Shown here: positions 1 through 64,000 of the stretch, in pieces
Layout of the letters: each line of letters begins with the position of its first letter
Numbering within the stretch: position 1 is the stretch's first letter
Assembly (NCBI GenBank): GCA_947588685.1
Contig: CANPYM010000004.1
Coordinates: forward strand, 1,091 to 65,090
Direction of reading: 5' to 3'
Origin: an uncultured Bacilli bacterium
GTDB lineage: Bacteria > Bacillota_I > Bacilli_A > RF39 > UBA660
Length of the DNA: 64,000 bases
Notes under the pieces: model-generated
Told to the model about the DNA's origin: nothing
The model's database searches: none
What the model saw: only the letters and a program-made list of their open reading frames with translations
Program-made: the position numbers and the translations under genes

Positions 1-2
1 TT

Positions 3-209
3 AGTTTTACTTTAACTGACGAAGTAGATAAGCCACATGTGGCTTTAGAATTAATTAATGAAGTAGGTCTTGATCAAGAACGATTTCGAATTGTTAAAGA
101 TGCCTCAACTTATTATTTGAAGATTCGCTATAGGCATATTATTAAAAGTCGTATCTTTAAAAGTGATGACTTAGGTGCGTCATCAAAGATTAAAACATTA
201 GTGAAGTGA
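3..209 (+). CDS. 3' end of hypothetical protein, paralog of 219..980 (partial)
   Basis: Frame 3 reads SFTLTDEVDKPHVALELINEVGLDQERFRIVKDASTYYLKIRY...KIKTLVK*. This aligns by eye with YFTLADSMDKTKTSLRLINAAGLDNRRFKIVKEGNTYYLRMRY of the next ORF. Confidence 0.8.
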   Translation, partial: SFTLTDEVDKPHVALELINEVGLDQERFRIVKDASTYYLKIRYRHIIKSRIFKSDDLGASSKIKTLVK

Positions 210-218
210 GGATAAACT

Positions 219-980
219 ATGAAATCTAGAAGTAAAAGAGAAGCATTAAAACGTTATAATATTAAACATCGCCTAGCTTTAATCATTCCAGTCAGTATTT
301 GGGCTTTAATGGCCACAATACCTAATATCCCTGCTATTATAGGACTTTTCATGGCTGTTACTTTAGGGGTGTGGTTAGGATCTTCTGTAGAAAGACTTTT
401 AATGAAAAGTTTTCGTCATTCTTGCTTTAGCCTTTTCCTTGGTTTTGACATTATTCAACGCTCGACGTCCATTAGAAATTTTTTAGAAGCCTGTCTTTTA
501 AAAGATCCAAGAGCTTATTATAAGATGAACGCGGTCAATTTTATCAATCAGTTACCTGTTTATAATACAGATAATAAAAAGCAAGTTTATAATTTTTATT
601 CTCAAGCTTATACGGTAAGACTTATTAGATGGGCAAAAAGACAAAATTATATTGATAAAATAGATATTGTTGATACCTATAAATATCAAAATCTCCATAT
701 TTACCGAATGGCTTTAGGCCTTGGCAAACAAAAAAGAAAATACCATATGTATAATGTTTATTTTACATTAGCTGATTCAATGGATAAAACTAAAACTTCT
801 TTACGTCTTATTAACGCTGCCGGCTTGGATAACCGTCGTTTTAAAATTGTTAAAGAAGGAAACACGTATTATTTAAGAATGCGTTATGGTAATATTATCG
901 CAGATAGACTAAAACGTGATGAAAGTAAAATCAAGCCGGAAGAACATGCCCGGATGAAAGTCTATCGTAAACATAATTAA
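219..980 (+). CDS. hypothetical membrane-anchored protein
   Basis: 253-aa ORF, GAGG RBS, two N-terminal hydrophobic segments, no recognised family. Confidence 0.7.
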   Translation: MKSRSKREALKRYNIKHRLALIIPVSIWALMATIPNIPAIIGLFMAVTLGVWLGSSVERLLMKSFRHSCFSLFLGFDIIQRSTSIRNFLEACLLKDPRAYYKMNAVNFINQLPVYNTDNKKQVYNFYSQAYTVRLIRWAKRQNYIDKIDIVDTYKYQNLHIYRMALGLGKQKRKYHMYNVYFTLADSMDKTKTSLRLINAAGLDNRRFKIVKEGNTYYLRMRYGNIIADRLKRDESKIKPEEHARMKVYRKHN

Positions 981-1042
981 CAGATATTTAAAAAATGTTG
1001 TCTAACATATAAAAAGTTTGCTATAATGATAGTGGTGATTTT

Positions 1043-1492
1043 ATGGAATATAAATATACATCTCATAGTGTAACAGAGACACTTGAGTTAGCCCAAAATT
1101 TTGAATCAGAGAAGTTCCCTAATATGGTAATTTGCCTAAATGGTGAATTAGGAAGTGGCAAAACGATGTTTGTTAAAGGTATTGCCCAAGCTTTAGGCAT
1201 TGAAGAAAGTATTACCTCACCAACATTTACAATTGTTAAAGAGTATGATGGCGAGCTACCTTTATACCATTTTGATGTTTATCGTTTAGATGGTAAAACA
1301 GATGGCATTGGTATGGAAGAATATTTTACTAAAGGTGGCGTCGTTGCTATTGAATGGGCCGATACAATTAAAGACGTCTTACCAGAAGAAAGATTAGAAA
1401 TAAAATTTAAGGTTGTCGATGAAGATAAACGTGTTCTTATCATCACTCCTTATGGAACAAAATATGAAGAATTATGTGAGGCGGTATTGTGA
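1043..1492 (+). CDS. tsaE: t6A tRNA modification ATPase TsaE
   Basis: GELGSGKT P-loop, SPTFTIV, HFDVYRL, IEWA motifs. Confidence 0.97.
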   Translation: MEYKYTSHSVTETLELAQNFESEKFPNMVICLNGELGSGKTMFVKGIAQALGIEESITSPTFTIVKEYDGELPLYHFDVYRLDGKTDGIGMEEYFTKGGVVAIEWADTIKDVLPEERLEIKFKVVDEDKRVLIITPYGTKYEELCEAVL

Positions 1493-2106
1493 AAATATTA
1501 TTTTTAGATACGTCTTCTTTTTTTGCTACAGTGGCAATTATTGAAGATGGAAAGATTAAATACTTATTTCAAGAAGAAATAAAGGATGATATGGCATCAA
1601 GGATGTTGCCTGTCATTCAAGAAGGCTTTAATCAAGTATCATTTACAATTAATGACATTGATAAAATAATGGTTGTCAATGGTCCAGGTTCTTTTACGGG
1701 TGTCCGCATTGGTGTGACTATTGCTAAAGTTTTAGCGTGGTCTATTAAAAAAGATATTATTCCGGTATCAAGCCTTGCTTTTTTAGCGACAACGAGAACA
1801 TCTTCTAAGTATATTATTCCGATGATTGATGCTAGAAGAGGATACGTTTATGCTGGTGTTTATGATCAAGAATTAAACAGTGTTTTAGCTGATCAATATA
1901 TTGCCTATGATGCTTTAAAAGAATATTTTGAAGATGGTACAATCATCAGTCATGATGAACTTCCTATGGCAACTAAACCAGAGTTAGATGTTCTTAAAAT
2001 AGTTTCTAAATATCAAAATAATGAACCTGTTCCTTGTCATAGTGTTAACCCTAACTATTTGAAGAAAACGGAAGCGGAAGAAAAATTAGAGGTAAAAAAT
2101 GATTAG
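1489..2106 (+). CDS. tsaB: t6A tRNA modification protein TsaB
   Basis: LDTS, GPGSFTGVRIG, IDARRG motifs; synteny with tsaE/tsaD. Confidence 0.96.
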   Translation: MKILFLDTSSFFATVAIIEDGKIKYLFQEEIKDDMASRMLPVIQEGFNQVSFTINDIDKIMVVNGPGSFTGVRIGVTIAKVLAWSIKKDIIPVSSLAFLATTRTSSKYIIPMIDARRGYVYAGVYDQELNSVLADQYIAYDALKEYFEDGTIISHDELPMATKPELDVLKIVSKYQNNEPVPCHSVNPNYLKKTEAEEKLEVKND

Positions 2107-2524
2107 AAAAGTAGTTAAAAGTGATTATGAAAAGTTAATTAAATATTATCGTTTGTTTGATGATAGCCAAGTTGAACTATTTCCAACGGATCCTTTTGCC
2201 CATTTACTTGTCTACGAATTAGATAATCAGATTGTTGGCTTTGTTAACTACAGCATTATTTATGAGCGAGCTGAAATAAATTATATATATATTGAGGAAG
2301 AGTATCGTAATAAACATATTGCGAGTGAATTTATGGAATTAATTATTACAGACGCTATTGATAGTGGCTGTGTCAATATTTCTTTAGAAGTTTCCGTTAA
2401 TAACAAAGCAGGCCTTGCTTTATATGAAAAATATGGCTTTGAACGTAAAGCCATTCGCAAAAATTATTACCCTGATGGTGATGGGGTCTTAATGGTGAAA
2501 GAGTTGGTAAAAGATGAAAAATGA
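2099..2524 (+). CDS. rimI: RimI-like GNAT N-acetyltransferase
   Basis: LEVSVNN..LYEKYGF..RKNYY motif; canonical tsaB-rimI-tsaD position. Confidence 0.85.
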   Translation: MIRKVVKSDYEKLIKYYRLFDDSQVELFPTDPFAHLLVYELDNQIVGFVNYSIIYERAEINYIYIEEEYRNKHIASEFMELIITDAIDSGCVNISLEVSVNNKAGLALYEKYGFERKAIRKNYYPDGDGVLMVKELVKDEK

Positions 2525-3521
2525 TGTATATATTTTAGGCATAGAATCTAGTTGTGATGAAACGAGTGTATCAATTGTTAAAAATGGTGAGGAAGATATT
2601 GCTACAGTTGTTTTATCACAAATGGATACCCATGCTAATTATGGTGGCGTTGTTCCCGAGATTGCCAGTAGGATGCATGTTGAAAATATTACGATGGTCA
2701 TTGAGGAATGCTTAAATAAGGCTCATATGACGATGGATGATATAACAGCTATTGCTGTAACTTATGGACCAGGTTTAATTGGTTCTTTGCTTGTAGGGGT
2801 AACGGCAGCTAAAACGCTTGCCTACGTTTATAATAAACCCCTTGTACCTGTTCATCATATTGCTGGTCATATCTACGCTAATAACTTAACGAAAAAGATG
2901 AGTTTCCCCCTTATAGCTTTAGTTGTCAGTGGGGGACATACGGAACTTATTTATATGAAAGATAACTATAGCTTCGAAAAAATTGGTGGAACCTTAGATG
3001 ACGCTGTCGGTGAAGCTTATGATAAGGTAGCGCGCATTGTTAAAGTTCCATATCCTGGTGGACCATTAGTTGATAAAATGTCTTATCAAGGAGAGGATAA
3101 TTATGATCTTCCTTTACCCCTTGATGACGATTCATACAATTTCAGTTTTAGTGGCTTAAAGAGTGCGGTTATTAATCTTGTTCATAATGAAGAACAAAGA
3201 GGACATACTATTAATAAGGAAGATTTAGCTTGTTCTTTCCAAAAACGCGTTGTGGATATTTTAACCAAGAAGACTATGCGAGCTTTAGAACATTACAATG
3301 TTAAGAATATGATTATCGCTGGTGGGGTGGCTGCTAATAGTGGCATTAGAACTAAATTTACAGAGTTATGTGCTGAAAATGGTGTTGATCTTACGATACC
3401 AGAGTTTAAATATTGTACGGATAATGCGACGATGATTGCAGCGGCAGGATTCTTTGCCTATGAAAAAGGTAAAAGAGCTGACCTTGACCTAAAAGCTAAA
3501 GCTAATACAAAATTAGAATAG
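2514..3521 (+). CDS. tsaD: t6A tRNA threonylcarbamoyltransferase TsaD
   Basis: GIESSCDET, GGVVPEIASR, HHIAGH, SGGHT, TDNATMIA motifs. Confidence 0.98.
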   Translation: MKNDVYILGIESSCDETSVSIVKNGEEDIATVVLSQMDTHANYGGVVPEIASRMHVENITMVIEECLNKAHMTMDDITAIAVTYGPGLIGSLLVGVTAAKTLAYVYNKPLVPVHHIAGHIYANNLTKKMSFPLIALVVSGGHTELIYMKDNYSFEKIGGTLDDAVGEAYDKVARIVKVPYPGGPLVDKMSYQGEDNYDLPLPLDDDSYNFSFSGLKSAVINLVHNEEQRGHTINKEDLACSFQKRVVDILTKKTMRALEHYNVKNMIIAGGVAANSGIRTKFTELCAENGVDLTIPEFKYCTDNATMIAAAGFFAYEKGKRADLDLKAKANTKLE

Positions 3522-3530
3522 AGGGAATAA

Positions 3531-4208
3531 ATGAAATGTCTTATCTTATGTGCTGATCATAATGATGATGCTACCATTGAGCCATATGCTTTAATGGAAA
3601 TTGATGAAGGGATAACGGCTTTAGATGTCTTAATTGATCAGGTTCATCAAATTGCGGAAATTGATCAAATATATGTTGTAACTAATGGTAAAAGTTATGA
3701 TGCTTTTCTAAATTGGTATGATAATCGTTATTCTGATGTTAAGATTATTAACGATAATACGACTTCGCCTGATGCCAAGTTAGGAGCAATTGGCGATATT
3801 AAGTTCACTTTAAATTGTGAAAATATCAACGATGATTTACTAATTATCGCAGGTGATGCGGTATATGACTTTGACTTATTAGATATTTATAACTATTATA
3901 AGCTTAAAGAAGCGCCAGTCATCGCTGTTAAAAAAGCTTTAAATTTACTAGATTTAAAACGCTATGGTGTTGTCAGATTTGATGATGATAATAAAATTAT
4001 TGAAATGCATGAAAAAGTAACAGATCCGATTGGTAGTCACATTGCGTTAGCGCTTTACTTTTATCCAAAAGAGGTTATTAGAACATTTGATTATTATCTA
4101 TCTGAAGGAAATAAGACGACCTCACCTGGATATTTCCTTGAATATTTATATCCTAATAGTGATACTTATGCCTATGTTATTGATGGTGAATATTATACGT
4201 TAAAATAA
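3531..4208 (+). CDS. sugar-phosphate nucleotidyltransferase-family protein with degenerate N-terminal motif
   Basis: VVTN, KLGAIGDI, LLIIAGD, YGVV, EK motifs present; the GxxTR loop is replaced by DHNDD. Confidence 0.75.
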   Translation: MKCLILCADHNDDATIEPYALMEIDEGITALDVLIDQVHQIAEIDQIYVVTNGKSYDAFLNWYDNRYSDVKIINDNTTSPDAKLGAIGDIKFTLNCENINDDLLIIAGDAVYDFDLLDIYNYYKLKEAPVIAVKKALNLLDLKRYGVVRFDDDNKIIEMHEKVTDPIGSHIALALYFYPKEVIRTFDYYLSEGNKTTSPGYFLEYLYPNSDTYAYVIDGEYYTLK

Positions 4209-4212
4209 ATGT

Positions 4213-4238
4213 AAAAGGTTTGTTTATCAAGCCTTTTT
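4213..4238 (+). terminator. intrinsic terminator
   Basis: AAAAGGTTTG-TTTAT-CAAGCCTTTTT hairpin with T-run. Confidence 0.7.
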
Positions 4239-4240
4239 AA

Positions 4241-4269
4241 TTGACTTTAAGACCTTTATATAGTACAAT
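4241..4269 (+). promoter_or_regulatory. sigmaA promoter
   Basis: TTGACT-17 nt-TACAAT. Confidence 0.75.
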
Positions 4270-4293
4270 TGTTTTAGAAACGGAGATGTAGTT

Positions 4294-5661
4294 ATGGCTG
4301 AAGAAAATATGAAACATATGCCTCAATTTGTTCGCACGGGATTTTTATGGCAAATTGAGGGGGGACATGTTTTAGTTAAACAAAATAGATGGGGTAATAA
4401 TGGTAAAATTCGGGCCGTTGCCAAGTTTTTTTATGATAGGAAAGTAATTGAAGAAAAAAAGTCTCTTAGTGAACTATCTAATGATGAATTAAGACAAGAA
4501 CTTAGAAATGCTGAAAGAACATCTGAAGAAATTGAAATGATTAGAAGTGAGCTCTCTTATCGTAGACGTTTATGGGTACGTCAATTATCTGACGAACAAT
4601 TAGAAAGTAAAAAAGATGAAACGGGAAGCCAATTACAAAGAGACTTAATCAATGCAGAAATTGAATATCGCAAAAGTAGAAGAGACAATAATCTTCCTCT
4701 TGAAGAAGTACGAAGGGATGAGAAGCTTCAAGACTATAAATTAACTTTTGTACATGAAAAAAGATTCAAGGGATTTAAAACTAAAAATGGTGCCCGTATT
4801 GTATGGCCTTGGGAATCAGGTATCGTTTTATCAACTGGTACAGTTACCATTATAACACCAGCTATTTCTGAAATTTCTAGAGATAAAGTTAGGGTAACAT
4901 TTGATACAAACTATATGTATCATGTTGCGGATCCTGAATTATTTGCTTTTAGAATTAATGAGCACAGAGGTGTTTCTGGTGTTGAAAGACAAATTGGTGT
5001 TTTGCTAGATAATGATGTTCGTGAATATGTAAAGTCGGTTTCAGCCGATACGTTTAGAGAAAAAGGTTATAAAGCATTGAAAACACTGCTTCGGTCTAAA
5101 ATTAGCGAAGTAGAAAAAGATTATGGTATAGAACTAGAAGATTTTACCTTAAGTAAAATACAATTGCCAAATGAGATACTTGAAAGAGAGGATGAACTAA
5201 AAGCTGCCGAAGCTGAATCTTCAAGAAAAATAAAGTTAGCTAAAGCAGAGGCAGAAGCTGCTAAGATAAAAGCAGAGGCAGATGCATACGCTGCTAGACT
5301 AAGTGCCGAGGCACAGGCATATAAAGATCAAAAACGGCTTGAAGCAGCAATAGAAACAGTAAAAACTTTAGGTTTACCACTTGACCCTAACCAGTTAGCA
5401 GCAATAATGGCTGCAACGGCAGCCGACAGTAACGTTGTTGTCAATACTTCTGGCGATGCATCTAAAATGGATACTACAACTGCTGTTGTGACATCGCAAC
5501 AAATCGGAAAAGTTAGTCAAAAGCAACAACAAGGACAAGATCAGCAGCCAACTCAGCAACAAGGTCAACCACAACCACCTGCTCCAACTACTCCAACTAC
5601 TCCAACTACTCCAACTGATGGTGATAAAGTATCAAACGATGGAAAAGCAAGAACCCGCTAA
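4294..5661 (+). CDS. divergent SPFH/band-7 domain protein with insertion and Q/P/T-rich tail
   Basis: GARIVWPW, SRDKVRVTFD..YHVADPE, YGIELEDF..I.LP and an AEAEA coiled coil; no obvious TM anchor. Confidence 0.75.
   Translation: MAEENMKHMPQFVRTGFLWQIEGGHVLVKQNRWGNNGKIRAVAKFFYDRKVIEEKKSLSELSNDELRQELRNAERTSEEIEMIRSELSYRRRLWVRQLSDEQLESKKDETGSQLQRDLINAEIEYRKSRRDNNLPLEEVRRDEKLQDYKLTFVHEKRFKGFKTKNGARIVWPWESGIVLSTGTVTIITPAISEISRDKVRVTFDTNYMYHVADPELFAFRINEHRGVSGVERQIGVLLDNDVREYVKSVSADTFREKGYKALKTLLRSKISEVEKDYGIELEDFTLSKIQLPNEILEREDELKAAEAESSRKIKLAKAEAEAAKIKAEADAYAARLSAEAQAYKDQKRLEAAIETVKTLGLPLDPNQLAAIMAATAADSNVVVNTSGDASKMDTTTAVVTSQQIGKVSQKQQQGQDQQPTQQQGQPQPPAPTTPTTPTTPTDGDKVSNDGKARTR
5584..5616 (+). 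repeat. 9-bp tandem repeat (CCAACTACT)x3.7 encoding PTT
   Basis: Read directly from the sequence. Confidence 0.9.
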
Positions 5662-5676
5662 TAAAGGAAACAATCT

Positions 5677-5964
5677 ATGAATATATATGATAAAGATGAA
5701 CTAATGGCTCTAGCTGAAAAGTTAAATGATAAGATGCCATATGCTCCAGCATTAGAAGAACAATTATGTGAGGCATATCATCTTGTTAGTAAAGATGGCT
5801 ATTTTAATCGTGATGATTCTTTGGTTTTAGCAGAACTTAAAGGCGAAGAACTAGAACCATTTATGGTTTATCCTCGCGCTTTTGTTAAGCCATCAGAAAT
5901 GATTCAACTTATTTTAAGAACGAGGTTTAATAATCTTGAAGATGAGCAAACTAAAACAAAATAA
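5677..5964 (+). CDS. hypothetical protein
   Basis: 95-aa ORF with AAGGA RBS, directly after the SPFH gene. Confidence 0.65.
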   Translation: MNIYDKDELMALAEKLNDKMPYAPALEEQLCEAYHLVSKDGYFNRDDSLVLAELKGEELEPFMVYPRAFVKPSEMIQLILRTRFNNLEDEQTKTK

Positions 5965-5970
5965 ACTACG

Positions 5971-6762
5971 CTAATGCGTAGTTTTTTCATACTTTTTTTC
6001 AATATAATACACTAAATAATAAAGAGTTGTTGCGACAATACATAAAAGAATAATGCCACTCATAACTAAATCTAGATTAAATACTTGTGATCCATACATA
6101 ATAAGATATCCAATCCCTTTTTTAGATACTAAGAACTCACCCATAATGATACCAATTAAAGACATACTAATACAAATCTTTAAATTGCTGATAATTGTTG
6201 GAATATTACTTGGAAAGACAAGATAATAATATAATTTAATCTTACTTTTCGTAAATGATTTAACTAATTTAATCTTGTTTTCATCAATATTGATAAAGCC
6301 ATTATAAATGTTGATAGTTAAAACTATTGAACTAATTAAAATAGCCATAATTATGATTGATGTGGTCGTTGTTCCAAACCAAATTAAAATAATCGGTCCT
6401 AAAGCGACTTTAGGTAGACTATTTAAAATGGTAAGATATGGTTCCATAACTTTGGCTAGAGTTTGTGATGACCATAAAAGACTAGCAAAAACAATACCAA
6501 TAAGCATACTAATGATAAAACTGATAATAGTTTCATAAATAGTTGTTCCAATATGAATAAATAAGTTATGGCTCTGATATAATCCAACAATTGTATCGAC
6601 AATTTTCTTAGGTGAGGAAACAATAAAAGCGTCGACAACTTTCATATCAGTTAATAATTGCCATAAGATAATAAAAATAATAAAGATTATAATTTGACCA
6701 AGGTATATTAATATTTTTTTTGTCTTTCTTTTCTTTAAATAAAGTTGATGTTCTTTACTCAT
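5971..6762 (-). CDS. NitT/TauT-family ABC permease (YtlD-like)
   Basis: Multi-TM; SLPKVALGP and GEFL..KKGIGY motifs. Confidence 0.9.
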   Translation of the reverse strand: MSKEHQLYLKKRKTKKILIYLGQIIIFIIFIILWQLLTDMKVVDAFIVSSPKKIVDTIVGLYQSHNLFIHIGTTIYETIISFIISMLIGIVFASLLWSSQTLAKVMEPYLTILNSLPKVALGPIILIWFGTTTTSIIIMAILISSIVLTINIYNGFINIDENKIKLVKSFTKSKIKLYYYLVFPSNIPTIISNLKICISMSLIGIIMGEFLVSKKGIGYLIMYGSQVFNLDLVMSGIILLCIVATTLYYLVYYIEKKYEKTTH

Positions 6763-7495
6763 AATCAATTTCCTTCCATATCAGTTGATAATATTCATTG
6801 AAAAGGGGTGTGTTGCGCCTTTCTGATGGGAGGGTGTTCTGATCAAAATTAATATCATATACTTTTTTTATATAACTAGGTCTTTTGGATAAAATGACAA
6901 CTTTATTACAAAGCGTTACAGCTTCCGAGATGTCGTGTGTAACTATAACTAGAGTTTTATGCTCAGCTTTTAAAATACTATAGACATCATTAGATATATT
7001 TAGTCGTGATTGAAAATCAAGAGCACTAAAAGGTTCATCCATCAAAAGAATATCAGGCTTGATAGCTAAACTGCGGATAAGGGCAACTCTTTGACGCATT
7101 CCTCCTGATAAGTTTCTAGGATAACTATAAATGAAGTCTTTAAGTCCATATTTATTTAAAAGATTAAGAACATATTCTTTACTATCACTATCTAATTTAC
7201 CTTTAATTTTAAGCCCAATAAGGCAATTATCTAAGACATTAAGCCAATCGAATAAAGCATCTTCTTGAAGCATATACCCGATTGTTTTATTATGATAATT
7301 AATTGTTCCGCTTGACGCTTTTTCTTGTCCATTTAAAATTGATAAAAGAGTAGACTTGCCACAACCACTAGGTCCTACAATAGCAACAAAATCCCCATCT
7401 TCAATATCAAGGGATATGTTTTTAGTAGCTACTATTTCGCCTTTAGGGGTGTGATATACTTTAGAAACGTTTTTTATGGATAAAATATTAGTCAT
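6755..7495 (-). CDS. NitT/TauT-family ABC ATP-binding protein (YtlC-like)
   Basis: GPSGCGKST, LSGGMRQR, DEPFSALD motifs. Confidence 0.93.
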   Translation of the reverse strand: MTNILSIKNVSKVYHTPKGEIVATKNISLDIEDGDFVAIVGPSGCGKSTLLSILNGQEKASSGTINYHNKTIGYMLQEDALFDWLNVLDNCLIGLKIKGKLDSDSKEYVLNLLNKYGLKDFIYSYPRNLSGGMRQRVALIRSLAIKPDILLMDEPFSALDFQSRLNISNDVYSILKAEHKTLVIVTHDISEAVTLCNKVVILSKRPSYIKKVYDINFDQNTLPSERRNTPLFNEYYQLIWKEIDYE

Positions 7496-8471
7496 TATTT
7501 TGATTTTGAACTAATTTACTAAAATCTACTCGTTTATCAAGAAAACCATTTTCAGCGACGATATCTTGCATATGATTAAATCCTTCTTCGTTAATTTTAG
7601 TAGTATCATACCAAGAATCAATTTCCCGGTAACGACCGATGACAGTAGCGATATCATCTAAACTGGTATCTGGAAAATAATCAACTAACAATTTAGCTAA
7701 TTCTTCATCCGAATGTGTTTTTGTATAATCAATTCCTTTTTGGATTGCTTGGGTAAACTTTTCAATTACTTGCGGATTATTTTCAATATAGCTTTTTAAA
7801 GCATTAAAAGTTGTATAAGGAACTTCCCCACCAATTTCTCCAACGGAACTTATAACGTATCCTTTACCTTCTTTTTCTAGCGCTAGAGCATTAGGTTCAA
7901 ATAAAGTAACCAAATCACCATTTCCTCCAATAAAGGCCCCTGATAAGCTAGCAAAATCAACACTCGTATCGACTATTGCATTAATACCTTTTTCTTTTAA
8001 GGTATAGTTTAGTGTCATAGCGGGCATACCGCCATTACGACCTCCTAAAATAGTTTTATTTTCTAAGTAATCAAGATTAAAGTTATCAATTTTTTCTCGA
8101 GCTACAAGAAAACTACCATCTCTTTTAGTTAAACCGGCAAAGTTAATAAGATAGTCTTTCGCGCCACGGTTATAGATATATAAGGTTTGTTCACTACCAC
8201 AAAAACCAATTTGAACATCACCTGACATAACAGCGGAAGCAACTTTATCGGCTCCACTAGTTAAAATAATTTCTACATCCAAACCAGCATCTTTGAAATA
8301 TCCCTTCGCATCAGCGACATACATTGGTGTATAAAATAGACTGTGCGTAACTTCAGCAACTTTCACTGAGGTAAGTTCTTCTTTTTGCTCATCTTTTTGA
8401 CTATTTTTAATGACAAGATAAAAAGTTACAATAAAGGCAATACAAATTAATGGAATAATAATTTTTCTCAT
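7488..8471 (-). CDS. NMT1/Thi5-like ABC substrate-binding protein (YtlA-like)
   Basis: N-terminal TM, EVTHSLFYTP, GGRNGGMP, FEP motifs; operon context. Confidence 0.88.
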   Translation of the reverse strand: MRKIIIPLICIAFIVTFYLVIKNSQKDEQKEELTSVKVAEVTHSLFYTPMYVADAKGYFKDAGLDVEIILTSGADKVASAVMSGDVQIGFCGSEQTLYIYNRGAKDYLINFAGLTKRDGSFLVAREKIDNFNLDYLENKTILGGRNGGMPAMTLNYTLKEKGINAIVDTSVDFASLSGAFIGGNGDLVTLFEPNALALEKEGKGYVISSVGEIGGEVPYTTFNALKSYIENNPQVIEKFTQAIQKGIDYTKTHSDEELAKLLVDYFPDTSLDDIATVIGRYREIDSWYDTTKINEEGFNHMQDIVAENGFLDKRVDFSKLVQNQNND

Positions 8472-8732
8472 TTTCTTCTCCTTTCTTTAACTAGTATATT
8501 CATTACGCTTTATAATGTGTTATAATGTGAATGATAGGATTAGAGCTTTATAAACGTGTAAATAATTGACGATTACTTTCTAAAATTAAAAATAGGCACT
8601 ATAACTTTGACAATTATTTAAATACACAAAAGTAATATTTTGAAAAAATAGATATAATAATTGTCAAAAATAAATAATTGACAATAGGAAATGTTAATGA
8701 ATTGTGTTAAGATGGTAGCGATGGAGGATTTT

Positions 8733-9638
8733 ATGAGCATTTTAAAATGTGAAAAAATATGTAAAAGTTTTGGTAAAAAAGAAGTACTTAAAGATGTAAC
8801 TTTTGAAGTAAATGAAGGCGACATTTTAGGCTTTATTGGACCTAATGGCGCTGGTAAGACAACAACGATTAAACTTATCTTAGGTCTTCAAAAAATCACG
8901 GCTGGTGAGGTTACAATTAACGGATTTGATATAAAAAAAGATTTTGTTAAAGCTATTGAACGAGTGGGCGCTATTGTGGAAAACCCAGACTTGTATATGT
9001 ATTTAACGGGTCGTGAGAATCTTAAAATGATTGCGCGTCTTTACCATGACATTGACGCTAAAAGAATTGAAGAAGTTATCGCTATTTCCGGATTAGGCAA
9101 TCGCATTGATGATAATGTAAGCAAATATTCTTTAGGAATGCGGCAACGTCTAGGTATTGCAGCTGCGCTACTTCATAGACCTAATTTATTAATTTTAGAT
9201 GAACCAACGAATGGACTTGATCCAGAGGGAATAAGGGAGTTACGTGACCTGCTTACAAAATTGGCCCGAGAAGAGAAGATGGGGATTTTAGTATCCAGCC
9301 ATAATTTATCCGAATTAGAAAGCTTTTGTAATCAAATATGCATTATTAAAAATGGTATGATTATTGATAAAACATCTCTTATCGATTTAAAGAAGGAGGT
9401 ATCTAATTCTAAATACATTTTAGAACTTGATCATATAGACGGTTTAAAAGATATCATCGATTATTCATATGACGAAATATCACCAACGCAAATTTCTATC
9501 AATATCGAAAGAGAAAAAATACCGGAATTGATAAAAACACTTATCGCTAATGATTACCTTCTTTACCAAATTGTTGAGGATAAGGCCAGCTTAGAAGATG
9601 CTTTCTTAAGAAAGACAGGAGGTAATATCATTGATTAA
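8733..9638 (+). CDS. ABC-2 type exporter ATP-binding protein (BcrA-like)
   Basis: GPNGAGKTT, YSLGMRQR, DEPTNGLD; start moved to the ATG after GGAGG. Confidence 0.92.
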   Translation: MSILKCEKICKSFGKKEVLKDVTFEVNEGDILGFIGPNGAGKTTTIKLILGLQKITAGEVTINGFDIKKDFVKAIERVGAIVENPDLYMYLTGRENLKMIARLYHDIDAKRIEEVIAISGLGNRIDDNVSKYSLGMRQRLGIAAALLHRPNLLILDEPTNGLDPEGIRELRDLLTKLAREEKMGILVSSHNLSELESFCNQICIIKNGMIIDKTSLIDLKKEVSNSKYILELDHIDGLKDIIDYSYDEISPTQISINIEREKIPELIKTLIANDYLLYQIVEDKASLEDAFLRKTGGNIID

Positions 9639-11010
9639 TTTACTAAAAAATGAGATTACAAAAGTTATCAAGAAAAAAAGTTTTTTAATTATGGTTATAG
9701 TAATGTTTGGATATGCTCTTTTAACTAATATTATCTATTTAACTTTAAGTAATGTTGATGAAGTGGAATTTGCCCAAAATGTAGCGAGCACGATTGACGA
9801 TGACAATCTTGATCCAGAAACTAAAGCTTATAATGAAGCTTTAAAAGAAACTTATGATTTGGCTCAAAAGTATGAAAAGTCATCTTGGCAATATAATTAC
9901 GTTATAACTTATGATTATGATAACTTAGAGACCATTCATCTTTATGAAGCCTCTCAATTGTTTGATTCTAAAATCTATAATGAGGCTAAAGAAAAGCATG
10001 AAAAGATTGTTTCGCTATTAAAAGAAGATGATTGGAAAAGTGTTGTTAAAATTGAAATGGACGAGTTAAAAGAAGCATTTGAAGAGGGCGATTATACCAA
10101 AGAAGAGTATGATATTAAATTAGAATGTTTAAAGATGCGTTTAGATCAAAATATTTCTTATGCAAATAGTTATCAAAATGACAATCTGATTAATTATGAA
10201 GAAAGTAAAATATCTTTATTGGGATATGCTAACGTTGATAAATTAGACGCCGGAGATAAAGAATTTTATCAGGAGCGAAGAGAGACTTATTTAACTAGTG
10301 AATATGCTTTAAAACATAATCTTAATATTACATCAGAAATTAGTCTTCAATCAGTTCTAATGAATTTCTTTGATGAGTTTATGCTTATGATTATCATTAT
10401 GGTATTTATGATAGCTGGATCAATCATGAGTAATGAGTATAATAATGGTACAATTAAACTTTTGCTTGTAAGACCATATAGTCGTATTAAAATATTACTT
10501 AGTAAATATATAACAGTATTAATTTGTATCCTAATAGCTATCTTAATAATGGTTATTGCTGAACTCTTAATTGGTGGGGTGACATTGGGATTCTCTTCAT
10601 TATCAAATCCAGCTTTATACTATAATGCTAAACTTGATACCCTTCAAACATATAATATTTTTGCTTATTTAGGATTAAATATTATTGGTCAATTACCTAA
10701 TTTAATTATTTTAGCTACATTAGCATTTGCTATTAGTACCATTTTCTCTAATACAGCTTTAGCAATTATTATGGGTTTTGTTGGCCAGTTTGTTGGTAGT
10801 TTATTTAGTACTTTTGCAACATCTGATATATGGTGGATTAAATATATTATTTCGCTTAATTGGAACTGGACACCATATTTATTTAAATCTACCCCTAGTA
10901 TTGAAGGAATGTCTTTTATCTTTTCGTTTGTTATTTGTCTAATTTTCCTTTTAGCGATGATTATACCAACATTCTTAATTTTTAAGCATAAAGATATTGT
11001 TAATGTTTAA
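9631..11010 (+). CDS. ABC-2 type exporter permease with large extracellular loop
   Basis: EYNNGTIKLLLVRPYSR..ILLSK motif, multiple TM segments. Confidence 0.88.
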   Translation: MINLLKNEITKVIKKKSFLIMVIVMFGYALLTNIIYLTLSNVDEVEFAQNVASTIDDDNLDPETKAYNEALKETYDLAQKYEKSSWQYNYVITYDYDNLETIHLYEASQLFDSKIYNEAKEKHEKIVSLLKEDDWKSVVKIEMDELKEAFEEGDYTKEEYDIKLECLKMRLDQNISYANSYQNDNLINYEESKISLLGYANVDKLDAGDKEFYQERRETYLTSEYALKHNLNITSEISLQSVLMNFFDEFMLMIIIMVFMIAGSIMSNEYNNGTIKLLLVRPYSRIKILLSKYITVLICILIAILIMVIAELLIGGVTLGFSSLSNPALYYNAKLDTLQTYNIFAYLGLNIIGQLPNLIILATLAFAISTIFSNTALAIIMGFVGQFVGSLFSTFATSDIWWIKYIISLNWNWTPYLFKSTPSIEGMSFIFSFVICLIFLLAMIIPTFLIFKHKDIVNV

Positions 11011-11085
11011 ACGTGAAAGGTATGGCTCATACCTTTTTCGTTGCAACTTTATATAATTTTTTATATAATATATTTAGTGGTGTTT

Positions 11086-12339
11086 ATGGTTAGTTATAAG
11101 AGGTATATTAAATTTGCTTTAGTTATTGTAGGTATTCTTTTAATTGTTTTTGGTTGTGTCCATTTCTTATCAAAAGGATACACTAATAATTATGTACTTA
11201 AAGATACATATAATATTAAAGAGATATATACAAAAGATGAGCAGAATGAACATGATAATTATTATCTAGAGATTACCCCACCATCAGGAACGACTTATAA
11301 TTATCAGTTTTATCATGAATTTGATAATAATAATCAAATTGTTGATGATGTCGTTTACTATGATGGTGAGTATCGTTGCTTACTACCTATTTTAAAAGAT
11401 GGCGTTAAAGTTGATTTTGTCTGCTACAAGGATGGTGTTTATACTAATTATCAAGCATTAGTTGGTGTTGATGAGGATTTAGATAATTACATATCAAAGC
11501 TAGATAAAAAAGTATATGATTCTAAGATGTTTAAGGATGATGAGACAAACGCTAAAGAAGAAAATAAAATAACTTATTACCCTAAAAACATTCCTGATGG
11601 TTATATTATTGCTCTATCAACTTTAAAAGGAATTGTTATTGTCTCTGATGGTGAGACGAAAAGCGTTGACATCTTTGATGAAGATATCTATAAACGAGAG
11701 ATAAGTGCCTTTAATGAAAACTACTATATAACTGCTGATTATAGTGATAATCAAAATTTCCGGGTTTTTTATGTTGTTGACTTAATAACTGGTAAAGAGA
11801 AAATTTTAAAAGCCCCTGATAATATCTCTTTTGATGCATATATCCAAGGCTTTGTTGGGAATAAGGCATATGTATACGATGTCAATAATGAAAAACAATA
11901 TGAAATTGATTTGGATAATGGCGAGATTAAAGCAATTGGTAGTGCTAGTAGAGGTATTAGCTATTATGATGGCAAATGGTCTTATATAACAGCCGTTAAG
12001 GCTAACAATAAGCTTTTATTCAAAACTTCTAAAGAAACATATACAAATTACGCATCTTTTGATAAAATAGGTAATAAGTTATCCGGTTTTTATTACTTCT
12101 ATGAAAAAGATGAAGATGTATACAATGTATATCGTAGTTTTGTTCAATGGAAAAAATTACGCCGGAAACTATTTACTGTTGATGATTATCGTGAACTAGC
12201 TTTTGAAGAAGATTATATCTTCTATAAAGATGGTGATACCATCAAAATGTATAGTGACTATACCGGTATTAAAACAGTTGTTAAGACAAGTGAATTATCT
12301 TTTAATGAGAACACTTTGTTTGGCGTATATAAAAAATAA
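11086..12339 (+). CDS. hypothetical membrane-anchored extracellular protein
   Basis: Single N-terminal TM, beta-rich. The annotated TTG at 11041 is better read as a -35 box (TTGCAA-17-TATAAT). Confidence 0.7.
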   Translation: MVSYKRYIKFALVIVGILLIVFGCVHFLSKGYTNNYVLKDTYNIKEIYTKDEQNEHDNYYLEITPPSGTTYNYQFYHEFDNNNQIVDDVVYYDGEYRCLLPILKDGVKVDFVCYKDGVYTNYQALVGVDEDLDNYISKLDKKVYDSKMFKDDETNAKEENKITYYPKNIPDGYIIALSTLKGIVIVSDGETKSVDIFDEDIYKREISAFNENYYITADYSDNQNFRVFYVVDLITGKEKILKAPDNISFDAYIQGFVGNKAYVYDVNNEKQYEIDLDNGEIKAIGSASRGISYYDGKWSYITAVKANNKLLFKTSKETYTNYASFDKIGNKLSGFYYFYEKDEDVYNVYRSFVQWKKLRRKLFTVDDYRELAFEEDYIFYKDGDTIKMYSDYTGIKTVVKTSELSFNENTLFGVYKK

Positions 12340-12415
12340 TTAAGGGTGATATAGTGAAAATAAAACGATGGTGCCTTTTATAGTTATTTTAAATAAATTA
12401 TAGAAGGAGAGATTT

Positions 12416-13432
12416 ATGAAAACAATTATAACTGGCGATCGTCCAACAGGGCGTTTGCATTTAGGCCACTATTTTGGGTCTGTTAAAAGTCGTGTTGATT
12501 TACAATACGATTATGATACATATATTTTAATAGCTGATGTTCAAGCTTTAACGGATAATTTTGAAGCACCCGAAAAGGTACGCAAGAATGTTCATGAACT
12601 TGCACTTGATTATTTGGCAGCAGGGATTGATCCTAAACATAGCCATATCTATATTCAATCATTAATTCCCGAGGTAGCTGAACTAACAGTTTACTATTCG
12701 AATCTTGTTTCGGTAGCGCGTCTTTATCGTAATCCGACGACTAAAAATGAGGTTAGTCAAAAACAAGAATTATTCGGTGAGAAAGGTGAAAGTATTACCT
12801 ATGGCTTTTTAGGATATCCTGTAAGCCAAGCTGCTGATATAACGGCCTTAGATGGTGATTTAGTACCTGTTGGTGAAGATCAGTTACCACATATTGAACA
12901 AACGAGAGAAATTGTAAGAAAGTTTAATCATATTTATGGTGAGACTTTAAAGGAACCTAGTGCTTACTTAAGTATGACGCCACGAATCAAAGGGTTAGAT
13001 GGCAATGAGAAAATGAGCAAGAGTTTAAATAATGCTATTTATCTTGCTGATACAGAAGAGGAAATCTTAAAAAAAGTTATGAGTGCAGTAACGGATCCTA
13101 ACAAAATTAAAAAAGATGATCCGGCTAACCCCGATGTTTGTATGGTATATTACTACCATAAATTAATTAATAATAATGTTGATACAATTTGCGCAGAATG
13201 TAAGAAAGGCGCAAGGGGCTGCGTTGCTTGTAAGAAAGAGTTAGCTAAAGCTTTAACTGAGTATTTAAGACCAATGCAAGAGCGTCGTCATTACTATGAA
13301 GAACATCCTGAAGAAGTAGATACTATTTTAAAAGAGGGTACTAAAGCCGCTAAAAAAAGAGCTGAAGAAGTAATGATGCGTGTAAGAGAACATATGAAAT
13401 TAGATTATTTTGAAAATAATCTTGATAAGTAG
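12416..13432 (+). CDS. trpS: tryptophan--tRNA ligase
   Basis: GDRPTGRLHLGH, YPVSQAADI, VPVGEDQ, KMSKS motifs. Confidence 0.97.
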   Translation: MKTIITGDRPTGRLHLGHYFGSVKSRVDLQYDYDTYILIADVQALTDNFEAPEKVRKNVHELALDYLAAGIDPKHSHIYIQSLIPEVAELTVYYSNLVSVARLYRNPTTKNEVSQKQELFGEKGESITYGFLGYPVSQAADITALDGDLVPVGEDQLPHIEQTREIVRKFNHIYGETLKEPSAYLSMTPRIKGLDGNEKMSKSLNNAIYLADTEEEILKKVMSAVTDPNKIKKDDPANPDVCMVYYYHKLINNNVDTICAECKKGARGCVACKKELAKALTEYLRPMQERRHYYEEHPEEVDTILKEGTKAAKKRAEEVMMRVREHMKLDYFENNLDK

Positions 13433-13445
13433 CGTAAAATATTAT

Positions 13446-13492
13446 AAAAACAATAGAATTCTGTTGACTTTTCTATTGTTTTTTAGTACAAT
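13446..13492 (+). promoter_or_regulatory. trpS terminator hairpin overlapping the rplM sigmaA promoter
   Basis: AAAAACAATAGAA...TTCTATTGTTTTTT hairpin; TTGACT(13464)-17-TACAAT(13487). Confidence 0.75.
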
Positions 13493-13498
13493 TCTAGT

Positions 13499-13560
13499 TG
13501 GTACATTTTATTAATCCCACATTTAGTAAGTCCTGGGAAAACTTACTTTATGTAATGGAG
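13499..13560 (+). ncRNA. L13 leader (ribosomal protein leader RNA)
   Basis: 5' UTR of rplM-rpsI with an AGTAAGT-CCTGGGAA-AACTTACT stem resembling the Firmicutes L13 leader. Confidence 0.65.
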
Positions 13561-13571
13561 AAAGGATATTT

Positions 13572-14006
13572 ATGAAAAATTCATATATGCAAAAAAAAGA
13601 AGATGTAGTACGTAATTGGTATGTTATCGACGCTACGGGTGTTAGCCTAGGTCGTTTAGCTGCTAAAGCATCTAACGTATTACAAGGAAAGCATAAACCT
13701 ACATATACACCACATGTTGATTGCGGTGATTGTGTAATCGTTATTAATGCTTCTAAAGTTAACCTAACAGGTAACAAATTAGATGACAAGATTTATTATA
13801 ACCATAGTGGTTATACTGGTGGCTTAAGAGAAAGAACAGCTCGTGATATGGTTGAAAAATACCCAGTTGAAATGATTGAAAGAGCTGTTAAAGGTATGCT
13901 ACCAAAAACAAGATTAGGACGTCAAATGTATAAAAAATTATTCGTATATGCTGGTGAGGAGCATCCACATATGGCTCAAAAACCAGAAGTTATGGAAGTT
14001 AAATAG
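13572..14006 (+). CDS. rplM: 50S ribosomal protein L13
   Basis: [31 protein letters not shown] motifs. Confidence 0.99.
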
Positions 14007-14017
14007 GAGGGTTAGGT

Positions 14018-14428
14018 ATGGCAAAAGTATATTGCGGAACAGGTCGAAGAAAATCATCAGTTGCTCAAGTTAAAATGACGGCTGGTAAAGGAAAAATTAC
14101 TGTTAATGGTCGTGATGTAAGAGATTTCTTACCATACGAAACTCAAGTTATGGATTTAATGCAACCATTAGTTGCAACGAATAACGAAAATACATTTGAT
14201 ATCGAAGTAAAAGTTACAGGTGGTGGCTCTACAGGAGCAACGGGTGCTATTCGTTTAGGTATTACGCGTGCACTTCTTGAATACGATGCTGCTAACGAAG
14301 GTAATGAAGATAGTTACCGTGCCATTTTAAAAAGAGCTGGTTTTGTAACTCGTGACTCACGTGCTAAAGAACGTAAGAAACCAGGTTTAAAAGCTGCTCG
14401 TCGTGCACCACAATTCTCAAAGAGATAA
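14018..14428 (+). CDS. rpsI: 30S ribosomal protein S9
   Basis: GTGRRK; [20 protein letters not shown]-terminus. Confidence 0.99.
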
Positions 14429-14454
14429 GAAGAACCCATTTTTATGGGTTTTTT
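14428..14454 (+). terminator. intrinsic terminator
   Basis: AAGAACCCAT-TTTT-ATGGGTTTTTT. Confidence 0.75.
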
Positions 14455-14514
14455 GTTGCTCTAAAATATATAAAAAAAGTAAATTATGATATAATCATAC
14501 TAGGATGTGATGAT

Positions 14515-15285
14515 ATGAAATTAGAAGAATTCGATGAGACTAGAGTTGCAACGATTGAACCATCAGAGGCTGAAAGTGTTGTTCCTAATATGCCTAAGAT
14601 TGGTATTACATGTTTTTCTAAAAAATTAATTGATCATTATGTCGAGATATTTAATGGTGAAAAAATTGCGGAGTTAGCTAATGCTAATGGGCGCATTCCT
14701 GTCTATAAAATCCATTATCAGGGACACGAGTTTGCTTTATTTATGAGCCGCGTTGGCGCTCCTGCATGCGTCATTTCTTATGAAGAGATGATTGCTAAGG
14801 GCCTAGACAAATTAATTATGTTTGGCACTTGTGGTGTATTGGATAAAAATATCGAGGACTTGGCTATTATTATTCCAACATCAGCTATTCGTGATGAAGG
14901 TACCAGTTATCACTATATGAAAGCCAGTGATGAAGTAAGTGTTAATGATAAATATCGGGCGGATTTTATTCATATTTTAAATCATAATCAAGTTACCTAT
15001 GTCGAGGGTAAGACGTGGACAACTGATGCTGCATATCGCGAGACGCGATCTAAAGTTCAAAGACGGAAACAAGAAGATTGTATTTGTGTCGATATGGAAT
15101 GTTCTGCTATGAGTGCTGTTAGTAAGTTCCGCGGTAAAGATTTGTTTCAATTTTTCTATGCTGCCGACAATTTAGATAGTGCTACTTGGGATAAACGTAG
15201 TTTAGAATGTGACGACCGTTTAGCCGAAAAAGAAAAAATAATCTATTTAGCTCTCGACTTAGCTATGAAAATAGCTCAAGAATAA
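14515..15285 (+). CDS. nucleoside phosphorylase (PNP/UDP family 1)
   Basis: VGAP, FGTCG, RDEGTSYHY, WTTDA.YRET, VDME motifs. Confidence 0.9.
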   Translation: MKLEEFDETRVATIEPSEAESVVPNMPKIGITCFSKKLIDHYVEIFNGEKIAELANANGRIPVYKIHYQGHEFALFMSRVGAPACVISYEEMIAKGLDKLIMFGTCGVLDKNIEDLAIIIPTSAIRDEGTSYHYMKASDEVSVNDKYRADFIHILNHNQVTYVEGKTWTTDAAYRETRSKVQRRKQEDCICVDMECSAMSAVSKFRGKDLFQFFYAADNLDSATWDKRSLECDDRLAEKEKIIYLALDLAMKIAQE

Positions 15286-15351
15286 TTTTATAGTTTGTAT
15301 AAAATAAAAGTTATGTTATAATATGATGGCTATATTGAAAAGAGGAAGATT

Positions 15352-16986
15352 ATGAAAATAAAAACTGTATCAGGAACGCCAGAGTCATTTAAGGATTTTT
15401 TTCCACCTGAAGAGTTGTTTCATCCCGATTCATTTTATGATAGTGAATGGACTTTAGGTGGTGGTTATGATTTAGATGAACCTGAAGTTGATATGTTAGT
15501 TATCAATGCTAAAGAGATAAATGGTAAGAATGCTTATCTAGAGTTTTTGGATAAACATTACTTTAAACCTTTACGTTCAGCGATTGTATCATCAATTCCC
15601 ATTAAGAATTTTTATCCTAAAATTGCTCTTAATGTCGACTATGACAAAGGTGAAAGAAGAGTAGCTTTTTCCTATGGCCAATTTGTTCGTCAATTAATGC
15701 TTAGTTTGATAAACATTAAGTATGCCCAGGAAGCTTTCGGAGAAGTAAAAGATGATTCGTATGAATATGTTATTAATGTAGCTAGAACTTTTTTGCGCGA
15801 TGAACTTAAACGATTAAATGATGTTAAAGAACATTTACAAGCGTCAAAATATTATCGTGACGCGAAAGAAAACTATGATTACTTCTTAAAAGAAACCCAA
15901 AAATATGTTTCTTTTCCAACTTTTCTTCAACTAAAAATTGACTCAACTAGTTCCTTAATTTTTTCTTTAAAATTTTGTGGCAATATTTTTAATAAGAGTC
16001 TTGATGAACAAGCCCTTGTAGATTGCTTTGATTATGATAAGCTTTGTCTTATGGCTTGCTACAGTGCTTTAGATGCCTGTGCCTTTACGGAAAAGACGAC
16101 TAATCTTGTTGATGGTAGTGCGACATATGTAAGTAAATATCTATATGTTGTTGATTTATATAGGAAAATAGAACCTAATTATAATCCTTTTGCTATCGTT
16201 ATTGATCATAAAACAGGAAAGAAAAAAGTTATTCACATTGAAGACATCAAAAAAGCTTATGATCAATTGATTAGTCGGCATCCTGACTATGGTGTTGTTA
16301 TGACTGATACCCATAAAATCATAATGATTTTAAAAGCTAATGGTTATACTGATGAAGAGATTGAAGCTTTTGATACAAGTAAAAAGAAAGATCAAGAAAC
16401 CTTAGAAAAATTATATGAAAAATTTGAGGCTGATCGTGAGTTAGCAGCCAACTGGGAGTTTATGCCTAAAGGTGAAGATGAAAAGGAAAGAGAACCTTCT
16501 TCTAAACCTCGTCATCATTTAGAAGGGGCATCAGCCGCTTCAACTGAAAGAGCACGTCGTTTAGCTATCGGTTGGGAATATTTAGCAGCATCAAACTATT
16601 TGTATCATTTATCAGGTATTAATAAATTTGCTGGCTATCATGCTTATATCTATCCGACGAAAAAGGTTGTCTTTGAAGCGATGGAAAATGATAAGTCATC
16701 TTTTGTACCATCAACGGCAACCTATATTATGACTTTGGATAATTTTATTGAATTATCAAAATTAAGTAAACCAGAAATTATTGCTTTAATGAAAGGTGAT
16801 AGCATCGGTTCAACACCAATTAATGTTAGAAGACTTTATCATCGTGAGAATATGGAACGTTGGAAGCAAGATTTAGCGCGAGCTATCAGTGGTCAAGAAT
16901 ATACGCATGAAGTAAAAACGTATATTGATGCTTTACTTAGTGAAGAACAATTACGAAGAGGAGGTCGTCAGAATGTCCTTAGCTAG
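15352..16986 (+). CDS. hypothetical protein (544 aa)
   Basis: Long ORF with its own promoter and RBS; no named family recognised. Confidence 0.7.
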   Translation: MKIKTVSGTPESFKDFFPPEELFHPDSFYDSEWTLGGGYDLDEPEVDMLVINAKEINGKNAYLEFLDKHYFKPLRSAIVSSIPIKNFYPKIALNVDYDKGERRVAFSYGQFVRQLMLSLINIKYAQEAFGEVKDDSYEYVINVARTFLRDELKRLNDVKEHLQASKYYRDAKENYDYFLKETQKYVSFPTFLQLKIDSTSSLIFSLKFCGNIFNKSLDEQALVDCFDYDKLCLMACYSALDACAFTEKTTNLVDGSATYVSKYLYVVDLYRKIEPNYNPFAIVIDHKTGKKKVIHIEDIKKAYDQLISRHPDYGVVMTDTHKIIMILKANGYTDEEIEAFDTSKKKDQETLEKLYEKFEADRELAANWEFMPKGEDEKEREPSSKPRHHLEGASAASTERARRLAIGWEYLAASNYLYHLSGINKFAGYHAYIYPTKKVVFEAMENDKSSFVPSTATYIMTLDNFIELSKLSKPEIIALMKGDSIGSTPINVRRLYHRENMERWKQDLARAISGQEYTHEVKTYIDALLSEEQLRRGGRQNVLS

Positions 16987-17437
16987 TTATATTATGGATG
17001 CTTTTCTTAAAGAAGAAGATGTTATTAAAGAATTACTTGCTATTGATAATCAAGTTTGTATGACGACGCTAACTTATGATGAGTTATATAAGCAACTTAA
17101 TGATGCCTCACCACTTAATGATCTTAACTATGATTGTGTTATGTTAACTGATGGGGATCCAGATACGGTATATGAAGCTTTAGTCAATAACGCTTGTAAC
17201 ATTTTAAGTTTACATATTGATAATAGCTTTTTAGGAATTAATAAATGGCTTGTTAATCAAGCTTATAAGTATTATGGAGATCAGGATATTAGCCTTAAAT
17301 TAACGCTTGATGAAACCGATAACTATAGTAAATATAAGGGTATTCAAACTAAAATAGTCATCTATGGCTTTGATGAGTTTGCCTTTGGGACTAAAGAATT
17401 ATTTGACGGTCAAGATGTCTTAATTGTAAGTAGATAG
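16973..17437 (+). CDS. hypothetical protein, possibly a degenerate aldehyde-dehydrogenase/ProA-like fragment
   Basis: ATG after GAGGAGG; weak resemblance in VMLTDGDPDTV. Family call is tentative. Confidence 0.5.
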   Translation: MSLASYIMDAFLKEEDVIKELLAIDNQVCMTTLTYDELYKQLNDASPLNDLNYDCVMLTDGDPDTVYEALVNNACNILSLHIDNSFLGINKWLVNQAYKYYGDQDISLKLTLDETDNYSKYKGIQTKIVIYGFDEFAFGTKELFDGQDVLIVSR

Positions 17438-17446
17438 GATGGTTTT

Positions 17447-18190
17447 ATGTTAGAAGATAAAATTGCTATTGTAACAGGGGGAACACGTGGAATTGGTTTA
17501 GCAATCGTAAGAAAGTTCCTAGATAACGGAGCTAAAGTCATTTTGCTTGGCAGTCGTGAAGAGAGTGTCAATAAAGCAATCGATTTACTACGCAATGAAA
17601 ATGAAACTTATGAAGTAACCGGTTATTATCCCAATTTATGTAAAGAGAGTGAAGTCGATGAAATGTTTAAAGATGTCATCGATAAATATGGCCGTATTGA
17701 CATTTTAGTTAATAATGCTGGTGTTACATCGACAACCCCAATTGAGGAATATACGATTGAAGATTATGATAAAACAATGGATATTAATACTAAAGCTACC
17801 TTTGTTTGTTCTAAAGGAGTCGTTAAGTATATGAAAGAAGAGGGGAAAGGCGCTATTATCAACACTAGTTCGATGGTAAGCTTATATGGACAACCTCGTG
17901 GCGTTGCCTATCCGATGTCTAAATATGCTGTAAATGGCTTAACGAAATCCTTAGCCCGGGAACTTGGTAAATATAATATTCGCGTTAATGCTGTTAGCCC
18001 TGGTGTAACTAATACGGATATGGTAGCTAATTTACCTAAAGAGTATATTGAACCGCTTCTTAAAACGATTCCTTTAGGAAGAATTGGTGAACCTGAAGAA
18101 CTTGCCAATGCCTATTTGTTCTTGGCAAGTGACCTAGCTTCTTATATAACGGGAGCTATCCTACAAGTAGATGGGGCGGCGATGAATTAA
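17447..18190 (+). CDS. SDR oxidoreductase, probable bile-acid 3alpha-hydroxysteroid dehydrogenase
   Basis: [41 protein letters not shown]. Resembles BaiA/R. gnavus-type 3alpha-HSDH (recalled, not aligned). Confidence 0.75.
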
Positions 18191-18816
18191 TGAATAAAGA
18201 TATATTAAGAGATTTATCATATGGTGTCTATGTTATTAGTAGTAAAAAAGATAAGCGAGATGTTGGATGTATCGCTAATAGCGTGATGCAAATAACATCA
18301 AATCCGGTAACACTAGCTATAAGTATTAATGTTGATAACTTTACGAATCAAGCTATTAAAGAAAGTGAAGAGTTTGTCTGTATGGTTTTACCAAATGATA
18401 TTGATAATAATGTTATTGGAACGTTTGGTTTTAAGACAAGTGCGGAAGTAGATAAGTTTGAAAAGATGGACACAGTTGAAGTAGATGGCTATCCTATTTT
18501 AAAAGATGCCATTGGTTATATGCGGTGTAAATTAATTAAACAAGTCGATATGAATACGCATACTATTTTTGTCGGTGAAGTTATTAGTTCAGATAAACTT
18601 AATACGAAAGAACCGATGACATATGCTTATTATCATCAAGTCAAAAAAGGTAAAAGTCCAGCTAAAGCTCCAACATATATTGAAGAAGAGGTATCAGGCA
18701 AAAAGAGGTATGTTTGTCCTATTTGTGGCTATGTCTATGAAGAAGGCGAAATGCCTGATGATTTCGTTTGTCCTATTTGTGGCGCACCTAAAAAAGTCTT
18801 TAAAGAGGTATCATAA
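18190..18816 (+). CDS. flavin reductase-rubredoxin fusion (high-molecular-weight rubredoxin type)
   Basis: [24 protein letters not shown]-terminal CPICG..CPICG. Confidence 0.9.
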
Positions 18817-18872
18817 CCTCTTTTATTTTAAAATAAAAAAATGTATGATATACTAATGACGAGGGGATAAGT

Positions 18873-19748
18873 ATGTTACGTGTAAGTGATGAATGGCAAG
18901 ATTATGAATGCTTGGATGCCGGAAATGGTGAGAAACTAGAGCGTTGGAAAGACGTTATTTTAAGACGTCCTGATCCTCAAGCAATGTGGTTAGTCGATAT
19001 GAAAACCTCGCTATGGAATAATCCTGACGGCCAATATTTTCGTAGTAATAAAGGTGGTGGCCATTGGGAGTTTCATAAAGAACTTAAGGATTATTGGACC
19101 GTTTCATATAAAGAATTGACTTTTAAAGTTAGTCCAACTAATTTTAAACATACAGGTCTCTTCCCTGAACAAGCCGCCAACTGGGACTTTATGATGGATA
19201 AAATAAGAAAAGCTAACCGCCCTATTCGGGTTTTAAATCTTTTTGCGTATACAGGAGCAGCGACAATGGCTTGTGCGAAAGCTGGCGCCACGGAAGTTGT
19301 TCAAGTTGATGCTTCTAAAGGTATGACAGAGTGGGCTAAAGAAAATATGCATTTAAGTAACTTAGATGACTGTCATATCCGTTTTATCGTTGATGATTGT
19401 TTAAAGTTTGTCGAACGTGAAGCGCGCCGTGGTCGCAAGTATGATGCCATTGTTATGGATCCACCTAGTTATGGTCGGGGACCTAATGGCGAGGTATGGA
19501 AGTTTGAACATAATCTTGATAAATTAATTAATGCTTGTATGAATATTTTAAGCGATAAGCCTCTATTCTTTTTAATTAATGCCTATACAACGGGAATCTC
19601 TAGTACTGTTTTATATAACATTTTAAAAATGACCTTGGACGTTAAATATCAAGGCGAAGTCGATGCTGGTGAGATTGGTCTTCGCATTACGAATAACAAT
19701 TTAATATTACCTTGTGGTATTTATGGAAGATGGCAGAGCAATGATTGA
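18873..19748 (+). CDS. class I SAM-dependent methyltransferase (RlmI/RlmK-like)
   Basis: FKHTGLFPEQ, VLNLFAYTG, MDPPSYG motifs. Confidence 0.88.
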   Translation: MLRVSDEWQDYECLDAGNGEKLERWKDVILRRPDPQAMWLVDMKTSLWNNPDGQYFRSNKGGGHWEFHKELKDYWTVSYKELTFKVSPTNFKHTGLFPEQAANWDFMMDKIRKANRPIRVLNLFAYTGAATMACAKAGATEVVQVDASKGMTEWAKENMHLSNLDDCHIRFIVDDCLKFVEREARRGRKYDAIVMDPPSYGRGPNGEVWKFEHNLDKLINACMNILSDKPLFFLINAYTTGISSTVLYNILKMTLDVKYQGEVDAGEIGLRITNNNLILPCGIYGRWQSND

Positions 19749-20391
19749 TGTTTTATATGAAGATAATCATATTATCGTCGTCATTAAAAAGGTCAATGTT
19801 CCAACCCAAGCTGATGATAGTAAAGATTTAGATATGCAAACGATGATTAAGAATTATTTAAAAGAAAAATATCATAAACCAGGGAACGTCTATTTAGGTA
19901 TTGTTCATCGTTTGGATCGCCCGGTTGGTGGGGTGATGGTCTTTGCTAAAACAAGTAAAGCGGCATCAAGGCTAAGTGAAGAAGTAAGAACTCATCAACT
20001 AACTAAGAAATATTATGCTGTTGTTTTAAATGCGATAGAAGATAAAGCTACTTTAAAAGATTACCTTTTAAAAGATAATAAAACTAATATGGTTAGTGTT
20101 AATGATAAGGGAAAAGAAGCCGTTTTAAACTTTGAAAAAGTCGCGACGAAAGATAATTTAAGCCTTGTTAGTATTGATTTAAAAACAGGTAGATCCCATC
20201 AAATTCGTGTTCAAATGTCGCATCATGGTAATCCTTTGTATGGTGATCAAAGATATAATAAAGAAGCTAAGGTTGGGGAACAAATTGCCTTGTTTGCCTA
20301 TTCTTTATCTTTTCATCATCCGATAACCAAAGAGGTAATGACTTTTAATTTACCTCTACCTAATCAATATCCATTTAGTTTATTTAAATAG
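19741..20391 (+). CDS. RluA-family pseudouridine synthase
   Basis: VHRLDR, TGRSHQIR, GDQRY motifs. Confidence 0.93.
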   Translation: MIDVLYEDNHIIVVIKKVNVPTQADDSKDLDMQTMIKNYLKEKYHKPGNVYLGIVHRLDRPVGGVMVFAKTSKAASRLSEEVRTHQLTKKYYAVVLNAIEDKATLKDYLLKDNKTNMVSVNDKGKEAVLNFEKVATKDNLSLVSIDLKTGRSHQIRVQMSHHGNPLYGDQRYNKEAKVGEQIALFAYSLSFHHPITKEVMTFNLPLPNQYPFSLFK

Positions 20392-20450
20392 AAATATCAG
20401 TTTGAACTGATATTTTTTTAGTATCCATCATAAAATGTATTAGGTGAGAT

Positions 20451-21095
20451 ATGGATAACCTTAAATACTATTACTTTTTATTAGTGGTTAGTATTTGTAC
20501 TTTTGCTTTTATTAATGTAAAAAGTTATGATAATCCCTTAAAAGGACGGATGATATACATAGATGTTGGTCATGGCGGGGTTGATAGCGGGACAAAATAT
20601 AAAGATCTTCTTGAAAAAGATCTTAATCTTGAAATTGGTTATGAACTTATGGGCGAATTAGAAAATGCTGGCGCTAAAGTATATATGACAAGATATGGTG
20701 ACTATGATTTAAGTACGAATAATGCTTATTTTAGAAAAAGAAGTGATTTAGCTAATCGAGCTAAGATAATTAATGATAGTAATTGTGATATGTTTATATC
20801 TCTTCATCTAAACGCGACAACATCATCTAAGTGGTCAGGTGTTCAAGTTTTTTATGATGATGTTAATCTAGCCAATGAAAAAATAGCTACCTATTTACAA
20901 GCGTCTTTAGGAGGGGAAAGAAAGCAGATGGAATTAAATGGTCACTATATGTATGAAAGAGTAAAAGTACCAGGTGTTTTAATTGAATTAGGTTTTTTAT
21001 CTAATGCTAATGACCGGGCTAAATTACAAGATGCGACGGAACGTATCAAGATGGTTCGTAAAATAGTAAAGGGCATTGTCAAATATTACGAATAA
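20451..21095 (+). CDS. N-acetylmuramoyl-L-alanine amidase (Amidase_3, CwlD-like)
   Basis: IDVGHGG, EK, SLHLN, LIELGFLSN; N-terminal TM. Confidence 0.88.
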   Translation: MDNLKYYYFLLVVSICTFAFINVKSYDNPLKGRMIYIDVGHGGVDSGTKYKDLLEKDLNLEIGYELMGELENAGAKVYMTRYGDYDLSTNNAYFRKRSDLANRAKIINDSNCDMFISLHLNATTSSKWSGVQVFYDDVNLANEKIATYLQASLGGERKQMELNGHYMYERVKVPGVLIELGFLSNANDRAKLQDATERIKMVRKIVKGIVKYYE

Positions 21096-21153
21096 GGTGG
21101 ATATTAATATTAATTTAAAAACATTTGTGTTATAATTTCTATAAGGTGATAGT

Positions 21154-22083
21154 ATGCCAGCAATTAAGGTATTTAAAACTTTAGATGAACAAATTGAAAT
21201 CTTGCGTTCTAAAGGTTTAGTCATTAATGATGAAGAGTTTACTAAAAGAGTTCTTCTTCGGGAAAATTACTTTTTTATTAGTGGCTATCGTCATCTTTTT
21301 ATGCATCGTGAAAATAAATTTTATACAGGTACAACTTTTGAAGAGTTGTATGCGATGTTTTCTTTCGATCGTAATTTGCGTAATATTTTCTTTAAACATA
21401 TTTTAATAGTTGAAAATAACATTAAATCTTTAATAAGTTATGAACTATCTAAAAAATATGGTTTTAAAGAGAAAGATTATTTAAATGTTGATAACTTTAC
21501 ACAAAATCCGATGAAAGTAAGACAAGTTCATGACATTTTGGATAAAATGCGTCGGCAAATTAGAGTTAATGGTAAGCAACATACGGCTACTCTTCACTAT
21601 TTAAGTAATTATGGTTACATTCCCCTATGGATTTTGGTTAAAGTATTATCTTTTGGTATTGTATCAGAGCTATATACTATTTTAAAAGATGAAGATCAAA
21701 TGGCTATCAGTGACTTTTATAAGACTGATCCATCAACTTTAGCTATTTATCTAAATGTTTTATCTAATTATCGTAATTTATGTGCCCATGAGGAAATTTT
21801 GTATGATCACCGAACACAGCGTGTTATACCTGATAGTAAATATCATACTAATTTAAATATTCCTAAAATTGAAGATGAATATATTTATGGTAAAAATGAT
21901 TTGTTTGCCGTAATTATCATTTTAAAAATTATGCTTGATGAACGGGAATTCCGTAATATGATGAATGAAATATCATATGAAATTGACCTTTTAGGCGGAC
22001 GTCTTAAAGTTGTTCGGGTTGAATCAATTCTTGAACAAATTGGTTTCCCATTAAACTGGCGTGATATTGATCGTAATGACTAG
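21154..22083 (+). CDS. Abi family (AbiD/AbiF-like, Abi_2) HEPN protein
   Basis: FKTLDEQI.IL..KGL, NY..ISGY, Y.FDR.LR, PLW, RNLCAH (Rx4H). Confidence 0.9.
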   Translation: MPAIKVFKTLDEQIEILRSKGLVINDEEFTKRVLLRENYFFISGYRHLFMHRENKFYTGTTFEELYAMFSFDRNLRNIFFKHILIVENNIKSLISYELSKKYGFKEKDYLNVDNFTQNPMKVRQVHDILDKMRRQIRVNGKQHTATLHYLSNYGYIPLWILVKVLSFGIVSELYTILKDEDQMAISDFYKTDPSTLAIYLNVLSNYRNLCAHEEILYDHRTQRVIPDSKYHTNLNIPKIEDEYIYGKNDLFAVIIILKIMLDEREFRNMMNEISYEIDLLGGRLKVVRVESILEQIGFPLNWRDIDRND

Positions 22084-22094
22084 GAGATGATGAT

Positions 22095-23087
22095 ATCAAA
22101 TATCTTAACTTCATCGGATTGGTAGTTTTATCAATAGTTGTAGGTGGATATATTAGTGATACTAATCAAAATAGAACAAATCAAATAACGAAAAATATTA
22201 ATATTGTTGAAGAAAATACTATTAAAGAAGCCATCGACAAAGTATATAATGCGGTGGTTTTAATTACGTCTTATCGCCTTGATGATGGTGATAGTGTTGG
22301 ATCAGGTTTTATCTATAAAACCGATGATAAATATGGTTATATTCTAACTAATAATCATGTTATCGCGAAAAGTAATACTATAAGTGTTATGACCAACGAT
22401 TTAAAAGAGATTGATGCTACCCTTTTAGGCTATGATGAGCCTATGGATTTAGCTATATTAAGAATTGCAAAAGAAGACGTCTCATTAGTGGCGCCCATTG
22501 GCAATAGTTCAGATATGAAAATAGGTGATACTGTTTTTACAGTTGGTTCACCAGAAGGTATACAATATATGGGAACGGTGACAAAGGGAATTATATCGGG
22601 GCTTAACCGGGAAGTAAAAATAGGCACTCTTGGTGAAGATTATACGATGAGTGTTATTCAAACTGATGCTGCTATCAATCCCGGCAATAGTGGTGGCCCC
22701 TTAGTTAATATCAATGGCGAGGTTATCGGTATTAACTCTTTAAAATTAGTCCAAGATGAAATTGAAGGAATGGGTTTTGCTATTCCTATTGAAGAAGTAT
22801 TACTTTATACCGATTCTTTAGAAAAAGGCGAGACGATTAAAAGACCTTATCTTGGATTAGAACTTATGGATAATGATATTGGTATCGTTATAAATGCTAT
22901 TAACAATAATGCCATAAGTAGGGATTTGCAAAAGGGTGATATCATTATAAAACTAGATGATACCAGCATCCGAGATACGAGTCATTTTCGATATCTTTTA
23001 TATAAACATAAAATAGGTGATAAAGTTAAAATCACATATATTAGAGGTTTAAAAGAAGCAGAAACTTATATCGAATTAGAAACTTAG
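22095..23087 (+). CDS. htrA: HtrA/DegP-type serine protease with PDZ domain
   Basis: TNNHV, DLA, TDAAINPGNSGGPL. Start is uncertain (ATC 22095 or TTG 22119). Confidence 0.9.
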   Translation: MKYLNFIGLVVLSIVVGGYISDTNQNRTNQITKNINIVEENTIKEAIDKVYNAVVLITSYRLDDGDSVGSGFIYKTDDKYGYILTNNHVIAKSNTISVMTNDLKEIDATLLGYDEPMDLAILRIAKEDVSLVAPIGNSSDMKIGDTVFTVGSPEGIQYMGTVTKGIISGLNREVKIGTLGEDYTMSVIQTDAAINPGNSGGPLVNINGEVIGINSLKLVQDEIEGMGFAIPIEEVLLYTDSLEKGETIKRPYLGLELMDNDIGIVINAINNNAISRDLQKGDIIIKLDDTSIRDTSHFRYLLYKHKIGDKVKITYIRGLKEAETYIELET

Positions 23088-23192
23088 AACATATCTTTTT
23101 AAAGAAGATATGTTTTAATTTGCAAAATTAGGAAATAATAGTATAATACTAGTAGTTTGGCTTGATTTTGTGGAGAATTAGAGGTGTTTTAG

Positions 23193-23924
23193 ATGAAAAT
23201 TTTAATTATCATTCCGGCTTATAATGAATCTTTAAACATTGTAAGAACAGTTGATAGTTTAAAAGACGCTAAGTTGGGGAAGAAATATACCTTAGATTAT
23301 GTTATTGTCAATGATGGATCTTGTGATAATACGAAAGAAATATGTGAAGAAAATCATTTTAATGTTATCAATTTACCAGTTAATTTAGGTATCGGTGGCG
23401 CTGTTCAAACCGGATATAAGTATGCCTATTACAATAACTATGATATTGCTATCCAATACGATGGTGATGGACAACACGATGCTGCTTACATCAAAGATTT
23501 AGTTAAAGAAATAGAAGATGGAAATGATATTGCTATTGGTTCTCGTTTTGTTAAGGAATTAAGTGAGTTTAAATCCACTTTTATAAGACGCTGTGGTATT
23601 AACTTTTTATCTTTCTTAATCAAAATATTAACCGGTAAAAAGATATATGATCCAACAAGTGGTTTTAGAGCTAGTAATACTAGAATAATTAAAGAATTTG
23701 CTACAGACTATCCAACGGATTTTCCTGAACCAGATTCAATTACTAAAATTATCAAAAAAGGTTATCGAGTATCGGAAATACCTGTTAAAATGAAACCGCG
23801 CCTTGATGGTGTATCATCTCTTACAACAAATATTTTTAAGCCAGCTTACTATATGATAAAGGTAAGTATCGCCATTATTATTGCTGGTGTAACAACGAGA
23901 AAAGTGGGTGATAAAAATGAGTAA
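23193..23924 (+). CDS. glycosyltransferase family 2 (DPM1-like)
   Basis: IIPAYNE, NDGS, DGDGQH, DPTSGFR motifs. Confidence 0.92.
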   Translation: MKILIIIPAYNESLNIVRTVDSLKDAKLGKKYTLDYVIVNDGSCDNTKEICEENHFNVINLPVNLGIGGAVQTGYKYAYYNNYDIAIQYDGDGQHDAAYIKDLVKEIEDGNDIAIGSRFVKELSEFKSTFIRRCGINFLSFLIKILTGKKIYDPTSGFRASNTRIIKEFATDYPTDFPEPDSITKIIKKGYRVSEIPVKMKPRLDGVSSLTTNIFKPAYYMIKVSIAIIIAGVTTRKVGDKNE

Positions 23925-24288
23925 TAATTTAATGATTTCCTTATTAGTAATTTGCGTTTTAGGTTTCCTATTTGTTTTATGGGCCGTTAAGAAAAAAGAA
24001 ATGCTTTTTAAACATGCTTTGTTATGGTGGTTTTTAGATATCATTTTAATTATTCTTATCTTTATACCTGGTATTTTACGCTTTATTGCTGATTTAATGG
24101 GTATTGAAACAATATCTAATATGATTTTCTTGTTTGGTTTTATCATTGTTTTAGGAATTATTCTCCTTTTAACAATGCTAGTTGCTGAACAAAAAGCACA
24201 AATAACGACTTTAAGTCAAGAAGTAGGTATTTTAGAAAATAAGGTTAGGGGGTTAGAGAATGGCAACCATAAAAAAACTAATCGCTAA
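23917..24288 (+). CDS. DUF2304-like membrane protein
   Basis: ALLW, IADLMGIE..SN, LSQEVG pattern; typical partner of a GT2 gene. Confidence 0.8.
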   Translation: MSNNLMISLLVICVLGFLFVLWAVKKKEMLFKHALLWWFLDIILIILIFIPGILRFIADLMGIETISNMIFLFGFIIVLGIILLLTMLVAEQKAQITTLSQEVGILENKVRGLENGNHKKTNR

Positions 24289-26563
24289 AAATATAACCTT
24301 TATTAAATATATTATGGTAGCTGCTTTCTCTTTTATTCTAGATATAACTTTATTTACTGTTTTTAAAATCCTTTTAAATGAAAAAATAGCATCAGCTATT
24401 TTAGTGGCAACTATTATGGCTAGAGTTATCTCATCATTTGTCAATTATCTTTTAAATCGTAATGCGGTATTCCAAAATAATAGTGGTAAAGCCGATTCTA
24501 AAACACTAGTTAAATATTATATCTTAGTTATTATTCAAACTCTTATAAGCGGCTTTGCCGTTGAAGCTTTAGCTAGTCATTTTGATGCTGATATGATGAT
24601 TTTATTTCTTCCTATTGCTACCGTTATTAAAATGCCAGTAGAGATGATTCTTTTTGTTGTCAACTATTTTGCTCAAAAACTTTTTGTGTTTAAGGGTAGT
24701 GATAGCAAATTAAATATTAAGGATTACATTAAGATAAATGATACTATTGTTTATCTTGCTTTGGCCTTTATAACAACAATTACCCTAATATTTAAAGTTA
24801 ATTCAGGTAGTAAGTTTACGGCAAGTTTTTACCAAGGCGACAACAATAACTTCTTTATATCAGTTATTGTATTTATATGTACATATAAATATTATAAATA
24901 TTATCTTTATAAATATAAAAGTAATGTCTTATTTAGACTTTTAGCAGTATTATTTAGTTTATTTATGATTTTAGGATATAGCTATGCTGCTGTAGGTAAT
25001 GCCAGTTTAGTCTTTGGTAACCTTGCTTACTTTGGCTATTCGTGTGTTAAACTAGTTGGCTATTATTTTCTATTTATCGTAGCTATTAACATAGCTTATG
25101 ACTTTATGTGTAATGGCAAAATCAAAGAGATTAAAATCAAGAATAAATTTATTGATGCTTTTAACAAACACCCCGTGCTTGTTAGTGCCATTGTTATTTT
25201 AATTTGTTATATGCCATATATTATTTCTTATTATCCTGCCATAATGGGATATGATCCAGCTAATCAAATTAAAGAAGTAATGGGTATGCATACAAGATAT
25301 ATGGATTCAGTTATTTTACTTGATCCTAATATGACAATTACGAATTTTAATCCCGTTTTACATACCCTATTATTAGGTGGATGCTTTAAATTAGGTCATG
25401 TAATGGGTAGCGATAATTTGGGCTTATTTATGTATACGATTATTCAAGTAGCTCTTGTTATTGCAACACTATCATATTCTATTAGCTATATGAAAAAAGA
25501 AGGCGTCAATAATACTTTCTTATTTATCATTTTAGCTATTTATGCTTTAGTTCCAATGTATCCATTCTATGCGATAGGTACAAATAAAGATATGATTTTC
25601 TGCTGCTTTATCTTACTATATTGTATTAAGGTATATGATTTAATTCACCATGAGCAGACCTTAAAAAAATATATTGAGGTCTTCCTCGTTATCATAATGG
25701 TTGTTTTAACTCGTAATAATGGTATTTATACGTTTATATTATCTTTCCCATTTTTACTTATCTGGTTAAAAGGTAAAAGAAAGGCTATTTTAACTATTTT
25801 AATAGCGACATTGCTATTTTATGTTGGATATAATAAAGTATTGCTTCCAACACTAAAAATAAGTAATACAAGCGTTAGAGAAATATTATCTATTCCTTTC
25901 CAACAAACAGCGCGTTACGCTAAAGAGTATCCAGAAGATTTTACGGATGAAGATAAAGAGACAATTGATAAGATTTTAAACTTTGATACGTTAGCGACAC
26001 GTTATAATCCTCGTCTTTCTGATCCTGTTAAAAACGAATATAATATTTATACGACTAAAGATGATTTAGTTAAATATTTTAAAGTTTGGAGTAAAGGTTT
26101 AATAAAAAGACCAGTTGTCTATATTGATGCGACGATTGCTAATACATATGGCTATTTCTATCCAGGTAAGACGATGTGGTATCTATATTATAAGTATAAT
26201 ACTAAGTTAGCTAATGCGGGATTTGATTATCACTATAATGGCTTATCCGTACCTCGTAAAGTTTTAAATGTTTATGGTGAGTACTTCCCACATATTCCAA
26301 TTGTTGGATTACTTGTTAATATTGCTTTTATGGGTTGGGTTTATTTCTTCTTGTTCGTAGCTTTGATTATTAAAAAGCAGTATAAGTATTTGCCATTAGT
26401 CTTTATTGCTTTATCATTTATTTTAACGAATATAGCGGGACCAGCCAATACTTATTTTAGATATGCAATGCCATATATTATTCCGCTTCCTTTAACATTT
26501 GCTTTGCTATATCTTTTGTTTCATGAAAATGAAAAAAAAAGTTCTAGGAAAAAATTATCCTAG
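24260..26563 (+). CDS. GtrA-like domain fused to a polytopic membrane glycosyltransferase-like (DUF6020-like) domain
   Basis: N-terminal GtrA pattern (ARVISSFVNYLLNRNAVF); YYPA.MGYD..Q, P.LHT, KD, RNNG, SIPFQQTARY, FRY. Confidence 0.75.
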   Translation: MATIKKLIAKNITFIKYIMVAAFSFILDITLFTVFKILLNEKIASAILVATIMARVISSFVNYLLNRNAVFQNNSGKADSKTLVKYYILVIIQTLISGFAVEALASHFDADMMILFLPIATVIKMPVEMILFVVNYFAQKLFVFKGSDSKLNIKDYIKINDTIVYLALAFITTITLIFKVNSGSKFTASFYQGDNNNFFISVIVFICTYKYYKYYLYKYKSNVLFRLLAVLFSLFMILGYSYAAVGNASLVFGNLAYFGYSCVKLVGYYFLFIVAINIAYDFMCNGKIKEIKIKNKFIDAFNKHPVLVSAIVILICYMPYIISYYPAIMGYDPANQIKEVMGMHTRYMDSVILLDPNMTITNFNPVLHTLLLGGCFKLGHVMGSDNLGLFMYTIIQVALVIATLSYSISYMKKEGVNNTFLFIILAIYALVPMYPFYAIGTNKDMIFCCFILLYCIKVYDLIHHEQTLKKYIEVFLVIIMVVLTRNNGIYTFILSFPFLLIWLKGKRKAILTILIATLLFYVGYNKVLLPTLKISNTSVREILSIPFQQTARYAKEYPEDFTDEDKETIDKILNFDTLATRYNPRLSDPVKNEYNIYTTKDDLVKYFKVWSKGLIKRPVVYIDATIANTYGYFYPGKTMWYLYYKYNTKLANAGFDYHYNGLSVPRKVLNVYGEYFPHIPIVGLLVNIAFMGWVYFFLFVALIIKKQYKYLPLVFIALSFILTNIAGPANTYFRYAMPYIIPLPLTFALLYLLFHENEKKSSRKKLS

Positions 26564-26606
26564 AACTTTTTAATTGCAAATGAATAACGTATTACTAGGT
26601 GATGGT

Positions 26607-27578
26607 ATGGATTATAAAGTCATTATTAATCCTGAATTAGGTGGTAGTGAGGTAGGGATTAATTATGGTGGTGAGAAAGCAAAAGATTTTAACTTACGTT
26701 TTAGTAAACTATTAAGTAATAAGCTTAAGGATATTGGTGTATCCAATCTTTTATTGCGTAATAATGATGTGAATATGACAAGTGAAGAGCGCATTAATTT
26801 GATTAAGGAAATAGGAAGTACGCCGCTTGTTATTTCCAATGGCGTTAGTAATGATGGGAATCTTGAAATTATCTATCCCTTACGTAGTAATGATGTCTTA
26901 GCTAGCAGGTTAGCTAATAGCTTAGAAGAAAATGGTTTTATAGTTAATAAGTACTATCAAAGACGATCTAATAGTGTCCCTGTTAAAGATTATGAGGCTA
27001 TTTTTAGAGATAATGTTAACCCTAGTATTATTATTCGCTATGGCAATTTAAATGGCCGAATAAATGAGATTATTGACGTTATAGCGAATACCATCAAAAG
27101 CTATTTAGGACTTGCTAACGACTATTATATTGTAAAAAAGGGTGACAATTTATATAGCATTGCTAGAAAATATAATACGACGGTTGATGTTATTAAAAAA
27201 CTAAATAATTTAACGAATAATAATTTAAGTATCGGTCAAAGGCTAACTATAAAAGCTATACCAACAACTGATGATAGTAATACCTATTATATAGTTAAGA
27301 AAGGTGATAACTTATATAGTATCGCTAGAAAGTACAATACGACGGTTGATGAAATCAAAAGACTAAATAATCTAACAAATAACAATTTAAGTATTGGTCA
27401 AAAATTAATAATAAAAACAATTTCAATGACAACTGATTATTATATTGTAAAAAAAGGCGATACCTTATATGACATTGCAAGAAAATATAACACAACTATT
27501 GATAATATTAAAAGACTAAATAATCTAACAAACAACAATTTAAGTATCGGTCAAAGATTAGTTATAAAGGCGATATAA
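26607..27578 (+). CDS. degenerate Amidase_3 domain plus 3 LysM domains
   Basis: Three YIVKKGD.LY.IARKYNTT..L.IGQ.L repeats; the amidase zinc His/Glu ligands are not evident. Confidence 0.85.
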   Translation: MDYKVIINPELGGSEVGINYGGEKAKDFNLRFSKLLSNKLKDIGVSNLLLRNNDVNMTSEERINLIKEIGSTPLVISNGVSNDGNLEIIYPLRSNDVLASRLANSLEENGFIVNKYYQRRSNSVPVKDYEAIFRDNVNPSIIIRYGNLNGRINEIIDVIANTIKSYLGLANDYYIVKKGDNLYSIARKYNTTVDVIKKLNNLTNNNLSIGQRLTIKAIPTTDDSNTYYIVKKGDNLYSIARKYNTTVDEIKRLNNLTNNNLSIGQKLIIKTISMTTDYYIVKKGDTLYDIARKYNTTIDNIKRLNNLTNNNLSIGQRLVIKAI

Positions 27579-27620
27579 CCATCTGACAATGATAATATTT
27601 ATTACACTATTAAAAAGGGT
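27123..27620 (+). repeat. LysM-coding direct repeats (3 complete plus a vestigial fourth after the stop)
   Basis: Near-identical ~130-bp units; in-frame PSDNDNIYYTIKKG follows the TAA. Confidence 0.8.
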
Positions 27621-27792
27621 AAAAAAATTTTATGAGTAGCAATGATAATTATTATGTCTAAATAAAAATGTCATCAAAATATAAGATATTTTAAAAAATT
27701 GTCTTTTTGCATGTTATAATTAACAGTAGAATGATGAAAATATCATAAGTAAATTAATGTACATATAAATCAAAATAGGCAAGGTGTTTATA

Positions 27793-28485
27793 GTGAAAAA
27801 ATTAGAAACAAGTTTATGTAAAATAAATTATTCCGATAGTTTAGAAACTCTAGCCAAAGCGACTGTTCCTTTGCTTAATCAAAAAATGAAAGAATTTGAA
27901 TCGCTTTTTGATATTTCTAATCATGAACAAATAGTTGTTAATTATTTTGATAATACTGAAGAATTTAGAGAGTTTATCTATTCTATAAGAGGTGAAAGAG
28001 AGTCATTACCTAAATATGCTGAAGGAACTTATGATAATGGAATGGTAAATGCTTATATAAATCCTGAATTGCAATTAGAAAAATTGTATACTTCTAGTCA
28101 TGAGTTATTTCATATTTTATATATGAAGTATATATTGAACAATGATTATTCAAAAAGAATCGTTTGGTATGATGAAGGTATGGCTCAACTTATGTCAGGA
28201 GAAAAAGATTCTCTAACTGATGATGCTTTTAAAGAGTTCTATTTTAATGTAAGAGAAAAAACAAAAATAATACCCCAGATGAATAGTTTAAATCATGGAA
28301 AGTCTTTTATTAATGAAGATTACAATGGTTATGATTTAAGTTATTTATCTGTAAAATATTTATCAGAAATATTAAGTGATATACAATTTAAAAATTTAAT
28401 GTCTGACTTTTCAAAAATTAATCAATTTGGTGATGATATAATTCATAAAATGTTTAGTTATTATGATGAAAAATTTAAAAACTGA
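27793..28485 (+). CDS. gluzincin/peptidase MA-like metallopeptidase
   Basis: HELFH (HExxH) plus WYDEGMA. Confidence 0.75.
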   Translation: MKKLETSLCKINYSDSLETLAKATVPLLNQKMKEFESLFDISNHEQIVVNYFDNTEEFREFIYSIRGERESLPKYAEGTYDNGMVNAYINPELQLEKLYTSSHELFHILYMKYILNNDYSKRIVWYDEGMAQLMSGEKDSLTDDAFKEFYFNVREKTKIIPQMNSLNHGKSFINEDYNGYDLSYLSVKYLSEILSDIQFKNLMSDFSKINQFGDDIIHKMFSYYDEKFKN

Positions 28486-28756
28486 TTTGGTAAAAAATAG
28501 ATATAAATTTAATCATCCTATAAAGTCAGTAGAAGCTATAAATATCTTTAAATTAATATATTTATAAGTTTTATAGGATGATAGGTAAAACTTTCCGTGC
28601 TTTATGACTCGACTCACCTTTTTGATGGTATTATCATATAGCTCGTTAAAAAAGATGAATGAATAATCTATTTAATAATTTATTAAGTGTTGGATGACGT
28701 TTGATTATAAAAATGAAAAAGTAATACGCATTTAGGTAAAATACGTATTACTTTTA

Positions 28757-28785
28757 TTGAATTTGAGTAAAATACAGTTTACAAT
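28757..28785 (+). promoter_or_regulatory. sigmaA promoter for the 28803-32054 gene cluster
   Basis: TTGAAT-17-TACAAT, preceded by hairpin 28717-28755. Confidence 0.65.
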
Positions 28786-28802
28786 GTATTTAGAGAGGAG
28801 AA

Positions 28803-30125
28803 ATGGAAATGAAAAAGGAAAACATTTATTCTAATGATAATTTGGAAGCTTTGGTACTTGACCTAATTAAGTATTTATATAAAACAAAGGATTATAATAA
28901 AAATCGACTATCTAATAATGTCATAATTTATAGTATGAATAAGGCTTATTATATAGGTGGTGAAAAGGCTAACTATAAATTAGGTAGTATTCCTGTTTTT
29001 ATTGAAGAAAACATGAAAATAGAAGATTATTTTGATTATTATTATCCTAATACATTAGCTTTATCAATGGACTCTACTCTTAGTGAATATTTATATAATT
29101 ATGATGTTCCGAACTGTGAAGAAGTGGCAGACAAAATAAGTCAAATATTTAATAAGCATGGTTTTTATTATAACTTTGGTTCTAATTGGTATTTATATGC
29201 CGTACCTTTAAAAAAAGATGATAACAAAATAACTGCTGTTTACGATTTTACTGATGATACTTTAGGTAGTAGCAAAATAAATCCGACAAATTATGAAGAA
29301 TATGAAAAAGCAAAAGGTTTAGAAAGATATTTAATGTATAGATTATCATCTAACTCAGGAAAAGATCCGGATAATCATAGTATAAAACTTAAACTTTTTT
29401 ATCGCACAAAATATTCTAAATATGCTAAAAGCGATTTAAAAGATATTTATTCCGATACTATGACTAGCGCTCAAACTCTTCTTTCGGCTTTTTATATAAA
29501 AGAAGCTCCTGAGGAATGGAAGCATTTTAAAGAAGTATTTTGTCCAAAAGCTAAAGGGCTGAGTGCTGTTGCTATGAGTAACATTTTAACTAAAATAGAT
29601 GAATTCCCAAAGTTTAAGGAGATATTTGTTTCTACAACTAAAAAATATGTTAATGTTAGGGAGTTTATCAACTTATATCATACTATCGGTAATTATATAC
29701 CCGTAGCTAAATATTTTAACTCTAATAGAAGTGGTGCTGGAGCAAGTGCTATGCATGATATGTGGGATTTGACTTTGACGAAAATATTTAATTACTATCA
29801 GTTAATGAAAGTAAACAAAGTTGAAGCAGCTAATTATTCATTACAAGAATTATTACATTTAAAAAAGATGGATAAAAAAAGTAGAGAAATATTACAAAGT
29901 ACTAAAGATTGGTTGGATTCATACCAAAGTTGGAAAAACTTTATTAAAGAAAATTATCTTCAGGATTATGTTGATATCAACACTAAAAATTGGAACATAA
30001 TTTCAGAGTTTACAAGTATTCATGATTGGGACAACCCTTATGAGATAGAAGATTATCTAGCTTATTTTAAACTTCTCGTCGAAACAATTGAAAAAAGAGC
30101 TGACCGAATACTTAAAGGGGAATAA
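28803..30125 (+). CDS. two-domain hypothetical protein; C-terminal DUF6994/His-Me-nuclease-like domain
   Basis: DPD..S, SDTM, YHTIGNYIP, FN..RS, D.WDLTL motifs recalled from DUF6994-like proteins. Confidence 0.55.
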   Translation: MEMKKENIYSNDNLEALVLDLIKYLYKTKDYNKNRLSNNVIIYSMNKAYYIGGEKANYKLGSIPVFIEENMKIEDYFDYYYPNTLALSMDSTLSEYLYNYDVPNCEEVADKISQIFNKHGFYYNFGSNWYLYAVPLKKDDNKITAVYDFTDDTLGSSKINPTNYEEYEKAKGLERYLMYRLSSNSGKDPDNHSIKLKLFYRTKYSKYAKSDLKDIYSDTMTSAQTLLSAFYIKEAPEEWKHFKEVFCPKAKGLSAVAMSNILTKIDEFPKFKEIFVSTTKKYVNVREFINLYHTIGNYIPVAKYFNSNRSGAGASAMHDMWDLTLTKIFNYYQLMKVNKVEAANYSLQELLHLKKMDKKSREILQSTKDWLDSYQSWKNFIKENYLQDYVDINTKNWNIISEFTSIHDWDNPYEIEDYLAYFKLLVETIEKRADRILKGE

Positions 30126-30127
30126 TA

Positions 30128-30814
30128 ATGAATAATAGTGAGTTATCTTATAAATTAAAATATATTTTAAAAGAGCTTGGTATGAACAAGAAAGAGTTCT
30201 TAGAAGCGTGTAAAGTTTTTAATCCATCTATTTCTAAACCTACTATTTTGAATGCTATTAACGGGAGAAACACCATAACGCCAACGATTGAAACATTAAG
30301 TACTATTATTAAGGTATGTCAAACGTCAAATAACAAGAAATTAGAACATATTTCTTATGACTTTTTATTAAATGATAATATTCAAGAGGTTGAAGCTAAT
30401 ACCGTTCAACTATATCAAGAAATAGGATTATCTCTTGATGTTATAAAAAAACTAAAGCAATATAATCATCCCTTTTATTATAATTATGGCAATATCATAA
30501 ACTATTACTTATATCATTTACCAACTAATTATTTTAAATATCTAGAATATTTAAAAATCACTGATGATATTTCTAAAGAACTAAAAAAAGATCATTATGA
30601 TGTAAAGAAAGTATTAAAATGCTTTAATAATGATGCTTATCTAGAATATCTTTCCCGAAATTTTAAAAACATCTATACCATTTATTTAGTTATAAAAAAT
30701 AATAATGATTTTGATAAGCCTGAAGTATTAGATTTATTAGATATAGTTAGTAGTAATATAAAATATAAATTATTAGAAATAAATAGAAAGTTATATGAGG
30801 AGATGGAAAAATGA
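30128..30814 (+). CDS. XRE-type HTH protein
   Basis: LK..LKELGMNKKEF...ISKPTI...NG...PTIETL, SYDFLL, IGLS pattern. Confidence 0.75.
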   Translation: MNNSELSYKLKYILKELGMNKKEFLEACKVFNPSISKPTILNAINGRNTITPTIETLSTIIKVCQTSNNKKLEHISYDFLLNDNIQEVEANTVQLYQEIGLSLDVIKKLKQYNHPFYYNYGNIINYYLYHLPTNYFKYLEYLKITDDISKELKKDHYDVKKVLKCFNNDAYLEYLSRNFKNIYTIYLVIKNNNDFDKPEVLDLLDIVSSNIKYKLLEINRKLYEEMEK

Positions 30815-31014
30815 AAATAGAATTAGAAAAATATAGTGATATTGAAAAATTAAGAAATAATTTAGATAAGAATTGTACCATTAATTTATCCCATTGCCAT
30901 CCCAAAGTTAAACTTAGAATCATTGACTTTTTAAGTGGCCTAGTATTTTTCAAAGGAATGCTAAAAAAGATAAATAAGGATGAGTATCAAATTACAATGT
31001 CAGAGGAAATGTAA
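30811..31014 (+). CDS. minimal SepF-like protein (core domain only)
   Basis: INL...RIIDFLSG..KG..KI aligns with the SepF at 45561; GGAG RBS and ATGA overlap with the upstream gene. Confidence 0.7.
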   Translation: MKIELEKYSDIEKLRNNLDKNCTINLSHCHPKVKLRIIDFLSGLVFFKGMLKKINKDEYQITMSEEM

Positions 31015-31043
31015 TTTACTTTATCTAAAGATGTAGGTAAAAA

Positions 31044-32054
31044 ATGGCAGAATTAATAGTCAGAAATAAAAGAGTTGTCAGTGAATATTTTAATATTCCA
31101 TTAGAAGATAAAGAAGATTTATTTAACCGGGCTGAGAAAAATATAAAAGAGTTTATTAAAACATATCAGAATATTTTATTTAATAATAATTATGATAAAT
31201 TGAAAGAGTTTACTAAGCAAACGGGTCTTAGTATACTTAGAGTATATCATTATAAGGATAGTTATAATGTTTTATATTTAGATGAACGAGGTATGGTATC
31301 CAAATGGGAAAATGATCATCATCTTTTAAGTGATAAAGATTATGTCTTTAAACATCATTTGACGGTTCATATTTATCTAGATAAAGTAACAATCGAAAAT
31401 AATTGTGTTTATGGTTTTGTAAATGATAAAAAGCAATTGATTTATCGAGAAGCTAAAGAGTATAACAAAGTTAATGATGAAGAAAAATCTATTCGAAAAC
31501 ATATTAACCAAGATTATTTATTAACTGAAGGCCAGATAAAAAAAGGATTAAAGCTGCTTTCAAAACAGGGATTACCAAAATTAGCTATCAAAGAAATAAA
31601 ACAAATTATGTGTGTTTATCCTTTCTATGACATACTGATTCTCAAAAAAGATGGCAACCTTTTTGTTAATGGTCAACTATACGCTAAAAAGGTAAGGGAA
31701 TTATGTTGCCTAACTTCCTATCGTACTTATATAATATTTGATGATGATAGTGTAGAACTTTATACTTGCCCTTTCATTAGTTCGGCTTCACCAACTATCA
31801 AAGCTATTAAAACGTCATCTATCAATGAATCTTTCTTAGCAAGTCTTACTAGTGATAAAGATTTATTCATAAGTACAATAGGCAGTGATAATTGCTCAAG
31901 TGATTTTGATTGTGATAGTTGCATTGATTTTTATTTATCAAATGTTGATGATTTTTCTTATACTTATGATATTGATAATAAAGTGTCGACTTTAAACTTA
32001 ATCGTTGGTGATAAAAAAATATTATTACCATTATATATAACAATTCGTAAGTAA
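31044..32054 (+). CDS. hypothetical protein, beta-rich C-terminal half (weak RCC1/propeller-like repeats)
   Basis: LILKKDGNLF, IIFDDDSVE, SLTSDKDLF periodic motifs. Confidence 0.6.
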   Translation: MAELIVRNKRVVSEYFNIPLEDKEDLFNRAEKNIKEFIKTYQNILFNNNYDKLKEFTKQTGLSILRVYHYKDSYNVLYLDERGMVSKWENDHHLLSDKDYVFKHHLTVHIYLDKVTIENNCVYGFVNDKKQLIYREAKEYNKVNDEEKSIRKHINQDYLLTEGQIKKGLKLLSKQGLPKLAIKEIKQIMCVYPFYDILILKKDGNLFVNGQLYAKKVRELCCLTSYRTYIIFDDDSVELYTCPFISSASPTIKAIKTSSINESFLASLTSDKDLFISTIGSDNCSSDFDCDSCIDFYLSNVDDFSYTYDIDNKVSTLNLIVGDKKILLPLYITIRK

Positions 32055-32103
32055 AATTTTACTAATTTTGAAGCTATTTTCAACTTCACTAAAAAAACAA
32101 TAC

Positions 32104-33132
32104 TCAATGTATTGCTTTTTTTTGATTAAAAGTATCTTTTTTCCTTTCTTCAACTTCCCTAAAGCGTGGTAATAATCCATAATTGTCGTCACGATGTGGT
32201 GGTAATTGATAGATATCATGACCAGGGTATTCATTAGCTTCAATGAAGAAACATTTATCTTCGCCAACGCAGACATCCCAGCCGATATACCCAACTTCGG
32301 GAACAACTAAAGCAGCTTCCTCACAAAGCTTTTTTACTTCATCCCAATGTGGTATTTTAAGACCAACAAACTCTTTATTAGTTAAAGGATGCTTAGTATA
32401 TAAGTTTTTCTTTTTATCAATAGCTGGATATTTAATAATACCATCATCGATATCGATGGGAGCAGCTACACCTTCATGGTTAAAGTTATCAACATTATTA
32501 TGATTCATACCAACTCTAATAAAAGCTGCTACAACTTCACCAAGTAACGTAACAACACGAAGGGTATTGATGGAATCAGGGTGTAATTCGGTTAGTTCTT
32601 TACATTGGAAAGCTTGCTCTTCAATAAGGGTTTGACCATTGTTAACTAACTCATCAAATAAGTGATCTAAATCTTTATCTTTGACATTTATTTTAACAAT
32701 TCCTTTTCCTTGCATACCACTTTGGGGTTTAGCGAAGATTACTTCATGTTTAGCGCAAAAAGCTTTAAACTCACGTTTATTAGAATTATTTAAATCTAAC
32801 CATTCACGATTAATATATTTACTAAACTTTTTATGGAATTCAACTTTATCAACAAAATATTTTAAATAAGCAGGATCATTATAGTTTTTAACAAACTCAT
32901 TATTTCGGCCTCTTGTTATGACGGTTTTTCTTTCTTCATCGTTCATTTTATACATCTCGAAAAGATTATAATCGACATATCCAGCTTGGTATTTTAACCC
33001 ACAGCGGATAATATCAAAAAAGACATAAAGAGAACTTTTGCCCGTCTTTTTATGAACTTCTTTAACCATTTTGAAAAAGCCTTTATAATTCATCCCAAAA
33101 ATTCTTTGAATTAAATATTTGATTTTTCGCAT
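32104..33132 (-). CDS. sugar-transfer associated ATP-grasp domain protein
   Basis: KP..G.QGKG, SINTLRVVT, VDNF, YIGWDV, IEAN motifs. Confidence 0.85.
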   Translation of the reverse strand: MRKIKYLIQRIFGMNYKGFFKMVKEVHKKTGKSSLYVFFDIIRCGLKYQAGYVDYNLFEMYKMNDEERKTVITRGRNNEFVKNYNDPAYLKYFVDKVEFHKKFSKYINREWLDLNNSNKREFKAFCAKHEVIFAKPQSGMQGKGIVKINVKDKDLDHLFDELVNNGQTLIEEQAFQCKELTELHPDSINTLRVVTLLGEVVAAFIRVGMNHNNVDNFNHEGVAAPIDIDDGIIKYPAIDKKKNLYTKHPLTNKEFVGLKIPHWDEVKKLCEEAALVVPEVGYIGWDVCVGEDKCFFIEANEYPGHDIYQLPPHRDDNYGLLPRFREVEERKKDTFNQKKAIH

Positions 33133-33189
33133 TTCACATCACAAGTCAATTATACCATACCTTAATAGTTGGAACAATAAAAAATAAAA

Positions 33190-33795
33190 TTAGTTCAAAA
33201 GACTAATTTTATTTTCTTTTTTTATAATTCGAACTTGTTTATCAAGATAGCGAGCTAGTTGCATACCATTTTCAACTTTTTCTTTCAAATTAGCATAGAC
33301 ACTATCAATATTTTTATGCATTAAAGCATGAATGATATTGTTTCTAAAAACACACCATGTTTTAACTTCATCTAACACACTAAGAAAAGAGTCGATATCT
33401 AAATCGTTTAAGGCACATTTTAAATCGTCAGCATAATTTTGATTATCCATTGTTAAAATAGAATTATTTCGTTTGGCCCATTTTAGTAATGATTCAATGA
33501 GCTTTCTTTTGTCAGCTATTTTTTCAATATCGACTTCATACCGATAATTTCGATTGTAACAACTATAAATAGTTTTTAGTGTTCTTTTTGTTTTATTAAC
33601 ATCTAGAAAAGTTGATTCCATACTCTTAATTGCATTGATATGATATAAAAAGGAAGTTAAACGATCTTCCATCATTGCATAAATGATGATTATAGCTTCA
33701 AAGTAAAACTCATTTTCCATCGCTAAATTGTACTTGGTTAGATGCTCTTTATATGTTCGATATTTTTCATGATTGTTAATAACTGACTTGACCAT
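33190..33795 (-). CDS. standalone HEPN domain protein
   Basis: FEAI...YAMMEDRL helix and RNNIIH (Rx4H); own TTGACG-17-TATAAT promoter at 33844-33816. Confidence 0.72.
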   Translation of the reverse strand: MVKSVINNHEKYRTYKEHLTKYNLAMENEFYFEAIIIIYAMMEDRLTSFLYHINAIKSMESTFLDVNKTKRTLKTIYSCYNRNYRYEVDIEKIADKRKLIESLLKWAKRNNSILTMDNQNYADDLKCALNDLDIDSFLSVLDEVKTWCVFRNNIIHALMHKNIDSVYANLKEKVENGMQLARYLDKQVRIIKKENKISLLN

Positions 33796-34086
33796 ATCAT
33801 AATCCCTCTTTTTTAATTATAGCTATTATTGTAAATAACGTCAATTAAATATTTGTTGTTAAAATGTTAAGAAATCTAGTATAATGAAATTAGAAATAAA
33901 TGAACTCATATGATGGCATTATTAATAGTGCACATCGTTGATAGTTTATCAAGCAAGTAACCTTTAGTAATAACATACAAAAGTAATATTTTATGAAAAT
34001 TACCAATGATAATAGGCTTTACTATATTATTGACAGTAAATAAATGACTAATCATTTAAGGAATTAGTTTTCTAGTAGGTGAACAA

Positions 34087-35328
34087 ATGGAAAAAAGTAA
34101 GAAGATGAACAAGTTTATTAAAATCTTTCCTTGGTTTTCAGGTCTATCAAAAGATTTATTATTTTGGGTAGCCATTAACACTCTTTTCTTAACCGTCGTA
34201 AAAAAATTAACTATTTCACAAATTGTATCTTTAACACCTATTTCTTTGATTGCCTGTATTGTTTTGCAGATTCCGTTACTTAAAATTATTAAAAAAATTG
34301 GCAATACTACTGCTGTTAGGGTAGGAACTTTTTTATTTTTATTGTCTAGTATTTTACTTACTTTTGGTAATTGTTATATAGTTATTTTAATTGGGAAAGT
34401 AGTATATGAGATAGCTTTTACATTTAAAAATATGGCTAATGCCATACTTGAAAACAATCTAAGATTACAGAATCGTGATGATGATTTTATAATGCTTAGT
34501 ACTAAAGCTAATACTATTTATTCGATAATTACGATGTTGATTTCATTAGTGGCCAGCATAATGTTTAATATAAATCATTATTTACCAATGCTGGGATGTA
34601 TCTTTTTCTGTCTATTATGTTTCATATTATCATTTTATATGGTTGATTATTCCAACTTAGAAATAGCAAAAAATGATAGAAAAATTAAGCCTCGTATAGT
34701 TAAGTATAGTACCATTATTTTATTAATAATTTTATCATATGGATTGTTTTATCCGGTTGTGGCTTCCGGTCAACTTAACGGGCAACTATTTATTCAACAA
34801 GAACTATTAGATAATTATAAAGTTAATCCAGCAGCTTTAATAATTGGCGTAATTTTATTCATATCCAGAGTTATTAGAGTAATATCTAATGTTTTATTTA
34901 ATCGAGCTAATAAAAAATATCAAGATAGAATAGGTGTTATTTTTCCATGCTTATTATTTGCAGCTCTTTTCCTAATGATTGCTGGTTCTTTTATATCTTC
35001 ATCAATTGTGATTAAAATTTTAGCTATGAGTTTGGGATTTATCATTATGTTATTTATTCGCGATCCGTTTGAAGTATACATTCAAAATTTGCTTTTATCA
35101 CAATCTTCAAAGGATGAACAACAAACTTTATTGACTATTTTAGATTTGGCTAAAAAAATTGTTCGAGCTATTATTGATTTAAGTTTTGCTGTTATCTTAA
35201 TTGGACATCAATTATTAAGTGTTATGATTATATTATTAGCTTTATCGTTTGTAGAAATAGTTGTTGGCTTCATCTTATATAGATATCTTATGAAAGATAA
35301 GCTAAAAGCCACTGTTAGTGAATATTGA
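34087..35328 (+). CDS. MFS-type transporter
   Basis: About 12 TM segments in two halves; motif-A-like IIKKIGN. Confidence 0.78.
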   Translation: MEKSKKMNKFIKIFPWFSGLSKDLLFWVAINTLFLTVVKKLTISQIVSLTPISLIACIVLQIPLLKIIKKIGNTTAVRVGTFLFLLSSILLTFGNCYIVILIGKVVYEIAFTFKNMANAILENNLRLQNRDDDFIMLSTKANTIYSIITMLISLVASIMFNINHYLPMLGCIFFCLLCFILSFYMVDYSNLEIAKNDRKIKPRIVKYSTIILLIILSYGLFYPVVASGQLNGQLFIQQELLDNYKVNPAALIIGVILFISRVIRVISNVLFNRANKKYQDRIGVIFPCLLFAALFLMIAGSFISSSIVIKILAMSLGFIIMLFIRDPFEVYIQNLLLSQSSKDEQQTLLTILDLAKKIVRAIIDLSFAVILIGHQLLSVMIILLALSFVEIVVGFILYRYLMKDKLKATVSEY

Positions 35329-35342
35329 AGGGGGTAATATCT

Positions 35343-35414
35343 TTGATTACATTAATTATAATTTTATTATTTATTCGTTGGCTATTAGACGGGGCTGGGT
35401 ATAAGCGCAAGTAG
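35343..35414 (+). CDS. small hydrophobic peptide (23 aa), not in the ORF track
   Basis: GAAGGGGG RBS 8 nt before TTG; MITLIIILLFIRWLLDGAGYKRK*. Confidence 0.5.
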   Translation: MITLIIILLFIRWLLDGAGYKRK

Positions 35415-35447
35415 ATAAAGGGTATATGATTAAGGGAGGGATTTAAT

Positions 35448-35792
35448 ATGTATGAATATAGAATCTATAAAGAAGTTTATGATGAAATGATATCGGGAAG
35501 AAAAAATATTGAAATTAGACTGTTAACAGATAAGTCTGAACAAATCAAGGTAGGGGATACACTTACTTTTAAGGTTATTGATGAAGATTTGTTTTTAACT
35601 ACGAAAGTAACAAACAAATATATTTTTGATGATGTTGATGAACTATGGACTAATGAAGATGTAAGACGTCGTAGTTCAATAAGAGATACAAAAGAAGACT
35701 TCGTTAAACTTTTATATGAAATATTTGGTGAAGAAAAAGTTAAAGCATCTAAATTAGTTGGCATAGAATTTCAAATATGTATAGATGAGTAA
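35448..35792 (+). CDS. ASCH domain protein
   Basis: SGRKNIEIR..D...IKVGD.L.F motif; strong GGGAGG RBS. Confidence 0.85.
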   Translation: MYEYRIYKEVYDEMISGRKNIEIRLLTDKSEQIKVGDTLTFKVIDEDLFLTTKVTNKYIFDDVDELWTNEDVRRRSSIRDTKEDFVKLLYEIFGEEKVKASKLVGIEFQICIDE

Positions 35793-35819
35793 TTGGGGTT
35801 AGAATGGAGGTAAATTTAA

Positions 35820-38800
35820 ATGACTAAAAATTATATTATTGGGTTAGATCTTGGTATAAACAATGTTGGTTATTCTGTTATAGATGGAGATGGTAAAAAA
35901 ATTATTAAAACTGGTGTTAGGTTGTATTCTCCAGCTAACAAAGCCAGTGATAGAAGAGAATTTAGAAATAGCCGTAGGCGGAGAAAAAGAAAAGAAAATA
36001 GAGTTCAAGAAAGTCTAAATTTATTTAAAACAATATCTTTTCCAAATAGTATAACAACAGATACCAACTTGCTTCAAAAAAGAATTAAAGGACTACAGGA
36101 ACAAATAACTCAGCAAGATATTGTTAATATTACGTGTTATTTTGTGGCTCATAGGGGGTATATTCCATACGGAGATGAACCTGCTAAAATTGATTTGCAC
36201 GGAGAATATCCCTGCAAATATTATCAAAAATTATTTGAAGAGAATGGAAAATATCGAGCTTTGGATGAAACTGTTAACAATTATGATTTAAAACGGGAAT
36301 TAAATGATATTTTAAGTAAACAGGCGTCATTTTATCCTGAATTAAAAAAAATAATTGATTCTGAAAAGGGATTACTATGGATATTTGGCCGTAAAAGAAA
36401 ATTTTGGGAGGGACCAGGAAGTCCTAGCTCTTTTACACCTTTTGGTAGATTTAAAAACGAAGATGACGCTAGAGAATATTTTGAATTAAAGGCTCTTGGA
36501 AAAGAAAAATACTTATTTGAAGATTTAATAGGTCATTGTGAAATTTTCCCTAATGAAAAATGTGTGCCTAAATGTAATGTGTTTGCTGAACAATTTAACT
36601 TATTAAATGATTTTATTAATATTAGAATTACTAATTCTGATAATATAAAAAAGCAAGATTATGTATCTGCATTTGATAACGATACTTATAAATTAACAAC
36701 GATGGCTTTGAATGATATTATCAAATACTGCATGGATAGTGATGCCAAATCATTATCCTATAACAAGGTCTTAAAGGATGCTTTAGGCTTAAATATAAGT
36801 GATATCAGAGGATATAGAATTGACAAAAATAAAAAACCACTATTTTCTTTAATGAAAGCATTTAGATATGTAAAACGTATTTATCTTGAAAACGATATAG
36901 ATATGTCGTGGTTAATTTTAGACCAATATAAAAATTATAATGTGCTTATGAACTTATTAGCAGTGTCTCCTGGTATAGTTGAAACGGAGCGAATGATTTC
37001 TAGTATTCATCATTGTGATGCCAAAGAATTAAACGCTATAAAAGAGATAAAAAATAAGCTTGATAGAGATAATTTCTTTCAATATCATGCCCTATCAGAA
37101 AAGGCTTTAAAAATAGCAATTAATGATATGATAACTAATTGTTTGAATTTTATGCAAGCGTCTAGAAAATTTGATTATGGCAAAGCAGCTAGAGAAAATT
37201 TAGTTAAAAACTATGGCAATGGTGAGGGACATTTATTAATGACATCTAAATATATTGATGATATTGTGGCATCTCCTCAAGTTAAAAAGACGTTACGTCA
37301 GTCTATTCGTGTGATTAATGCGATTATTAAGGAACAAGGGTGCTATCCTAGCGTCATAGCTATCGAATCAACAAAAGATATGAATGGTGATAATCAAAAA
37401 AAGGCTATTGAACGTTATCAAAAAATTCAAGAAAGTTTGCGTTCGAAAGCTAGAGAATATATTGAAAAAAATATCGGCGAAGATAAAGTAACAGAAAACT
37501 TAATAGAAAAAATTATGCTTTATTTTGAAATTAATTCAGAATGCCCATATTGTGGTAATCATATACCAATAAATGATATTTTAAATGGTAATGCACAAAC
37601 AGAACATATATTGCCATTAAGTCAAAGTTCCGATGATTCTCAGGACAATAAAACCATAGCATGCGACAACTGTAATCAAAGAGGTAAGAAAAATAAAACG
37701 CCTTATGAATTTTTGAGCCCTGTGGAATTTGATAAATTTGTTAGTCGTGTTTCTCAAATGAAAATAAGTGATAAAAAGCGTGAAAACTTTTTAACAACTG
37801 AAGATGTTAATAAATATCAAATTCGCTTTTTCAATCGTAATTTAAGGGATACGGCTTATGCTACTAAAGAACTTGTTTCGCAAGTCCAACTATTTAACTT
37901 ATATTTAAAAGAAAATCTTAATGATACACAAATATTGACATTATCAACCCCAGGACAATTAACCTATAAAGTTCGTTCAGATTGGAAATTAGATAAAGAT
38001 AGAAATGAGGAGTATCATCACGCTGTCGATGCTACAATTGTTGCAGGTATAGCTACTACCAAAATCGGGCGAGAAATAATCAAATTGCAAAATGATTCTC
38101 AATATTTATTATTAAATAAAGAAACTTTAAAAGAAATACCAAAGTTAATTAATCAAACGTTTCCTACTAATATTAAACCAGAAATATTAAAAATTAAAAG
38201 TATGGATGATATATTCGTATCGCGCCAGGTAAATAAGGATGCTAATGCATCATTATCCAATGCTAATATCTGCTCATATGTCAAAAAAGAAGATAAATAT
38301 TATATGATTAATCAAATTGATGATATATATGCACCAGATTTAATCAAAGATGATAAAAAGAAAAATAAAGTGGATCTTTTATTTGATGAAAATGATAAGA
38401 CTTCGATATTGTTGTGTCAAGAAAAAGACCCTCATTTGTTTAGTTATTTACGTGACATATATAACAAATATCAACAAGACCACACTAATCCATTTTTAAA
38501 TTATTGTTATGAAATGATGAAAGATGGCACTGAAAAATTTAACTATTTAAAGCATGGCATAAAGACACCATCTAAAGGTGGCAAAGGAATACTTGTTAAA
38601 AAACTTAGATATATGACTTCAGCCACAGATCCATTTTTACTAGAAAAGAAAAATATAAATAAGAAAGATACAACTTTAATTGGTTTAGATACAGTTTCTA
38701 TTTATTGTACGAGGTTATATTGGGATTTAGATAAGAATAAAATAATTTTTATGCCAATTTATACGCCTTGTGTAGACTTTAATACTAAAAAAATTAATGA

Positions 38801-39068
38801 AAATCATAGTCTTTATAAATTATATTATAAGAAATGTATTGAAGGAAAAAATGTTGAGTTTATAACCGAATTGTTTAATGGTAATTACATTGAAATTGAA
38901 AAACCAGATGGAACTATATTAAAAGATTATGTTAAAACTTATCACAAGATAAGTAAGTCTATAGAATGCAGGTCAGGAAAATATTTATCATCTAAAGATA
39001 AGTTTACATTATACGATGTTGATATTTTAGGAAACAAGTATAAACGTTTGACATGGCCACTAAAATAA
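35820..39068 (+). CDS. cas9: type II CRISPR nuclease Cas9 (compact, Sa/St1-like)
   Basis: RuvC-I GLDLG, Arg-rich bridge helix, HRG, WEGPG, RuvC-II IAIE, HNH EHILP..DD..NK..N..K, RuvC-III HHAVDA, C-terminal DILGN. Confidence 0.97.
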   Translation: MTKNYIIGLDLGINNVGYSVIDGDGKKIIKTGVRLYSPANKASDRREFRNSRRRRKRKENRVQESLNLFKTISFPNSITTDTNLLQKRIKGLQEQITQQDIVNITCYFVAHRGYIPYGDEPAKIDLHGEYPCKYYQKLFEENGKYRALDETVNNYDLKRELNDILSKQASFYPELKKIIDSEKGLLWIFGRKRKFWEGPGSPSSFTPFGRFKNEDDAREYFELKALGKEKYLFEDLIGHCEIFPNEKCVPKCNVFAEQFNLLNDFINIRITNSDNIKKQDYVSAFDNDTYKLTTMALNDIIKYCMDSDAKSLSYNKVLKDALGLNISDIRGYRIDKNKKPLFSLMKAFRYVKRIYLENDIDMSWLILDQYKNYNVLMNLLAVSPGIVETERMISSIHHCDAKELNAIKEIKNKLDRDNFFQYHALSEKALKIAINDMITNCLNFMQASRKFDYGKAARENLVKNYGNGEGHLLMTSKYIDDIVASPQVKKTLRQSIRVINAIIKEQGCYPSVIAIESTKDMNGDNQKKAIERYQKIQESLRSKAREYIEKNIGEDKVTENLIEKIMLYFEINSECPYCGNHIPINDILNGNAQTEHILPLSQSSDDSQDNKTIACDNCNQRGKKNKTPYEFLSPVEFDKFVSRVSQMKISDKKRENFLTTEDVNKYQIRFFNRNLRDTAYATKELVSQVQLFNLYLKENLNDTQILTLSTPGQLTYKVRSDWKLDKDRNEEYHHAVDATIVAGIATTKIGREIIKLQNDSQYLLLNKETLKEIPKLINQTFPTNIKPEILKIKSMDDIFVSRQVNKDANASLSNANICSYVKKEDKYYMINQIDDIYAPDLIKDDKKKNKVDLLFDENDKTSILLCQEKDPHLFSYLRDIYNKYQQDHTNPFLNYCYEMMKDGTEKFNYLKHGIKTPSKGGKGILVKKLRYMTSATDPFLLEKKNINKKDTTLIGLDTVSIYCTRLYWDLDKNKIIFMPIYTPCVDFNTKKINENHSLYKLYYKKCIEGKNVEFITELFNGNYIEIEKPDGTILKDYVKTYHKISKSIECRSGKYLSSKDKFTLYDVDILGNKYKRLTWPLK

Positions 39069-39076
39069 TGTATACT
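39048..39076 (+). promoter_or_regulatory. tracrRNA promoter embedded in the cas9 3' end
   Basis: TTGACA-17-TATACT. Confidence 0.8.
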
Positions 39077-39082
39077 TAAAAT

Positions 39083-39178
39083 GGATATCGAAAAATTGTT
39101 TTCGCTATCTCAAATTACACAGGGTTTCCTATTATAACTAATTTTAGGTAACCAAAAGGTGCTTCGGCACCTTTTTTT
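39083..39178 (+). ncRNA. tracrRNA
   Basis: Anti-repeat 39098-39123 matches 25/26 nt of the repeat reverse complement; ends in the AAAAGGTGC-TTCG-GCACCTTTTTTT terminator. 5' end inferred from the promoter. Confidence 0.9.
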
Positions 39179-39181
39179 GTT

Positions 39182-40075
39182 ATGGCATTTAGAACAATTT
39201 ATATTGAAAAGGCTTTACGAGTTAAATTAGACTTGAACAATATTGTTGTATATTACGAAGATGACAATTATTATATTAGTATTGATGAAATTAGTACAAT
39301 TATTTTTGATGATCCAAGATGTAATATATCTTTACGATTACTATCAAAATTATGTGAGTCAGGTGTTAATGTAATATTTAATAATGCATCACATTTACCA
39401 ATTGGCTCATTACAAACATTATATAATCATACACGAGCATCTAAAAAAATAGAATTGCAAATGCATTGGAATGATCATGAGAAAATATTTTTGTGGACGA
39501 AAATTGTTGAACAAAAAATAAGTAGCCAAATTGCTACTTTAAAAGCTGTAGAAATTGATGATAAAGTATGCTTATTAAATGATATGTTAAAGGATATGAC
39601 TATTGGCGATTTAACAAATAAAGAAGGAATAGCTAGTCGTGTCTATTTTCGAGAACTTTTTGGTAATACTTTTAAAAGATTTAATGAAGATATTGTCAAT
39701 TATTGCTTAAATTATATATATCAAATTATTCGCTCAAAAATTGCTCAAGAAATAGTCGCTAGTGGATATGTACCAGCAATAGGAATATGCCATAAAAACG
39801 AATTTAATTGTTATAATTTGGCAGATGATTTTATTGAACCTTTTAGGCCGATTTGTGATTATTATGTTTATCATATTTTAAGTGACTGCGTTGATGATTA
39901 CTTAACTCCATCTATTAAAAGAGAAATTATCAATATCTTAAATAAAAATGTTTATTTTAAATCATCAATTTATAAAATTCACAATGTTATTTCTTTCTAC
40001 GTGCAATCATTATTTCGTTTCCTAGAGATTGGTGATATTGATGCTATAGCATTTCCCACTTTATGCATTCTATAA
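39182..40075 (+). CDS. cas1: type II Cas1
   Basis: EG.ASR.YF..LFG..F.R, N..LNY.Y, GICH.N..N..NLADDFIEPFRP. Confidence 0.96.
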   Translation: MAFRTIYIEKALRVKLDLNNIVVYYEDDNYYISIDEISTIIFDDPRCNISLRLLSKLCESGVNVIFNNASHLPIGSLQTLYNHTRASKKIELQMHWNDHEKIFLWTKIVEQKISSQIATLKAVEIDDKVCLLNDMLKDMTIGDLTNKEGIASRVYFRELFGNTFKRFNEDIVNYCLNYIYQIIRSKIAQEIVASGYVPAIGICHKNEFNCYNLADDFIEPFRPICDYYVYHILSDCVDDYLTPSIKREIINILNKNVYFKSSIYKIHNVISFYVQSLFRFLEIGDIDAIAFPTLCIL

Positions 40076-40419
40076 ATTTATATCGTCAAGTGCGACTTAT
40101 GCTGATTTATGATATACCAGTCGGCGAGGAAATTGAAAGAAAGAATTACAGCAAATTCCATAAAGATATAATAAGATTAGGCTTCCATATGCTTCAATAT
40201 TCCGTTTATACTAAAGTCATCTCTAATGACACTAATATGCATCAAAATATTTCTAGGGTTGAACGAATCTTACCTAAGTATGGTAATGTTATTGCTTTTA
40301 AAATTACTGAAAAACAATATCAAGATATGCTTTATTTGCGAGGTGAAAAAAATAAAGCTGATATTATTATTGGTAATAAAGAGCTAGTTATTTTTGGTGG
40401 TGATGATAAATTAATTTAA
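40063..40419 (+). CDS. cas2: type II Cas2
   Basis: LIYDIP, GFHMLQYSVY, ITEKQY motifs. Confidence 0.95.
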   Translation: MHSINLYRQVRLMLIYDIPVGEEIERKNYSKFHKDIIRLGFHMLQYSVYTKVISNDTNMHQNISRVERILPKYGNVIAFKITEKQYQDMLYLRGEKNKADIIIGNKELVIFGGDDKLI

Positions 40420-41291
40420 AAATAGTCGATACTGAAGAGTATTTAGAACCAATAAGAAAAGAAAACAAAATATATGTATTGAATAAAAAAGAACTATTTA
40501 AATTTTATTATAAATTTTATAAACTTATTGTGTTGAAAGATGAAAATATAAATATTAAAATAGGTGAAAAAACTTTAGAAAATAGGAATAGTATATTATT
40601 AAACTTAACGAGTTTTAACGAAATATTGAATAATTTAATGTTTAAAAAAGGGACGTTATTTTATGAATATATTGAAAATTGTTTACAGAATGTAGACTTT
40701 AATATTATTGAATCATTAAATGTAATATGTGATGACATAGGAAAATCCATAGTAGATCAAACGCATTTAGATATATCATATCAATTGGAAAATGATCTAG
40801 CCAAAAAGACTTTTGACCTAATAAAATTTAAATTTGCTCATTTGGAGTTGTTTGATAATTGTATTTTTGAACAGGTACTTAAAGATGTTATTGAAAAAAA
40901 CACTTCAAAACTTTTTATTATTTTTTATAATTCAGAAATAATGTCGCTCGATTTTTCTTTGCATAGTAACTGTTATACATTCGACGTTTCGGATACTACG
41001 TTAATTAGTGAATGTAATTTAATATGCAATGAAGGTGTGATTAATTTTAATGTGGAGACACTTCAAAACTATTTATATGATAATTGGCCTATCGATTTTA
41101 ATGCTAATGATGTTACTGCATATATAGATAGATATTATTTTTATTGTAAAATGAAAAGTAATATCTTTGCATATAACGATATAGAATACTTAGTTTACAA
41201 ACTATTATCAAAGTTAAATAATAATATGCCAATAGTATTGCCAAAGTATGTAATTTCTCATAATGTTAAAGCCTTTTTAGACATAATATAA
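40410..41291 (+). CDS. csn2: Csn2-like protein (type II-A), divergent
   Basis: Position between cas2 and the array and ~290-aa size; no strong motif. Frame is open from ATT 40410 (the track starts at TTG 40479). Confidence 0.65.
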   Translation: MNLKIVDTEEYLEPIRKENKIYVLNKKELFKFYYKFYKLIVLKDENINIKIGEKTLENRNSILLNLTSFNEILNNLMFKKGTLFYEYIENCLQNVDFNIIESLNVICDDIGKSIVDQTHLDISYQLENDLAKKTFDLIKFKFAHLELFDNCIFEQVLKDVIEKNTSKLFIIFYNSEIMSLDFSLHSNCYTFDVSDTTLISECNLICNEGVINFNVETLQNYLYDNWPIDFNANDVTAYIDRYYFYCKMKSNIFAYNDIEYLVYKLLSKLNNNMPIVLPKYVISHNVKAFLDII

Positions 41292-41306
41292 TAAGTGTGA
41301 TATAAT
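41278..41306 (+). promoter_or_regulatory. CRISPR array promoter overlapping the csn2 stop
   Basis: TAGACA-17-TATAAT with extended TG. Confidence 0.75.
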
Positions 41307-41314
41307 TTTTATAG

Positions 41315-41614
41315 GTTTTAGGATCCTGTGTAATTTGAGATAGTGAAAACTATTTTATAAAATTTCTATGCTTTCAGTAAGTTTTAGGATCCTGTGTAAT
41401 TTGAGATAGTGAAAACTTTATCGCCAACTTTTAAAGCGCTTGGTACGTTTTAGGATCCTGTGTAATTTGAGATAGTGAAAACTCAATTCCTAATGTACTA
41501 GGACTAATTAAAGTTTTAGGATCCTGTGTAATTTGAGATAGTGAAAACCTTACAATATACCACAAATCAAGAGTATCAGTTTTAGGATTCTGTGTAATTT
41601 GAAATGGTGTATGA
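41315..41614 (+). CRISPR. CRISPR array: 36-nt repeat GTTTTAGGATCCTGTGTAATTTGAGATAGTGAAAAC x4 plus 1 degenerate, four 30-nt spacers
   Basis: Repeats start at 41315, 41381, 41447, 41513 and 41579 (degenerate); period 66 nt. Confidence 0.98.
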
Positions 41615-41671
41615 TGCTATATATCACTAAAATATTTTGCATTTAACTTTATAAAATATGCACACCAAAGC

Positions 41672-41704
41672 AAAAAGAGAAAAATAATATTTTTTCTCTT
41701 TTTT
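41672..41704. terminator. bidirectional terminator between the array and rpmB
   Basis: AAAAAGAGAAAAA-loop-TTTTTCTCTTTTT. Confidence 0.7.
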
Positions 41705-41736
41705 ATATGTTTAAAAAACTAATTAAAAAAGCTACC

Positions 41737-41919
41737 TTAAGCAGCTTTACGGTCTAACTTTGATAATGTTCTTTTTTCTCTTGCACTCGTACGGAATTTA
41801 GTTCCATCAGCTAGAGTAACAGTTACCATATTAACTTTTTGTTGGTGCTTTGTCGCACGACAAGAATGTGACCGTCTATTACCAGCAAGTGGCTTTTTAC
41901 TTGTTAATTTTGTTGCCAT
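41737..41919 (-). CDS. rpmB: 50S ribosomal protein L28
   Basis: GNRRSHS.RATK...KVN motif; GGAGG RBS. Confidence 0.93.
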   Translation of the reverse strand: MATKLTSKKPLAGNRRSHSCRATKHQQKVNMVTVTLADGTKFRTSAREKRTLSKLDRKAA

Positions 41920-42005
41920 AAATAACCTCCATTCAAAGTTTTTTTCTTCCTACGCCTTTTGATTTTAACATATAACGCTAGGAAAGTCAAATGTTTTTGT
42001 ACCTT

Positions 42006-42461
42006 TTAGGCACACCAAAAGATATTTTTATCGGGAATTGTTCCTAGGAAATCATTTAACTTAGGTGAATCCATAATTGATACCGAATATGATGTATTAT
42101 CATTTAATACGATGCGGTAGTTAAGACCCGTTTTATTATCAAACGGATAATTCTTTATTTCATTGATAAGACTTTGTATATCGTAGTCATATTCACCTTT
42201 AGATATAAGAGGATCTTCGCCCTCGGGATAGGCGCCTTTTAGGATTTCGTATGTATTGTCATCATAAATAACTAAGACATTCGAAAAACAGTTCATTGAT
42301 ACATCAGCAATGCTAAGAAGTTTTTCTCTTTCTTGCTCTTCTTTTTCTTCTACTTTAGGAATGTCGCTACTACTTTTCTCACTCTTTAAAACATTAATCG
42401 CTATTGCTAGACTTAAACTGATTGTTGCCATAACGATAATGGCTATCATTAACTTTTTCAT
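42006..42461 (-). CDS. hypothetical membrane-anchored/secreted protein
   Basis: N-terminal signal/TM segment, 151 aa. Confidence 0.65.
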   Translation of the reverse strand: MKKLMIAIIVMATISLSLAIAINVLKSEKSSSDIPKVEEKEEQEREKLLSIADVSMNCFSNVLVIYDDNTYEILKGAYPEGEDPLISKGEYDYDIQSLINEIKNYPFDNKTGLNYRIVLNDNTSYSVSIMDSPKLNDFLGTIPDKNIFWCA

Positions 42462-42559
42462 ATCTCACCATTTTTATTATAAAGTAATGTTTAAAACTCG
42501 TCAATGCTCTATTTAAAAAACCTAGGAAATATAGTAAAATAAATGTAGGAGGGTTAATA

Positions 42560-45490
42560 ATGAGCTATGTTCCACTTTATATTAAAACGGATAATTCGCT
42601 ACAACAATCTTTAATTAAGATTGATGATTTAATTAATAAAGCTAAAGAATATGGCCTTAAGGCCCTTACCATTACCGATAATAATATGTATGGGGTAATG
42701 GATTTTTATCACGCTTGTCTTAAAAATGATATTAAACCGATTATTGGTTTAGAGATAACTTGTGAGAAAAATACGCTTGTTTTATATTGTATGAATTATC
42801 AAGGATATCAAAACTTAATCAAGTTATGTACGATTATGTCGAGCCGGGAGTTAACTTTAACTGATCTTGAAACTTATGCGGAAAATATCCTTTGTCTTCT
42901 TCCTTATGGTTCTTCATCGTTACTTGATAGTGTTAAAAAAATATATAAGTATGTTTTTAGAACTTATCAAAATGCTGATGAAAAAAAAGAATTATCAAGT
43001 GATGCTTTATTTATGCGCGAGACATTATATCTAAATAAAGAAGACAGTCGCTATTATAAGTATTTAAAAGCTGTTAAAGATGGGGTTAGTGTTGATAACA
43101 TCAGTACGGATAAGTTAAATAATTATTTACTTTCTTATGATGAAGTCCAAACTTTAGATGACTTAAAAAATAATGAACGCATAGATGAATTATGCTCTTT
43201 AGAGATTCCTTTTCATCAAAAATTAATGCCTATTTTTAAAAATGATGAAGGACTAGATAGTTATACTTTCTTAAAAAGAAAATGTATTGAAGGCTTAAAG
43301 AAAAAGTTTGGTGAGCGAGTTAGTAGCGTCTATCAAAATCGCTTGAAGTATGAACTTGATGTCATAAATAAAATGGGGTTTTGTGATTACTTTTTAATTG
43401 TCTATGATTACATTAAATATAGTAAAGAACATAATATTATCGTTGGCCCTGGAAGAGGTAGTGCGGTTGGATCGTTAGTTGCTTATTGCCTTGATATAAC
43501 AGAGATTGATCCCATTAAATATGATTTGTTGTTTGAACGTTTCTTAAATGTCGAACGGGTTAGCATGCCCGATATTGATATTGACTTTGAACACCTACGC
43601 CGGGAAGAAGTTATCAACTATTGTATGGAAAAGTATGGCCTTAAATCGGTCGCTCCTATTATTAGTTTTGGAACATTAGGGCCTAAACAAGCTGTTCGGG
43701 ATGTAGGAAGATGTATGGATATTGCTCCGAATATTGTTGATGGTTTGTGTAAGATTTTAGATTCGCGCCTTTCCTTAAAAGAAAATCAACAAAATCCTAA
43801 AGTTCAAAAATATCTCGAACGTTATGATAATTTAGAGGTTTTATATAAAATGGCGATGCGGTTTGAAGGTTTAAAGAGACATACGAGTATTCACGCATCA
43901 GGTGTTGTTATGTCTGAGTGTGCCTTGGATGATGTTATCCCTCTTGATCAAGGTCATAACAGTTTTTATACGAGTGGCTATGATATGACCTATTTAGAAG
44001 AGATTGGTTTACTAAAGATGGATTTCTTAGCTATCAAGTATTTGACAATTATTCATGAGATTATCGATGATGTAAACCGTACCTGTCAAGCATCGTTAAC
44101 TTTCGATAATATTCCTTTTAATGACCGAAAAGCGATGAAAATTATGGAAGAAGGTAATACTTTAGGAATCTTCCAATTCGAGTCAGAAGGGATGATTAAT
44201 TTCTTAAAACAATTAAAGATTACTTCCTTTGATGACATCTGCGCCGCGATTGCATTATATCGACCAGGTCCTATGAACAATATTCCTCTTTATATCAAAA
44301 GAAAAAATAGTGAAGAGAAAATTGATTACATCGACGATTCTTTAAAACCTATTTTAAAGTCAACTTATGGGATTATGATCTATCAAGAGCAAATTATGCA
44401 GATAGCTAATGTTATGGCTGATTACTCTTTAGGAGAAGCCGATATTTTAAGAAAAGCGATGAGTAAAAAGAAGAAAGATTTACTTCTTCAAGAAGAAAAA
44501 CGCTTTAAAGAACGTAGCCTTAAAAAGGGATATGCGAAAGATACGGTTGATAAAGTGTATGCGATGATGCTAAAGTTTGCGGAATATGGCTTTAATAAAT
44601 CCCATTCCGTAGGTTATTCATTAGTCGCTTATCGAATGGCTTACTTAAAAGCGCATTATCCTGAAATATTTATATCTAATCTATTATCGACCGAGATGAA
44701 TGATGATAGTAAATGTAAAAGATATATTTATGAATGTAAGAAAATGGGCATTACGGTTTTACCACCTGATATCAATCTTAGTGGAACGAAGTATCTTAAA
44801 GAAAAGAATGGCATTAGATATCCTTTAAATAGTATTAAAAACTTAGGTATTAATGCTTCTTCAACCATTATGGAAGCAAGATCATCCGGCCCTTTTGCCA
44901 ATATTTTTGACTTTGTTAAAAGATGTTATGGTAATGTGGTCAATAAAAAAACCCTTGAGTCACTTATTTATGCTGGCGTCTTTGATAGTTTTAATATTAA
45001 CCGGGCGACTTTAATTAATAATCTTGATGCGATTATCGGCTATGGTGAGTTAATTAAAGATTTGGATGAAGAGTTTGCTTTAAAGCCAGAAATTACCAGT
45101 TATCCTGAATACGATAGTAAGTTTATTATGGCCAAAGAATTAGAATTATTCGGATTATATTTAAGTCGGCATCCGGTTACGGATTTAAGAGTTAAATACC
45201 CAAATAGTGTTCCTTTAAGTGAAGTAAATCAACACTTCGATAAGTTTATCAATATTATTGCCTATGTCGACCAAATAAGAGAAATAACGACGAAGAAGGG
45301 TGATAAAATGGCTTTTATCGTGGGTAGTGATGAACTAGCTACGCTAGATATAACGCTATTCCCTAAAATATATAAAGATAACATACGTATTCAAAAGGGT
45401 GATGTTATTGCCGTTTATGGTCATATTGAGAAAAGATATGATAAATATCAAATAATTGCTAGTAAAATAGCAAAGCTAAAAACTGATTAA
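42560..45490 (+). CDS. dnaE: DNA polymerase III alpha subunit DnaE
   Basis: GPGRGSA, RVSMPDIDID, LLKMDFL, YGFNKSHS motifs. Confidence 0.97.
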   Translation: MSYVPLYIKTDNSLQQSLIKIDDLINKAKEYGLKALTITDNNMYGVMDFYHACLKNDIKPIIGLEITCEKNTLVLYCMNYQGYQNLIKLCTIMSSRELTLTDLETYAENILCLLPYGSSSLLDSVKKIYKYVFRTYQNADEKKELSSDALFMRETLYLNKEDSRYYKYLKAVKDGVSVDNISTDKLNNYLLSYDEVQTLDDLKNNERIDELCSLEIPFHQKLMPIFKNDEGLDSYTFLKRKCIEGLKKKFGERVSSVYQNRLKYELDVINKMGFCDYFLIVYDYIKYSKEHNIIVGPGRGSAVGSLVAYCLDITEIDPIKYDLLFERFLNVERVSMPDIDIDFEHLRREEVINYCMEKYGLKSVAPIISFGTLGPKQAVRDVGRCMDIAPNIVDGLCKILDSRLSLKENQQNPKVQKYLERYDNLEVLYKMAMRFEGLKRHTSIHASGVVMSECALDDVIPLDQGHNSFYTSGYDMTYLEEIGLLKMDFLAIKYLTIIHEIIDDVNRTCQASLTFDNIPFNDRKAMKIMEEGNTLGIFQFESEGMINFLKQLKITSFDDICAAIALYRPGPMNNIPLYIKRKNSEEKIDYIDDSLKPILKSTYGIMIYQEQIMQIANVMADYSLGEADILRKAMSKKKKDLLLQEEKRFKERSLKKGYAKDTVDKVYAMMLKFAEYGFNKSHSVGYSLVAYRMAYLKAHYPEIFISNLLSTEMNDDSKCKRYIYECKKMGITVLPPDINLSGTKYLKEKNGIRYPLNSIKNLGINASSTIMEARSSGPFANIFDFVKRCYGNVVNKKTLESLIYAGVFDSFNINRATLINNLDAIIGYGELIKDLDEEFALKPEITSYPEYDSKFIMAKELELFGLYLSRHPVTDLRVKYPNSVPLSEVNQHFDKFINIIAYVDQIREITTKKGDKMAFIVGSDELATLDITLFPKIYKDNIRIQKGDVIAVYGHIEKRYDKYQIIASKIAKLKTD

Positions 45491-45560
45491 AGACTTTTCT
45501 TTTTAGCGTAAATATGTTAAAATTATTTATAATGAAGTATACTAAGAGGAGGTATCCGAT

Positions 45561-45977
45561 ATGGGATTTATGAAAAAAATATTTGAAGGTGACGAAGAGA
45601 AAGACATCTTCAATGATGATGAGAGTCAATTTTATGAAGTAGATACCAAAGAATTAGAAGAAATGGCTGATAAAAATGGGGGAGCGAAGATGATTCTTTT
45701 GGAACCTCGAGCTTTTTCAGAATCACAACAAATTGCTGATCATTTAAAGAAAAGAAATACGGTCGTTATCAATTTAAGACGTGTTACAAGTGATCAAGCT
45801 AAAAGAATTATTGACTTTGTAAGTGGATCTATTTATGCCCTTAAAGGCCATATTGAAAAGATTGGTAGTGGCATTTTCTTATGTACACCAAACAATGTTA
45901 ATATTCAAGGTAAGATATCTACAGAAAAAGAATCAAAAGAAGTATACAACAATGATGATATTGAAATTGATTGGTAA
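45561..45977 (+). CDS. sepF: cell division protein SepF
   Basis: N-terminal amphipathic MGFMKKIF; [22 protein letters not shown]. Confidence 0.95.
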
Positions 45978-46032
45978 GTATTGAAATTATTGAATACTTA
46001 TGTTAGAATATCACAGGTAATGAGGTGAACTT

Positions 46033-46428
46033 ATGGATAAATTTACGTCCACTATTCGCGGTTATGATAAAGGCGAAGTTAATAAGTTTATCGATGAAGT
46101 TATCGTTCAAGTTGAAACAATGGTTAAAGAAATCGAAGAAAAAGATAAGAAGATTAAAAAGCTGCAATCTTTAGTTAAAGAAAACCAGGCGGCAATGAAA
46201 AAAATGCTTGCCGAAATGGATAAATTACACAAACAAGTAAAGACTTTAGAGGAAAAAGAGGAACTAGCTCATCAGTATGATGTGACGGTATCCGAATTAA
46301 AGAAAGCTAAAGAAGAAGCAGAAAGAACCATTAAGAAAGCTCAAAAACGAAGTGATGAAATTATCAAAGAAGCTGAAGAGCGAGCTGATGAGATTATCAA
46401 AGAAAGTTTGACGAGCGTAAGTGAATAA
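46033..46428 (+). CDS. divIVA: DivIVA domain protein
   Basis: F...RGYD..EV..F.D plus coiled coil; sepF-divIVA-ileS synteny. Confidence 0.88.
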   Translation: MDKFTSTIRGYDKGEVNKFIDEVIVQVETMVKEIEEKDKKIKKLQSLVKENQAAMKKMLAEMDKLHKQVKTLEEKEELAHQYDVTVSELKKAKEEAERTIKKAQKRSDEIIKEAEERADEIIKESLTSVSE

Positions 46429-46431
46429 TTG

Positions 46432-46635
46432 CAAGTGAAAGAGACGGTATTTATAGCGCTTTAAGAGAGTCTATGGTTGGTGCGAATAGATAAGTTAAGT
46501 AAATACGGATCACTCTGGATGCAAAACCGGTAACGCGTTATAGTTATTAGTGCATAATAAAGTATTATGAAATAGGATGGTACCACGGCCTTGTTCGTTC
46601 CTATACGTAATACTTTTTATTTGTTATAAAGGAGT
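46432..46635 (+). ncRNA. T-box riboswitch (Ile)
   Basis: AGAGAG and GGTGCGA stem-I motifs, ATC specifier in GGATCACTC, T-box ATAGGATGGTACCACGG. Confidence 0.9.
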
Positions 46636-46641
46636 GATAAG

Positions 46642-49600
46642 ATGAAAAATTTTAAAGAATTAGACAAACGCCCTGTTAGTGAAGTTGAAGATAGTATTAG
46701 AGCTTCTTGGGGTAGTATCAATGATATGCATAATAAACAAGTAGAAATGCATAAGGATGATGAGACTTTTGTCTTCTATGATGGGCCTGCCTTTGCTAAT
46801 GGGTTCCCAGGCCTACATCATATGGTTAGTAAAAACCTTAAAGATGCCGTAACTAAATACCAAGTTATGAATGGTAAGAAAGTTATTCGTAAAATCGGTT
46901 GGGATACACATGGCTTACCAATTGAAAATCACGTTGAGAAAAAACTTGGTATTTCATCTAAAAAAGAGATTGAAGAATTAGGTGTAGCTAAGTTTAATGA
47001 AGAATGCCGTCATAGTGTTCGGGAAAATGAATCAGCCTTTACTGATTTAACTAGTAAAATGGGTCAATTCTTTGATGTTGAACATCCATATTTAACTTAT
47101 AAGAATGAATACATTGAAACCGAATGGTGGATTTTAAAACAGATGTATGAAAAAGATATGTTCTATGAAGGAACAAGGGTTGTACCTTATTGTCCACACT
47201 GTGGAACAGGGCTAGCTAGTCATGAGGTTGCGCAAAACTATCAAACTGATACCGCTATTACTGTTTATGTACCATTTAAAAAGAAAGACGAAGATGTATA
47301 TTTCTTAGTTTGGACAACAACCCCTTGGACTTTAATTGCCAATGTCGCTTTATGTGTTCATCCTGATGAAGATTATGTTTTAGCTGAATCTAAAGGTCAT
47401 AAGTTTATCTTAGCTAAAGCTTTACTTAGCCAAGTTTTAGGTGATGAAGCAACTGTTTTAGAAACATATAAAGGTAAAGATTTAGAATATGTTGAATATG
47501 AACAATTAATTCCATCTTTTGATGTTGATAAAAAAGCTTTCTATGTAACGTGTGATGAATATGTAACGATGGAAGATGGTACGGGTATCGTTCATATTGC
47601 TCCAGCCTTTGGTGAGGATGATGCTAATGTCGGTAAGAAATATGATCTTCCATACTTAAATCCGGTTGGTAAAGATGGTTGCTACGTCGGGGGAATGTGG
47701 GATGGCCGTTTTGTTCACGATGTTAATGAAGACGTTGTTGAATATTTAAAGGCTAACGATAAGTTATTCCGTCGTCAAAAGATTAGCCACGAATATCCAC
47801 ATTGCTGGCGATGTGATACACCACTTATCTATTATTCAATGCCAAGTTATTATATTAAAGTAAGTGAGATGACAGATGATCTTGTTAAGGCTAACGCTGA
47901 AGTTAATTGGTATCCAGCACACGTTGGTGAGAAAAGATTTGCTAACTGGTTAGCTAATGCTAGAGATTGGAATGTCTCACGGAGTCGTTATTGGGGTAGT
48001 CCAATCCCATACTTTAAGTGTGAATGTGGCTATAATCATATGGTTGGTTCGATTGCCGAATTAAAAGAAATGGCTACTAAAGGAATTGGTGATGACTTTG
48101 ATTTACATAAACCATATATTGATGAAGTTCATCTAAAATGTCCAAAATGTGGTGGGGAAATGACTAGAATACCAGATGTTTTGGATTGTTGGTTTGACTC
48201 TGGTTCTATGCCTTTTGCCCAATATCATTACCCATTTGAGAATAAAGAATTATGGGAAAGCCAATTCCCAGCTGATTTTATCTGTGAAGGAATCGATCAA
48301 ACTAGAGGTTGGTTTTACACTTTACTTATCATTTCTGTCTTTGTCAAGGGTGTCTCACCATTTAAGAATGTTCTAGTAAACGATTTATTACTCGATGCTG
48401 AAGGTAAGAAAATGAGTAAATCACGTGGTAACATTGTCGAACCATTTACAACCATTAAAGACTATGGTGCTGACACAGTTAGATTCTATCTTCTTTATGT
48501 CTCACCAGTATGGACGCCATTAAAGTTTGATATGGCTGGTTTAAAAGAAGTTTATTCAAAGTTCTTTAACCCATTAAAGAATACATATAGCTTCTTTGCT
48601 ATGTACGCTAATATCGATGCAATCGATACGGATGAATGCAATATTGAATATAGTAAAAGAGAAGAAATTGACCGGTGGTTATTATCTAAATATAATAAAC
48701 TAGTTCGGGATGTTAGAGCTGATTTTGATGAATATGATTTAAATAAAGTTGTTCATCATCTAGCTAACTTTGTATCTGATGATTTATCTAACTGGTATAT
48801 TAGACGTAATCGTAACCGTTTCTGGGGCAGTGAATTAGATGATTCTAAGAAGAGTGTTTACCGGACAACTTATGAAGTATTAACGAGCTTAGCTAAGTTA
48901 ATCGCTCCAATCACCCCATTCTTATCTGAGGAATTATATCGTAATTTAACTGGTGAAGAATCTGTTCATTTTGCTAGTTATCCTGTATGTGATGAGTCTT
49001 TAATTGATGAACACGTTGAAGAAAGAATGGATCTTGTAAGAAGCTTAATTTCCGTTGGCCGTTTTGTTCGGGAAGAGACAAAAATTAAAGTTCGTCAACC
49101 ACTTAAAGAAGCTCTAATTGATGGTAAAAATAAAGATTTAATTGAAGATTTAGTACCTTTAATTAGTGAAGAGTTAAATATTAAAGAAGTTCTATTTGTC
49201 GATGATTTAAATGAATATATGAATATTTCTTTAAAACCTAACTTCAAAGAAGTGGGTAAAGTTTTAGGTTCTCTTATGAAAGAGTTCCAAGAAAAACTTG
49301 CATCTTTAAGCTTAGATGAAGTTAATCTTCTTCAAAAAGGCGAGACTATCAAGATGACTTTAGGTGGAGAGGAAAAAGAGATCACTCCTAATATGATTGA
49401 TATTCGTATTTCTAGCAAGGAAGGCTTTAATGTCGGTATGGAAAACAATAATTTTATGATTATTGATACAACTTTAACTGATGACTTAATTTTAGAAGGT
49501 ATTGCTAGAGAACTTGTTTCCAAAGTTCAAAACTTAAGAAAACAAAGTGATTTTGAAATAACCGATCGCATTAAACTATATTATCATAGTGATGATTTAG

Positions 49601-49737
49601 TTAATGAAGCTATCAATAACTTCAAAGACTTCATTATGGGAGAAACTTTATCTTTAGAGTTAAATGAAAGTGATGACGCTAAAGAAGAGTTTGATTTAAA
49701 TGGTCATACTTGCTTAATTAAAATTGAAAAAGCTTAA
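46642..49737 (+). CDS. ileS: isoleucine--tRNA ligase, type 2 (eukaryote-like)
   Basis: DGP..ANG.PGLHH, GWDTHGLP, DW..SRSRYWG, EGIDQTRGWFY, KMSKS; long IleRS2-type C-terminus without the zinc finger. Confidence 0.97.
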   Translation: MKNFKELDKRPVSEVEDSIRASWGSINDMHNKQVEMHKDDETFVFYDGPAFANGFPGLHHMVSKNLKDAVTKYQVMNGKKVIRKIGWDTHGLPIENHVEKKLGISSKKEIEELGVAKFNEECRHSVRENESAFTDLTSKMGQFFDVEHPYLTYKNEYIETEWWILKQMYEKDMFYEGTRVVPYCPHCGTGLASHEVAQNYQTDTAITVYVPFKKKDEDVYFLVWTTTPWTLIANVALCVHPDEDYVLAESKGHKFILAKALLSQVLGDEATVLETYKGKDLEYVEYEQLIPSFDVDKKAFYVTCDEYVTMEDGTGIVHIAPAFGEDDANVGKKYDLPYLNPVGKDGCYVGGMWDGRFVHDVNEDVVEYLKANDKLFRRQKISHEYPHCWRCDTPLIYYSMPSYYIKVSEMTDDLVKANAEVNWYPAHVGEKRFANWLANARDWNVSRSRYWGSPIPYFKCECGYNHMVGSIAELKEMATKGIGDDFDLHKPYIDEVHLKCPKCGGEMTRIPDVLDCWFDSGSMPFAQYHYPFENKELWESQFPADFICEGIDQTRGWFYTLLIISVFVKGVSPFKNVLVNDLLLDAEGKKMSKSRGNIVEPFTTIKDYGADTVRFYLLYVSPVWTPLKFDMAGLKEVYSKFFNPLKNTYSFFAMYANIDAIDTDECNIEYSKREEIDRWLLSKYNKLVRDVRADFDEYDLNKVVHHLANFVSDDLSNWYIRRNRNRFWGSELDDSKKSVYRTTYEVLTSLAKLIAPITPFLSEELYRNLTGEESVHFASYPVCDESLIDEHVEERMDLVRSLISVGRFVREETKIKVRQPLKEALIDGKNKDLIEDLVPLISEELNIKEVLFVDDLNEYMNISLKPNFKEVGKVLGSLMKEFQEKLASLSLDEVNLLQKGETIKMTLGGEEKEITPNMIDIRISSKEGFNVGMENNNFMIIDTTLTDDLILEGIARELVSKVQNLRKQSDFEITDRIKLYYHSDDLVNEAINNFKDFIMGETLSLELNESDDAKEEFDLNGHTCLIKIEKA

Positions 49738-49740
49738 TAT

Positions 49741-49777
49741 AAAAGCTAACCTGAAATTGTCTAAGGTTAGCTTTTTT
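49741..49777 (+). terminator. ileS terminator
   Basis: AAAAGCTAACCT-loop-AGGTTAGCTTTTTT. Confidence 0.8.
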
Positions 49778-49782
49778 GATAT

Positions 49783-49948
49783 CATTTAGTATTCAACTTA
49801 AAGACCATCGCTATGTTGAATATCTTATTATTTTATATACTATAATTTTATCATATATAATTAATCATTACAACGATTATCATCTTTTATTGCTTTAAAT
49901 TTCACAAAAAAACTTAAAGATTTAAGTCTTTAAGTTGAATACTAAATG
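49783..49948. repeat. 23-bp perfect inverted repeats flanking a 120-bp segment that carries a minus-strand promoter (candidate invertible promoter)
   Basis: CATTTAGTATTCAACTTAAAGAC (49783-49805) and GTCTTTAAGTTGAATACTAAATG (49926-49948). Confidence 0.85.
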
Positions 49949-50097
49949 GTTAGTTAATATTAGTACAATATAAAGTTATGATATAAACAACTTAAGTATA
50001 AAAATTAAATTACCGGTAATAAATAAATATAGTAATAAATAATATCTAACCAAATTATTTAAAACTTTAGCTGATGAAGATTTGGAGTGGATAATAA

Positions 50098-53000
50098 ATG
50101 CTGAAAAGAAGAAAAATTAAAAGAAAATGGATAAATATTTCTCTAGCAATTCTTTTAGTAGCGCTTATTTTAACAGGTACGGGGATAGTGGTTAATGTCA
50201 CTAATTTTTTAAGTGGTCAAAAGTTAAGTGGTAATAACTTTGGTAATCGTTTAGTTGATCCTAATACAATGGATTCATATAAAGACGAATTATTGAATGA
50301 TAAGAATGGATCACGTTATGCTGGAAGAATTTGGTCGGATAAGACTACCCTTTTAGATAAAGTTGATCTTGATATGGAAACAGATGGAATCTCTAAAACA
50401 ATTAATGGCAATTCAGAGTTCATTCAAGTCTTTTCTACTTTAGGAAGTAGTGAGCAAAAGGTTGATGTAATTAAAAATCCATTAGATTTGGTAATTGCGA
50501 TTGATTTGTCATCTTCAATGGGGCGTGATTCTGTCGATGATGGTTGGACACCGGAGGATCAAAATATTAGACTTTCTCACTCCCGAATTTATGCTACTGT
50601 TCAGGCTGTTAATGAAGCTATTGATGCTTTAATGGAGAAAAATCCTGAAAATCGTATTGCGGTTATTGGATATGGCGCTAATGCGACGGTCTTACTACCT
50701 TTAGGGCAATATAAGCGAAATGAGAAAGCTGATTATATAACAATTGAAGGTCTTCGTAGCGTTTTTGGTGATAATCCTAATGCTGATGGAAAGTTTACTT
50801 ATCAAGCTGATTGTTTTTTTGAACTTTCAATCAATGCTTTAAAGAAAAATGGGAATACTTATGATCCAATTCAAAAAAAGATTACTAATCATCCTGATGT
50901 TGTTAGTGGAAATGGGGCTCAAGAAACAATTGGCTTTCTTACTAATATGCAAGGTGGCATTTATCTTGGCCTTAATGAATTAACTTCAACCGAAGAAGCT
51001 ACATATACAACAGAACAAAATGGTAAAAGAATAACTATTGCAAGAATACCTGCCATCTTTATTATGACTGATGGTGGTTCTAATTTTGCCTTTAGAAAAG
51101 AAGGCGATAATCCTAAAATACCTGATAATAAAGGTGATGAATGGTATAACGTTTATATCCCTGAACCAAGCCTTGCCGATCAATATATTTATTTTGGTTA
51201 TCCTGATGCAAACGCTAGTGGTGTTTTATACTCTAATGATTCAAGTATTGATGGCGCACCAGGTATTATCTTAGAAAACTTGCTAACTTCTTCATATATG
51301 AAGTTAAAAGTTGAAAAACATTATACAGCTTTACAAAAGAAGGCTGGAATTAGTGATGCTAAAGCAAAACTTAATGTTCAAACGATTGGTGTTGATTTAA
51401 AAGATACACCAGCTTGGGCAAGATCAAGATTGTATATTTCATTGGATCCTGAAAATTATTTTAAAGAAGATTTAACTACTGATAATGATAAGTTCCTTTC
51501 TGAAACAGAAATTGAAACAGTTATGAAAGATACTTTAGATAGTTGGAATATTTTGAAGCAAAAACAAAGTACCAAAGTTAAAATAGGTTTTATGCAAAAG
51601 CCAAAAGATCCTGATAAATATATAAATATTGCGCCAATTCCAGAAGAAGGTATCGGTTCTGGTGAAGAGAAGATAACGATGGATGAGGTTATTGAAAATA
51701 TTAATTATGCTGATAATTTTAGTGATATATCTAGTAATGGTGGTCAACTAGAACAGTTATTCCTTAATGTTATTCAGAACCTTGATGGTGAGGCTTCTAG
51801 TCCAATTAGTGGAACTAACGAAGCTGGTGTTAGCGATTCTTTAATGTATTCAGACCCAATGGGTAAATATATGGAAATTAAAAGAAATGGTCTCACCATT
51901 GATGGCGAAAAGTATGATATGAGCTTACTTTTGTTTGGTAAATTACATAATATGCGTAAAGCTGCCGTTTATGATTATACATTCAATAGCACCCACAGAG
52001 GTCCAAATCATAACAGTGATGATATGGCTTTAGGCTTTACTAGTGGTTGGTATGATAAAGAAGGAAATTATCTAGAAGATGGTGGATCTTGGGATAAGGG
52101 TGATACTTATTATGCTGATGTTACCCAAGTTCAAAAATATATTCCAACTTTAGATGAGTCAAGTAATATTACCCCAAAACAAAAGAAAACTATTTATACT
52201 TTGTATAGTTTTGTTGATAAAGAAGACGAAGAACAAATTAATCCATCATATGAAGATGAAAGCGTCAAATATAAAGTTAATGATATTCGGGTTTGGACAG
52301 AGTATACGGGTAATTATGTCGATGAAGATCCAAGCGCTAACCCTAACTTAGGTTTCGATGAAGCTTTATATGTTAATATTCCAACGACAGCTTTACCACT
52401 TCAAATGGTTAAACTATATGTTGAAAGTGATGGCAGCATTTCTGATTATCAAACGAATTTAAATAACTATATAGCCTCAACACCACTTCGTTTATTTTAT
52501 AGTGTTGGTGTTTCATCACAAGTTATGACTGAAGATGGCTTAGATCTTGATTTAGCTAAAATAAATCAAGAATACATTCAAAAAAATAAAGTTAATGACA
52601 CAATTAGATTTTATGCCAATTATTATAGTAATACGAAGTATGATGGTTATTTAACTGATACTGAGGTAGAACGAACAAGGGGAGATGCTAGTGTTAGTTT
52701 TTCACCAAGTGCTACTAATCGTTATTATACATATCAAAAGCCATTACCATTATATGAAATGGCTATCAGTGATATACCGGATGAAAATGGCTTATATAAA
52801 TCTCTTGAATTAGGTACTAAAGAAGAATACGAATTATTTAAAAGTACCCATAAAACAATATCTAATAGTTCATCATTTGATGATAATAAATGGTATTATA
52901 TCGTTGTTGATTATTATATGCCAGGAAAAAGTGAAGCTATGCATTTAGCTGTTCCAAGAGAAGGTAAAGAGTTTGGCTCTGGTATCGGTGATGGAACTAT

Positions 53001-56000
53001 TAAAAAGGGTGAATATTTAGAGTGGTATAGTGAAAAGACTGATACTTCGGCTACCTTTGATGCTTCCGAGGAAGCACCAAGTGATGCAGATGATTATGTT
53101 ATTGCTACGCGTCCTGGTGGTTTAAGAGTCGGCGATTTAGCGCAAAATCTAAGAGGTAAGACGAATAATGCAACCCAAACAGCTTATAATTATTATTTAC
53201 CAACGATAAGTTCATCAACAAGTGGCTTTAAGACGCGCGATAATAATGTTATTATTAATATTTTCTTAGGAAATAATGGTCGTTTGGATGTTAATGATTC
53301 TCTTATGATGATTGCTAAAGAAGTAAAGACTGATACATTCAGTGAAAAGACTATCGATAGATCACGTGATTATCAATTTGAAGTTAAAATTGATGGCCAT
53401 GAAGGGGATTATAGTGCGATTAAAATGTATAAAAACCCTTATAGTAATGAATGGCAACTTCGCCTTAGTACCATTGATATCCTAACTGATAATGATGGTT
53501 TCTTACAAGATAAGGATACGAAGTTATATGTTTATGAAGATGGTGGCCAACAGTATTACGTTTATATCGGTGATAATGAAATAGATGGTGATACCGGTGG
53601 CGATGATGTTTTTAGAGTATATTCAGCTCCTGATAATGATAATCACATTGAACTAACGAAATCGGGAATGACAACTTATGTAACCGATCCAAATACGATT
53701 GATGGCGCTACTGCATTAAATAAATATAAAGCGGTTGATGATAATCATACTTTAGGCTCAATTGATTTTTGGATTGATAAAGTATACTTAATTCCAACCA
53801 ATATTGTTGATGAAAAAACTTGGAATCATTCATTAGAAGGTTATAAAACATTAACAGAGTTTGTTGTGGCACATTTGGATTCTATGAAAAAGGGTGTTGA
53901 TGAATTAACAACATCATATAAAACAGAAACAACATATTTAACAACGACCCTTAAATTTGGTTATACTGCTCAAAACAAACCAGAAACAAAACCAAATAGT
54001 TGGACCGATGATGAATGGGATAGTCAAAAAGAACATATTGCTAAATTAGTTTTAAAAGATAATGAAGGGATTATGTTATCAGGACTAAAATCCGGCGTAA
54101 ACTATGAGACTGTAGAAGAGATAACAAATAAAGATAATAAAGAAGGATATTATTTTGAAGAGATTAAACTAGGTGAAGAAGATATGGCCACGATAACTGA
54201 TAAGACGGTTAAAGGAAGAGTAAACGCAAATTATATTGATGAAGTAGAATACATTAACCGCTATTATGCACCGACTAGTTTAGCTATTAAAAAGACCGTT
54301 AGTGGTTTATTAGGTGAGAAAGAAAAAGACTGGACGTTTGATCTTACTATTACCTTACCACCTTCTGCTGTCATTCTTGATAGTTATGATTATCATTATG
54401 ATGTAATTGATGGTGTTACAAAAAGAGCTGATGGTAAGATAACTTTTGAAAGTCTTACTGACAATCATTATTTAGCTCATCTATCTATTAAACATGGTGA
54501 GACACTTGTAATTGAAGGTCTTCCTGAAGGAACAACCTATGAAGTTAGTGAAAATGATGCTAATCAGAATGGATATGTAACAACATCATTAAATGAAGTA
54601 GGTACACTAAGGCCTACTCAAACTGATGTAAGTTTTGAAAATAGTAAAATTGCTAAAAGCGATTTAACAATTACTAAAGAAGTTCAGGGCTTGTTAGGCG
54701 ATAAAGAAAAAGAATGGGAATTTGAAGTTACTTTAAAGCCAAGCATAGAACAAGACTTCCCAACGAATTATGTCTATACTGGTACTAAGAATGGTACATT
54801 GGAATTAACTCCAAAAGAAGATGCTTATGTTGGTAAAATAACTTTGAAACACAATGATACAATTACTATTAAAGATATTCCTGAAAATACAACTTATGAA
54901 ATAAAAGAGTTAGATGCTTCAAAGGATGGATACATTAGTAATGCTCAAAATGCAACCGGTCTTATCAAGGGCGAAGGCGTTTATGAAGTTCGCTTTACGA
55001 ATATTAAATATGAACGTCATAGTCTTACTATATCTAAAGAAGTAACTGGTAGCGCTGGTGATAAGAATAAAAATTGGAAGTTTAAAATCGTCTTCACACC
55101 AGATACAGATGTCATTTTTGATAAAAGCTATCCATATGATGGTGGTACTTTAGAGCTAACGGAAAAAGATGGAAAGTATACAGGTGAAATAACTTTAAGA
55201 CATAACGAGAGTATAACAATTAAAAATATTCCAGAACGAACTAATTATGACATTGAAGAAGTAGAAGCTAATGCAAACGATTATCAGACATTTATAACAG
55301 GTAATCAAAGTGGAATTATGAATGATGATGTGACCGTTAAATATACAAATCGTAAATTATCAAAACAAGATTTAACGATATCTAAAGAAGTAACGGGAGC
55401 ATGGGCTAATAAAGATAAAGAGTGGACTTTTACAGTTAAACTTACGCCTAGTAAAGATGTTTATCTAAATGGTTTTTATCATTATGAAGGCAGTAAAGAA
55501 GGCGAGATGGAGTTAACTAATAATTCGGGTATCTATACAGGTAAAATTACTTTAAAAAGTGGGGAGAGTATAACACTTAAAGAAATACCTGAAGGAACAG
55601 CTTACGAAGTTAGCGAAGATGACGCCAATACTGACGGGTATACGACAAGAGTAACAGGGGATACTAAAGGTGTATTAACTTTCAATACCCCAACGCCACA
55701 TATAGCTTTTGAAAATATTAAATTATCAAAGCATAGTTTAACAATATCAAAAGAAGTAGCTGGTGGCGCCAGTGATCCTGATAAAGAATGGACTTTTAGC
55801 CTTACTTTAACTAGTAAAGATGGTGTTACACTATTAGATAGCTATCCTATTTTAGGTGGTAATACAGCCAGTGAAGTAAGTGTTATTGATGAAAAACGTT
55901 TAACACTAGAAAAAGAAAGTGATACTAAAGCTAAAGCAACCTTTAAATTAAAGGGTGGTCAATCGATAACTATCAATGATTTACCAGAAGGTACAACTTA

Positions 56001-57333
56001 TGAGGTTAAAGAACTAGAAGCCAATACTGAAGGCTATGACACTAGAATTACTGGTGATGAAAAAGGTGTTTTAGAAAATGTGGATACCAAGTCCGTTAAG
56101 TATGTTAACCATAAAGCACTTAAATACGATCTATCTATTGGTAAAGTTGTAAAAGGTGGAGCTGGTGAAAAAGATGCATCTTGGACCTTTAATATTACAT
56201 TGACACCAATGGATGGGGAAGAACTATTAACTACTTATCTTGTTGAGGGTATTGAGCCAAGTCTTATCAGTTTAACCCGTACCGAAGATGGCTATAAAGG
56301 CTCATTATCATTAAAACATGGTGATACAGCAACGATTAAAGGTATACCTGAAAATACGGGTTTTAAAATTGAAGAAGAAGAAGCCAATAAAAATGGATAT
56401 ATAACTGAAGTAAATAACCCTAATACAGGTATACTAGATAAGCAGTTAGATCCAATAATCTTTACTAATACTAAACTAGCTAAATATAATTTAACAATTG
56501 TTAAAACTGTTAAAGGTAATTTGGGTGACAAAGATAAAGAGTGGACCTTTAAAGTTTTATTAACCCCACCAACAATTAAAGATTTAGATAAAGAATATGC
56601 TTACACTAAAGAAGATGCTCACGGAACTAATTTAGATGGTAAGATGTCTTTAAATAAAGTATCAGATCATTATGAGGGTGAGATAAGCATAAAAGATCAA
56701 GAAAAAATAACCATTAAAGATTTGCCAGAAGGAGCGACATATCAAGTTGTGGAACAAGGTGCTGAAGATGATGGTTATAAGGTAGCCACCGGTAACGATA
56801 ATGGTATTTTAAATGATCATCAAATGGTAAAAGTTACTAATACCAAAGTTTCATATCATGATTTGCAAATTGAATCGCATTTAAAGGGTAATAATTCAGA
56901 TCCTGAAATCGAATGGGATGTTGAAGTAACATTAACACCATCTTCTGATAGTGGATTAGAAGATAGTTATGTATGGGTTGATGATGATGGTGTATCACAT
57001 CTTCTTCCATTAACACCAAACGATGATGGAACTTATACAGGCCACTTATCTTTAAAAGGTAATAGTCATGGAACAATTAAGGATTTACCATATGGAACAA
57101 CCTATGAAGTTAAAGTTCAAAATGCTAATCAAGACGGTCATAAGACAACCATTGATGAGAATAGTGGTGTTTTATCAGAAAATATGGAGGTTACTTTTAC
57201 AAATGAGCGTAATTTGAAAATACCAAATACCTTAGATGATATTATGAAATATATAATTATCTTTGTTATGGCTCTAATAATTAGTAGCTGTGGTCTATAT
57301 TTATATTTACAAAAAAGAGGAACTAACAATTAA
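50098..57333 (+). CDS. giant surface adhesin: vWA domain plus ~8-9 CnaB-like Ig repeats plus wall/membrane anchor
   Basis: Signal/TM segment, MIDAS DLSSS..T..TDG, repeats L.I.K.V.G...W.F...I..LPEG..YEV.E...F.N, C-terminal IPNTLD + TM + KR. Confidence 0.85.
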   Translation: MLKRRKIKRKWINISLAILLVALILTGTGIVVNVTNFLSGQKLSGNNFGNRLVDPNTMDSYKDELLNDKNGSRYAGRIWSDKTTLLDKVDLDMETDGISKTINGNSEFIQVFSTLGSSEQKVDVIKNPLDLVIAIDLSSSMGRDSVDDGWTPEDQNIRLSHSRIYATVQAVNEAIDALMEKNPENRIAVIGYGANATVLLPLGQYKRNEKADYITIEGLRSVFGDNPNADGKFTYQADCFFELSINALKKNGNTYDPIQKKITNHPDVVSGNGAQETIGFLTNMQGGIYLGLNELTSTEEATYTTEQNGKRITIARIPAIFIMTDGGSNFAFRKEGDNPKIPDNKGDEWYNVYIPEPSLADQYIYFGYPDANASGVLYSNDSSIDGAPGIILENLLTSSYMKLKVEKHYTALQKKAGISDAKAKLNVQTIGVDLKDTPAWARSRLYISLDPENYFKEDLTTDNDKFLSETEIETVMKDTLDSWNILKQKQSTKVKIGFMQKPKDPDKYINIAPIPEEGIGSGEEKITMDEVIENINYADNFSDISSNGGQLEQLFLNVIQNLDGEASSPISGTNEAGVSDSLMYSDPMGKYMEIKRNGLTIDGEKYDMSLLLFGKLHNMRKAAVYDYTFNSTHRGPNHNSDDMALGFTSGWYDKEGNYLEDGGSWDKGDTYYADVTQVQKYIPTLDESSNITPKQKKTIYTLYSFVDKEDEEQINPSYEDESVKYKVNDIRVWTEYTGNYVDEDPSANPNLGFDEALYVNIPTTALPLQMVKLYVESDGSISDYQTNLNNYIASTPLRLFYSVGVSSQVMTEDGLDLDLAKINQEYIQKNKVNDTIRFYANYYSNTKYDGYLTDTEVERTRGDASVSFSPSATNRYYTYQKPLPLYEMAISDIPDENGLYKSLELGTKEEYELFKSTHKTISNSSSFDDNKWYYIVVDYYMPGKSEAMHLAVPREGKEFGSGIGDGTIKKGEYLEWYSEKTDTSATFDASEEAPSDADDYVIATRPGGLRVGDLAQNLRGKTNNATQTAYNYYLPTISSSTSGFKTRDNNVIINIFLGNNGRLDVNDSLMMIAKEVKTDTFSEKTIDRSRDYQFEVKIDGHEGDYSAIKMYKNPYSNEWQLRLSTIDILTDNDGFLQDKDTKLYVYEDGGQQYYVYIGDNEIDGDTGGDDVFRVYSAPDNDNHIELTKSGMTTYVTDPNTIDGATALNKYKAVDDNHTLGSIDFWIDKVYLIPTNIVDEKTWNHSLEGYKTLTEFVVAHLDSMKKGVDELTTSYKTETTYLTTTLKFGYTAQNKPETKPNSWTDDEWDSQKEHIAKLVLKDNEGIMLSGLKSGVNYETVEEITNKDNKEGYYFEEIKLGEEDMATITDKTVKGRVNANYIDEVEYINRYYAPTSLAIKKTVSGLLGEKEKDWTFDLTITLPPSAVILDSYDYHYDVIDGVTKRADGKITFESLTDNHYLAHLSIKHGETLVIEGLPEGTTYEVSENDANQNGYVTTSLNEVGTLRPTQTDVSFENSKIAKSDLTITKEVQGLLGDKEKEWEFEVTLKPSIEQDFPTNYVYTGTKNGTLELTPKEDAYVGKITLKHNDTITIKDIPENTTYEIKELDASKDGYISNAQNATGLIKGEGVYEVRFTNIKYERHSLTISKEVTGSAGDKNKNWKFKIVFTPDTDVIFDKSYPYDGGTLELTEKDGKYTGEITLRHNESITIKNIPERTNYDIEEVEANANDYQTFITGNQSGIMNDDVTVKYTNRKLSKQDLTISKEVTGAWANKDKEWTFTVKLTPSKDVYLNGFYHYEGSKEGEMELTNNSGIYTGKITLKSGESITLKEIPEGTAYEVSEDDANTDGYTTRVTGDTKGVLTFNTPTPHIAFENIKLSKHSLTISKEVAGGASDPDKEWTFSLTLTSKDGVTLLDSYPILGGNTASEVSVIDEKRLTLEKESDTKAKATFKLKGGQSITINDLPEGTTYEVKELEANTEGYDTRITGDEKGVLENVDTKSVKYVNHKALKYDLSIGKVVKGGAGEKDASWTFNITLTPMDGEELLTTYLVEGIEPSLISLTRTEDGYKGSLSLKHGDTATIKGIPENTGFKIEEEEANKNGYITEVNNPNTGILDKQLDPIIFTNTKLAKYNLTIVKTVKGNLGDKDKEWTFKVLLTPPTIKDLDKEYAYTKEDAHGTNLDGKMSLNKVSDHYEGEISIKDQEKITIKDLPEGATYQVVEQGAEDDGYKVATGNDNGILNDHQMVKVTNTKVSYHDLQIESHLKGNNSDPEIEWDVEVTLTPSSDSGLEDSYVWVDDDGVSHLLPLTPNDDGTYTGHLSLKGNSHGTIKDLPYGTTYEVKVQNANQDGHKTTIDENSGVLSENMEVTFTNERNLKIPNTLDDIMKYIIIFVMALIISSCGLYLYLQKRGTNN

Positions 57334-57342
57334 GTTCCTTTT

Positions 57343-57720
57343 TTAAATATTTGGATTTTCGACATCTGCTAGCGTTTCTGTCGAAGATAAAGAAATAACA
57401 TATAGAGCAATAACTTCGGAGATAACCACTAAAATTGAGGCAGCTATCTGTAATTCATAACTTTTAAGACTATCGCCTCTTTTTTTAGCGATATTATATA
57501 ACTGATAGTTGATATATAAAAAGAAGACGCCGGATAGTAAAATGACGACGCGATTAAAAGTTGTTAACTTTAAAGTATTTTTATTACTTAAGATCTTTGG
57601 GCGCTTTTGTAAACCTCGCTTTTGATTATAAGTGATGACAATCGCAATGATTGTTGTAACAATTGATATAACAAGGGTTATAATTTGGTAGTTAACATAC
57701 TTAATTTCTTCTTCCTTCAT
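57343..57720 (-). CDS. small three-TM membrane protein
   Basis: 125 aa, three hydrophobic helices, C-terminal VENP. Confidence 0.7.
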   Translation of the reverse strand: MKEEEIKYVNYQIITLVISIVTTIIAIVITYNQKRGLQKRPKILSNKNTLKLTTFNRVVILLSGVFFLYINYQLYNIAKKRGDSLKSYELQIAASILVVISEVIALYVISLSSTETLADVENPNI

Positions 57721-57764
57721 AATACAATATATGTTTTTTATGATATAATAACTATGGTGGTTTG

Positions 57765-59564
57765 ATGAAACAGAATAATATTAGAAATTTCTCAATCATT
57801 GCGCATATCGACCATGGTAAAAGTACCTTAGCTGATCGTATCCTTGAAAAAACGGGAACGATTAGTCAAAGAGAAATGAAAGATCAATTACTTGATAGTA
57901 TGGATATTGAAAGAGAACGTGGTATTACTATTAAGTTAAACGCTGTCAGGTTAAAATATAATTATAAAGGTGAAGATTATATCCTTCATCTTATTGACAC
58001 TCCAGGTCATGTTGATTTTACCTATGAAGTATCTAGATCGCTTGCGGCTTGTGAAGGAGCTTTATTAGTTGTTGATGCAGCTCAAGGAATTGAAGCTCAA
58101 ACCCTAGCTAATTTATATCAAGCCTTAGATAACAATTTAACGATTATTCCAGTTATTAATAAAATTGATTTACCTAATGCTGATATTGCTAAAGTCACAG
58201 CTGAGCTTGTTAACACTATCGGTTTTGATGAAGATGAAATTATTTTAGTTAGTGCGAAGACCGGTGTTGGGGTTGATGAGTTATTAGCGTCTATCATTGA
58301 GCGTATTCCTGCCCCTAAAGGGAATAATGATGAAGCTTTGCAGGCTTTAATTTTTGATAGTTATTTTGATGCCTACCGGGGCATTGTAACCCTTGTTAGA
58401 GTTATTAATGGTCATATTAAAGTTGGCGATAAAATAAAAATGATGGCGACTAATGCCAGTTATGATGTAACAGAACTAGGCTTTAATAGTCCTTATGAAC
58501 ATAAAGTTGATACCCTTTTAGCGGGTGAGGTTGGTTATTTATGCGCTAGTATTAAAAGTATTGAAGACGTTAAAGTTGGCGATACGATTACGCTAGATGC
58601 TAACCCTGCTAAAAAACCGCTAGCTGGTTATAAACCAATGAAATCGATGGTTTTTTGTGGATTATATCCAATTGAATCAAGCAAGTTTCCACTTCTAAGA
58701 GAAGCTTTAGAAAAATTAAAACTAAATGATGCCTCTTTGTCTTTTGAGCCGGAAACGTCTCAAGCATTGGGATTCGGTTTTCGATGTGGTTTCTTAGGAT
58801 TACTGCATATGGAAATCATTGAAGAAAGACTAGAGCGCGAGTTTAATATTGAACTAATTGCGACGAGCCCATCAGTTGTGTATGAAGTTGAATTAACAGA
58901 TAAAACACTAGTGATGGTTGATAGTCCAGCTAAACTTCCAGACCGGGCTAGAATTGCCGAAATAAGAGAACCTTATATTAAGACCAATATTTTTGTTCCT
59001 AGTGAATATATTGGACCAATTATGGAGTTATGTCAAAATAAACGGGGTAATTATTTATCAATGGAATATCTTGATGCGACTAGAGTTAATATTCATTATG
59101 AGATACCTTTATCAGAAATTGTGTATGATTTTTTTGATAAATTAAAAAGTTATACCAAAGGGTATGCTTCATTTGACTATGAATTAGTTGGCTATAAACC
59201 AAGTAATCTTGTTAAAATGGATATATTATTAAATGGGGAAGCGGTTGATGCTTTAAGTACCATTGTCCATAAGGATTTCGCTTATAAAAGAGGTAAGGCT
59301 ATTGTCGAAAGCTTAAGAAAACTTATCCCAAGACAACAGTTTGAAATACCTATTCAAGCAGTTATTGGGACTAAAGCTATTGCGCGGGCTGACATTAAAG
59401 CGATGCGTAAAAATGTCTTAGCTAAATGTTATGGCGGCGATGTATCTCGTAAAAGAAAATTACTAGAAAAACAAAAAGAAGGAAAGAAACGAATGAAGAT
59501 GGTTGGCAGTGTTGAAGTGCCACAAGAAGCATTCTTATCTGTCCTTAGTATGGAAGATGAATAG
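57765..59564 (+). CDS. lepA: elongation factor 4 (LepA)
   Basis: [37 protein letters not shown] motifs. Confidence 0.99.
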
Positions 59565-59577
59565 AAGGAGTTAGAAG

Positions 59578-61290
59578 ATGGAAAAGAAATTAACGGAACA
59601 AGATGTTGTCAATGACTTTTTAAATAATGATTATACACCGGCGGAATTAGCTAGGTATTATGATAAAGTCTTCTTCCCGGGAAGATTAAGTGCTAAAACA
59701 ATTAGTTCCATTTTAAAGACGAGTTTATATGCGAAAGAACATAAAGATGAAATTGCTGCTAAGATGGCCTCTTTAAGTAAAAGAGTCAATAGTGGTAATA
59801 CGGTAACAGTAGAAGAAGTATATCGCCGAATTGATCAAGAATTAAGTAAGATTGTTCACGATGAAAGTCTTATTAATAAACATAATATTATGATGTTACG
59901 TTGTACATATCTTTATATTAGTGGTTATAATTATGCGGAAATATCAAAGATTTTATATTTATCTAAATCAACGGTTTCTAAATATATTGGTGAGGTCTTA
60001 TCTGCTGGATTACTTAATGAGATTACTAAATCTTTACTTCAAGATCGTCGTCAAGATAAGGGTAAATATAATCCAAATCATCTAAATGAAGCTATTTTAA
60101 AAGTTGTCAAAACATTTATTGAAACTGGTGGTGATTATAAAAAAACTATTCAAATTAGTGGTATATCTGATCGAACCTTAACGAGATACTTAGCTCATCC
60201 GGAATTAAAAAGTATTATCGGCGATGAAGCTTTTGAGCAAGTTAAAAGACTTGTTCGACAAAGAAACGTCGAGCAGGCTCACCGCGCTACGGAAGTATCG
60301 ATGCGAAACCAAAATATTCGTACGGCTTTAGCTAAAGCTAAAACACGTAGTAAAAGTCGTCAAGTTTTAGAACTTATGTTATTAGATGGCTTAACCGATC
60401 TTAAAAAAATAGCAGCTTTAGTAGATGTTCCTGAAAGTTATATTTTAAGATTATTAGATAAAACTGAAGAAATAGAATATACATATGGCGAATACGTCTA
60501 TCAAGAACTTTTAATATATAAGAAATCTTTACCAAAAAAGGATATCAATCCTTATGATGATACTAAATTAGATTTAATTAAAGCATATTTAGGTAGCAGG
60601 TATCGTTTAGATGACTTTATGTATGAATATCATCTAGGTACCGAAAACTTACGACAATATTTCTTTGGTAGTGGCAATCCTACTTCTGCTAGTCCCGAAG
60701 AGTGGGAAACGTTAAAAGGATTGGTTGATAATCACATTTCAGAAGTAACTACTATTTATAAACGTTGTCCTCGTGATAAAAGGGTTATTGATCGCTTTGA
60801 TTTAGTAGCTATAGCTGATGAGAAAACTTTCTATGTTACTGATACCGAGTATAAATTGCTTAATAATGTTGCTATGTATTTTGCCTGTGATGGCAATTTA
60901 GGACTATGTGCGGAAAAGTATCATGTCAACTATGCTTTTGCATACAATAGTTTATCCTCACCAATTCTTCAAGTTCTTTTATCAGATGATGCTTACCATC
61001 GTTTGCAGACATATTTAAAATATGAAGATATTATTACTTCCGCCGAACATTTAGCTAATAAAAGAGATTTACTTCGTTTGGTAGTAACGTCTTTAAACAA
61101 TAATAAAGATGATGTGGCTAAAACTCTTGATACTTTTGATATGCCCGTTGAGGTATTAAAACGGTTATTAAAAGATGATGTCGCAACCCAATTATATGCT
61201 TCTGAAGCTGTAGCGCAACTATTAGAACGCGTTGATGCTTATGAGGCATCTCTTAAGGCTAAAGCTAATTCTAAGGAAAAACAAAGATGA
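59578..61290 (+). CDS. hypothetical protein with several HTH-like repeats
   Basis: GYNYAEISKILYLSKSTVSKY, GISDRTLTRYL, LKKIAALVDVPESYI segments. Confidence 0.65.
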   Translation: MEKKLTEQDVVNDFLNNDYTPAELARYYDKVFFPGRLSAKTISSILKTSLYAKEHKDEIAAKMASLSKRVNSGNTVTVEEVYRRIDQELSKIVHDESLINKHNIMMLRCTYLYISGYNYAEISKILYLSKSTVSKYIGEVLSAGLLNEITKSLLQDRRQDKGKYNPNHLNEAILKVVKTFIETGGDYKKTIQISGISDRTLTRYLAHPELKSIIGDEAFEQVKRLVRQRNVEQAHRATEVSMRNQNIRTALAKAKTRSKSRQVLELMLLDGLTDLKKIAALVDVPESYILRLLDKTEEIEYTYGEYVYQELLIYKKSLPKKDINPYDDTKLDLIKAYLGSRYRLDDFMYEYHLGTENLRQYFFGSGNPTSASPEEWETLKGLVDNHISEVTTIYKRCPRDKRVIDRFDLVAIADEKTFYVTDTEYKLLNNVAMYFACDGNLGLCAEKYHVNYAFAYNSLSSPILQVLLSDDAYHRLQTYLKYEDIITSAEHLANKRDLLRLVVTSLNNNKDDVAKTLDTFDMPVEVLKRLLKDDVATQLYASEAVAQLLERVDAYEASLKAKANSKEKQR

Positions 61291-62375
61291 TTAAAGCGTG
61301 TTATATCCATATTCCTTTTTGTAATGATATATGTACATACTGTGATTTTTGTAAGTATTATTATCATAAACCTTGGATTTCTAAGTATTTAGATGCTTTA
61401 GAAAAAGAAATAGATACGTTTTATAAAGGGGAAGAACTAGGCTCTATCTATATTGGTGGGGGAACACCTAGTTCTTTATCTTTAGATGAATTAAAACGTC
61501 TTTTAATGATAACGAAGAAATTGCAAAGGAAAGATGTGGAATTTACTTTTGAAGCTAATATTGAATCTTTAGATGAAGATAAAGTTAAACTTTTAAAAGA
61601 ATATGGTGTTAACCGCATCAGTATTGGTGTTCAAACATTTAATCCTAAATACATTCATTTCTTAAATCGTCATCATACGAAAGATATGGTCAAAGAAAAA
61701 ATCTTAATGATTAAGAAGTATATTACCAATATTAATATTGATCTTATCTATGCTATACCGGGGGAGACACTAGAGGAATTAAAAGAAGATATAGATACTT
61801 TTTTAAGCCTAGATATTCCCCATATTTCAACATATTCTTTAATAATTGAAGATCATACGGCTTTAGCAAACCAACAAATAAAGCCTATTAGTGAGGACGT
61901 GGACTTTGCTATGTATCAGTTAATATGTTCATCATTATCTAATTATGAACATTATGAAATTAGCAATTTTGGTATTCCTTCCAAACATAATCTTACCTAT
62001 TGGAATAATGAAGAATATTATGGCTTTGGCCTTGGTGCGAGTGGTTATGAAGGAAATATTCGCTATACAAACACGAGGAGTTTAAAGCATTACCTAGCGT
62101 CTTGTTATCGCTATCAAAAAGAAGAGTTATCTTTTAATACGATGGTTGAAAATGCTTTTATCCTAGGTCTAAGAAAAATAGCTGGCATTAATAAACAAGA
62201 GTTTCAAAAAAGATACAACATTGATATGACTAAATTACCTAACGTTAAAAAGTTAAAAGAAGAAGGTCATCTATTAGAAGATGAAAATACGATTAAAATT
62301 AATCCTAAAGATATCTATATAAGTAATGATATCTTAATTGATTTTTTAGATTTTAACTACGAAGAGTATCGTTAA
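61287..62375 (+). CDS. hemW: radical SAM heme chaperone HemW-like
   Basis: YIHIPFC...C.YCDF, GGGTPS, HYEISN, HN..YW; lepA-hemW synteny. Confidence 0.92.
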   Translation: MIKACYIHIPFCNDICTYCDFCKYYYHKPWISKYLDALEKEIDTFYKGEELGSIYIGGGTPSSLSLDELKRLLMITKKLQRKDVEFTFEANIESLDEDKVKLLKEYGVNRISIGVQTFNPKYIHFLNRHHTKDMVKEKILMIKKYITNINIDLIYAIPGETLEELKEDIDTFLSLDIPHISTYSLIIEDHTALANQQIKPISEDVDFAMYQLICSSLSNYEHYEISNFGIPSKHNLTYWNNEEYYGFGLGASGYEGNIRYTNTRSLKHYLASCYRYQKEELSFNTMVENAFILGLRKIAGINKQEFQKRYNIDMTKLPNVKKLKEEGHLLEDENTIKINPKDIYISNDILIDFLDFNYEEYR

Positions 62376-62493
62376 GCCATTGAAAATAAAGGGATATTTG
62401 ATAATGATAAAAACTATTTTAAATAGTTTTTATTTTTATATTGACAAGTGTACATCAGACGCATTATAATAATTTTAGAAAGTAGATGAACAT

Positions 62494-63894
62494 ATGAGAA
62501 TAGAACTATTGTGTGGAAAAAATATTGAAGAAAGAATAAAAGCGGTTGCAGCAGCGGGAAAGCTATCAAGGACAAAAGGAAATGTTTTTGATGTTTTAGA
62601 TAGCTGTGAGGTATATGAAAAGAATCTAGGCCTTGTTAAACGTATCATCGGAATGGGCCATAAGTCAATTATGGAACATGACTATTTTGTCTTTGCCTTA
62701 AGTGATGTGACGCCGATTGTTGAACAGACCATTATCAGTTATCGCTTGACATCTTTTACAATCAAATCAGGACGGGAAGTTGACTTTCGAAGTGTCGGCT
62801 ATTATGTACCAACCTTTAAAGATGTAAAGGGAAATATTCTCGAAAATAATGATGAATTGGTAACTAAATACAAAAATCATATGGATTATTTGTTCCAGGA
62901 ATATGGCAAGTTAGTTGACGCTGGTATTAAAGAAGAAGATGCCCGTTTTGTCTTACCATATTCGTTTCATACCAACATTATTATGGGGTTAGATGCTAGA
63001 GAGCTAGACCGTTTAACTAATGAATTATTATTTGGTAAACTTAGTAAAATTGATGAGTTAAAAGAATTAGGTAATTATCTTTTAGATATTATAAAAAAAT
63101 ATATTCCTTATTTAGAAGATCATATTAAGGGCCATGACGTGAGTTCTGATGACTGGTACGATGCCTACCGAACGCAAGGTAAGATTAAACCTTATGATAA
63201 AGTAGAACTTACTTATTATACGCCCAAGGTCGATGATGTTATCATTGAAAGTACGATTATGTATCATGAACAGGTAACGAAAAAAGAAGCTCATCAAATC
63301 TTATTAAAATTAAAAAAGAAAGACCCAATGGTTATGGCTAAGATGATGGATGATATTAAGCACTCTAATGAACAAAGAGAGTTAGAACAAGTTCATTTTC
63401 AATTTACCATTCCTATTTCTTTAATTGTTTTAAAGCATTTAACCCGTCACCGTATGCAGTCTTTGCTTATTCCAACTTTTGTGCCAATGTGGGATTTAGA
63501 TAATTACGTTATCCCACCAAGTATTCGTAAAAGTCATTTAAAACATTATAAGGAAGTTCAAAAAAGAAATCTTGATGTTTATAACACCTTTAAAGAAGCA
63601 GGTGTTCGTGATGAAGATTTAATTTATTTTTATCTATGTGGGACAGCCGTTAATGTTATGACGGATATGAACGCGAGATCTCTAGAATGGATAAGTAGAA
63701 TGCGCTGCTGTACAAAAGCCCAGTGGGAAATTAGGGCTATTGTTAGTGAAATGGTTAAATTAGTAGGGGAAGTTGCGCCTTTATATAAGAACCTTTTAGG
63801 AGCTAGCTGTATAGCTTTAGGATATTGTCCAGAGGGTAAAGAAAGCTGTGGCCTTATTAATCGTTTGGAGGAGAAAAAATGCAAGGAAAATTAA
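62494..63894 (+). CDS. thyX: FAD-dependent thymidylate synthase, tandem double-domain form
   Basis: GHKSIMEH, EDARFVLP, LTRHR, MNAR, R.C..AQWEIR motifs. Confidence 0.88.
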   Translation: MRIELLCGKNIEERIKAVAAAGKLSRTKGNVFDVLDSCEVYEKNLGLVKRIIGMGHKSIMEHDYFVFALSDVTPIVEQTIISYRLTSFTIKSGREVDFRSVGYYVPTFKDVKGNILENNDELVTKYKNHMDYLFQEYGKLVDAGIKEEDARFVLPYSFHTNIIMGLDARELDRLTNELLFGKLSKIDELKELGNYLLDIIKKYIPYLEDHIKGHDVSSDDWYDAYRTQGKIKPYDKVELTYYTPKVDDVIIESTIMYHEQVTKKEAHQILLKLKKKDPMVMAKMMDDIKHSNEQRELEQVHFQFTIPISLIVLKHLTRHRMQSLLIPTFVPMWDLDNYVIPPSIRKSHLKHYKEVQKRNLDVYNTFKEAGVRDEDLIYFYLCGTAVNVMTDMNARSLEWISRMRCCTKAQWEIRAIVSEMVKLVGEVAPLYKNLLGASCIALGYCPEGKESCGLINRLEEKKCKEN

Positions 63895-64000
63895 TTCTTA
63901 TTGAGGGAACGGATTGCTCTGGTAAAGAGACACAAGCTAAATTATTATGCGAATATTTAAATAGCAAAGGAATAAAGACAGAATTGATAGGTTTTCCTGA
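63879..64000 (+). CDS. tmk: thymidylate kinase (5' partial)
   Basis: MQGKLILIEGTDCSGKETQ...FP; GGAGG RBS; follows thyX. Confidence 0.85.
   Translation, partial: MQGKLILIEGTDCSGKETQAKLLCEYLNSKGIKTELIGFP

Follow-up and report, generated by a model that had tools for sequence, protein, structure and literature searches.

The window, the whole 64,000-nt stretch of DNA analyzed, belongs to a genome of 1.16 Mb (G000), with which G004, G009, G013, G019, and other genomes were compared. Within it a cassette of 166 bp (positions 49783-49948) lies 5' of a giant surface-protein gene. The upstream neighbor on the plus strand is ileS (46642-49737), encoding isoleucyl-tRNA synthetase (Pfam tRNA-synt_1, Anticodon_1, and DUF5915). 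It is followed by a hairpin (49741-49775; inverted pair I7) with 12-nt arms, an 11-nt loop, and a T run, which is likely a terminator faced by the cassette's promoter in the OFF state discussed below. The terminator scan missed this hairpin because its stem is AT-rich.

Downstream of the cassette, a plus-strand leader of 149 nt (49949-50097) runs from the right repeat to the ATG at 50098, in agreement with the ~150 bp given by an earlier note on this DNA. The first part of the leader (49949-49995) has diverged from that of G019, a member of the same genus, while 49996-50097, which includes the GGAG ribosome-binding site (50084-50087), is conserved. The gene (50098-57333, plus strand) encodes a protein of 2411 aa with eight DUF7601 and five DUF5979 stretches and a weak VWA_2 match (24.4 bits, under the 27-bit cut-off); the protein begins with an N-terminal signal/TM segment and ends with IPNTLD, a TM segment, and a basic tail.

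The cassette is bounded by a left inverted repeat, CATTTAGTATTCAACTTAAAGAC (49783-49805), and a right inverted repeat, GTCTTTAAGTTGAATACTAAATG (49926-49948), both delimited by a repeat search and the family consensus. These 23-nt arms are 100% complementary and 120 nt apart, bearing out the earlier note's perfect 23-bp repeats around 120 bp, and the segment between them (49806-49925) has the reverse orientation, within matching flanks, in G019 and in record 30 of run X6. With up to three mismatches allowed, the arm occurs at these two sites only in the window (0 of 100 shuffles matched), and the scan of the entire assembly that the note had proposed returned the same two sites. In a genome-wide scan of G000 for exact inverted repeats (gap 40-700 nt) this pair is the longest, and no pair reached 19 nt in 15 block shuffles of that scan; the inverted repeats are real and beyond chance. 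Four metagenome-contig loci retrieved with a 21-nt internal stretch were rejected as chance matches, their homology being confined to the 21-mer.

Orientation of the segment in relatives and samples

Both orientations of the cassette occur in nature between the same flanks. In G019, one contig (C7) runs through the end of ileS, the terminator, and the left arm, continues with the reverse complement of 49868-49925, and ends there; another (C21) starts inside the right arm and continues into the adhesin gene, so that the G019 contigs break within the cassette. Record 30 of X6 (451 nt) shows the adhesin gene connected to the inverted form: the minus strand of 49783-49912 runs into the plus strand of 49996-50265, a joint between opposite strands. 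Record 20 of X3 (323 nt) covers 49711-50036 in the window orientation. Since X3 and X6 share G019-like variants (49859 A>T, 49860 A>G, and 49885 T>A) but differ in orientation, both states exist within one G019-like lineage. The earlier note had suggested mapping reads to both orientations; comparison with Logan contigs recovered the inverted form (X6) as well as the window form (X3), and the note's reading of the segment as an invertible promoter, or phase switch, gains support from G019 and X6 set against the window and X3.

The Logan material consists of contigs from four runs, and evidence within a sample takes the form of contig structure, not of orientation ratios. Contigs from X1 are 100% identical to the window and break at 49805|49776 and 49948|49919. 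In a simulation with k=31, the window form alone gives no break, but addition of the left junction of the inverted form gives exactly the two breaks of X1. Record 13 of X2 coincides to the base with 49783-49948, which is what the simulation yields as the central unitig once both junctions are included. These breaks are an indirect signature of mixed states within single samples, and for the window's own lineage (X1) the evidence is of this indirect kind. Inversion also accounts for contig breaks at cassette loci in metagenome-assembled genomes.

Sister cassettes, likely core site, and predicted promoter

The window cassette (inv1) has two sisters in G000 that share its arm motif: inv2 (C3:60-228), 5' of a 2385-aa VWA/DUF7601 gene on C6, and inv3 (C7:14331-14503), 5' of a 1002-aa DUF7601 gene. 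Contigs C3 and C6 overlap by 77 nt, and the first base of C6 is that of an inv2 arm. A second independent inversion is seen at inv2 in G019, where the arms are identical and the flanks nearly so but the segment is reverse-complemented. Three cassettes each were found in G000, G019, and G004, and at least 15 in G009, where the layout includes tandem gene-cassette-gene-cassette arrays and one conserved leader with a homologous gene start comes after each of the 15 cassettes. Cassettes across the family measure 156-193 bp. A gene start comes directly after each of the 23 complete ones, and every copy precedes a surface-protein gene, the products including 668-aa proteins without a Pfam family. 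Among adhesin homologues in G008 and G017, four of six loci, each with at least ~390 nt of upstream sequence, have no upstream repeat; at the other two the upstream region is cut by contig ends. The cassette belongs to a lineage-specific family in which each member would individually gate one surface-protein gene.

The arms of the family share a frame of TTAAG and CTTAA separated by 7 nt, present with at most one mismatch in 44 of the 46 arms of the 23 complete cassettes; the left arms of the two inv2 copies escaped detection. The 7-nt spacer is asymmetric, identical within a cassette, and different between cassettes. Inverted elements around an asymmetric overlap of 6-8 bp that is identical in partner sites, as is characteristic of tyrosine-recombinase core sites, are thus found in the arms. 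By this comparison the crossover site is likely TTTAG-TATTCAA-CTTAA within each arm, placed at 49785-49789, 49790-49796, and 49797-49801 in the left arm and, as TTAAG (49930-49934), TTGAATA (49935-49941), and CTAAA (49942-49946), in the right. The earlier note had likened to such a core a palindrome at the right end of the segment, AACTTAAAGA...TCTTTAAGTT (49911-49936; inverted pair I6, AACTTAAAGAttt/aaGTCTTTAAGTT), part of which duplicates sequence from the arm's inner end. The palindrome is present in the window, but it was rejected as the core site, whose likely place, by comparison of the 23 cassettes, is inside the arms; it is probably incidental or accessory, because it is not conserved in G019. 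The arm consensus, together with the variable spacers, offers a simple sequence rule for the discovery of further switches.

The predicted promoter of the window cassette lies on the minus strand (49845-49873) and points towards ileS, away from the adhesin gene. It consists, as the earlier note had described, of TTGTAA (49873-49868), 17 nt, and TAAAAT (49850-49845) with TG preceding the -10, and its TGaTAAAAT is the sole extended -10 motif within the cassette. Promoter-like matches in this AT-rich DNA number 9, with 6.0 expected in shuffles; a plus-strand TTTATA-18-TATAAT (49832-49861) also lies inside the segment and is disrupted by the relatives' variants at 49859 and 49860. When the reverse complement of inv1 is aligned with gene-oriented inv3 and inv2, the -35 and -10 elements fall in the same columns, and a single extended -10 promoter motif per cassette is found in 20 of the 22 cassettes scanned. 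Three of the four DUF7601 paralogues of G000 have a cassette; the fourth (C3) is without one and carries a fixed TGaTATAAT in its place. Activity of the internal promoter is thus predicted from consensus and homology. Because two sister cassettes have promoters that point at their genes and align with this minus-strand promoter, the window copy appears to be in the OFF state, as the note had proposed. In G009 the motif faces away from the gene in 15 of 15 cassettes; either most members of this large family are OFF, or states have been misassigned in G009.

Candidate recombinase and proposed mechanism

No recombinase gene was found within the window, and those of G000 are on contigs C1, C2, and C25 (four PF00589 and one PF00239). 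This matches the earlier note's statement that a recombinase would have to act in trans, a mode of action supported by the lack of any recombinase nearby. The scan for invertases that the note had recommended yielded tyrosine recombinases in G000, none of them adjoining a cassette site, and cassette sites were likewise missing beside the recombinase genes at 11 loci around Y3-type genes. The best candidate invertase is a 325-aa tyrosine recombinase (C2:30406-31383). It is the only non-Xer type common to all four cassette-bearing genomes (orthologues with 97%, 58%, and 54% identity in the other three), which are kin, such that the co-occurrence of cassettes and recombinase is non-independent evidence; an orthologue is found in only one of the 16 remaining genus members. 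G013 has an orthologue (59% identity) and no cassettes of the TTAAG-7 nt-CTTAA motif. A second tyrosine recombinase, Y4 (C1:73229-74071), was rejected as the shared invertase, with identity above 31% in G000 only. In Hin/Gin-type systems the invertase is a serine recombinase of only about 190 aa, most often encoded beside the switch. Such an invertase was rejected as well: in these assemblies, which are 87-89% complete, the only serine recombinases are a large one of 533 aa in G000 (C1) and one of 524 aa in G009.

The best explanation of the locus, and one that is very probably correct, is that 49783-49948 is a promoter inverton that is flipped in trans, gates the surface-protein gene, and belongs to a family of the lineage; the repeats, both orientations, the cassette family, and the conserved promoter sequence are direct observations. 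Most likely, a recombinase encoded elsewhere would exchange strands in the 7-nt spacer of the quasi-palindromic core, and exchange in both arms would flip the 120-bp segment. As oriented in the window, the single minus-strand promoter would fire at the ileS terminator, leaving the adhesin-like gene OFF. Inversion would bring the -10 to the plus strand, at about 49881-49886, and transcription would cross the right arm and a leader of ~205 nt into the gene for the 2411-aa VWA/DUF7601 protein. Expression of the giant adhesin-like proteins of the lineage would then be expected to be heterogeneous.

A segment that inverts might also act by a route other than an internal promoter, for instance with the working promoter outside it and with a terminator formed, or the leader altered, in one orientation, as in the cwpV switch of Clostridioides difficile. 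The leader here is long, with its proximal 100 nt conserved in G019. Such a route is nevertheless improbable given that the only promoter-like match outside the segment (49954-49982) lies in the part of the leader that is unconserved in G019, that the cassette of the G004 orthologue is ~20 nt from the ribosome-binding site and leaves no space for an outside promoter, and that cassettes throughout the family conserve one extended -10 motif each. The two orientations could instead represent an old fixed polymorphism or rare illegitimate recombination between the repeats, not an active reversible switch, as the assemblies and contigs that show the two states directly derive from separate samples. 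That inversion is inactive is, however, very unlikely in view of the two states of the G019-like lineage (G019 and X6 versus X3), the mixed-state contig breaks inside X1 and X2, the difference in state of two separate cassettes between G000 and G019, and the coincidence of contig ends with cassettes in both assemblies.

Insertion of a MITE family by chance near surface-protein genes, the alternative named in the earlier note, would fit the presence of several copies, their similar size, and the relatedness of their terminal inverted repeats. It fails on the absence of target-site duplications at the flanks of inv1, inv2, and inv3, on the position of all copies 5' of surface-protein genes, and on orthologous copies that keep their arms and are exact inversions of each other between them. 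A blastn search (distant mode) of phage and plasmid collections was also negative, and a MITE origin is scarcely credible. A role of the repeats in RNA folding, whether as a long stem-loop, an attenuator, or a small RNA, is as implausible: a 23-bp stem is possible in the transcript, but an Rfam search at E up to 1 matched no family, and it is contradicted by relatives in which the arms are retained and the segment between them is reverse-complemented.

Within the favored explanation of a promoter inverton flipped in trans, a broader proposal is possible, although it is put at somewhat less than an even chance. One palindromic frame, TCCTTAAG...CTTAAGGA, might serve 3 to at least 15 switchable surface-protein genes as a multi-inverton regulon in uncultured rabbit-gut Bacilli with reduced genomes (1.1-1.4 Mb); the cassette-specific 7-nt spacers, like natural heterospecific lox variants, might confine recombination to a cassette's own pair and prevent rearrangement between cassettes. 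A single domesticated tyrosine recombinase resembling the Tn916/Tn1549 Int would act in trans, and the arrangement would be convergent with that of Mycoplasma penetrans mpl. The shared consensus with its variable spacers suggests a hypothesis on how a small genome might run many invertons with one recombinase and still escape scrambling.

Comparison with known invertible promoters

Literature searches found nothing printed on this uncultured, genome-reduced gut Bacilli lineage, in which the locus provides a well-supported case of phase variation. The closest analogue, by likeness of design only, is the set of multiple promoter inversions of M. penetrans mpl (P35 family). Published accounts describe many paralogous surface-protein genes at several loci, some in tandem arrays; a small invertible promoter of its own turns each gene ON or OFF irrespective of the others, and tyrosine recombinases encoded at other sites are the proposed agents (PMC2268961, PMC10502178). 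The present family likewise gives individual paralogues cassettes of their own (three of four in G000; at least 15 genes, partly in tandem arrays, in G009). In contrast to the mpl lipoproteins, the products here are VWA/DUF7601 proteins of the wall-anchored type and 668-aa proteins without a Pfam family, the host lineage, uncultured Bacilli of the rabbit gut, has genes for SepF and DivIVA, and the repeat sequence is different.

Dispersed promoter invertons with a common repeat consensus and a trans-acting recombinase, controlling surface structures, are described for Bacteroides (e.g., Mpi) (PMC2268961, PMC11892184). The present family shares the dispersed promoter invertons, the common consensus, and the recombinase in trans, but belongs to another phylum and differs from Bacteroides, in which the targets are polysaccharide loci. 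Mpi is a serine recombinase, and no small serine recombinase was found in G000 or G009.

For C. difficile, multiple short invertible sequences upstream of genes, inverted by site-specific recombination, are reported (PMC9286219). The lineage studied here resembles it in being a Firmicute with multiple short switches upstream of genes, a surface-protein gene included. The RecV-dependent switches of C. difficile control cwpV, flgB, pdcB, and others, one of them serving a surface protein; their repeats differ between loci and are not known to have one common palindromic frame, and several act via the leader, not a promoter. Here, by contrast, there is one shared palindromic frame and a promoter motif in almost every cassette.

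The E. coli fimS switch, acted on by the tyrosine recombinases FimB and FimE, is a promoter segment between short inverted repeats that controls an adhesive surface structure; only one such locus exists, its recombinase genes lie next to it, its repeats measure 9 bp, and its segment 314 bp. The window cassette resembles fimS in its promoter-bearing segment between inverted repeats and its adhesin-type target, and differs in its non-adjacent recombinase and in arms that carry the palindromic TTAAG-7-CTTAA frame.

The inv1 cassette and its setting

The inv1 cassette (49783-49948) lies between ileS (46642-49737), which is followed by a hairpin (49741-49775), and a 2411-aa surface-protein ORF that starts at ATG 50098. 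Its perfect 23-nt inverted repeats, described in an earlier note on this DNA and confirmed here, occupy 49783-49805 (left arm, CATTTAGTATTCAACTTAAAGAC) and 49926-49948 (right arm) and are separated by 120 nt. With up to three mismatches allowed, the arm has only these two sites in the window (0 of 100 shuffles gave a match). A scan of the window's own assembly (G000; 1,157,396 bases, 30 contigs, 88.7% complete), as the earlier note had proposed, returned the full arm at the same two places only; scanning with part of the arm led to two sister cassettes, inv2 and inv3. Genome-wide, exact inverted repeats with a gap of 40-700 nt have lengths of 23, 19, 18, 17, and 16 nt, then six of 15 nt; inv1, inv2, and inv3 are the three longest, and across 15 block shuffles of the same scan the longest pair was one of 18 nt, seen once in each of two shuffles.

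The promoter motif of inv1, TTGTAA (49873-49868)-17 nt-TAAAAT (49850-49845) with TG before the -10, is present on the minus strand just as first read, pointing away from the surface-protein gene (putatively OFF). Inversion would place the -10 at about 49881-49886 of the plus strand and, by arithmetic, leave a leader of about 205 nt. Promoter-like matches number 9 versus 6.0 +/- 2.1 in shuffles, AT-rich DNA yielding many. A plus-strand match, TTTATA-18-TATAAT (49832-49861), has its -10 disrupted by variants at 49859 and 49860 in three public sequencing runs (X2, X3, and X6); among the variants listed, none falls in the minus-strand hexamers.

The 2411-aa protein contains eight DUF7601 and five DUF5979 stretches and a weak VWA_2 match (24.4 bits; cut-off 27 bits), and these domains suggest an adhesin. 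A signal/TM segment is found at its N-terminus, and at its C-terminus IPNTLD precedes hydrophobic and then basic residues. The proteins downstream of inv1 (C-terminus at 57150-57333), inv2, and inv3 have a common C-terminal layout, in which NERN-x-K/I-IPNT(L/I)D is followed by a hydrophobic stretch and a basic tail, and canonical LPXTG is absent from all three; this layout could serve as a variant sorting signal or simply anchor the C-terminus.

Orientation of inv1 and its sister cassettes

Of 41 related genomes searched, G019 alone, from a species of the same genus, has DNA homologous to the intergenic region of the inv1 locus. One G019 contig (C7) carries the ileS end, the terminator, the left arm, and then the reverse complement of window 49868-49925, stopping exactly at ...TTGTAA; another (C21) begins within the right arm and runs on into the adhesin gene. 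The segment is therefore inverted in G019, with the assembly broken inside it.

Parts of the stretch occur in 14 sequencing runs, all in the form of Logan contigs; the runs come from five studies of gut metagenomes, rabbit among them, and four runs were compared. In X6, record 30 (451 nt) joins minus strand 49783-49912 to plus strand 49996-50265, an opposite-strand joint that links the adhesin gene to the inverted form; in X3, record 20 (323 nt) is colinear with the window over 49711-50036 and carries G019-like variants. Three of the variants (49859 A>T, 49860 A>G, and 49885 T>A) are common to X3 and X6, which places both states in one lineage. The X1 sequence matches the window exactly, and X1 may be the sample from which the window came; in it, one contig ends at 49805, one spans 49776-49948, and one restarts at 49919. 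A k=31 graph simulation of the window form alone gives no break, because the 23-nt repeat is shorter than k-1; adding the left junction of the inverted form gives breaks exactly at 49805|49776 and 49948|49919, and with both junctions present the central unitig is 49783-49948, exactly record 13 of X2. These signatures argue, indirectly, for mixed orientations inside single samples. The invertibility proposed in the earlier note is thus supported, with the inverted form seen in G019 and X6 and the window form in the window and X3.

The sister cassettes also precede surface-protein genes. The inv2 cassette (G000 C3:60-228; 18-nt arms AAGTAATAAACTTAAAGA, 133-nt gap) sits 5' of a gene for a 2385-aa VWA/DUF7601 protein (C6:1-7183), contigs C3 and C6 overlapping by 77 nt and C6 starting exactly at the inv2 arm. 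The inv3 cassette (C7:14331-14503, locus L030 6332-6504; 19-nt arms TTAAGTAACTAACTTAAGG, 135-nt gap) is separated by 21 nt from the start of the gene for a 1002-aa DUF7601 protein, with TTGCAT-17-TGaTAAAAT aimed at the gene (putatively ON). In G019, inv2 has identical arms and near-identical flanks and its segment is the reverse complement of that in G000, which on comparison of the two assemblies is a second independent inversion; the orientation of inv3, promoter motif included, is the same in both. In an alignment made by MAFFT with direction adjustment, reverse-complemented inv1 matches gene-oriented inv3 from both genomes and gene-oriented G000 inv2, the -35 and -10 of all three occupying the same columns. 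The inferred states are OFF, ON, and ON for inv1, inv2, and inv3 in G000, and ON, OFF, and ON in G019. A fourth VWA/DUF7601 paralogue on G000 C3 (>1865 aa; locus L033 5598-5743 on the minus strand) lacks a cassette; its promoter-like site, TGaTATAAT, is fixed and lies behind a terminator.

A common arm design in related genomes

In a tyrosine-recombinase core site, a pair of inverted binding elements flanks an overlap of 6-8 bp, which must match between partners. Among the 46 arms of all 23 complete cassettes, 44 fit a palindromic frame with at most one mismatch, (T)CC/TCT-TTAAG, 7 nt, CTTAA-GG/AG; those missed are the left arms of both inv2 copies. The 7-nt spacer is asymmetric, identical between the two arms of one cassette, and variable among cassettes (3/3 distinct in G000, 3/3 in G004, and 11 distinct spacers among the 15 cassettes of G009). 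This layout is that of a core site, so crossover would fall within the spacer; in inv1, strand exchange would take place within TATTCAA (49790-49796) and its partner (49935-49941).

The motif TTAAGTANNNAACTTAA (at most one mismatch) was counted forward and reverse in 20 genomes of the genus, with the reversed pattern as control (in brackets): 5+4 (0+1) in G000, 2+5 (2+0) in G019, 4+5 (3+3) in G004, and 31+34 (2+1) in G009, with counts near control level in the other 16. In 12 regions of G009 (L116-L127) at least 15 cassettes were verified (arms 15-22 nt, gaps 137-151 nt), several in tandem gene-cassette-gene-cassette arrays, and the motif counts suggest that there are more. All of them precede a common leader and gene start; where full length, the paralogous genes encode proteins of ~668 aa, three of which were scanned and had no Pfam family above cut-off. 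In G004 the window adhesin has an orthologue (95% identity, counted from window 50079 on) with a different upstream gene and its own cassette (20-nt arms). At another G004 locus (L129 3001-3156) a cassette separates two large ORFs (975+ and 986+ aa) that diverge from it, and a single inversion could switch expression between them. In G008 and G017, adhesin homologues lack a cassette where upstream sequence is assembled: no repeat was found at the four of six loci that include at least ~390 nt upstream, the other two being cut by contig ends.

An extended -10 motif (TTG/TTT-N3-N14-TGnTAnnAT) occurs once per cassette, on one strand only, in 20/22 cassettes scanned; the two inv2 copies carry TTGTAA-17-TAAGAT in its place. 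It is directed away from the adjacent gene in 15/15 G009 and 3/3 G004 cassettes, which reflects either a majority-OFF state of a large family or an ON/OFF assignment that needs checking.

Alternative readings and candidate invertases

The evidence from sequence comparison supports the first reading of inv1: the segment does invert and is very probably a promoter switch, seen here in its presumed OFF orientation. The MITE that the earlier note held as an alternative is highly improbable: the flanks lack target duplications, the position 5' of surface-protein genes is constant, orthologous cassettes differ by exact inversion between retained arms, and phage and plasmid collections searched gave no match. 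An RNA element is just as hard to credit, with no Rfam match and with the inverted segments left unexplained by an RNA stem. A fixed polymorphism is very unlikely, being contradicted by the occurrence of both states in one lineage and by contig breaks that indicate mixed states. Slightly less remote, and still unlikely, is a switch that works via the leader instead of the promoter, which is disfavoured by a G004 cassette ~20 nt from the ribosome-binding site.

As the earlier note observed, the window has no recombinase gene; nor has contig C4, and those of G000 are on C1, C2, and C25. They encode Y1 (C25, 291 aa, XerD equivalog), Y2 (C1:9310-10143, 277 aa, XerC-like), Y3 (C2:30406-31383, 325 aa, PF00589 and Phage_int_SAM_3, adjoining three ~100-aa ORFs), the tyrosine recombinase Y4 (C1:73229-74071, 280 aa), and the large serine recombinase S1 (C1, 533 aa). 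Y3, in which the catalytic residues R...HxxR...Y are readable, has XerC-like, Tn1549-Int, and XerA proteins as its best solved relatives. Its orthologues show 97% identity in G019, 58% in G004, and 54% in G009, which has four paralogues (37-42%) besides; the 16 remaining genomes of the genus have a single orthologue, in G013 (59%), and otherwise no match above 39%. Only XerC-like, XerD-like, and Y3 types are common to the four cassette-bearing genomes, and Y3 is therefore the best candidate, although this co-occurrence is among kin genomes, with G013 as a counter-example; no cassette sites lie beside Y3-type genes. Y3 can be put forward only tentatively as the invertase, an unassembled or other enzyme is a comparable possibility, and the Xer pair is an unlikely source. 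Y4 was rejected as the common invertase, having no orthologue in the other 19 genus genomes (at most 31% identity). Y4 and S1 lie within 8 kb of each other, and since Y4 lacks orthologues C1:73229-81201 is probably a strain-specific mobile element.

By design inv1 would be a promoter inverton, a membership in kind and not in any named family. The multiple mpl promoter inversions of Mycoplasma penetrans resemble this lineage's cassettes in design, as do the Bacteroides promoter invertons, reported to be served by globally acting recombinases (PMC2268961). Invertons are reported as common near surface genes in gut bacteria (PMC11892184), and multiple sequences are inverted in C. difficile (PMC9286219). 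A literature search, supplements aside, found no description of this lineage's switches, which go beyond the ordinary in their family-wide palindromic arm with cassette-specific spacers and in the high switch density of a ~1.1-Mb genome (G009).

Three other features were observed nearby. A 570-aa ORF (59578-61290), flanked by lepA and a HemN-like radical-SAM gene, gave only weak helix-turn-helix matches, none of which reached its cut-off, and a 466-aa ORF (62494-63894) contains two Thy1 (ThyX) stretches and is ~2x the usual length. Just past the window end, G000 C4:66481-66550 has perfectly paired 33-nt arms around a 4-nt loop and is the longest hairpin from a genome-wide scan of the assembly.
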